Source: a virus | Taxonomy: Duplodnaviria; Heunggongvirae; Uroviricota; Caudoviricetes | DNA: 31,841 nt | Direction: 5' to 3' (one strand) | Virus record (IMG/VR): IMGVR_UViG_2558860161_000007 | Location: 1-31,841 of that record | Part shown: positions 1 through 31,841 of the stretch, in pieces | Layout of the letters: the number at the start of each line of letters is the position of its first letter | Position numbering within the stretch: the stretch's first letter is position 1 | The notes under the pieces: model-generated | Told to the model about the DNA's origin: nothing | Databases searched by the model: none | What the model saw: the letters and a program-made list of their open reading frames with translations, nothing else | Translations under genes and position numbers: made by a program

Positions 1-1053
1 ACCAAGGTATGTGAGAAGACCAGCTACATCCTTTCCACTCAAATTGGTAAGCGTATTGTCCAGCGGTTGTTTACCTGCCAGCGCATTAAGCATTGTCGTG
101 GCAAAGTTCGGGTCATTCCCCAGTGCCGCCGCCAGTTCGTTCAGTGTATCCAGTGCAGCAGGTGCAGAACCCACCATTCCTGCAATCGCCGATTTCACAA
201 AAGCCGTAGTGGCAATCTGTGTATTGTTGACCGACTGCGCCGCCGTGGGGGCTGTTGGCGTTCCGGTGAGTGCCGGACTCGACAACGGTGCTTTTAGTGC
301 CAGCGCATTGTTAATGGTGGTACTGAAATTCGGATCATTGTTAATGGCTGCGGCTATTTCTTTCAGCGTGTCCAGCGTGGCTGGCGCACCATTAATAAGG
401 GCCGTCAGTGCCGCCTGTACAAACGCAGTGGTCGCAACCTGCGTGGTATTATTCCCCGCCGCTGGCGTTGGCGCTTTGGGGGTTCCGGTAAATGTCGGGC
501 TGGCTTTTGGCGCGTACTGTGAATGCGGGTCCGGTGCGGCAAGATGTTTTGCCATCTGATCATCCGCGTACACCTTCAGCTCCAGTGCCTTGTCATCCAC
601 ATACTTGCGGGTTGCCAGCACTACAGCAGGGTCGATTTTCAGGGTGATATTGTCCGTGCTGCTGGTAATCAGCACCATGCGCACGGTCTGAGTGCGCCCG
701 CTACCTTCAGCCAGTTGCGGCTTATAGCTTTCCGGGCAGTTGCCCACGGCAATCAATGCCCCGGACTCATCAAACAAGCCCACTTCACGTATCCACCAAC
801 CGCCCTCGTTTTCAGGGATCACCTGTTCGGCAATAATCTGGCTGCTGTTCTGCGGGTCGATATAAAGCATATTCAGCGCAGCCCGGCGTTTCTCATTTAC
901 CAGTGCCGTCTGCTTTGCGTCCGGCGTTGGCAATACTCCACTGCCATCGCCCACCGCCATATGGGTAATTTTTAGCGGCACACCGAGCGCGGCGGCGCTG
1001 GCAAGTTTCGCCGCGCCAATATCCGTCAGCAGGGTATAAAATTTTGTGCTCAT
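1..1053 (-). CDS. H: Tail fibre protein (P2 gpH-like), N-terminal part; 3' end lies beyond the window start
   Basis: Reverse translation from an ATG at ~1053 begins MSTKFYTLLTDIGAAKLA..., resembling the conserved N-terminus of P2-family tail fibre H. The ORF runs off the window edge, and the ATG overlaps the gpI stop. The listed + strand ORF 11..559 is its antisense. Confidence 0.75.
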   Translation of the reverse strand, partial: MSTKFYTLLTDIGAAKLASAAALGVPLKITHMAVGDGSGVLPTPDAKQTALVNEKRRAALNMLYIDPQNSSQIIAEQVIPENEGGWWIREVGLFDESGALIAVGNCPESYKPQLAEGSGRTQTVRMVLITSSTDNITLKIDPAVVLATRKYVDDKALELKVYADDQMAKHLAAPDPHSQYAPKASPTFTGTPKAPTPAAGNNTTQVATTAFVQAALTALINGAPATLDTLKEIAAAINNDPNFSTTINNALALKAPLSSPALTGTPTAPTAAQSVNNTQIATTAFVKSAIAGMVGSAPAALDTLNELAAALGNDPNFATTMLNALAGKQPLDNTLTNLSGKDVAGLLTYLG

Positions 1054-1655
1054 GGATTCACTCTCATTGTGTCAATAACATGGACCGCCCCGCCTTCATG
1101 CGCGGTGCCACCGGAAATAATCGTTTCGTTGATATACGGATAGATCGTGATTTCTTCGCCAAGATAGCTGGCGGCTCCCACCCAATGCGGGCCGCTGGTC
1201 TGCAGATTGATGGACATGCCGATCATGTGGCGGCTACATGGTTTGGCATCGCTTATCAGTCGCTCAAGTTCCAGATAGGTATCTTCAGTGATGCCCTGGT
1301 CCTGCACGCCGATATCCAGGCGAAACGTGCCCGGTGCCTCTCCGGTCTGCCACCACTCAATAATGCGGATCAGAAAGCCGAACGGCTCCACCACCCGCCG
1401 CACGGCACTGGTGGTCCCTTTATGCTGATGAATATAAAAAGCATCCTTCACCACCTGGCGCTTGACGCTTTCTGTCCAGCCCTCGTCCCAGCGATCCACA
1501 GAGAACGCCCAGGCGAGATAAGGCAGGAAACTGACCGGACAGGTTGCCGGATTCCACAAGTCACGAAGCGGCACCTGCAGATCAGAAATCCCGCTGCAGG
1601 TTTGCGCCAGTCGGCGCTCCAGTGAAGTTGAACCCGGTGGCAGCAGACTATTCAT
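1050..1655 (-). CDS. I: Baseplate assembly protein I (P2 gpI-like)
   Basis: 201-aa ORF; DLWNP..C and LAWAFSVDRWDE motifs and overall resemblance to P2 gpI; position between J and H. Confidence 0.85.
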   Translation of the reverse strand: MNSLLPPGSTSLERRLAQTCSGISDLQVPLRDLWNPATCPVSFLPYLAWAFSVDRWDEGWTESVKRQVVKDAFYIHQHKGTTSAVRRVVEPFGFLIRIIEWWQTGEAPGTFRLDIGVQDQGITEDTYLELERLISDAKPCSRHMIGMSINLQTSGPHWVGAASYLGEEITIYPYINETIISGGTAHEGGAVHVIDTMRVNP

Positions 1656-2556
1656 CCGTTCCTCCGTTGGTTACGCTCCACTGCGTACATGATGCGGCCT
1701 GTGTTTTGTTCAGGACCACATCCGCCAGCGGTGAAGCCAGCTCCACACGTTGAACCCCCTCAACATGCAGCGCGGCAAAAATGGCACTACGGCGAATATC
1801 CCGACCAAGCCGCGTCTGACTGGCGATGTACTTCTGCAGGCTGGCTTTTGCCGCTGCCATTACCGGCTCCGCTTCCGGTCCCGGATAGAGAAAAATGGTG
1901 GCTTCCACACGGTACGGGATGATTTCTGCACTGCGAACCGTCAGACGGTCAGCCACCGGGCGGACGTTCTCACTGTTCAGGGCTTTTTCCACCACATCCA
2001 GCAGGTCTTTTTCTGCTGTTCCGTCGCCTTCGCGGCTAAGGACTGTCAGCACCACCTCTGCAGGTGCCGGACTGGTTGCACTGGCATCCGCCACCCGACC
2101 GTCGGCGCTTCGGGCATGAAATTCATAAGCTGCAGTTGGCCCCGCAACTGAAAGCCCCTCAAAGGCTGCAGGCACACGCAGGCGTAACGCTTCATCGCTT
2201 TCCATCACAGCTGCAACGGGCGGCACAGCGTCATCATCAGCAGGCGTCACCGTCAGGCGTTTCACGTTGTAGTTGGCAGCGAGCTGGTCCAGATCGCCGC
2301 CCATCGCGTAAGCCACCATCACCGCCTGCGCGGCTTCGTTAATGCGCTGGCGCAGAAGCAACTCACGGTAAGCGTTCTCCTGCAGCAATTTGGTGACGGG
2401 TTCAGATTCCAGTTCCAGCGTGCGGATCACAGCCTCCTGCTCATCTTTCGGATGAAGCGCCACAAATTCTGCCTTGCGTTCGGCAAGCAGCGTCTCAAAG
2501 TCCGGCACATCCACAATCTGCGGCGCAGGCAACTGCGAAAGGTCAATCACTGCCAT
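1648..2556 (-). CDS. J: Baseplate assembly protein J (P2 gpJ-like)
   Basis: ORF 1648..2595; the homology-consistent start is the internal Met (MAVIDLSQLPAP...) at ~2556; strong resemblance to P2 gpJ along its length. Confidence 0.85.
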   Translation of the reverse strand: MAVIDLSQLPAPQIVDVPDFETLLAERKAEFVALHPKDEQEAVIRTLELESEPVTKLLQENAYRELLLRQRINEAAQAVMVAYAMGGDLDQLAANYNVKRLTVTPADDDAVPPVAAVMESDEALRLRVPAAFEGLSVAGPTAAYEFHARSADGRVADASATSPAPAEVVLTVLSREGDGTAEKDLLDVVEKALNSENVRPVADRLTVRSAEIIPYRVEATIFLYPGPEAEPVMAAAKASLQKYIASQTRLGRDIRRSAIFAALHVEGVQRVELASPLADVVLNKTQAASCTQWSVTNGGTDE

Positions 2557-2902
2557 TCTCTGCTCCTGTTGATACGGAAAGGGACACAGGCACACCGTTA
2601 TTCCGCCGCCCGGTCAGCTCCACCACCATTGAACCGTCAAAATTGCTGTTGATGGTGATGGAATCCAGCGTCAGCCGTGGCTCCCAGCGACTCAGTGCCA
2701 CATACACAGCCGACATGACCTGCAGGCGTAACGCCGGATTTTGTGGCTGATCTATTAAAGCCGACAGCAGGGAACCATATTCCCGGCGGGCAATGCGGCT
2801 ACCCTGCGGTGTCAGCAGAATGTCCCGCACCGACTGGCGCAGATGGTCAATATCAGTAATAGCTTTACCGCTGGTATTGTTCATCCCGCTATAAAGCGTC
2901 AT
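2543..2902 (-). CDS. W: Baseplate wedge protein W (gp25/GPW family)
   Basis: 119-aa ORF between V and J; size, synteny and sequence typical of P2 gpW. Confidence 0.8.
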   Translation of the reverse strand: MTLYSGMNNTSGKAITDIDHLRQSVRDILLTPQGSRIARREYGSLLSALIDQPQNPALRLQVMSAVYVALSRWEPRLTLDSITINSNFDGSMVVELTGRRNNGVPVSLSVSTGAENGSD

Positions 2903-3477
2903 ACCGGACCTCCGGTGGTATCGCCGCCTTTCAGGACGCCAGTATGCTGATGCGCATCAACCACGATCCCGTTAGAACTCATCGCTCCGCCGCCCTGGGT
3001 AACGCCACCATTGATCACCACTTCGCTGTTAATGCGCGTGCGGTCAGCCTCCAGTACAAACTCACTGGTTTTCATGGTGATGTTGTCAGCGGCCTCAATG
3101 ACCATTGATTTGATGCCCCTGACATACCAGCGCCCACTGGCGGGTTCGTATTCAAACCAGCCACCGTCAGGATGTTCTGTCACGCAGGCGTCCGCCGACG
3201 TCGACGGTGGTGCGAACTGATTCGAATAGACAGCGGGCAGCGCAAAGGCCGTCTCCAGATTGCCGCCCAGACTCAGCAGCACCACCTGCTCACCTTCCGA
3301 TGGTCGCCACCATGTGCGGGCATTACCCGCGCGCAGCGTCAGCCAGTTAATCCAGTTGGTTTCAAGGTCGCCCGTTTTCACCCGGCAAAGCCAGTTTTCC
3401 CGGTCCACTTCGGTGACTACACCAGTGCGGATCAGGTTGGTGATAAGGCGCATGATTTCGGTTAATTGTGCGTTCAT
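2899..3477 (-). CDS. V: Baseplate spike/assembly protein V (P2 gpV-like)
   Basis: 192-aa ORF; N-terminal region (TGVV..V....CRV.TG) and C-terminal glycine-rich end resemble P2 gpV; first gene of the V-W-J-I-H block. Confidence 0.85.
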   Translation of the reverse strand: MNAQLTEIMRLITNLIRTGVVTEVDRENWLCRVKTGDLETNWINWLTLRAGNARTWWRPSEGEQVVLLSLGGNLETAFALPAVYSNQFAPPSTSADACVTEHPDGGWFEYEPASGRWYVRGIKSMVIEAADNITMKTSEFVLEADRTRINSEVVINGGVTQGGGAMSSNGIVVDAHQHTGVLKGGDTTGGPV

Positions 3478-3523
3478 AGGGAAAGGTTGCCATCAGGGGA
3501 AGAAAGGCGGCAGTGCTGCAACT

Positions 3524-3541
3524 TGTATCAGTGCTGATACA
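3524..3541. promoter_or_regulatory. TGT-N12-ACA dyad (candidate Ogr/Delta-type late-promoter activator site) upstream of gene V
   Basis: Sequence tgtatcagtgctgataca read directly, ~55 bp upstream of the V start codon. P2-family late promoters carry a TGT-N12-ACA element near -55. Confidence 0.4.
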
Positions 3542-3545
3542 AAGA

Positions 3546-3992
3546 TCATCCCGCCAGCCATTGCAGAATCATGTCGCGGGTCATTGCCTCAACATCATCA
3601 TTTACACCCAGCAGGCGGCGCTCTGCGTAACGGACCTCCGGTCCTTTGCGACTGACGCGATCACGCAGGCCGTAATGGTGAACACGGGCAATACGCTGCA
3701 CCTTGCCTTCAAACTGTACGCTGGCAGAGTCGGCGCTGGCGGCAGTTTTCAGGTATTTTGTGGTGCGCAACTTTGCAAACATCTGACGTTTGATGCGGCC
3801 TTTCTTGCTGCGTGCTGTTACCCTGCGCGGTTCATAACTGCTGCCATCTGGATTGCGCTGCATCCTGATATTCTGCTGCTGTGTCCGGCGCAGTTCCTGC
3901 GCCAGCTGGCGCATCATGCGGCTTCTCGTGGCTGGTTCCAGATTCGCCAGCAAGGCACTCAGCCAGTCGTCCACCTTCTGCAGTTCAGCCAC
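3546..3992 (-). CDS. S: Tail completion protein S (P2 gpS-like)
   Basis: 148-aa ORF; size and position after R and before V; resemblance to P2 S. Confidence 0.75.
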   Translation of the reverse strand: MAELQKVDDWLSALLANLEPATRSRMMRQLAQELRRTQQQNIRMQRNPDGSSYEPRRVTARSKKGRIKRQMFAKLRTTKYLKTAASADSASVQFEGKVQRIARVHHYGLRDRVSRKGPEVRYAERRLLGVNDDVEAMTRDMILQWLAG

Positions 3993-4437
3993 GTTTCACC
4001 GTCCACATTTCTTCAGGTGCATCAGGTTCCGCTATAGCTTCAACGCTCGACACACTGCCGTCAGTGCTGACCAGCACACGTTCCGTCAGTTGCAGGTTCA
4101 GGCTGATATCACAGACATCGTTGCGCAGAATATCCACCTCAAAGGTGAATAGCTTTTCCCGTAACGCCGGGTTATTGATGGCATCGGGCTGGTTATCCCT
4201 CAGCCACAGCAAAACCGGGGCCATCAGCAGATTCTGGTCGCCGCTGAAATCCTCAATCACCGCGTTCAGTGTGTAACGGTACTCCCACGACATGGAGCTG
4301 GCCCCCGTGGCAACCAGCGAACCGTTATCCACAAACAGATGCAGTTTGTCCGGGTTATTGCGGACATAAGGCACCGCTTTATTGAGGGCGTGGCGCAGGG
4401 ATTGTGGTTTGTTCACTGTTTCGCTCCTGACACGCAA
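3985..4437 (-). CDS. R: Tail completion protein R (P2 gpR-like)
   Basis: 150-aa ORF with conserved FVDNGS and YTLN..I.DF.GD segments as in P2 R. Confidence 0.75.
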   Translation of the reverse strand: MRVRSETVNKPQSLRHALNKAVPYVRNNPDKLHLFVDNGSLVATGASSMSWEYRYTLNAVIEDFSGDQNLLMAPVLLWLRDNQPDAINNPALREKLFTFEVDILRNDVCDISLNLQLTERVLVSTDGSVSSVEAIAEPDAPEEMWTVKRG

Positions 4438-4669
4438 TAATCATGTCCACTTTGTCTGCACAGACCGCCCAGGCGGCCTCCGTTTCATCCAGCAACGCGT
4501 TCAGGCCACCGTTAGTGCGCGGCGCTGCCTGTCCCAGCCGACACGGCGTCACTCGCGGACAACCACTGACGGTAAGCTGCACCTCCGGTGAGTGTGGGGC
4601 GTTCCCGCAGCCGGATAATGTCAGCAGGCAAAGGTGTATCAGCCCAGCGGCGTAAATCCTCGTTCTCAC
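4379..4669 (-). CDS. lysC: LysC-like outer-membrane lipoprotein spanin (Rz1-type), starting inside lysB in another frame
   Basis: 96-aa ORF with signal peptide plus lipobox (LLTLSGC) and a Pro-rich C-terminus; it starts within lysB and runs into R, as in P2. Confidence 0.6.
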   Translation of the reverse strand: MRTRIYAAGLIHLCLLTLSGCGNAPHSPEVQLTVSGCPRVTPCRLGQAAPRTNGGLNALLDETEAAWAVCADKVDMIIACQERNSEQTTIPAPRPQ

Positions 4670-4940
4670 GTTTCAGTTCCTCAATCCGGTGTTGTCGTTG
4701 TCTCAGCAGTACACTGGTCTGTTCTGCTTCGGCATAGAGCCGCGCCTGCTCCCGGTTATTGGTTTCAGTCAGAATGGACAGGCTGATAAGCTGGCTGTTG
4801 CTCTTTGCCAGTGCCTGGCTTTTGCTCTGCAGCTCGTCTGCCTGCGTGCTGATGGTCTGGCTGGCATCAGCCAGCCGCCACGTCTGCCAGCCCAGCGCCG
4901 CCAGTAATAACGCCAGCACAACCAGCAGCAACCGGTTCAT
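4512..4940 (-). CDS. lysB: LysB-like inner-membrane spanin (Rz-type)
   Basis: 142-aa ORF; N-terminal transmembrane helix (LLLVVLALLLAALGW) followed by a charged coiled-coil region; located after lysA. Confidence 0.7.
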   Translation of the reverse strand: MNRLLLVVLALLLAALGWQTWRLADASQTISTQADELQSKSQALAKSNSQLISLSILTETNNREQARLYAEAEQTSVLLRQRQHRIEELKRENEDLRRWADTPLPADIIRLRERPTLTGGAAYRQWLSASDAVSAGTGSAAH

Positions 4941-5314
4941 GCTGATACCTGTTGCGCCATCTGATTACGGGTGATCCAGAAGGCAATAACGGTCAGTAGA
5001 TAAAAGACCAGGGTAATAGCCCACCCCGTCCAGGCGAGACTTACGACAATCAGCAATCGCATCACCCAGCTGATAAATACGTTTTCTTTTCGGGTAATTG
5101 TCTTCAGCAAAAATGCCCTCAACTCCTGCCAGAGCGGGCCATTCTTAATTAACGCAGCCAGTGCTACCGGAATTACCGCCCATATCAGTAAACAGGCTAC
5201 CCAAACGCCGGACGCTGCCAGTACCGGAAAAATCCCCTGGGGATACACCATTGCTGCGATTAACAGCGCCATCCATAACATCAGAAACAGCCCGCTGATT
5301 AATTTCTTTTTCAT
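4937..5314 (-). CDS. lysA: LysA-like multi-pass membrane protein (lysis timing)
   Basis: ORF 4937..5386; likely start is MKKKLISG at ~5314, directly after the endolysin stop; several hydrophobic helices. Confidence 0.6.
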   Translation of the reverse strand: MKKKLISGLFLMLWMALLIAAMVYPQGIFPVLAASGVWVACLLIWAVIPVALAALIKNGPLWQELRAFLLKTITRKENVFISWVMRLLIVVSLAWTGWAITLVFYLLTVIAFWITRNQMAQQVSA

Positions 5315-5315
5315 T

Positions 5316-5828
5316 TCAGTTTGCTCCCTGTAAACACCAGGCCATCTCCCGCGCACGGCGGTTATCCAGCCCCTGATTAAACACACCTTTCACATAAACC
5401 CAGCGCGGCAACTGTCGGCACGCATCCGCCCAGCGCCGCTGATTGAGTAATTTCACCAGCGTGGAACTGCAGGCATTGCCCGTTCCCACGTTGAAGGCAA
5501 ACGACACCGCAGCGTCATATACCTTCTGCGGCGGCTGTTGTTTCACACACCTTTCCAGCGCCCGCTCCACACGCAGCACGTTGGAAATCAGTCCTTCTGC
5601 TGCCTGTCGTTCCGTAATGGTTTTGCCGGGAATGACGCCTGACGTGTTACCAATGCCGTCGGTCCAGACGCCCGCGCTGCACTGATACGGCTGCAGACGA
5701 CAGCCTTCGTAATCGGCAATCAGTTTCAGCCCCTCCACGGAGGTGTGAAGCTGCTGAAACCCCGGCAGCGTGGCAGCAATAGCCAGCACGGCCCCGACAA
5801 GGCAGCGTTTAACGATTGATGGATTCAT
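5316..5828 (-). CDS. K: Endolysin, phage lysozyme (T4-lysozyme/GH24-type), with a hydrophobic N-terminal segment (possible SAR anchor)
   Basis: 170-aa ORF; lysozyme-like core (YEGCRL.PY.C.AGVWT.GIGNT) and N-terminal Gly/Ala-rich hydrophobic stretch; position after the holin. Confidence 0.85.
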   Translation of the reverse strand: MNPSIVKRCLVGAVLAIAATLPGFQQLHTSVEGLKLIADYEGCRLQPYQCSAGVWTDGIGNTSGVIPGKTITERQAAEGLISNVLRVERALERCVKQQPPQKVYDAAVSFAFNVGTGNACSSTLVKLLNQRRWADACRQLPRWVYVKGVFNQGLDNRRAREMAWCLQGAN

Positions 5829-6024
5829 AGTCCTCCCGCGAGATCTGCCCGTCGCGCAGAAGCTGGTAGGCTTTGTGTTTGTAGTACCAGTTGATAGCCA
5901 GCATCAGCACACCAATCATCAGGCCGCCCAGCGTTGAGGCATCCTTGATGGACAAATCGCCCAGCCAGGCCAGCACAACGGCGATGCAGTACGTGATAAA
6001 GGCGCTGATTCGCTCAAGCGTCAT
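5809..6024 (-). CDS. Y: Holin (P2 gpY-like)
   Basis: 71-aa protein with two hydrophobic helices and a charged C-terminus, immediately upstream of the endolysin. Confidence 0.7.
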   Translation of the reverse strand: MTLERISAFITYCIAVVLAWLGDLSIKDASTLGGLMIGVLMLAINWYYKHKAYQLLRDGQISREDYESINR

Positions 6025-6027
6025 AAT

Positions 6028-6231
6028 TCAGTCCCATAGCTGGACGGTCTGCACGGTGGTGGTGGTCGGAATGTCCGGCAGCTCCACCTGCAGCCCGTGA
6101 GGTAAAAAGGGGCCATATTCGGCAAGCCCCGGATTTGCCTTCAGTACCTGCTCCGTGACACCCTGCGTGCGCCCGTAATGACGCCAGCAAAGCGCGTCCA
6201 CCGTGTCATACTGATGCGCACGCACTTTCAT
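6028..6231 (-). CDS. X: Tail protein X (P2 gpX-like)
   Basis: 67-aa ORF, the same size as P2 X; synteny between L and the holin. Confidence 0.8.
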   Translation of the reverse strand: MKVRAHQYDTVDALCWRHYGRTQGVTEQVLKANPGLAEYGPFLPHGLQVELPDIPTTTTVQTVQLWD

Positions 6232-6758
6232 CAGATAAGCTCCACTGTGCAGTGCGGCGCATCCTGCACCCGGCTGATAGCCCAGCGGGCGTCACGCCAC
6301 AAATCACCGCTGGATTCCGCCAGTTCCTCGCCTCGCTTCACACCGGATGCCGTGGCGTCATAGTCCTGGTATCGTTCGTTGAGCATGGCGCGTGCCCAGC
6401 AGTAAACCGCGTTGAAATAGTGCTGAATGCGCTCACTTTTGCCGTCCAGCTGTTCCGCCGGAACCTCAGCCAGCGACACATACCCCAGCATCTGCTGACG
6501 TCTGCGAAACTCATACAGCTCTGCGTTGACCTCCGAAATTGCCGACAGCGCAACCTGCTTTAAACGCGGCTGCGTCACCGTGCCGTCAGTGCGCATGACA
6601 CTGCGAAACTCCGACAGGTCCACATCAGGCCAGAACGGCGTATTTCTGATGATTTCCGCCTGTTCCGGTGCCTGTTCTGGCGCAACAAACTTCATGCTGC
6701 TTTCTCCTGAAATAGAGGGCGGTGGACGGGGTTTTGATGTGGCAGTGCCTTTCGCCAC
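6231..6758 (-). CDS. L: Capsid completion protein L (P2 gpL-like)
   Basis: 175-aa ORF (GTG start at 6758); an alternative ATG with a GGAGA Shine-Dalgarno lies at ~6695; conserved NAELYEF and WRD.RWA segments resemble P2 L. Confidence 0.8.
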   Translation of the reverse strand: MAKGTATSKPRPPPSISGESSMKFVAPEQAPEQAEIIRNTPFWPDVDLSEFRSVMRTDGTVTQPRLKQVALSAISEVNAELYEFRRRQQMLGYVSLAEVPAEQLDGKSERIQHYFNAVYCWARAMLNERYQDYDATASGVKRGEELAESSGDLWRDARWAISRVQDAPHCTVELI

Positions 6759-6790
6759 CCCGTGCCGCCCGTGCGCGGGGGCACGTTCTG

Positions 6791-7441
6791 TCAGCGGCTG
6801 TCATTGCGCAGTCTGCGCTCCAGCTGCTGTTTGTCTTTTTTCACGCCACAGCGGGGATCAAGCTGTAACGCATGGTTGAGATGATTAAGGGCGGAAGCCG
6901 GATTGCTTTCACTCAGGACAGCGCCAATCGCTTTATGCAGACGCGCCCGTGACTGGTCCGGCATATCCAGACCGTCTGTCAGCTCCAGCGTCTGCAACAA
7001 CAGATCGGCATCAAAGCCGGTGGCGGCAAGCATTGCGCTCTGCGCGGCGTCTGCCATTTCCTCTGCCAGCACGGTCTGCACGTTGCGGTTACCCAGCGGC
7101 ATCACCCAGCCATGACGCAGGGCATGACGCCCGATCTCCAGCGCCCCGGCATAATCTCCGGCATCAATGCGCCACAGCATCACGTACATCAGCACGTCAT
7201 CCTGTTGAGCGCCTCCGGCAGCCAGGACACCCTCTGCCCAGGCGGCGTACTTCGGCAGCAGCTCCACCTTGATTTCCGCTTTTTTGACCGTGGACTGAAC
7301 GCCCTTGAGACGGCGGCGGTCTTCCGCCAGTTGCAGCAGCATCAGGTCATAGCCCGATGCGTGGCGAACACTGCCGCCCTCGCGGGCGGCCTGTTCAGCC
7401 TGAACGCGCAGGCGATGCTGCCGTGCGGGACTCAGGCTCAT
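6791..7441 (-). CDS. M: Terminase small/endonuclease subunit M (P2 gpM-like)
   Basis: 216-aa ORF in the conserved N-M-L position; resembles P2 M. Confidence 0.85.
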   Translation of the reverse strand: MSLSPARQHRLRVQAEQAAREGGSVRHASGYDLMLLQLAEDRRRLKGVQSTVKKAEIKVELLPKYAAWAEGVLAAGGAQQDDVLMYVMLWRIDAGDYAGALEIGRHALRHGWVMPLGNRNVQTVLAEEMADAAQSAMLAATGFDADLLLQTLELTDGLDMPDQSRARLHKAIGAVLSESNPASALNHLNHALQLDPRCGVKKDKQQLERRLRNDSR

Positions 7442-7444
7442 GGA

Positions 7445-8503
7445 TTACGCTCCGGTTTCGGCTGCGGCGGCGCTGAAATCACCAATCTGGATGTTTTCCA
7501 CCAGTGCGGCGCAGCGGTAGTCCTCAACCACATAGGCTTCATTAACGGATTCAAAGTTTTCAATCCGGTCACGTTTCGGGTTGTCGATAACTGAACGGCG
7601 GCGGGTGTCTTCCTGCCAGTAGATGGACAGGTTATCCAGACGGGTGATCAGCAGCGCATTCGGCGGGAAGAACGGCGCACGCACGGCCTGCAGGCCACCC
7701 ATGCGTTTCTGGCTGATGATCATATCGGCAGCCAGTTTTTCACTGTTTTCCTGCTCTTTGTTGACCAGCGGGAAATACTTGTCAGACAACAGTTCACGAC
7801 CGCAAATCACCACCAGATCGTCATCGTCCTGGTAAACCACGTCGATAAGCTCATTGACGGCATCCATCACCACAGCGTCCAGGTTGGCATATTCGCCACC
7901 TTTCCCGACTTTCACCGCACCCGGAGTGGTTTCACCGCCCGTGGTGGTGCTGCCCATGACGTGATCCGGTGCATCCTCACGGATTTTCTGCAGCCAGCCT
8001 TTGTTCACATCCTGCAGCAGCGGGTTTTCGCTACGGTTGGAGGTTTTCGCACGCTTCACGCCGTTAAAGCCGATCATGATGCGGTCCAGTGCCTGACGTT
8101 TCACGATGGCGTCACGGATGCGCACCTGGAAATCCTGAAACTTCGCCCACAGATCCAGCTTCGCGTAGGTCAGCACCGTGTCAAAGTTGGTCTGCTCGCA
8201 TTTATATTCCACATCGACCATCAGGGTCGGATCGACGGGTTCACGCTCTTTCGCGGTGGTGTCAGTGGTTCCGGCAATGGTGCTGCCAACACCCAGCCCC
8301 AGCAGCTGACCGGACTGCTCAGTCACTGGCGTGACGTTAATCAGCGTCAGGAAAGCGGCGGACTGCTGGATCTGGTCCTCCAGCGTCTGCTGCACAGACG
8401 GCTCCACAGTGAATTTGCTGGACAGTTCTTCAACTGCCACACCGTTCAGACGCGCCAGCTGCTGCAGGTAAGCGTTAAAAGCAAAGCGGGTATTCTTCTT
8501 CAT
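7445..8503 (-). CDS. N: Major capsid protein N (P2 gpN-like)
   Basis: 352-aa ORF, size and sequence typical of P2 N. Confidence 0.9.
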   Translation of the reverse strand: MKKNTRFAFNAYLQQLARLNGVAVEELSSKFTVEPSVQQTLEDQIQQSAAFLTLINVTPVTEQSGQLLGLGVGSTIAGTTDTTAKEREPVDPTLMVDVEYKCEQTNFDTVLTYAKLDLWAKFQDFQVRIRDAIVKRQALDRIMIGFNGVKRAKTSNRSENPLLQDVNKGWLQKIREDAPDHVMGSTTTGGETTPGAVKVGKGGEYANLDAVVMDAVNELIDVVYQDDDDLVVICGRELLSDKYFPLVNKEQENSEKLAADMIISQKRMGGLQAVRAPFFPPNALLITRLDNLSIYWQEDTRRRSVIDNPKRDRIENFESVNEAYVVEDYRCAALVENIQIGDFSAAAAETGA

Positions 8504-8519
8504 CGGGTTTTGTGCTCCA

Positions 8520-9353
8520 TCAGCAATTGGTCAGAGTGTCAGCGGGGGCGTTACCGCCTGTTGCACGCTGGCGGTAGTCCTGGCGGCTGTCTACATGACT
8601 CAGCTTATTCACCAGTTCGTTAAAGGCGGTCTGCTGTGCCTGCAGGGCAGTCTCCAGCTCAGACAGACGTTCTTCCTGCTCAGACAGGGATTTTTCGGTG
8701 CGTGCGCTCAGGTTCTGCTGCTCAGTGGCGACCAGCTCCACGGCCTTATGCACATCAGAGAACCGGGCGTCATCGGACTGCTCTTTTTTGGTAAACAGCG
8801 CCGTGACGCGGGCAAACAGGGACGGTTTGTCGTCCTGGACTTCTTCCAGTTCGATCACCGTTTCCTCTGCGGCGGTAAAGAGATTGGCGGGATTCTGCTT
8901 GCGGTTTGCCAGCGGGTTATGGGCTGCACTGGCGCTGAATGTCAGCATTTCAGTGCCCAGACTGGCAGGGTCATCAGTGGCAGCCAGGCCGACCAGGTAG
9001 GCTTTGCCCGTATCAGCGAACTTCGGGCTGACTTCCATAGAGGTGAATAATTTCTGGCCTTTTTTCACCAGCTCCACCAGGGACTCCGTTGGCTCAACGT
9101 CGGCATACAGCGCCATCTTGCCTGCCAGCGGACCTTCCGTGATTTCTTCAGCAAACAGCGCCGTCACCTTGCCGTAGCGGTTAAAGGTGCTGTCCGGCAG
9201 ATAAGACTTGATGTGCTCAAGGTTAATCAGCGCGGTATACACCGCCGGGTTATAGCTGGCTGCCATCTGTTCCAGCCATTCACGCTGGATTTCGCGTCCG
9301 TCGGTGGTGGCACCTTCCACCCCGATGCGAAAACGCTTTGCTTTCACTGTCAT
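8520..9353 (-). CDS. O: Capsid scaffolding protein O (P2 gpO-like)
   Basis: 277-aa ORF; acidic coiled-coil C-terminus; first gene of the leftward late operon, divergent from P. Confidence 0.85.
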   Translation of the reverse strand: MTVKAKRFRIGVEGATTDGREIQREWLEQMAASYNPAVYTALINLEHIKSYLPDSTFNRYGKVTALFAEEITEGPLAGKMALYADVEPTESLVELVKKGQKLFTSMEVSPKFADTGKAYLVGLAATDDPASLGTEMLTFSASAAHNPLANRKQNPANLFTAAEETVIELEEVQDDKPSLFARVTALFTKKEQSDDARFSDVHKAVELVATEQQNLSARTEKSLSEQEERLSELETALQAQQTAFNELVNKLSHVDSRQDYRQRATGGNAPADTLTNC

Positions 9354-9431
9354 GAGCCGTGCTCCGTTAGAAAAAACTTACTGGAGCCTTATGGTTGCGG
9401 TGATAGGGGCAGTGAAACAATGCGCGGTATT

Positions 9432-9449
9432 TGTACCGACAACCACACA
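9432..9449. promoter_or_regulatory. TGT-N12-ACA dyad (candidate late-promoter activator site) in the O/P divergent intergenic region
   Basis: Sequence tgtaccgacaaccacaca read directly; geometry fits a late promoter for the O operon. Confidence 0.4.
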
Positions 9450-9495
9450 AACCGCAGGCGGGGAAAGCCTTCATTCAAGGCTGTAGGTTTGTGCC

Positions 9496-11262
9496 ATGAA
9501 CACCACACTGACACCCGCAGATCTCGATCCCCGTCGGCAGGCCATGCTGCTGTACTTTCAGGGATACCGCGTCGCCCGCATTGCTGAAATGCTGGGCGAG
9601 AAAGTTGCAACCGTTCACAGCTGGAAAAAACGCGACAAGTGGGGTGACTATGGGCCGCTGGATCAGATGCAGCTCACCACCGCCGCACGCTACTGCCAGC
9701 TCATTATGAAGGAGCACAAAGAAGGGAAAGATTTCAAAGAAATTGACCTGCTGGCGCGCCAGTCGGAGCGCCACGCGCGGATCGGCAAGTTTAACAATGG
9801 CGGCAACGAAGCCGACTTAAACCCTAACGTCGCCAACCGCAACAAAGGCCCGCGCCGTCAGCCGGAAAAGAATGTTTTCACCGATGAGCAGATTGAGAAG
9901 CTGGAAGAAATCTTCCATTCCTCCATGTTTAACTACCAGCGCCACTGGTGGGAAGCCGGAAAAACCAACCGCATCCGCAACCTGCTGAAGTCACGCCAGA
10001 TCGGCGCGACCTTTTACTTTGCCCGTGAAGCCCTGATTGACGCTCTGCTTACCGGACGTAACCAGATTTTTCTTTCCGCCAGCAAGGCACAGGCTCACGT
10101 CTTTAAGCAGTACATCATAGACTTCGCCAAAGAAGTCGAGGTGGAGCTGAAAGGCGATCCGATGGTGCTTCCTAACGGAGCCACGCTTTACTTCCTCGGC
10201 ACCAATGCCCGCACGGCCCAGAGTTACCACGGCAACCTGTATCTGGATGAATATTTCTGGATACCGAAATTCCAGGAACTGCGCAAAGTTGCCTCCGGGA
10301 TGGCCATTCACAAGAAATGGCGACAAACCTACTTTTCCACGCCGTCCAGCCTTACCCACAGTGCCTATCCGTTCTGGTCCGGTGCGCTGTTTAACCGGGG
10401 CCGCGCCAAAGCGGACAAGGTGGATATTGACCTGACCCACAGCAATCTTGCGCGCGGCCTGCTCTGCCCTGACGGACAGTACCGCCAGATCGTCACCGTG
10501 GAGGATGCGGTGCGCGGCGGCTGTAACCTGTTCGACCTCGACCAGCTGCGCATGGAGTACAGCCCGGACGAATACCAGAACCTGCTGATGTGCGAATTTA
10601 TTGACGATTTGGCGTCAGTATTCCCGCTCAGCGAACTGCAGGCATGCATGGTGGACAGCTGGGAAGTCTGGACCGATTTTCAGGCTCTGGCGCTGCGCCC
10701 GTTTGGCTGGCGCGAGGTCTGGATCGGATACGACCCGGCGAAAGGCACGCAGAACGGTGACAGCGCCGGGTGCGTGGTGGTGGCACCGCCAGCCGTGCCG
10801 GGCGGCAAGTTCCGCATTCTGGAGCGACACCAGTGGCGCGGGATGGACTTCCGCGCCCAGGCTGACGCCATTAAAAAACTGACGCAGCAGTACAACGTGA
10901 CATACATCGGTATCGACTCGACCGGCGTTGGTCACGGGGTTTATGAGAACGTGAAAGCGTTCTTTCCTGCCGTGCGGGAGTTTGTCTACAACCCCAACGT
11001 CAAAAACGCCCTGGTGCTCAAGGCCTACGACATCATCAGCCACCGCCGTCTGGAGTTTGACGCCGGACACACTGACATTGCGCAGTCATTCATGGCAATC
11101 CGTCGCGCAACCACCGCCAGCGGCAACCGCCCGACCTATGAAGCCAGCCGCAGCGAAGAAGCCAGCCACGCCGATCTGGCCTGGGCAACAATGCACGCAC
11201 TGTTTAACGAACCGCTGCAGGGCGAATCCGCCAATACCAGCAATATTGTGGAGATTTTTTGA
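9496..11262 (+). CDS. P: Terminase large (ATPase) subunit P (P2 gpP-like)
   Basis: 588-aa ORF, nearly the P2 P length; Walker-A-like KSRQIGAT motif; overall resemblance. Confidence 0.9.
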   Translation: MNTTLTPADLDPRRQAMLLYFQGYRVARIAEMLGEKVATVHSWKKRDKWGDYGPLDQMQLTTAARYCQLIMKEHKEGKDFKEIDLLARQSERHARIGKFNNGGNEADLNPNVANRNKGPRRQPEKNVFTDEQIEKLEEIFHSSMFNYQRHWWEAGKTNRIRNLLKSRQIGATFYFAREALIDALLTGRNQIFLSASKAQAHVFKQYIIDFAKEVEVELKGDPMVLPNGATLYFLGTNARTAQSYHGNLYLDEYFWIPKFQELRKVASGMAIHKKWRQTYFSTPSSLTHSAYPFWSGALFNRGRAKADKVDIDLTHSNLARGLLCPDGQYRQIVTVEDAVRGGCNLFDLDQLRMEYSPDEYQNLLMCEFIDDLASVFPLSELQACMVDSWEVWTDFQALALRPFGWREVWIGYDPAKGTQNGDSAGCVVVAPPAVPGGKFRILERHQWRGMDFRAQADAIKKLTQQYNVTYIGIDSTGVGHGVYENVKAFFPAVREFVYNPNVKNALVLKAYDIISHRRLEFDAGHTDIAQSFMAIRRATTASGNRPTYEASRSEEASHADLAWATMHALFNEPLQGESANTSNIVEIF

Positions 11263-12305
11263 TGAGTGAACCCGAAGCCTTAACCAGCACAACGCTAACA
11301 GAAGCTACGGCACCGAAAAACACAGGCGTAAGTGCCGAGGCTTTCAGCTTTGGCGATCCGATCCCGGTACTGGACCGCCGCGAGCTGCTGGACTATGTGG
11401 AATGCGTACAGATGGACAGATGGTATGAACCGCCGGTCAGTTTTGATGGGCTGGCTCGCACCTATCGCGCCGCCGTACATCACAGCTCACCGATTGCCGT
11501 CAAACGCAACATTCTGACCAGTACATTTATCCCACATCCATTACTGAGCCAGCAGGCATTCAGCCGCTTTGTGCAGGACTATTTGGTGTTTGGTAACGCT
11601 TATCTGGAGAAACGAACGAACCGGCTCGGCGGCATTCTGTCGCTGGAGCCATCGCTGGCGAAATACACCCGCCGCGGGATCGACTTAGACACCTACTGGT
11701 TTGTGCAATACGGTCTAACCACGCAGCCCTACGAGTTCACTAAAGGCAGTATCTTTCACCTGATGGAGCCGGACCTGAACCAGGAAATTTACGGCCTGCC
11801 GGAATATCTGTCCGCCATTCCGTCCGCCTTGCTGAACGAGTCCGCTACGCTGTTCCGGCGTAAATACTACATCAATGGCAGTCATGCAGGGTTCATCATG
11901 TATATGACCGACGCCGCGCAGAACCAGGAGGACGTGAACAACATCCGCCAGGCCATGAAAAGCGCCAAAGGGCCAGGGAACTTCCGCAACCTGTTTATGT
12001 ACTCGCCGAACGGTAAAAAGGACGGCATCCAGATCATCCCGTTATCGGAGGTTGCGGCGAAAGACGAGTTTCTGAACATCAAGAACGTCAGCCGCGATGA
12101 CATGATGGCAGCGCACCGCGTACCGCCGCAGATGATGGGTATTATTCCCAACAATACCGGCGGCTTTGGTGATGTGGAAAAGGCCAGCCGTGTCTTTGTT
12201 CGCAACGAGCTGATGCCGCTGCAGAAGCGACTGCAGGAGCTTAACGACTGGCTTGGCGAAGAAGTGATCCGCTTCGAAGCCTACACATTAGATGTTCAGG
12301 AGTAA
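11259..12305 (+). CDS. Q: Portal protein Q (P2 gpQ-like)
   Basis: 348-aa ORF overlapping the P stop (ATGA); size and synteny as in P2. Confidence 0.9.
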   Translation: MMSEPEALTSTTLTEATAPKNTGVSAEAFSFGDPIPVLDRRELLDYVECVQMDRWYEPPVSFDGLARTYRAAVHHSSPIAVKRNILTSTFIPHPLLSQQAFSRFVQDYLVFGNAYLEKRTNRLGGILSLEPSLAKYTRRGIDLDTYWFVQYGLTTQPYEFTKGSIFHLMEPDLNQEIYGLPEYLSAIPSALLNESATLFRRKYYINGSHAGFIMYMTDAAQNQEDVNNIRQAMKSAKGPGNFRNLFMYSPNGKKDGIQIIPLSEVAAKDEFLNIKNVSRDDMMAAHRVPPQMMGIIPNNTGGFGDVEKASRVFVRNELMPLQKRLQELNDWLGEEVIRFEAYTLDVQE

Positions 12306-12315
12306 CAAAAGAAAA

Positions 12316-12336
12316 AGGCGCTCATATTGAGCGCCT
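12316..12336 (-). terminator. Stem-loop with flanking A/T tracts, likely rho-independent terminator for the leftward cargo operon (possibly bidirectional)
   Basis: Inverted repeat aggcgctca-tat-tgagcgcct; on the - strand it is followed by a T-rich run, immediately after the stop of the 112-aa gene. Confidence 0.5.
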
Positions 12337-12355
12337 CTGCATTTCAGACAAAGTA

Positions 12356-12694
12356 TCAGCAGACGGCATATACACCATCAAATCCAACAGAAGGCACCTT
12401 CTTTGATGCTACTTCATTGCTACGACGCTGGATCACCTTTGCAATACTTTTTAAAATTGAAGGGGATGCATTGCGAACCTTTACCTGGCTCAAAACTTTG
12501 GTTACGCCGAATTTCACAACCAAAACACCAAAGATTTCATCAGAGTATGATTCTGAAATTGAATAAACGCCGCTCAAATCCAAATCAACAAAGTTCCCCT
12601 CATTGATGAGAACTTCAATCTTGTGCCGTTGGGGGATAGCCTGATTGCGCGAAGCCAGGTCACCCTCGGGCAACTTGTATGCAATTTTATTCAT
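12356..12694 (-). CDS. Small STAS-like (anti-sigma-factor-antagonist-like) protein; second gene of a two-gene cargo operon
   Basis: 112-aa ORF; segment FVDLDLSGVYSISESYSDEIFGVLVVKFG resembles the STAS/SpoIIAA-type core; AGGAGG Shine-Dalgarno inside the end of the upstream gene, and its start overlaps that gene's stop. Confidence 0.55.
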   Translation of the reverse strand: MNKIAYKLPEGDLASRNQAIPQRHKIEVLINEGNFVDLDLSGVYSISESYSDEIFGVLVVKFGVTKVLSQVKVRNASPSILKSIAKVIQRRSNEVASKKVPSVGFDGVYAVC

Positions 12695-13815
12695 TACTCT
12701 CCTCCTAACGCCCGCATGATTTCCATAAGTTGAGGGTCATTTTCTTCGTTATCGTAATCTTTATCGATCGCCAGTTCATGAATCTTAAAACGGCATGAAA
12801 TTGCCACACCTGACCACTCTTTATGCAATTCAGTGTAGCTCAATTGATCACCAACTGCCTCTAAGCATACATTTCCTGTAGCCAGTTGCAATTCCCCGTT
12901 GTATGTTTTTACCAATTTCATCAAGTGATATAGACCAAGCCCTTGATGATTATTCTCTTTTTCTTTAACTGCTACCGGAACACTTGCACCAAAGACGCTT
13001 CCACCCATATTGTCATACGGCAATTGCTGTGCCCAATCATCTATCAGATCAGCATGTTTAGATGAGTTACCTTCTTGTATACACCATGCTATGGCATCAC
13101 GATGATTGTCAATTCCTTTGATGCCTGCGCGCCTTAACTCTCTAAAAAACCCCATGCCACAGTCTGCAAGAGCAAACTCAAGATAATGCTCTTTTCCACC
13201 GGTTCTTGGTACTGCCCATTTTTGCGCAAAAGAAAAACCGGTATCCCTACCATGCGACCAGACGTTGTCGTGTAACTCACCAACCACACGTGTGAGATCG
13301 TTTATCCCTTGAGGATAAACCTTCCTCTCAGGGAATGTTAATTGCCTAATACAGCTATTTATACTTGAAGTAGCTGAATCGACTGCTTCAACATTCTTCA
13401 GAGCTGTCACAAGGCTGTAGTTGGTTCCGACATTAACTCTTTTTTGGTCATAACGGTCTTCCCCCCAAACAGCTTTGTGCAGACCAATGGCATTCATGTA
13501 ACCTGCGCCAGGTAAGTTGCAAGCATCTTCTGACAGCTTATTGTGATTTATATAAGCAGCCAAGACAGCAATATAGCCAGGGTGACAATGGTCATTCGGT
13601 AAAAGCAATTTCCCCTCACCACGATCATGAAATATAGCAATGCGGTGAATACCATCTTTTAGACCAAATCCCATTGACCAATCTCCACGAAAAATTTCCC
13701 CTATAATATCGCCTGGGAAAACTGAGCGCAAAGTAAAGCACTTAACCAAGCTTGCGCGCGCTCGTATCCCCGCCACGCCTGCCCGCTTTATGTAGTGGTT
13801 TTCATGCACCTGCAT
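12694..13815 (-). CDS. GHKL-superfamily (histidine-kinase-like) ATPase domain protein; first gene of the two-gene cargo operon
   Basis: 373-aa ORF with N-box-like VVGELHDNVWSHG, G1-like LADCGMGF and G2-like HQGLGLYHL in canonical order. The first ~27 codons overlap the cos-like site; an alternative start at Met48 (~13674) has a GGAG Shine-Dalgarno. The region is lower in GC than flanking phage genes. Confidence 0.6.
   Translation of the reverse strand: MQVHENHYIKRAGVAGIRARASLVKCFTLRSVFPGDIIGEIFRGDWSMGFGLKDGIHRIAIFHDRGEGKLLLPNDHCHPGYIAVLAAYINHNKLSEDACNLPGAGYMNAIGLHKAVWGEDRYDQKRVNVGTNYSLVTALKNVEAVDSATSSINSCIRQLTFPERKVYPQGINDLTRVVGELHDNVWSHGRDTGFSFAQKWAVPRTGGKEHYLEFALADCGMGFFRELRRAGIKGIDNHRDAIAWCIQEGNSSKHADLIDDWAQQLPYDNMGGSVFGASVPVAVKEKENNHQGLGLYHLMKLVKTYNGELQLATGNVCLEAVGDQLSYTELHKEWSGVAISCRFKIHELAIDKDYDNEENDPQLMEIMRALGGE
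13761..13800. other. cos-like site (cohesive-end region) of the P2/186-type prophage
   Basis: Reverse complement reads GGCGTGGCGGGGATACGAG, resembling the 19-nt P2/186 cohesive-end core as I recall it; the flank is homologous to two repeats in the satellite (24567..24640, 24878..24960). Confidence 0.5.
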
Positions 13816-13983
13816 GATCTACGCAAAAGCCCACCAGTTCTGGCGGGCCTTAGCAAAAACGATCCTCAAACGATCATGCGATCTCATGCGGCATAGACAT
13901 GCACTACAGAGCTAACGCCTCGCAAGGGCTCGTTGTTCAACCTTGCTGACGCCAGAAACAAGTTCAGACGCCAGCAACGTTTC

Positions 13984-14217
13984 TTAATGCAGCCAGCTGT
14001 CGTCTTCCCACACCTTCTGCATAATTTTCATCACTTGCTTCCTTTCTTCGTCCAGTTGCAGTCCGGTCAGTTCCACACCGTTAGAGCTACCTTTGCGGAT
14101 ACGAATTACCGTTTTGGGATACAGGGGGCGCAGATTACGGTAAAGCTCGGATTCAAGGGCGTCCAGGGTAGACTGGCTAATCTTCTGCTCTTTATCGATC
14201 ATTATTTCAATGCGCAT
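13984..14217 (-). CDS. DinI-family protein (SOS-regulated; DinI/Tum-C-terminal-like)
   Basis: From MRIEIMIDKEQKISQSTLDALESELYRNL...VWEDDSWL, which resembles E. coli DinI; GAGGTG Shine-Dalgarno before this Met; the ORF track extends it to 14289. Confidence 0.7.
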   Translation of the reverse strand: MRIEIMIDKEQKISQSTLDALESELYRNLRPLYPKTVIRIRKGSSNGVELTGLQLDEERKQVMKIMQKVWEDDSWLH

Positions 14218-14227
14218 AAAAGTCACC

Positions 14228-14416
14228 TCAGCTGATGACATCCATTGAGCGGTTGTATTCGTGGCTTCTGATTTTTGCCATGAGTTCATCAGTCAATTCA
14301 GAAACCCACTGCAGAGCCAGTCCCTTCTCTTCATCACTACACTCACTGGCCGCTACAAGCTTAAGAAAAAAATCAATGCGCTGGAGCTTCAAAGACTCCA
14401 AAAAATAGTCCTGCAT
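14228..14416 (-). CDS. Hypothetical 62-aa protein, first gene of a candidate LexA-controlled operon
   Basis: Small ORF immediately downstream of a LexA-box-like sequence and coupled to the DinI-like gene; no recognisable domain. Confidence 0.45.
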   Translation of the reverse strand: MQDYFLESLKLQRIDFFLKLVAASECSDEEKGLALQWVSELTDELMAKIRSHEYNRSMDVIS

Positions 14417-14456
14417 CTTTCCTCCTATGACACCACACGCAATACTGTATGTATAA

Positions 14457-14476
14457 CCACTGTTTATAATTACAGT
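14457..14476. promoter_or_regulatory. LexA box (SOS operator)
   Basis: cactgtttataattacagta matches CTGT-N8-ACAG with an AT-rich spacer; ~45 bp upstream of the 62-aa gene start (coordinates +/-2). Confidence 0.6.
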
Positions 14477-14569
14477 ATATAATAATCTTACTGATGTAAA
14501 ACGTTTTTTTACGTTTATCAGCCTGATATGCCTGGTATTATTAAGAGCACGAATGGTTAACCATCATAA

Positions 14570-16984
14570 TTAATACAGGTTTCGCCACTTATCATCTTCC
14601 TGCAAACGCTGGTTCCGATAGAAGATACGCAGGCCTGCTCCTGACGGAATACTGCCGCCGCGAAGGAGTAAATCGACCTCTTTCTCGCTACCATCAAACC
14701 CTCTGGACTTCAGCTCATACACGAGCTGCTGTCGCTGATGGTCTGTAATTCGCTGTTTGTAGTCTTTACGCCGTTTCGGTTTAACCAGGTGTAACCTTGC
14801 TGCCAGTTCCCGGCGTTCTTTTTTGCTCATACTGTGCAGGTAATCGTGCAACTCCTTGTCATCCATGCGGGTGATATCCGTTCTGGTATCCCCATCAGCT
14901 GATTTGTCTTTCCCTTGTTGGTTCAAATTTTCAGCAAGGGGACAGTTATTGCCACGAGTCCAAGGGGCGCAAGCGCCCTGGTCGGCTGCCGCCTCCTGAA
15001 CGTCAACGGCCTTACGAACCATTTTCCACTTCACTGCATGAGTGCAGATCTTGCCCTCTGCAATGGGTGACCAGATGCCATAAATACGAATACCGTGATC
15101 GCCATAGGCGGTTGGCTCTTCGTTGATTTCATAAGCGGTTCTGATGAGGTGATATTTGCGGGGAACCAGTACGCCGCCCTGCTTCATGATGTAGGTGGCA
15201 AAACAACCAGCATCAGCAGCAGCCAGGATGGCATCAAGGCGCGGGTTATCCAGTACCGGCGCACCTGCTTTTTTGTCCCCCTTTTGCCTTGCCGCCTGAC
15301 CAGCCAGCAATCGCAGTTCACGGTAAGCCTGACGCCCCGGAATGCCAAAGAAGCGGAATTGCTGAACACGATGCAAAGACGCCCAGGCATTCACGTATTC
15401 AGCGTTATCACGCAGAGATTTACCCGTTTCCTTGCTGATCTCGCCAGCCAGACCACGCCCGTCAATGTTCTTACTGATGTATTTCGCTATGTAGCTTGTC
15501 GGCGTTCCTTTGCGCGGGTTAATCAGCTCAGACTTAAAGCGCGGCCCCGTGTTATTGCCCAGCTCCTCGCGGTCTTCACGGATAGCAAACTTACGCAACA
15601 ATGCTGTAATGGCGCGGCGGTCTTTTTTGCGCATGAAACACAACAGGTGCCAGTGAACTGTGCCGTCGTGATGCGGCTCAGCCACCCGCACGCCATACCA
15701 GCGCAACCCGGCTTTGTGCATCGCCTTACGAAATGCAGCAAACATACCGACCAGATAATCGCTGCTTTGTCTTACCGTCGCATTTGTCCAGGTCGGGTTG
15801 GGCCTGCCGTTGTTGAGCGTGGAATGGAAACGTGACGGACAGGTGATAGTGTAGAAAACGGCGCAGTCACCGCGCATTTCCGCGATAAGCTCCAGACCTT
15901 TAACACAGGCCATCATCTCATTGCGGCGATGCGCAGGGTTGCTGCTGCTGGCGTTTACCACATCCTCCATGTCCAGCGTGTCGCCGTCTTCGTTCACCAG
16001 TTCATGAGAACGGAAAAACTCCAGCGACTTACGGCGCTGCTCACGTTTATGCATCACGGCTTCATAGCTGACATAGGGAGATGCTTTTTTGCTGACCAGG
16101 CAGACAGCACGCAACTGCTCTTCCCGCCATTCGCAACGCATCTTCCATAATTTCCGATACCACCAGTCGGCGCACAGCATACGCGCCAGCGAACCCGGAA
16201 TGAGTTCATAGGGCACGGGTTTACGGCGGTTTCTTTTCCGACGGAGTTGCTCAAACGCAGGTGGGATGACATCCAGACGCAGGGTTTCCGCCGCCACCTT
16301 TTCCCATGTCTTGCGGATTTCTTCTGGCTTAACGTCATCGGTGGCATACAAATCGCCACAAGCTGCATCAAGGCACATGCTCATATGCGCAGCTACCAGG
16401 GTGGACAGGCGTTTCACCTGATCCTGACTCATTTCAGGCAGGATCAGCAGGCCCTCCAGCCCTTGATGGCTTGCCATAAAACGGAAAGAAGCAGACAGCT
16501 GACTGTCACGTACACAATCCAGTCGCTCCAGACATGGCTTAATCGTCTCACGCAAATAGCGGGAATAAGCCTTTGGCCTGCCCAGGCTGCTGAAGTATTC
16601 GATACGTTGCATCAGCGGCTTGCTGATATGGGAAGGCTGGGCGCTGACGTCCGCCAGAATGACCATGTCCGGGTTAAAACGCTGCTGTTCATGCGCCAGC
16701 TTTGCCCGGCTAATGAGCTTATCCTGCTCCATTTCGCGCTGGACAGGATCACGAGATTCATTAAAGAAATAACGCTCCCAGACCTGCTCACTCAGTGCAT
16801 CGCGGCACAGCTGTTCCTGCTCATTATCGGCAGCGTACAGAGTGATCAGGTTTAAAAGTGCAGACTCCGGAGCAACTTCCGCCGGGTCCAGATAAGGGTT
16901 AATGGCCTTTTTCGGGCCGTTCCATGAAAATGCTGCAGCGGCCTCGTTAAAGCCGCTAGAGTTGCTCATATCGTCATGACTCAT
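14570..16984 (-). CDS. A: Replication initiation protein A (rolling-circle endonuclease, P2 gpA-like)
   Basis: 804-aa ORF; HWHLL-type motif ([10 protein letters not shown]) and general resemblance to P2/186 A. Confidence 0.9.
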
Positions 16985-17838
16985 ACACGCACCTCGTACA
17001 CAGCAGAACTATCCACGCCACACGAAGGATCAAATCCCACCCAGCAGCGCGCCCCGGAAACAGCAATGATTTCTGTTGCAGATTTACTCTCGCCAGCCGA
17101 CACGCCGATGCTGCGTTTTGCCTTGATGTAGTGGTGAGTGAAATTTCGATACAGCGAACGGATCAGGGATGTGTCACTGTTAGAAACAATGACTGGATGA
17201 CCTTCTGATGATCGATATTCAAGAACAGATGCCAGGTGATACTGGTCATCTTCAGTGAAGCCGTTAGTGTGATAGCCGGAAAACGTACCGTCATAAGGCG
17301 GATCGCAATACACCACATCCCCCACCTGCAGCATCGCCAGCGTTTCATCAAAGCTGGCGCAGATAAACGTTGCTTGCTGGGCTTTCTCTGCAAATGCGCG
17401 AATTTCTTTTTCAGGGAAATACGGATTTTTATAATTACCGTATGGAATGTTGAAATGCCCGCTCTTGTTATAACGACATAACCCACGGTAACCATGACGA
17501 TTGAGATACAGGAAATATACCGCTTTCATGAAATCAGTAATTTCAGTGGAGTAATTAAACTCCTGCCTTATGTTGTAATAAGCCAACTCCCTGTTTGCTT
17601 CCTCAAATAAAGCTCTGGCACGAGATATAAACGCCTCGCAATCAGCAGCAACCTTTTTATAGAGGTTGATTAAATCAGGATTAATATCCGCAACAAGATA
17701 GCTGGGGTAATCCGTCTCCATCATCACAGCACAGGAACCCGCGAAAGGTTCAACCAGTCGCGGGCCAGCAGGAAGGTGTTTTTTCAGTTCGGACATTACG
17801 GCGGTTTTATTTCCCGCCCATTTCAGGATGGTGCTCAT
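16981..17838 (-). CDS. dam: DNA adenine methyltransferase (Dam-like, N6-adenine)
   Basis: ILKWAGNK N-terminal motif, FAGS motif ([10 protein letters not shown]) and catalytic DPPY; likely start is [11 protein letters not shown] at ~17838 (ORF track 17898). Confidence 0.85.
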
Positions 17839-18062
17839 ACAGCACCCCCGTTGTAATGTTTGCCTTTCAGCTCTGCGATTTCCTGACAGGTAATGCAAAG
17901 CTGCACACCCGGAATGGCACGGCGGCGTGCTGGCGGAATTGGCGCTTCACACTCAACGCAAAGCACGCGGGACACGCCCGGCGTTTTGGCACGGGCAGCA
18001 CGGATATGGCGCTGGCGTTCTTCTTCAACGCGCTGCTGTACGAGATCCATTGCATCAGCCAT
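17835..18062 (-). CDS. TraR/DksA-family C4 zinc-finger protein
   Basis: 75-aa ORF with CVECEAPIP...CITCQ (four-Cys finger), typical of phage TraR-like proteins; overlaps the dam start. Confidence 0.7.
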   Translation of the reverse strand: MADAMDLVQQRVEEERQRHIRAARAKTPGVSRVLCVECEAPIPPARRRAIPGVQLCITCQEIAELKGKHYNGGAV

Positions 18063-18301
18063 TAGTGGATCTCCTGCGCTTCGTTCTGGATTGCTTCAGC
18101 AGTCACACGCAGCAGTTCTGCCGCTTCCACGTGGTTTAGCTGACGGGATGAGATATGACACGCCAGGCTATCAAGGCGAGCTGCCATTGCTTCAGCCCTT
18201 GCCCGGCGTTCTTCCAGACGAGCCTCTGTCAGTAAAATATTAAGCCCTGCGTCATCCGGTCCGGTTTTGGTCGAGAGAGTTTCAATATTACGCATAATCA
18301 A
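18062..18301 (-). CDS. Hypothetical early-operon protein
   Basis: 79-aa ORF co-directional with and tightly packed in the early lytic operon. Confidence 0.45.
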   Translation of the reverse strand: MIMRNIETLSTKTGPDDAGLNILLTEARLEERRARAEAMAARLDSLACHISSRQLNHVEAAELLRVTAEAIQNEAQEIH

Positions 18302-18362
18302 TTCTCCTGAATTTAGATAAAGGGATGCCCGGCGGGTTTACGCCATTAATTTCATTAGTTGG

Positions 18363-18704
18363 TTAATTCGGCATGGTTAGCCGTCTGGGAAATAAGCTCA
18401 CCACTGCACGAAAATGATTCATTGCTTTAATCAACTCCCGCTTTTCGTCAGTGGTCAGCTCATTAATGCTGATGCTATGACGTTCAGCTGGAATTTTTGC
18501 CATAAAGAATATGGCAGCCAGTGCCCGTTTATTTTGTTCGCTATTAATATCCCGTGGATCACGCATATCTTTAATAAACCGTTCAAGCTCTGACTCAATA
18601 TTCAGACCAAAAACTTTCGCCCTTAACTCCGCAATGTGATTAAGTCCATTCAGGCGTTCACCGGGGCTTAATGGAACAGTCGCCGCAGCGCCTTCAATAG
18701 CCAT
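18363..18704 (-). CDS. Hypothetical early-operon protein
   Basis: 113-aa ORF in the early operon between the cII-like gene and dam. Confidence 0.45.
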   Translation of the reverse strand: MAIEGAAATVPLSPGERLNGLNHIAELRAKVFGLNIESELERFIKDMRDPRDINSEQNKRALAAIFFMAKIPAERHSISINELTTDEKRELIKAMNHFRAVVSLFPRRLTMPN

Positions 18705-18868
18705 TTGTTCCCCCGTTTCTTCGTAGATAGTTCTGCCAGCAATTCATCTTGTGAACGGCACGGATGCCAGCGTTTACCATCCTCACCCATGATCCAGCCG
18801 TGACCGTAGTGCATTGCCGGGCTTTGTTTAACAAGCAGCGATGCAAATGATGGTTCTTTCGTAAGCAT
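18668..18868 (-). CDS. Hypothetical small protein
   Basis: ORF 18668..18898 (GTG); more likely starts at the ATG (MLTKEPSF) at ~18868, preceded by GAGGTG. Confidence 0.4.
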   Translation of the reverse strand: MLTKEPSFASLLVKQSPAMHYGHGWIMGEDGKRWHPCRSQDELLAELSTKKRGNKWLLKALRRLFH

Positions 18869-18875
18869 AAGCACC

Positions 18876-19385
18876 TCACAGCAAACCGAATGAAGCACCG
18901 AGGCCAGTCACGGTATCAACTGCACTCGCCATCGCAGGGTTAGCCTGTAAACGGGCCTGCAATGAAACAGCAGTCAGCGCCATCAGTCGTGTTACAGAGT
19001 TAATGCTGCTGATAGCATCACGACGACCTGCACTGGTTTTTACATCGCCAGATACCGCACCTGCAGCAACACGCCCGATCTCTGCGGTTGCACTCATGAC
19101 GTAATGTGGCAGTTTCTCTTTTGCCACCTCATTAATTGGTACGCATGGCAGGCAGTGAATCTGTGCCAGAAAGCCATCTACCAGCGTTGAATCTTCAGTC
19201 AGATCGGTAAGCAACCAGATTTCTGGCGCTGTGAGCTGATGCGGTTGATCTGGGTTGAGTTTGTTTCGCAGTGTCTGAACATTCATTCCTGCACGTTCTG
19301 CCAGCTTCGCCATATTGTGGCGTAGTGCAAAAGCTCTACAGGCTTCATCAAAATGCGGATGTTTGGAAATCTTGTAATCAAACAT
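18876..19385 (-). CDS. cII: CII-like lysogeny-establishment regulator (phage 186 CII family)
   Basis: 169-aa protein beginning MFDYKISKHPHFDEACRAFALRHN..., closely resembling 186 CII (also 169 aa); directly downstream of the Apl-like gene. Confidence 0.75.
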   Translation of the reverse strand: MFDYKISKHPHFDEACRAFALRHNMAKLAERAGMNVQTLRNKLNPDQPHQLTAPEIWLLTDLTEDSTLVDGFLAQIHCLPCVPINEVAKEKLPHYVMSATAEIGRVAAGAVSGDVKTSAGRRDAISSINSVTRLMALTAVSLQARLQANPAMASAVDTVTGLGASFGLL

Positions 19386-19417
19386 GCTGCCCCCTTAGAA
19401 AGTTCTCATAATTGAAC

Positions 19418-19666
19418 TTAGCCACCAACGATGACATTAAAATTGAAATTGGATTGGCCCATGTTTTTCCTGACTTGTTCCTTTTTGTACTCAAGGTAAC
19501 GTATACATACTCTGTCTTTCGGTTTTTCCTTTTTTTCCAAGAACTTAGCGAGCTTACCATTATGAATCATTTGATATACCGAACCGCGAGAGCGGCCTTC
19601 CCATTCCGCGAACTCTGCAGGTGTCGCCATCACTTTTGGTACACGAATTGAAATGTCGTTGCTCAT
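19418..19666 (-). CDS. apl: Apl/Cox-like excisionase and transcriptional regulator (HTH)
   Basis: 82-aa basic protein, first gene of the lytic operon, divergent from the repressor gene. Confidence 0.7.
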   Translation of the reverse strand: MSNDISIRVPKVMATPAEFAEWEGRSRGSVYQMIHNGKLAKFLEKKEKPKDRVCIRYLEYKKEQVRKNMGQSNFNFNVIVGG

Positions 19667-19721
19667 AGTGCAGTATCTCTCGATTAAGGTTTGGTTTATG
19701 TCGTTTTATCTTGTTTTATTA

Positions 19722-19773
19722 GATTCAATATTTGATACATCGAGATACTACGATCCAATATTTGATACGTCAA
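19722..19773. promoter_or_regulatory. Two direct repeats (caatatttgatac) in the repressor/lytic divergent promoter region; candidate operator sites
   Basis: ttcaatatttgatacatc and tccaatatttgatacgtc, ~30 bp apart, between the apl and cI starts. Confidence 0.4.
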
Positions 19774-19785
19774 CAGGATTAAGAA

Positions 19786-20418
19786 ATGATACAGGTAAAA
19801 GCTGGCGAGAATACAGGGGGAAGAGAGGCTATCCATAGACTAATGGCAGCCTATGATTTCAAGTCCAGACAGCAACTTTGCGATCACTTAGGCGCATCAA
19901 AAAGCACTATGGCAAACAGATACTTAAGAGATAGCTTTCCCGCAGAGTGGGTGATTCAGTGCGCCTTGGAAACAGGAGTTTCTTTACTGTGGCTAACCAC
20001 CGGACAAGGCGAACCAGGTTCAAACATTGACCCTAAAAAAAATATCAATTCTGTGAACTCCAGCAGGGTTAAACCTCTTTCTGAGCTTGTATCTCCTGAA
20101 ATTGACAAGGCAACTCTCAACGGTGGTTTATTGGTCGATGCTGGAAAAGCAATCATTGATAGCAGCATACTCCCCTCAGACTCAAGCAACCTGCTGCTGG
20201 TGAGTACTTCTGGTGATTCTTATTTAATAGATCGCAACCAAACACCACCAGTAAATGGTACGTGGTTAGTGGACATCGACGGGATAAAAAGCATTGTAAA
20301 ATTGACACGACTCCCGGGAAACAGATTAGTAGTGCATCAGGATGATTCATCGTTTGAGTGCGAACTGGATGACATTGAGGTAATAGGTCGCGCACTGAAA
20401 ATCATTAAGAGCCTTTGA
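19786..20418 (+). CDS. cI: CI-like immunity repressor
   Basis: 210-aa ORF upstream of and co-directional with int, divergent from apl; the N-terminal region looks like an HTH. Confidence 0.75.
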   Translation: MIQVKAGENTGGREAIHRLMAAYDFKSRQQLCDHLGASKSTMANRYLRDSFPAEWVIQCALETGVSLLWLTTGQGEPGSNIDPKKNINSVNSSRVKPLSELVSPEIDKATLNGGLLVDAGKAIIDSSILPSDSSNLLLVSTSGDSYLIDRNQTPPVNGTWLVDIDGIKSIVKLTRLPGNRLVVHQDDSSFECELDDIEVIGRALKIIKSL

Positions 20419-20419
20419 T

Positions 20420-21445
20420 ATGACCATCAGAAAACAGCCGAACGGAAAGTGGTTATGTGAATGCTACCCAAACGGGAGAGATGGCAAACGCGTACGCAAA
20501 CAATTTGCGACGAAAGGCGAAGCCATTGCGTTTGAGAATTTCACCATGGATGAGGTAAACAAGAAACCTTGGCTGGGAGAAAAGGAAGATCGGCGACAAC
20601 TGTCAGAAGTGATTGAGCAATGGTATTCCCTGTACGGTCAGACACTCGCTGACCCTAAGCGATTAATGGCTAAGTTAAAAATCATTTGTAATGGACTTGG
20701 CGATCCCATCGCTTCTGAATTGACAGCAGGTGATTTCACAAAGTACCGGGAAGCCAGATTAAAAGGTGAGGTCAAAAACGAAGATGGCGTGCTCATGTCA
20801 CCGGTTAAGCCCAGAACGGTGAACCTTGAACAGCGTAACCTATCCTCAGTTTTTGGCACACTGAAAAAGCTGGGACATTGGTCTGCACCCAACCCCCTCG
20901 CCGGTCTGCCAACTTTCAAAATTGCAGAAGGTGAACTGGCGTTCCTTGCTGCTGATGAAATCAAACGCCTGCTTGACGCATGTGCTGAATCTCAAAGTCC
21001 CAGTCTGCTAATGATTGCCAAGATTTGCCTGGCTACCGGGGCAAGATGGAGCGAAGCCGAAAACCTGCAAGGTAACCAGATATCAAAGTATCGAATTACC
21101 TATACCAAAACAAAAGGAAAGAAAAACCGAACTGTTCCTATTTCTCAGGAACTGTATGAAGAATTACCCAAAAACAGAGGAAAGTTATTCACACCATGCC
21201 GAAAGGCTTTTGAGCGTGCGGTAAAACGAGCTGGAATTGAACTACCTGAAGGTCAATGTACCCACGTTCTGCGCCACACTTTCGCCAGTCACTTTATGAT
21301 GAACGGCGGAAACATTTTGGTATTGAGGGATATTTTAGGACACGCTGATATTAAAATGACCATGATTTATGCCCATTTTGCACCGGATCATCTGGAAGAT
21401 GCCGTTACCAAAAATCCACTTCATAACCTCAACTGGCATCGCTAA
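20420..21445 (+). CDS. int: Tyrosine integrase (P2/186 family)
   Basis: 341-aa ORF; C-terminal catalytic region HVLRHTFASHF...LGHADIKMTMIYAH with the conserved R, H-x-x-R and Y; adjacent to the att core. Confidence 0.9.
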   Translation: MTIRKQPNGKWLCECYPNGRDGKRVRKQFATKGEAIAFENFTMDEVNKKPWLGEKEDRRQLSEVIEQWYSLYGQTLADPKRLMAKLKIICNGLGDPIASELTAGDFTKYREARLKGEVKNEDGVLMSPVKPRTVNLEQRNLSSVFGTLKKLGHWSAPNPLAGLPTFKIAEGELAFLAADEIKRLLDACAESQSPSLLMIAKICLATGARWSEAENLQGNQISKYRITYTKTKGKKNRTVPISQELYEELPKNRGKLFTPCRKAFERAVKRAGIELPEGQCTHVLRHTFASHFMMNGGNILVLRDILGHADIKMTMIYAHFAPDHLEDAVTKNPLHNLNWHR

Positions 21446-21562
21446 TAAATGGCGGCATTTTGGCGGCAGAACACTAAAAACAAGTAAAACAAGCAAATAC
21501 AGACTAACACTAACACAATGATTTAAAATAAAAAAATATGATTTTGTTAGTATAAAAATGGT

Positions 21563-21607
21563 ATGTAGGAATTTCGGACGCGGGTTCAACTCCCGCCAGC
21601 TCCACCA
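21563..21607 (+). other. ssrA: Attachment-site core identical in character to the 3' end of tmRNA (ssrA), ending ...GGTTCAACTCCCGCCAGCTCCACCA
   Basis: The ~45-nt atgtaggaatttcggacgcgggttcaactcccgccagctccacca matches my recollection of the enterobacterial tmRNA 3' terminus; upstream is AT-rich phage DNA and the int stop, so only a 3' fragment is present. Confidence 0.65.
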
Positions 21608-21642
21608 AATAATGATCCGGATGTGTCCGGTGAAGTACAGAA

Positions 21643-21677
21643 AGCCCGCATGGCACAAGCCCTGCGGGCTTTTTTGT
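21643..21677 (+). terminator. Rho-independent terminator (likely the native ssrA terminator)
   Basis: Perfect stem agcccgca / tgcgggct with a 12-nt loop, followed by TTTTTTG. Confidence 0.6.
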
Positions 21678-21720
21678 GTCTGTCGTTGTCCGAGGGCATC
21701 CGGCTAAATCCAGTGTTTAT

Positions 21721-21770
21721 TGGTATACGTTTTGGTATACGGTAGGATGTATACCTAAAAGCGTATACCA
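21721..21770. promoter_or_regulatory. Cluster of four GTATAC palindromes upstream of the satellite integrase; candidate regulator or arm-type binding sites
   Basis: tggtatacg, tggtatacgg, atgtatacct and gcgtatacca within 50 bp, read directly. Confidence 0.3.
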
Positions 21771-21791
21771 ATTCATGAAGGAGCGGCCACA

Positions 21792-22991
21792 GTGGCACGG
21801 ACAACTCGCCCCCTAACCAACACCGAAGTTCTGCGCGCGAAAGCGTTAGAGAAGGATCTAACGCTGCATGATGGTGATGGGCTTTTCCTGATAGTGAAAA
21901 CTAGCGGCAAGAAACTCTGGCGCTTTCGCTATCAACGCCCAGCAACAAAACAACGGACTATGATGGGACTTGGTGCTTTTCCTGCCCTTTCTCTTGCTGA
22001 TGCCCGAGGGTTAAGAGCAGATTACCTTGCCCTATTAGCCAACGGAATCGACCCGCAAATTCAAGCTGAAGTTGCAGAGGAACAGCAGCAAATCGCTCTG
22101 GACAGTATTTTTTCGACGGTCGCCGCTAACTGGTTCCAGCTCAAAAGCAAAAGCGTTACCCCTGATTACGCTAAAGATATATGGCGTTCACTGGAAAAAG
22201 ACGTATTTCCAGCTATCGGTGAGACCCCTGTCCAGCAAATCAAAGCCCGAACACTGGTTGAAGCCCTTGAACCGATCAAAGCACGTGGGGCGCTGGAGAC
22301 AGTTCGTAGACTGGTACAGCGTATCAACGAAATAATGATTTATGCGGTTAACACTGGCTTGATTGATGCCAACCCCGCATCAGGTATTGGTATGGCTTTT
22401 GAGAAACCCAAAAAGCAAAACATGCCGACGTTGCGACCAGAAGAATTGCCTAAGCTGATGCGTTCGCTAGTCATGTCAAATCTATCTGTTCCGACTCGCT
22501 GTCTTATTGAGTGGCAACTCCTGACGCTCGTGCGCCCTTCTGAGGCTTCAGGTGCTCGATGGGCTGAGATCGATCTCAATGCCAAACTCTGGACAATTCC
22601 AGCCGAACGAATGAAAGCTAAACGTGAACATATAGTACCTCTATCTACACAGGCGTTAGAGATTCTAGAAGTGATGAAGCCAATCAGTGCTCATCGCGAA
22701 CATGTTTTTCCGAGCAGGAACGACCCCAAAAAATCAATGAACAGCCAAACGGCAAACGCTGCCTTAAAACGCATAGGCTATGGAGGTAAGCTTGTTGCTC
22801 ATGGTCTACGTTCTATAGCGAGTACAGCTCTTAATGAAAATGGTTTTAATCCAGATGTAATTGAAGCAGCATTAGCACATTCGGATAAGAATGAAGTAAG
22901 ACGTGCATATAATCGTTCTACCTATTTAGAACAACGTCATGAGTTAATGAATTGGTGGGGTTGTAAAGTTTGCCCTACCAATTCATTATAA
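21792..22991 (+). CDS. int: Tyrosine integrase (P4/CP4-57 family) of the satellite element
   Basis: 399-aa ORF (GTG start); N-terminal arm-binding-type region (GDGLFLIV...KLWRFRY) and C-terminal catalytic region (AHGLRS...ALAHSDKNEVRRAYNRSTY). Confidence 0.9.
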   Translation: MARTTRPLTNTEVLRAKALEKDLTLHDGDGLFLIVKTSGKKLWRFRYQRPATKQRTMMGLGAFPALSLADARGLRADYLALLANGIDPQIQAEVAEEQQQIALDSIFSTVAANWFQLKSKSVTPDYAKDIWRSLEKDVFPAIGETPVQQIKARTLVEALEPIKARGALETVRRLVQRINEIMIYAVNTGLIDANPASGIGMAFEKPKKQNMPTLRPEELPKLMRSLVMSNLSVPTRCLIEWQLLTLVRPSEASGARWAEIDLNAKLWTIPAERMKAKREHIVPLSTQALEILEVMKPISAHREHVFPSRNDPKKSMNSQTANAALKRIGYGGKLVAHGLRSIASTALNENGFNPDVIEAALAHSDKNEVRRAYNRSTYLEQRHELMNWWGCKVCPTNSL

Positions 22992-23002
22992 GATAAAACA
23001 GA

Positions 23003-24421
23003 TCATACTTTACCGGGGTATGTTTTAAACATACTCCTTAATACGTCAAATGTCTGTTCACCTATGATTGAAAATTCTTTAATCATTTCCATTAAGTTAT
23101 TTCGGCTAATCAAGAAAATATACAAACCTTGATCTTTCGATATTTCTTTCACTCTATCAAGATACTTTTCCTCGGCAGAATTTTCGCAGAATATTAAACC
23201 TATCTTAGAATTACATTCTTCGACTTTTCTAAGTGTAGTATAAATATGTTCCTCGTTCAATTTATGCTGAGGATCAATGACATTTACAACTATCAACTCT
23301 GAAATAATGTTGTACACTGAAAAATCGAAAAAGAAACCTTTCTTAGCCTCATTAATTAATGAAAAGAGGCAGCACTGTTCATCCTCACTTATTAATTTGG
23401 GGTAAAACAAGCTAGGATAGAAGATTGAAATCAATATTTTCTTGTATGCTTTAGTGTAATTACTAAAGTCGTTGTTTTTAATTGATAAATCAATATCTTT
23501 CATTAGATCTTTTATGGGGAGAATTACAGGATCTTCATCCTTATCAAAATCACTATGCGCTAGAGGATTCGGAGGATTAATCTCCAGCTCTTTTTTATAT
23601 TCTTTCAAGGTGTTAGGGTATTTTACGAGCTGAGACTCGATAAATCCCTTAGTCTGACCATACTCATCAATGATACTTGTTGTGGTAACAATCCGCTCCC
23701 CTTTAAGCACTTTAACTAATGCCGAGCCAGAGCTTATCAATTCCTTTTTCATTTCCGGAATAATATGCCTCCGATATAAATCCCTATGTGAATAGATTAT
23801 CTCTTCACGTGCAAGTATCTTAGGAATAAGGATAATCTCCTCGCCTTCATAAACAGGGAGATGAAAACGATTTTTATGCCATTTACTACTAACCTTATCC
23901 CACGTTTTGACTTCTGAAACCTCTTTAGTCTCAATGCCGTAAAATATACAAATATCCTTTGTATATTCTATAAAAAAACCTTTGAGAATATTACAAACTG
24001 AATCCGATATTCGGTCAGAACCAATACCTGGGATAGTCAGAGCTGTATCTTCTAGATCAGTTAATATTCCTGATTTTGCAGCCTGACTACTCTTTAGAGA
24101 ATCCAAAATATCTTCAGCAGTTTTTTCACCAAGAGCAGTTCCGGATGATTCTTTTGTTGAATATCCTAAATGAAAGGCATTGGTCTCTCTTAGTGATGAC
24201 AATAAATAAGCAGCTTTTTTAAAATTATTATTCTTTATAGACGCCATTATTTCTGTAAAATAGTCTTGTAACGCGTAAACTAAATCCTGCCCCCATTGGG
24301 ATTTTAAAACCTTTATAGATGTTGGATCTAAAAAAAACCTTAAATCAGTATGCAGAGGAATATCCAAAAAATCTAACGCTACTTGTCTGCCTTCAACTCC
24401 AAAAGCCTCTGAAAACCTCAT
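23003..24421 (-). CDS. Hypothetical AT-rich cargo protein (~472 aa) in the satellite int-cos hotspot
   Basis: ORF 23003..24448; likely start is the ATG at ~24421 with a GGAG Shine-Dalgarno. GC is markedly lower than its neighbours, it is convergent with int, and I recognise no domain by eye. Confidence 0.55.
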   Translation of the reverse strand: MRFSEAFGVEGRQVALDFLDIPLHTDLRFFLDPTSIKVLKSQWGQDLVYALQDYFTEIMASIKNNNFKKAAYLLSSLRETNAFHLGYSTKESSGTALGEKTAEDILDSLKSSQAAKSGILTDLEDTALTIPGIGSDRISDSVCNILKGFFIEYTKDICIFYGIETKEVSEVKTWDKVSSKWHKNRFHLPVYEGEEIILIPKILAREEIIYSHRDLYRRHIIPEMKKELISSGSALVKVLKGERIVTTTSIIDEYGQTKGFIESQLVKYPNTLKEYKKELEINPPNPLAHSDFDKDEDPVILPIKDLMKDIDLSIKNNDFSNYTKAYKKILISIFYPSLFYPKLISEDEQCCLFSLINEAKKGFFFDFSVYNIISELIVVNVIDPQHKLNEEHIYTTLRKVEECNSKIGLIFCENSAEEKYLDRVKEISKDQGLYIFLISRNNLMEMIKEFSIIGEQTFDVLRSMFKTYPGKV

Positions 24422-24566
24422 GTAACACTCCTTTACAATAATCAACATAAAAACAAGAGCATTCTTATTTTTATAGCAAAGGTGGTTTAATCACAAGATC
24501 TTATGAATTGAGCAACAATAATTATCCCTATTTTTTGAAGCTGACGAACATTTCACGTTGCGTACA

Positions 24567-24640
24567 GAGCTTTCCCCGCCTCGCCTGCACGCCTCGTGGG
24601 TCTGTTTTAATGCAGTTGCTTTGCGAGGCTCAGGCTGCCA
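24567..24640. repeat. cos-like repeat copy 1 (P2-type variant)
   Basis: Reverse complement reads GGCGAGGCGGGGAAAGCTC; homologous to copy 2 and to the helper cos-like region. Confidence 0.5.
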
Positions 24641-24877
24641 CAGACTCGAATACGTCAAGGGAATAGCAGCTTTAGAAGCGACGTAATGAACGCCAGAATG
24701 ACTAGTTTCCTCCACCGCCGGGCGGCCTTTTCTTGCACTTCTCCTGACCACCTCAGGGCTCTCCACGCCCTCGAACAGCACCGCACCACCCACCGACACT
24801 CCCGAGAACCCGCGCAGTACAGCGACGCACTCAGGCCGCGAAATTAAATATAATTAAATACTTTACCGCTGGCGCGC

Positions 24878-24960
24878 AATGCTCTCCCCGCCACGCCTGC
24901 CCGCTTCCCGGGGCGCTTTTAATGCAGGTGCATGAAGAGGCTCAGGCCGCGCCAGTGCTG
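24878..24960. repeat. cos-like repeat copy 2 (variant closest to the resident helper)
   Basis: Reverse complement reads GGCGTGGCGGGGAGAGCAT; the flank (ctgcccgctt...ttttaatgcaggtgcatga) aligns with the helper region at 13761..13815. Confidence 0.5.
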
Positions 24961-25061
24961 GTGCGACAGAGTGTGGAAAATTCAGGGTTTTGCATGCAAA
25001 GCCATGCAGCGTAGGCATGCATGGCTATTTTTATTAAAAAGACGGGTATTTTCGGGGCGTT

Positions 25062-25637
25062 TTATGCGGATTTTTTGCGGGTCTGCGCGGCCTGTCGGCG
25101 CATGAAAATCTGACTCTGTTCAGGCGTATATTTTGCCCGGTTGTCGTCTCTCGATGCTCTGTCAGGCCGGAAACCGATGGTTGTCAGAATGTCGCGATCA
25201 TCCTCTGCGTAATCAATATTTCCTCCGCGGGTTACATAAACGGACAGCGCTTCGCGAACACTGGCGGCCGCCCGGTCGAGAGCACGTTCTCTGACAATGT
25301 CAGGTTGTTCGCTGAGATGCATTAATTCCGGTGCCAGTGCGGCGGCCAGCGCGTCGCCGCTTACCTGCATAAAGGCGTGGAGCTGACACCGGATACTGAT
25401 ACGCTGCACGGCCTCATGTGACCGGATGTACTGCCCGGCCGACTGATTTACCGCCCATTTTTTCAGGTCAATATCATCCCGCAGCGCCTGTGCGGCCTCC
25501 GGTTCATAACGGGTGCAGGTCAGCTCCAGCTCCTTCAGCGCCATTTCTGCCCGCGCCAGTGCTGACTTGCTGCTCATCCAGTCCGATTTATTCTTCTGAC
25601 AGGTTTCAAAGGCCTGTTCCAGTAGTGCTCGTGCCAT
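25062..25637 (-). CDS. psu: Psu-like polarity suppression / capsid decoration protein
   Basis: 191-aa ORF; conserved AGQYIRSHEAVQ.ISIR and ILTTIGFRPD segments, as I recall for P4 Psu (190 aa). Confidence 0.8.
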   Translation of the reverse strand: MARALLEQAFETCQKNKSDWMSSKSALARAEMALKELELTCTRYEPEAAQALRDDIDLKKWAVNQSAGQYIRSHEAVQRISIRCQLHAFMQVSGDALAAALAPELMHLSEQPDIVRERALDRAAASVREALSVYVTRGGNIDYAEDDRDILTTIGFRPDRASRDDNRAKYTPEQSQIFMRRQAAQTRKKSA

Positions 25638-25653
25638 TGTCTTTTCTCCTGAA

Positions 25654-25896
25654 TCAGTGGCGCAGCGATGACCGGGCGCAGTCCAGAATTCGGGGCGGTG
25701 TTTCTGGTACTGTTTGTGGTGGTTCGGGCTTTTCTTCTGCCGGTGGCCGTATCACCTCGTCGATAGACTCGGTGGTGCGAAAGGTTGCGGAGCAAAAGAC
25801 ATTCACGCACTGGAGGTAGCTCTGTTTGACGTTATCTGACAGGTAACGGCTGGTACGGACATGGGCAGCCTGTTTGCAGTACGGGCAGCGCATCAT
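25654..25896 (-). CDS. delta: Delta/Ogr-family zinc-finger late transcription activator
   Basis: 80-aa ORF starting MMRCPYC with CPYC...C..C..CSATF, the hallmark of Ogr/Delta. Confidence 0.85.
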   Translation of the reverse strand: MMRCPYCKQAAHVRTSRYLSDNVKQSYLQCVNVFCSATFRTTESIDEVIRPPAEEKPEPPQTVPETPPRILDCARSSLRH

Positions 25897-26696
25897 GGCT
25901 TAACCCCCCGCGTTTTTTTCTTCTGTGCCAGCTCTTTAGCCCGCGCCATTCTGAGAACAGGGCTTTTATAGAGTTTCATATCCACGCCGGTGAGTGCCGG
26001 ACGGTGAAGCCCAATTTTTGAAATTACTGGTTCATGCTCCATGTTGAATGTGTAGTACCTGCTTTGCGCCAGTACATTCTCACCCAGCTCCTGAATGAGA
26101 ACGTTGTGAGGGTGTTCTTCTCCCTTAATCTCGAGCTCACGCAGACGTAACGCAAATGCGCGCACCAGTGAGGGAGGGATGTCTTTCATCACGGTCGCCC
26201 ACTCATTCCGGGAGTAGGCAGAGAACACCGTAAAATGCGTGCCGACGTACTTATCTCCTGATGTACAGGCGGACAGCATGGTACTGGCCTTATCATCGTT
26301 GAGTTCATCAATCAGGGCGGTGAATTCCTCCGCCAGCTCCCGACCGGCCACTCGCTGACTGTGTTCGGCTTTCAGTTCCGGGGTCATCATGCCGCGCAGT
26401 TCGCGAAAACGGGTACGCCAGTTCTGTTCGGCTTCGGCACTTTCATTCAGGGCGTTCTGACGCTCTTTCTCACTGCGGGCAATGGCCGCATCAATATCAT
26501 TCAGCTTCAGCATGTTTTCCGTGTGCGCGGATTTGGCCTTGCTGAACACATCAAGAGCGTTATTTATCGTGGCCTCGGCGTTCTGGTTTGCTTTCTCGTT
26601 AAGGGTATCCAGTGCGCTGTCAATGGCCGTGCGGATGTTCTCATCCTGCGTGCTGCCGATGGTTTTCATTACTGCGGTAAACAAATCTGGTTTCAT
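25893..26696 (-). CDS. sid: Sid-like capsid size determination protein (putative)
   Basis: 267-aa helical/charged protein in the sid position of the psu-delta-sid operon; assigned by synteny and character, not strong sequence recall. Confidence 0.5.
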   Translation of the reverse strand: MKPDLFTAVMKTIGSTQDENIRTAIDSALDTLNEKANQNAEATINNALDVFSKAKSAHTENMLKLNDIDAAIARSEKERQNALNESAEAEQNWRTRFRELRGMMTPELKAEHSQRVAGRELAEEFTALIDELNDDKASTMLSACTSGDKYVGTHFTVFSAYSRNEWATVMKDIPPSLVRAFALRLRELEIKGEEHPHNVLIQELGENVLAQSRYYTFNMEHEPVISKIGLHRPALTGVDMKLYKSPVLRMARAKELAQKKKTRGVKP

Positions 26697-26770
26697 CGTC
26701 GGGTTCTCTCTGTGTTTTCAACCTGACGCCATTCTGCCGTCCCTCAGACAACAACTCGATTCATTGCCGT

Positions 26771-26788
26771 TGTAGCAGACATGGCACA
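26771..26788. promoter_or_regulatory. TGT-N12-ACA dyad upstream of the sid operon (candidate Psid activator site)
   Basis: tgtagcagacatggcaca, ~83 bp upstream of the sid-like start. Confidence 0.4.
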
Positions 26789-26864
26789 AACAGGACTTAA
26801 AAACCCGGCTGGCCAGAGAAAGGTCGCAGGAAACCCCCTCTCTCTGTTTGTTTTTTTACATATA

Positions 26865-26970
26865 ACTATTCACTACTGTTCACTCAGAATAAAAATATAA
26901 GTAAAACAATAAATTAAAGAGTGAACAGTTGAGAGGGAAGTGTTCACCAACTGTTCACTACTGTTCACTG
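26865..26970. promoter_or_regulatory. Cluster of CTGTTCAC repeats (five or more copies, both orientations) in the satellite divergent regulatory region
   Basis: ctattcactactgttcactcag ... gagtgaacagttgag ... tgttcaccaactgttcactactgttcactgg, read directly. Confidence 0.35.
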
Positions 26971-27247
26971 GTCTGAACATCCCGAATGTAAATTTTATGC
27001 GGTATGTCCTATTAATTCATGCTGTTAGGGTGATTAAATCAATTTGCATTTCACTTTTGAAATCTCCAGTGCCTTATAACTCCTTCCAGTGCCTTTAAAT
27101 GGTCTTGAGTAAAAAAACAGCACCCGTTGTCCCGTGCTTTGTACAATTTCCCCCTGTTGCATTGAGAAAAAATATTCACAAAATAGAGCGCTACCTGATA
27201 CCGGACGGACACGTCCGGATCTCTGCGGATATTAACGAGGTAGCGTT

Positions 27248-27514
27248 ATGCACACAGTTTCATCAGTACCATCGTCCCCCACAACCGCGCACCTGATGCC
27301 GGTTTCAGCCCCGGCTCAGGAACGTTTTTTACGTCTCCCGGAAGTCATTCATCAGTGCGGTCTGTCCCGCTCCACGCTCTACGATTTAATTGCCCGCAAT
27401 GCTTTCCCGGCGCAGGTTTCCCTCGGGGGTAAAAATGTCGCCTGGCTGCAGTCTGAAATCACAGCGTGGATGGCAGAACGTGTCGCGCACCGCAACCGGA
27501 AATACGACGCATGA
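27248..27514 (+). CDS. AlpA/Vis-family HTH transcriptional regulator
   Basis: 88-aa ORF containing [29 protein letters not shown], the AlpA-type helix-turn-helix; GAGG Shine-Dalgarno upstream. Confidence 0.7.
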
Positions 27515-27549
27515 ATCAGAGCCGATTTCACAAAGCCCCTTTTTCTGGC

Positions 27550-27665
27550 TTGCATCCGTTGTGTGTTTCCTGGTACAGTTTTGTCGCTGTCGCAAAATCG
27601 ACAGCCGGGCGTGGAAACCCGAGCAACTCGAAGGCGACACCAGACGCGCCATGCGTCTTTTTTTG
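27550..27665 (+). ncRNA. Candidate small structured RNA (promoter-hairpin-terminator unit) in the satellite immunity-region position
   Basis: TTGCAT-18 bp-TACAGT promoter-like hexamers, hairpin gctgtcg-caaaat-cgacagc, then stem agacgc-gccat-gcgtct followed by TTTTTTT; the long overlapping ORFs here lack convincing starts. Confidence 0.3.
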
Positions 27666-27912
27666 TGTCGCAACTAACGCCACAGAGCGCCAGATAATGG
27701 CGTGGTGTGCGGATCGTCGTGCAGACGTCACTTTGTGTCTCCTGTCCGCAATCGCATATCATGCTGTCATGTCAATGGTAGCTCAGGCGGGGCAGCCCTC
27801 GGGCTGGCCGGTATTCTTCGAGGCCGGTATTTCCACCCCCGTCTGGGCTATCGCCACTGAGCGTGGAAACTCCGGCGATAGCAATAATTTGCTACTCGAA
27901 GGAGGTTGCCTT

Positions 27913-28110
27913 ATGGCTACGACCCTCACTCCGTCTCACCCGCAGTTTGTCTTTGTGTTTGCCGCCGTCCGTCGCGCAGACCGTAAGCCCCGTATCTGTA
28001 TGCTCCGCACCGTTGCCGGTGACGAGCTGGCCGCCCGCCGCACCCTTGTCCGCGAATACGTGCTTTCCCTTGCCGCCCGTCTGCCGGTTCTGGAGGTGTC
28101 ACATGCATAA
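27913..28110 (+). CDS. Hypothetical small protein (65 aa)
   Basis: ATG preceded by a GGAGG Shine-Dalgarno (gaaggaggttgccttATG); terminates with an overlap on the next start. Confidence 0.45.
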
Positions 28111-28402
28111 TAAAAATACCCCTCAGACCGTCTCAGCGCGTCGTGATGACCTTAACCCCATGAAGGAACACCTCAGCATAGAGGCGTACCATAAACTCAA
28201 TCGCGCCAGCGCCGTCTCACAGTTCGTGGGAGGAGATTTGCTGCGCCGTGAACTGAACGGTTTACACCAGCTATACCTGCCGCAGATTTTTAGTTATATC
28301 CATGAGGACGTCAGCTACGTCCTGGAAGAGCTGAAAGCCAAAGGCCTGTGCCGTGACTTTCTCGCCACGACGTCGGGAAACGGAGGTGAGCACCATGTTT
28401 GA
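28103..28402 (+). CDS. Hypothetical protein (99 aa)
   Basis: ATG (MHNKNTPQ...) preceded by GGAGGTG; lies within the longer 27863..28402 track ORF. Confidence 0.5.
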
Positions 28403-28844
28403 TTTCCCTCAGCCGGGTGAAACATATCGCTGTACAGGATTTCCTGATGTGGTGGTGTCGGGCGTGCTGGCCGACGGTATTCCGTGGGATATGCCGTACC
28501 GCTGTCCGGGGCTGGTCTGGAACCCGTACCGGCGCACCTACACCATCCTCATTCGTATTATTGCCGGTGGCAGCATGGCAGAAATTCCGCTCGGTCGTTT
28601 TTTGCGGGACTTTACCTGTGAGCATCCCGACGTATTTAAACGTAACCCTGAAAACCGCCACGCCGTATTACGCGAAATAGCGGCCGACCCGGCATTACAG
28701 CAATACCGGGCGCGGAATATCGATAACTATCCTGACGATATTCCCCCGGTTAAACGTCCGGCGCCGGTGGCGCATAAATGGCGGAATAATTTCAGACCGG
28801 AAACGGAAATAAAACCGGATAACAGCTACCGCCATTATCTGTAA
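28395..28844 (+). CDS. Hypothetical protein (149 aa)
   Basis: ATG ([11 protein letters not shown]...) preceded by GGAGGTGAGC; overlaps the previous stop. Confidence 0.5.
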   Translation: MFDFPQPGETYRCTGFPDVVVSGVLADGIPWDMPYRCPGLVWNPYRRTYTILIRIIAGGSMAEIPLGRFLRDFTCEHPDVFKRNPENRHAVLREIAADPALQQYRARNIDNYPDDIPPVKRPAPVAHKWRNNFRPETEIKPDNSYRHYL

Positions 28845-28915
28845 TTAAAAACGACACCCAAAAATAAAATGTGCGTATCTGCGCAGGGATACGCACGTCC
28901 TCAGGAGACGAAATA

Positions 28916-29176
28916 ATGCCTGTTAACAGTACGGAACGGCCGCAGAATACAAACCAGCCCATCATCAGCCGGGCAGACCTTGAATGTCTCGAACATATGC
29001 GCAACGTCGGCCAGCTCGTCGGCGACCTGATGCAGGTGCAGGACTGCACCTCTTTGCGCCACAACCCGGCGCAGCAACTACAGCTCACCTCGGTGATTTA
29101 CCTCATGACTGCCCGGCTCGACGGCGTGGTCGACCGCTGTAATCAGCGCTGGCTGACCGGGGAGGGCAACGTATGA
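28916..29176 (+). CDS. Hypothetical protein (86 aa)
   Basis: ATG (MPVNSTERP...) preceded by AGGAGA; a perfect hairpin gtgcgtatc-N8-gatacgcac lies just upstream. Confidence 0.45.
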
Positions 29177-29493
29177 AAAAGCCATTAACGCCCGTCTTAC
29201 GCGCCGCGCTCTATCGCCGTGCGGTCGCCTGTGCCTGGCTGACCCTGTGCGAAAGTCAGCACCGCTACCCGCAGCTCACGCTCAGTACGCTGGAAAGCGC
29301 CATTGCGACCGAGCTGGAGGGCTTCTACCTGCGCCAGCACGGCGAGGAAAAAGGCCGCCAGATTGCCTGTGCCCTGCTCGAAGATTTAATGGAAGCCGGA
29401 CCACTCAAGGCCGCCCCGTCGCTGTCCTTTCTCGGGCTGGCCGTGATGGATGAACTCTGCGCCCGCCATATCACCGCACCGGTACTGCACTGA
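29173..29493 (+). CDS. Hypothetical protein (106 aa)
   Basis: Start overlaps the previous stop (ATGA); immediately upstream of the primase gene. Confidence 0.5.
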
Positions 29494-29507
29494 GGGAGAA
29501 AATAACG

Positions 29508-31841
29508 ATGAAAATGAACGTAACGGACACCGTAAAACAGGCGTGCGGCCACTGGCCGCGCATTCTCCCTGCGCTGGGTGTAACGGTCATCAAAAACCGC
29601 CATCAGGCCTGTCCGGTGTGTGGCGGCTCCGACCGCTTTCGCTTTGATGATAAAGAGGGACGCGGGACGTGGTTCTGCAATCAGTGCGGCGCGGGTGACG
29701 GGCTTAAGCTGGTAGAAAAAGTGTTCGGCGTGACCCCGTCAGAGGCCGCCGGGAAGGTGAACGCCGTGACCGGCAACCTGCCGCCGGTTTCCCCGGCGGT
29801 GACTGCGGCCGCAGACGCTGAAACAGAGGCAGACCGCAAAGCGGCGGCCGCGCTGGCCGTAAAACTGACGGAGAAAGCCCGACCGGTCACCGGCAACGCC
29901 TACCTCACCCGCAAGGGCTTCCCCGGCCGGGAATGCCTGACGCTCACCGCCCTGCACAAAACCGGCGGTGTGACGTACCGCGCCGGGGATGTGGTTGTCC
30001 CGCTTTATGATGATAGCGGCGCACTGGTTAACGTCCAGCTCATTAACGCGGACGGTCTCAAGCGCACCCTGAAAGGCGGTCAGGTAAAAGGGGCATGTCA
30101 TATTCTCGACGGAAAAAAAGAGGCGGGAAAGCGGCTGTGGATAGCGGAGGGCTACGCGACCGCGCTCACCGTGCATCACCTGACCGGCGAAACCGTCATG
30201 GTGGCGCTGTCGTCGGTGAACCTCCTTTCTCTGGCGAGCCTTGCCCGTCACACATACCCGGCCTGCCGGATTGTGCTGGCCGCCGACCGTGACCTCAGCG
30301 GCGACGGCCAGACCAAAGCGTCTGCGGCCGCAGAAGCCTGTGAGGGCGTGGTCGCCCTGCCGCCGGTGTTCGGTGACTGGAATGATGCGTATACACAGCA
30401 CGGCGGGGAGGCCACGCGTAAAGCCATGTATGACGCCATCCGGCCACCGGCTGACAGCCCTTTCTCTACCATGAGCGAGGCGGAGTTTACCGCCATGAGC
30501 ACCAGTGAGAAAGCCATGCGGGTGCATGAGCATTACGGCGAAGCGCTGGCGGTGGATGCGAACGGCCAGCTCCTGTCCCGTTATGAGGCGGGCATATGGA
30601 AAATCATTCCGCCGTCGGACTTTGCGCGCGACGTGGCCGGGCTGTTTCAGCGTCTGCGCGCCCCGTTCTCATCGGGAAAAATTGCCTCGGTGGTGGACAC
30701 CCTGAAACTGATTATTCCCCAGCAGGACGCCCCGCCACGGCGGCTGATTGGTTTTCGCAACGGGGTGCTCGATACCAAAAGCGGTATATTCAGCCCGCAC
30801 AGCAAAACGCACTGGCTGCGCACCCTGTGTGACGTGGATTTCACCCCGCCGGTGGAGGGGGAAACGCTGGAGACGCACGCGCCGAATTTCTGGCGCTGGC
30901 TCGACCGCGCCGCCGGTTCGCGTGCCGATAAACGTGACGTGATACTCGCCGCGCTGTTTATGGTGCTGGCGAACCGTTACGACTGGCAGCTCTTCCTCGA
31001 AGTGACCGGTCCCGGCGGCAGCGGGAAAAGTATTCTGGCCGAAATTGCGACCATGCTCGCCGGGGAAGATAACGCCACGTCGGCGACTATCGAGACGCTG
31101 GAATCCCCCCGCGAACGCGCGGCGCTGATTGGCTTCTCGCTGATACGTCTGCCTGACCAGGAGAAATGGAGCGGTGACGGGGCAGGACTCAAGGCCATCA
31201 CCGGCGGCGATGCGGTCTCCGTCGACCCGAAATACCGCGATGCATACTCCACCCATATTCCGGCGGTGATACTGGCCGTGAACAATAACCCGATGCGCTT
31301 CACCGACCGCAGCGGCGGGGTGTCCCGTCGCCGGGTGATAATGCACTTCCCGGAACAGATTGCCCCGGAAGAGCGTGACCCGAAGCTGAAAGATAAAATC
31401 GCCCGGGAGCTGGCCGTCATCGTGCGCCAGCTCATGCAGACGTTCAGCGACCCGATGACCGCGCGCACACTGCTCCAGTCGCAGCAGAACTCCGACGAGG
31501 CACTCAGCATCAAGCGCGACGCTGACCCGACATTCGATTTTTGTGGCTATCTGGAGGCACTGCCCGAGCCTGACGGTATGTATATGGGGAATGCGAATAT
31601 CATCCCGCGACAGCCGCGCCTGTACCTGTATCACGCCTATCTGGTCTACATGGAGGCGCACGGCTACAAGAACACACTCAGCCTGACCATGTTCGGCAAA
31701 GGACTGTCATCGATGCTGAAAGAGTACGGGCTGAATTACGGTAAGCGACGAACAAATCAGGGGATACAGACGAACCTTGCGCTCAGGGAGGAAAGCAACG
31801 CCGACTGGCTGCCCCGGTGCGATGAAACCACCGCGACATAA
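29508..31841 (+). CDS. alpha: Alpha-type primase/helicase (zinc-binding primase domain + TOPRIM-like + SF3-type P-loop NTPase)
   Basis: 777-aa ORF, the P4 alpha length as I recall it; N-terminal CPVCGG...CNQCG zinc motif; central acidic region LAADRDLSGDGQ; Walker A GPGGSGKS; stop at the window end. Confidence 0.9.
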   Translation: MKMNVTDTVKQACGHWPRILPALGVTVIKNRHQACPVCGGSDRFRFDDKEGRGTWFCNQCGAGDGLKLVEKVFGVTPSEAAGKVNAVTGNLPPVSPAVTAAADAETEADRKAAAALAVKLTEKARPVTGNAYLTRKGFPGRECLTLTALHKTGGVTYRAGDVVVPLYDDSGALVNVQLINADGLKRTLKGGQVKGACHILDGKKEAGKRLWIAEGYATALTVHHLTGETVMVALSSVNLLSLASLARHTYPACRIVLAADRDLSGDGQTKASAAAEACEGVVALPPVFGDWNDAYTQHGGEATRKAMYDAIRPPADSPFSTMSEAEFTAMSTSEKAMRVHEHYGEALAVDANGQLLSRYEAGIWKIIPPSDFARDVAGLFQRLRAPFSSGKIASVVDTLKLIIPQQDAPPRRLIGFRNGVLDTKSGIFSPHSKTHWLRTLCDVDFTPPVEGETLETHAPNFWRWLDRAAGSRADKRDVILAALFMVLANRYDWQLFLEVTGPGGSGKSILAEIATMLAGEDNATSATIETLESPRERAALIGFSLIRLPDQEKWSGDGAGLKAITGGDAVSVDPKYRDAYSTHIPAVILAVNNNPMRFTDRSGGVSRRRVIMHFPEQIAPEERDPKLKDKIARELAVIVRQLMQTFSDPMTARTLLQSQQNSDEALSIKRDADPTFDFCGYLEALPEPDGMYMGNANIIPRQPRLYLYHAYLVYMEAHGYKNTLSLTMFGKGLSSMLKEYGLNYGKRRTNQGIQTNLALREESNADWLPRCDETTAT

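Follow-up and report, generated by a model that had tools for sequence, protein, structure and literature searches.

The replication origin (ori) of the satellite phage P4 (GenBank X51522, rep_origin 9086-9809) lies between sid and ORF88/vis and contains six copies of the octamer TGTTCACC, arranged around an AT-rich spacer. A second cluster, the cis replication region (crr), follows the alpha gene and consists of two 120-bp repeats with five type I iterons each. The P4 alpha protein reportedly shows specific binding to the type I iterons of both ori and crr; as a P4-type initiator, in which a primase is fused to an SF3 helicase, it needs no DnaA, DnaB or DnaG. To the right of the P4 ori iterons stand three tandem 10-bp type 2 repeats (TGNCTTTAA), which presumably resemble the Cox boxes of the helper phage; we know of no requirement for them in alpha binding. 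A functional parallel is found in the iteron-type plasmid origins of pSC101, R6K, P1 and F, which combine repeats of ~17-22 bp with a Rep_3/RepA-type initiator and DnaA boxes.

The locus described here belongs to a P4-like satellite on a 31,841-nt stretch of viral DNA (the window). It is a cluster of TGTTCAC copies between the start of the sid-position gene (26696, minus strand) and that of a vis-like gene (27248). The satellite carries the following features:

21792-22991, plus strand: satellite integrase gene (int)
23003-24448, minus strand: 481-aa ORF between int and psu, 31-38% G+C against ~52% for the window, no Pfam match
25062-25637, minus strand: Psu (Pfam Psu)
25654-25896, minus strand: Ogr/Delta zinc-finger protein (Pfam Ogr_Delta)
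25893-26696, minus strand: sid-position gene
27248-27514, plus strand: 88-aa AlpA/Vis-like protein (Pfam AlpA)
27586-27663, plus strand: isrK, downstream of vis (Rfam, 73.9 bits)
27771-27858, plus strand: C4 antisense RNA family, downstream of vis (Rfam, 76.1 bits)
29173-29493, plus strand: 106-aa DUF5375 gene at the position of P4 ORF106 (cnr) (Pfam DUF5375, E = 1e-63)
29508-31841, plus strand: alpha, a 777-aa primase-helicase-origin-binding initiator and putative iteron binder

We take the C4 antisense RNA family to include the CI immunity RNA of P4, and 27586-27858 to be the immunity-RNA region. The int-psu position, occupied here by the 481-aa ORF, is the one at which P4-like satellites carry variable anti-phage cargo.

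An exact motif search placed TGTTCAC at 26877, 26941, 26952 and 26962 on the plus strand and at 26921 on the minus strand, and a one-mismatch copy, TATTCAC, begins at 26867 on the plus strand. The array at 26867-26969 thus holds six TGTTCAC(Y) copies, five exact and one TATTCAC, in the order + + - + + +. The first-pass annotation had described at least five copies of (c)tgttcac within ~105 bp, with a tandem pair and an inverted copy, in an AT-rich region between the sid operon and the AlpA/Vis-like gene; this description holds for the 26696-27248 interval and now extends to a sixth, one-mismatch copy. The AT content is 67% over 26836-26970 and 86% in the spacer, against 48% window-wide. In detail, the array reads:

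26867-26874, plus strand: iteron 1, TATTCACT, with A for G at position 2; aligns with P4 "ori type 1 repeat" 9406-9413
26877-26884, plus strand: iteron 2, TGTTCACT, starting 10 bp after iteron 1; aligns with P4 type 1 repeat 9396-9403
26885-26919, no strand: AT-rich spacer of 35 bp, 86% AT, separating the left iteron pair from the inverted iteron
26920-26927, minus strand: iteron 3, inverted, AGTGAACA on the plus strand and TGTTCACT on the minus strand; aligns with P4's single inverted type 1 repeat, 9353-9360
26941-26948, plus strand: iteron 4, TGTTCACC, exactly the P4 octamer; aligns with P4 type 1 repeat 9331-9338
26952-26959, plus strand: iteron 5, TGTTCACT, starting 11 bp after iteron 4; aligns with P4 type 1 repeat 9320-9327
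26962-26969, plus strand: iteron 6, TGTTCACT, starting 10 bp after iteron 5; aligns with P4 type 1 repeat 9310-9317

Neighbouring direct iterons are therefore spaced by 10-11 bp from start to start, about one helical turn. Across the whole 31.8-kb window TGTTCAC occurs 12 times against 3.9 expected, a count reached in 0 of 100 shuffles, and five of the 12 copies fall within 92 bp. With the rate outside the cluster as Poisson background, the probability of at least five copies in 106 bp is 6e-11, or 1.7e-8 when corrected for ~300 windows. A further one-mismatch sequence, CTGAACA at 26973-79, is common to the closest relatives only and was left uncounted.

A sensitive blastn search with region 26600-27300 matched P4 X51522 at 9018-9550 (68.6% identity over ~530 bp, E = 3e-37); elsewhere among 50,697 phage records there was one short match of 107 bp, in a single record. 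The P4 annotation under the match comprises "origin of DNA replication", six "ori type 1 repeat" and three "ori type 2 repeat" features, and both loci have sid and ORF88/vis as gene neighbours. In the pairwise alignment the six P4 type 1 repeats stand in register with the six window copies, alike in order, orientation and spacing. The locus thus combines the octamer set and arrangement of a P4-type ori with sequence homology, the sid-vis position, the AT-rich spacer and a cis-encoded alpha that carries an origin-binding domain. Several points differ: position 8 of the octamer, C in P4, is T in all but one of the six window copies, copy 1 reads TATTCAC, and rightward of the last iteron the two sequences are unrelated. 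The window element also differs from P4 in being an integrated prophage, in another host, that adjoins a P2/186-type prophage.

Judged from these sequence comparisons, the array is very probably the ori of a P4-like satellite prophage, with its octamers as the counterparts of the P4 type I iterons. The P4-type ori is already described and conserved, and the feature is accordingly a known one and not an unnamed operator. The first-pass annotation did not recognise the motif under any name, and the octamer does have one: it is the P4 type I iteron, which the P4 record labels "ori type 1 repeat". Its view of the cluster as an iteron-like array in a P4-like satellite stands, while its placing of the array in a regulatory region gives way to this identity. 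By analogy with P4, the octamers would serve replication initiation rather than transcriptional regulation, and the origin would be expected to fire in this element as it does in P4. The repeat cluster should therefore be annotated as a P4-like satellite replication origin and not as an unidentified regulatory operator.

The presumptive initiator is closely related to that of P4: alpha of the window shares 652 of 777 residues (84%) with P4 alpha. Its residues 671-770 (~nt 31518-31817) match PDB 1KA8 (E = 3.8e-45; deposition title "putative P4-specific DNA primase") and form the winged-helix origin-binding domain; 1KA8 is the solved P4 origin-binding domain (2002, Mol Microbiol 43:855). The Pfam domains of the protein are Zn_Ribbon_Prim, Toprim_3, D5_N, DUF5906 and Pox_D5. 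Given the P4 background and the GenBank annotation, we infer that alpha binds the octamers in this element as well, in line with the first-pass annotation, which had listed the primase among its candidate binders. Directly upstream of alpha lies the DUF5375 gene, in the same position as ORF106 in X51522. ORF106 is cnr, a copy-number regulator acting on the origin-binding domain of alpha.

We then examined the conservation of the array. A scan for alpha proteins with one genome per bacterial species yielded 61 loci from many Enterobacterales genera, and ori could be assessed in 37 of them, namely those with 2.69 kb or more of sequence upstream of alpha and a full-length alpha of 77% identity or higher. 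All 37 contain an ori cluster, with at least three exact TGTTCAC copies within 120 bp, located 1.5-2.7 kb upstream of alpha and nearly always in the pattern '+-+++' or '++-+++'; elsewhere in these loci the motif occurs at 0.2 per kb. A motif search across P4-like elements, which had been suggested as a check on the initial description, thus finds the cluster conserved throughout the assessable relatives.

Within the array, conservation was followed as the majority-base frequency in an alignment of 34 distinct ori sequences. The iteron cores reach 0.99, a value that for iterons 3 and 4 is inflated, partly by construction, because both anchored the selection of sequences for alignment; position 8 of the octamer stands at 0.68. 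The short linkers between adjacent copies score 0.84, the linker at 26928-26940 0.76, the AT spacer 0.86 and the right flank 0.52. The left flank (26836-26866), although not part of any iteron, is also conserved (0.84). TATTCAC, as found in iteron 1, is the majority form of copy 1 among the 34 aligned relatives. A 52-aa ORF that overlaps the iterons (26940-27098) was dismissed as non-coding, given the lack of conservation to their right.

Since the final base of the window is the end of the alpha stop codon, evidence for a crr comes from the relatives. Of 45 loci, 33 have a cluster at the crr position, no more than 300 bp after the alpha stop and typically starting 54-58 bp past it; L002, L003 and L006, the three closest, are among the 33. 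Counting clusters anywhere downstream, the figure is 39 of 45. Its pattern, '-++--', is that of the annotated 120-bp P4 crr unit read in the orientation of alpha. The relatives of the window element thus share the octamer of the P4 crr and carry at least one unit ~55 bp past the alpha stop, but most have one unit where P4 has two, and the array in the window itself corresponds to the ori cluster. Two crr-like units, or a unit displaced to 0.4-2 kb after alpha, were seen in some loci (among L008, L009, L029, L038 and L049). In L051, alpha breaks off at residue 440 and runs straight into a crr unit. These arrangements point to frequent rearrangement around crr.

A mechanism can be proposed by transfer from P4. 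Alpha would bind the octamers through its C-terminal winged-helix origin-binding domain and, because the direct copies are about one helical turn apart, several molecules could align along the same face of the helix, to the left and right of the 86% AT spacer. The helicase of alpha would then open the duplex at the spacer, its primase domain would lay primers, and host DNA polymerase III would complete bidirectional theta replication. The second iteron cluster past the alpha stop, crr, would be needed in cis, with alpha bridging crr to ori, and the Cnr-like protein encoded just upstream of alpha would limit copy number via the alpha origin-binding domain.

The array is flanked by two dyads that bear on alternative readings:

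26771-26788, no strand: TGT-N12-ACA dyad on the sid side, outside the array; P4 has an identical dyad at the aligned position
27128-27145, no strand: TGT-N12-ACA dyad on the vis (PLL) side, outside the array; aligns with the equivalent P4 dyad

Ogr/Delta activator sites of the P2/P4 late promoters (Psid, PLL) take this form, and the two copies here probably mark divergent late promoters, one toward sid and one toward vis. The iterons lie in a promoter-free interval bounded on the left by the sid-side dyad. As both dyads are conserved with P4, the array is best read as the P4 ori placed between divergent late promoters and outside both promoter modules. The octamers themselves were considered as an Ogr/Delta site, a TGT-N12-ACA dyad centred ~55 bp upstream of a late start, and rejected: their nearest TGT...ACA pairing spans 45 nt.

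This layout raises the question of whether the array has a second role, in which it would be an alpha-bound origin whose occupancy by alpha or Cnr-alpha also modulates Psid and PLL and couples replication to late expression. The origin is embedded between two divergent activator-dependent promoters, an arrangement kept in all relatives, and the conserved left flank lies outside the iterons. No sigma-70 consensus promoter was found in 26600-27350, where one terminator-like match stands at chance level, and this is consistent with activator-dependent promoters. Against such coupling speak the large distances from the array to the inferred start sites, and we know of no report of a coupling of this kind for P4. 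On balance we regard it as unlikely.

A purely transcriptional reading, with the octamers as operators of the AlpA/Vis-like protein (27248-27514) controlling the divergent Psid and PLL, fares worse. It draws on the position of the array in the sid-vis intergenic region, on the membership of the vis product in the AlpA family of helix-turn-helix proteins and on P4 Vis, which reportedly represses PLL and stimulates Psid. Moreover, in elements that keep the motif, Vis is conserved about as well as the alpha origin-binding domain; the two diverge at similar rates across the relatives, so that this comparison does not separate the candidate binders. The positions of the motif speak against Vis. A second cluster lies right after alpha, 2.5-5 kb from vis and any late promoter. 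Relative to the inferred starts, the array itself covers about -140 to -245 for Psid and -220 to -325 for PLL, upstream of both TGT-N12-ACA activator sites and not at operator positions. Vis reportedly also has two binding boxes in the interval from int to the attP core, but TGTTCAC is absent from the int-att interval of P4 (3927-4077) and, in the window, from the stretch that separates the att copy (21560-21606) from int (21792). Finally, the variant-octamer modules described below adjoin a primase gene and have no adjacent vis homologue. Together these observations make Vis a very improbable owner of the sites, and of the binders first listed, which also included a host factor, the primase is the one retained, on the strength of the crr cluster, the int-att intervals and the array position.

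Even less probable is that the octamers are bound by a host factor, DnaA or IHF for example, or by a helper phage protein. A P2/186-type prophage does adjoin the satellite in the window, and P2 Cox binds upstream of P4 PLL. TGTTCAC, however, is unlike the DnaA box and the IHF consensus, and the Cox-box-like repeats of P4 are separate features, the type 2 repeats further right. In distant elements, moreover, the octamer changes with the primase, unlike a host-factor site, which would be expected to be shared across Enterobacterales. The chance that the cluster is a random or low-complexity product of an AT-rich intergenic region is negligible, given a corrected P of ~2e-8, a motif that is itself 43% G+C and its exact presence in 37/37 relatives while neighbouring bases vary.

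The type 2 repeats of P4 were not reproduced in the window by the pairwise alignment. At their position (27065-27096) there are instead two copies of TCCAGTGCCTT, 20 bp apart; a search of the switch and att regions of the adjacent helper-type prophage, allowing up to one mismatch, found no copy. Among the relatives, variability within the region is highest between the iterons and the PLL-side dyad. Lack of type 2 repeats does not disqualify the array as a P4-type ori, because alpha binding has no known need of them.

To the plasmid origins with RepA/pi-type initiators the array bears a functional likeness without being a member of that group. Phased direct repeats, an element-encoded winged-helix initiator and an adjoining AT-rich stretch are common to both, as are the pairing of the origin with a second set of iterons and a link of that set to copy-number control. 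The repeats here, however, are 8 bp long, and the sole initiator-like gene encodes a primase-helicase. A further difference is that the second cluster of P4 is required for replication and is not purely inhibitory.

In more distant elements the octamer changes with the primase. Where alpha is ~58% identical (L043-L045, L053), the ori and crr positions hold TGTTCAC or the degenerate forms TATTCAC, TGTTCAT and TGGTCAC. In two Raoultella loci (L059 and L060) and one from Scandinavium (L063), whose primases are 46-50% identical over the C-terminal half and ~40% in the origin-binding domain, the octamer is T(A/G)TCTACC or TGTCTACC, in modules that directly follow the primase gene:

L059, 5915-6052: variant-octamer module
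L060, 5915-6052: variant-octamer module
L063, 5890-6140: variant-octamer module

Each module resembles the array in layout, with direct copies, an AT spacer, one inverted copy and then 3-4 direct copies ~10 bp apart; it differs in its octamer and in adjoining the 3' side of the primase gene instead of lying between sid and vis. An initiator-iteron pair would be expected to show just such a joint change of octamer and primase DNA-binding domain. The spacer core, TAA(A/T)ACA(A/G)TAA(A/G)TTAA (26900-26917 in the window), recurs in P4 and in the L059/L060 modules, and the spacer at 26885-26919 is a candidate site of initial duplex opening. Tentatively, P4-like satellites may fall into replication-specificity groups in which octamer and alpha origin-binding domain are switched together while the spacer core is retained, a scheme that we consider possible but doubtful. 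If it were true, the spacer would be a separate functional site, such as a fixed unwinding or first-priming point or a host-factor site, and iteron type would be a compatibility determinant between co-resident satellites. Octamer switching with a retained spacer core might be the sole part of this analysis that is new, and it lies mostly outside the window. The ori assignment itself opens no new question; what is mildly new is the comparative change of octamer with primase while the layout is kept.

The practical use of the assignment lies in annotation. Of 5,426 complete E. coli genomes, 1,114 carry an alpha-like gene; P4-like islands are thus very common, and identification of ori aids their annotation. 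The pair of ori and crr iteron clusters offers a simple sequence signature for whether a P4-like island could still replicate.

The remainder of the window is a potential helper. Positions 1-21606 (the first 21.5 kb) form a P2/186-type prophage with genes for a P2-family capsid, GPO scaffold, gpP terminase, portal, GPA replication protein and Dam methylase, and with the following genes near its right end:

19786-20418: 186-type CI repressor of the P2/186-type prophage
20420-21445: integrase of the P2/186-type prophage

A copy of the ssrA/tmRNA 3' end (...GGACGCGGGTTCAACTCCCGCCAGCTCCACCA, 21560-21606) lies between this integrase and the satellite int, and for this reason the potential helper and the satellite appear to be arranged in tandem at one attachment site; the window contains no tRNA gene and no complete tmRNA gene. 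Just upstream of the helper-type CI repressor gene, the direct repeat CAATATTTGATAC occurs at 19726-19738 and 19756-19768, 30 bp apart, and these two copies may be operators of the lysis-lysogeny switch of the helper-type prophage.

Follow-up and report, generated by a model that had tools for sequence, protein, structure and literature searches.

The closest described counterpart of the locus reported here is found in the satellite P4. In the passages of PMC10111431 that cite Forti 1999, the promoter PLE lies inside the gene eta, and Kil is described as a truncated Eta translated from PLE transcripts. According to the same passages, eta is coupled to alpA, and the translation of Eta prevents termination. 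The Rfam profiles C4 and isrK detect relatives of the P4 elements CI and seqA (PMC10111431), and the equivalence of isrK and seqA has already been published by Barquist et al. and by Hershko-Shalev et al. Earlier work has described the element together with its partner RNA and the target repeats, as well as the nesting of kil within eta and the isrK-seqA equivalence.

We analyzed positions 27550-27665 of a 31,841-nt stretch of viral DNA (IMG/VR record IMGVR_UViG_2558860161_000007; the whole stretch is called the window below). The original prediction took this interval for a small structured RNA analogous to the RNA-based immunity factor of P4. Part of that reading stood, namely the P4-like satellite, the RNA-based immunity region and a small RNA unit running from promoter to terminator. 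However, the counterpart of the CI immunity factor is a different sequence, the C4/CI RNA at 27771-27858. With a probability of about 90%, we interpret the interval as the homolog of the P4 early-operon leader in a P4-like satellite prophage, comprising PLE, the ~78-nt isrK/seqA leader RNA and the terminator t1. This interpretation draws on direct observations: family membership, homology with P4, the sequence elements, the co-variation of two target boxes with three copies each and the maintenance of an open reading frame.

Comparison with P4, Gifsy-1 and P1/P7

Positions 27317-28116 of the window were collinear with P4, with 78.9% identity over ORF88/vis, PLE, the old 'cI' ORF, kil and the start of epsilon. 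P4 itself matched the Rfam models isrK (60.8 bits) and C4 (cI, 74.9 bits) at the homologous places. The two loci were also alike in the order of their elements, in the nesting inside eta and in where these elements lie with respect to alpA/vis, kil, epsilon and alpha.

The IsrK of Gifsy-1, a Salmonella prophage, is the type member of RF01394 and scored 79.3 bits, against 73.9 bits for the window. In Gifsy-1, as in the window, a separate promoter precedes two hairpins and a Rho-independent terminator that is leaky; a C4-family RNA comes next, and after it a small ORF with a controlled ribosome-binding site (PMC4825925). However, Gifsy-1 is a lambdoid phage, and its module lies downstream of antQ and controls orf45 and the antirepressor. 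Its C4 RNA follows IsrK after ~25 nt, compared with 107 nt in the window, and neither an eta-like frame nor coupling to alpA has been described for Gifsy-1. The trans-activation of translation demonstrated for its IsrK (PMC4825925) is also opposite in sign to the role ascribed to seqA in P4.

The immI region of P1 and P7 (a1 b1 - c4 - a2 b2 - icd - ant), whose box motifs are listed in PMC2864571, has the same layout of boxes around an antisense RNA as the window. In both, the C4 RNA carries the complementary boxes and the first controlled gene is Icd-like. In the window, the downstream operon consists of satellite replication and derepression genes, whereas that of P1 and P7 encodes an antirepressor.

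Promoter, hairpins and terminator of the leader

The promoter, the 5' hairpin and the terminator that had been predicted were all found in the sequence where they had been placed. The promoter (27550-27579, plus strand) has a -35 box TTGCAT at 27550-27555, an 18-nt spacer and a -10 box TACAGT at 27574-27579, with TG at 27571-72. It aligned with TTGCCT-18-TATAGT in P4, the constitutive promoter PLE. The TTGCAT/TACAGT promoter of the window was absent from the output of a consensus promoter scan, because TTGCAT agrees with TTGACA at only 3/6 positions. Our call is based on positional conservation rather than on that scan. In 68 related loci, the promoter was kept in position as -35 TTGnnn, 18 nt and -10 TAtAGT, and ~7 nt separated its end from the 5' base of hairpin 1, with which the Rfam isrK model begins.

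Hairpin 1 (GCTGTCG-CAAAAT-CGACAGC) occupies 27586-27605 on the plus strand. Compensatory changes were evident in it, as all five variable base pairs were still paired in 62 of the 68 relatives, with 14 different 5' arms. The original prediction missed hairpin 2, the two target boxes and the downstream C4-family RNA. Hairpin 2 (CGGG-CGTGGAAA-CCCG; 27606-27621, plus strand) was recognized from the Rfam alignment and from the co-variation of box a, the first copy of which lies in its loop. The intrinsic terminator AGACGC-GCCAT-GCGTCT with its T-run (27642-27664, plus strand), the homolog of P4 t1, was detected independently by a consensus terminator scan. Its stem spans 27642-27658 and is followed by T's to 27664. 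The T-run had been written as TTTTTTT after the stem, which is one T too many; seven are reached only by counting the last base of the stem. The end of the terminator lies 151 nt past the alpA stop codon (27514), in agreement with the ~150 bp proposed originally. Terminator stems, 16 of them distinct, were present in 61 of the 68 relatives. Across the related loci, the hairpins and the terminator were conserved, and the hairpin-2 loop and the linker were hypervariable.

Membership in the isrK family

A scan of the whole window with Rfam gave two matches above the gathering score, isrK and C4. The isrK model (RF01394) matched 27586-27663 on the plus strand with 73.9 bits (gathering score 50, E = 3e-14) over its full length, positions 1-77 of 77. 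The covariance-model search that had been suggested for this interval therefore identified it as isrK, the family of the P4 'seqA' element; with hairpin 1, hairpin 2, the linker and t1, the leader RNA spans 27586-27664. The two 5' hairpins, the single-stranded linker and the Rho-independent terminator of this family were all seen in the sequence, in the covariance-model alignment and in the co-variation of the stems. The minimum free energy of the isrK interval as a single sequence was unremarkable (z = -1.64). The conserved promoter geometry suggests that a discrete, Hfq-binding RNA of ~77 nt might be made from this promoter.

The C4 model (RF01695) matched 27771-27858 on the plus strand with 76.1 bits (gathering score 45), again over the full model. 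This RNA, which starts 107 nt downstream of the isrK element and outside 27550-27665, had a fold z-score of -4.2 and is homologous to the immunity RNA of P4; we assigned it as the C4/CI-family antisense RNA, the homolog of the immunity factor. This was the sole C4 match, and within 27550-27665 the covariance-model search found no C4 match even at E <= 1. A third model, c4-a1b1 (RF03163), which Rfam keeps separately for the upstream target boxes, scored 42.2 bits at 27573-27625 (E = 2.4e-9 in a small search), below its gathering score of 46.7. Several relatives and Gifsy-1 passed this threshold. The window is a near miss with the same architecture.

Target boxes and their co-variation

The proposed search for complementarity between this RNA and downstream leader sequences was positive: two boxes of the leader are complementary to two sites of the C4/CI RNA. 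Box a1 (GTGGAAA, 27611-27617) lies in the loop of hairpin 2. Box b1 (ACTCGAAGG, 27626-27634) lies in the single-stranded linker before the terminator and corresponds to the core of P4 seqA. In the C4 RNA, box b' (CTTCGAG, 27816-22) occupies the loop of the second hairpin, and box a' (TTTCCAC, 27830-36) the single-stranded junction. Further downstream, the box search revealed a repeat of a1, box a2 (GTGGAAA, 27863-27869), and box b2 (ACTCGAAGG, 27894-27902), which overlaps the Shine-Dalgarno sequence GGAGG (27901-05) of kil and corresponds to P4 seqC. All six are on the plus strand. Each box is thus present in three matched copies, in the leader, in the C4 RNA and upstream of or over the kil Shine-Dalgarno sequence. 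The targets have the order a-b and the C4 RNA has the order b'-a', as expected for antiparallel pairing. The 9-mer of b1 and b2 occurs exactly twice in the window, with 0.15 copies expected by chance.

These results came from exact-box searches, which replaced a scan of the whole window with the C4 core in RNAduplex. That scan was uninformative, as its top hits were only the C4 RNA's own antisense; GC-rich stems gave -38 kcal/mol at 29377-29431 on the minus strand, compared with -39.2 and -37.9 kcal/mol for the true sites.

All three copies of both boxes differ between the window and P4, and the changes are coordinated and compensatory. Box a (a1/a'/a2) reads GTGGAAA/TTTCCAC/GTGGAAA in the window and GTGAGAA/TTCTCAC/GTGAGAA in P4. 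Box b reads CTCGAAG in the window and TTCACAGG in P4; with its surroundings, the seqA site (b1) is AACTCGAAGG in the window versus AATTCACAGG in P4, the C4 loop (b') is TTCTTCGAGG versus TCCTGTGAAG, and the Shine-Dalgarno site (b2) is CTACTCGAAGGAGG versus CTATTCACAGGAGG.

We extended this comparison to the relatives. A linker 7-mer was counted as matched for box b when its reverse complement was found downstream and the same 7-mer occurred again 60-95 nt further. Among 70 distinct linkers, 53 were matched within their own locus, compared with 13 of 4470 mismatched pairs. For box a, the corresponding values were 66 of 70 and 3 of 3844. The relatives carried 22 variants of box a and at least 37 of box b, in mixed combinations. 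The box b of the window is shared with E. coli UTME-7, its closest E. coli relative, and its box a with other elements. As both boxes differ from those of P4, and box a from that of UTME-7, we infer that the combination in the window (a = GTGGAAA, b = CTCGAAG) would specify a distinct immunity type, unlike that of P4.

Distribution among relatives

For the survey, one genome per species was scanned for the invariant part of the element. Among the 120 loci obtained, ~95 were considered real; the other ~25 were chance matches of the pattern without a terminator (in Acidobacteriota, Actinomycetes and others) and were left out. The real loci came from Enterobacterales, Xanthomonas, Dyella, Stenotrophomonas, Vreelandella, Chromohalobacter, Microbulbifer and other genera. 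Of 18 of the most divergent loci, 17 had a C4 match next to isrK in Rfam.

The spacing between the two RNAs varied. In most relatives from Enterobacterales, the C4 loop box lay ~179 nt past the start of isrK. In the window, P4, UTME-7 and one further relative (L076), the spacer that separates the terminator from C4 was longer by 45 nt, which is a multiple of three. In loci from Xanthomonas and Halomonadaceae and in those of the Gifsy-1 type, C4 was within ~25 nt of isrK. Two loci (L013 and L074) contained two isrK elements each, ~7 kb apart. The second copy of L013 and a Xenorhabdus locus (L039) were of the isrK type without matching a'/b' boxes downstream, and L039 also had no Rfam C4 match. 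These two elements may be orphan or degenerate.

A long eta-like frame with nested kil

It had been proposed that the long ORFs through this interval lack a credible start before the ATG at 27913. We found otherwise: an ATG at 27511 overlaps the stop codon of alpA (ATGA), and the frame is kept open in relatives. The resulting eta-like ORF of 199 aa (27511-28110, plus strand) runs through the promoter, isrK and C4 in frame with kil. Among the 49 relatives with enough flanking sequence, 36 had no stop in the kil frame from the start of isrK to the kil ATG, compared with 4 and 6 of the 49 for the other two frames. The spacing classes were also separated from one another by multiples of three. UTME-7 is 95.8% identical, and its PGAP annotation contains this 199-aa CDS too. 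The kil or Icd-like gene itself (65 aa, 27913-28110, plus strand) would be the first gene that ribosomes can translate on a transcript from PLE. It matched the NCBIfam model NF033153 (phage_ICD_like) with 71.2 bits, and this model matched only inside kil and not the rest of the long ORF. The long frame of the window fits P4 eta with kil nested inside.

Pfam Phage_ASH (PF10554, 'Ash protein family') matched residues 37-161 of the 214-aa form of the ORF with 86 bits. The match (27574-27948 of the window, in the frame 27466/27511-28110) overlies the sequences of both RNAs, isrK and C4. In 15 gap-free relatives, the mean column entropy at the three codon positions over the RNA region was 0.556/0.512/0.503, without an excess at the third position. 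In the same relatives, kil showed a clear third-position excess (0.639/0.596/1.145). As there was no codon-position signal over the RNAs, the Ash family appears to owe its conservation to constraints on the RNA, inside a frame that has stayed open.

Satellite and prophage context

The AlpA/Vis-like gene (88 aa, 27248-27514, plus strand) matched Pfam Phage_AlpA with 68.1 bits and is collinear with P4 ORF88/vis. An epsilon-like helper derepression gene (28103-28402, plus strand; Pfam Derepression, 161.7 bits) lies downstream in the controlled operon. Pfam recovered the core set of P4, consisting of the integrase (21792-22991), Psu, Ogr_Delta, AlpA, Derepression (epsilon), DUF5375 and an alpha-type primase, which is cut at the end of the window. 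The order of the core genes is the same as in P4. The genes for Psu and Ogr/Delta and the gene assigned to sid by its position are on the minus strand (25062-26696). In P4, alpA/vis is transcribed from the late promoter PLL. Some 100 nt before the alpA start, at 27128-27145, we noticed by eye a TGT-N12-ACA sequence (TGTCCCGTGCTTTGTACA). Its form is that of the Ogr/Delta activator site in P2/P4 late promoters, and it is a candidate PLL-type late promoter for alpA-eta.

The first ~21.4 kb of the window (1-21445) is a P2/186-like prophage directly adjoining the satellite. It encodes a P2-family capsid (7445-8503), a terminase (9496-11262), a portal (11259-12305), a gpA replication protein (14570-16984), a Dam-type methyltransferase (16981-17898), a 186-type CI repressor (19786-20418) and an integrase (20420-21445). 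Between the two integrase genes, a fragment at 21570-21610 (...GGACGCGGGTTCAACTCCCGCCAGCTCCACCA) reproduces the 3' end of ssrA/tmRNA exactly. Thus a potential helper and the satellite lie in tandem at the ssrA attachment site. At least 80% of this junction is present in nine complete E. coli genomes.

Two places in these elements hold putative cargo. Between the P4-like integrase and psu, a known cargo hotspot of P4-like satellites, there is a 481-aa ORF (23003-24448, minus strand). It had no Pfam or NCBIfam match, and in PADLOC its residues 11-266 matched PDC-M36A, a model for candidate defence proteins (E = 2.8e-32). At the same place, the closest E. coli relative has a different gene, for an LA2681-family HEPN protein. 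Just past the portal gene, where P2 carries variable cargo, two ORFs of 373 aa and 112 aa (12356-13815, minus strand) likewise had no Pfam or NCBIfam match. The 112-aa ORF weakly matched part of DrmA in PADLOC (E = 9e-7). This pair may be uncharacterized cargo or a defence pair.

Proposed switch

The transcription, processing, termination and direction of regulation of this locus can be pictured by analogy with the work on P4, P1 and Gifsy-1. Transcription from the constitutive promoter would start at ~27586. The nascent RNA would form the two hairpins, so that the hairpin-2 loop exposes a1 and the linker immediately preceding t1 exposes b1. A fraction of the transcripts would stop at t1 and give the ~78-nt RNA. 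Those that read through t1 would contain the C4/CI RNA (27771-27858), to be processed to the stable immunity RNA; C4/CI RNA is processed by RNase P and PNPase. Through a' and b', the CI RNA would pair with a1 and b1 of new leaders and favour termination at t1, by which CI would regulate itself. Pairing of the same sites with a2 and b2 over the Shine-Dalgarno sequence would block the translation of kil. That block is expected to cause premature termination before epsilon and the alpha replication gene, resulting in immunity and lysogeny. When transcription begins at the late promoter that precedes alpA, coupling to alpA would lead ribosomes to translate eta through the RNA elements, and the switch would be overridden.

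In P4, t1 reportedly lies between PLE and cI, and its efficient use is said, from the work of Briani et al. in 2000, to need both CI RNA and seqA. We examined a structural route for such an effect in a thermodynamic model. When b1 was forced to be unpaired, the probability of the terminator hairpin rose from 0.40 to 0.76 as a mean over 61 loci, whereas it was 0.40 when a1 alone was blocked and 0.35 when an equal number of hairpin 1 bases was blocked; the terminator register was wrong in a few loci (e.g. L008 and L013), so the absolute values are rough and it is the contrast with the controls that counts. In many relatives, b1 overlaps a hairpin that competes for the 5' arm of the terminator. 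In the window, blocking b1 moved the probability only from 0.88 to 0.89. The structural route for CI-enhanced termination is not visible in this copy, because the terminator is already favoured in the window, as it is in P4.

Alternative explanations

The leader interpretation has to be weighed against several others. That the interval itself is a trans-acting repressor RNA, the analogue of P4 CI, would suit a compact unit of promoter, hairpin and terminator at the expected place in a P4-like element, and also its complementarity to another RNA of the same locus. This is very improbable, and is in fact already contradicted by the covariance model of C4/CI, which matches 27771-27858 instead. 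The interval aligned to PLE-seqA-t1 of P4, upstream of P4 cI. Its boxes have the same sense as a2 and b2 next to the Shine-Dalgarno sequence and therefore cannot pair with them, and in the exact-box searches it carried no antisense to the ribosome-binding region of the first gene of the operon. With its sense target boxes and t1, the interval is a regulated leader or a decoy rather than a repressor. We give as little credit to the idea that the terminator simply ends alpA and that the hairpin upstream of it is fortuitous. The terminator does lie on the same strand, 128-151 nt downstream of the alpA stop codon, but a positionally conserved promoter separates alpA from the hairpins. In addition, the unit also occurs without alpA, e.g. 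downstream of antQ in the lambdoid Gifsy-1, and the alpA-eta transcript of P4 must read through this terminator (PMC10111431). Finally, the interval might be nothing but coding sequence, the N-terminal part of an eta, 'Ash' or Icd-like protein, with incidental hairpins. The long frame is open and maintained in relatives, Phage_ASH matched with 86 bits and PGAP annotates a CDS. As the sole explanation this is contradicted and scarcely credible, since the interval lacks the third-position excess seen in kil, two covariance models match, its variation follows the RNA features, its stems covary and its a and b boxes are hypervariable and yet matched to distant complementary sites. In P4, the RNA and eta uses of the sequence coexist, and therefore translation of the long ORF, which had been named as evidence against an RNA, would not refute one.

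A trans-acting function deserves more consideration, although we regard it as rather unlikely. The ~78-nt RNA that ends at t1 might be a stable sRNA that opposes immunity, as in Gifsy-1, and this might coexist with a cis role. Its a1 and b1 would pair with a' and b' of the CI/C4 RNA, either free or within the read-through transcript, so that CI is titrated, the kil Shine-Dalgarno sequence is freed and derepression follows. As a1 and b1 have the same sense as a2 and b2, they would compete for the same C4 sites. The interval belongs to the same Rfam family as the IsrK of Gifsy-1, which has the same isrK-C4 tandem. There, short IsrK acts in trans and raises the translation of orf45-anrP, which lies downstream, by 140-fold; it also shows complementarity to a processed downstream RNA, STnc1160 (PMC4825925). 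However, PMC3632133, where it cites Sabbattini 1995, reports P4 seqA as needed for the establishment of immunity. The IsrK-like elements of P4-like prophages were also required in S. Typhi TraDIS (PMC3632133), which fits a role in supporting lysogeny.

Implications

Two further suggestions go slightly past the literature and are modest leads, which we put forward tentatively and think more probably wrong than right. One is that the t1-terminated leader accumulates as a trans-acting sRNA that sponges CI/C4 RNA, also when this RNA comes from a co-resident satellite or phage with just one box in common, with immunity specificity being a combinatorial two-box code. The other is that the N-terminal ~134 codons of eta (the Pfam 'Ash' part) stay open for the sole purpose of letting ribosomes pass and thereby erase the RNA switch, the amino acid sequence being a by-product of RNA constraints.

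No new kind of system was revealed, and the importance of the results lies mainly in annotation. The interval should be annotated as an isrK/seqA leader with a PLE-type promoter and t1, and 27771-27858 as the CI/C4 immunity RNA. The 199-aa 'Icd-like' CDS at NCBI merges eta and kil; it should be read as eta with nested kil, overlapping both RNAs. For the family as a whole, the data from the relatives provide clean computational confirmation of the model of three-site RNA pairing across Enterobacterales, Xanthomonadales, Halomonadaceae and others.
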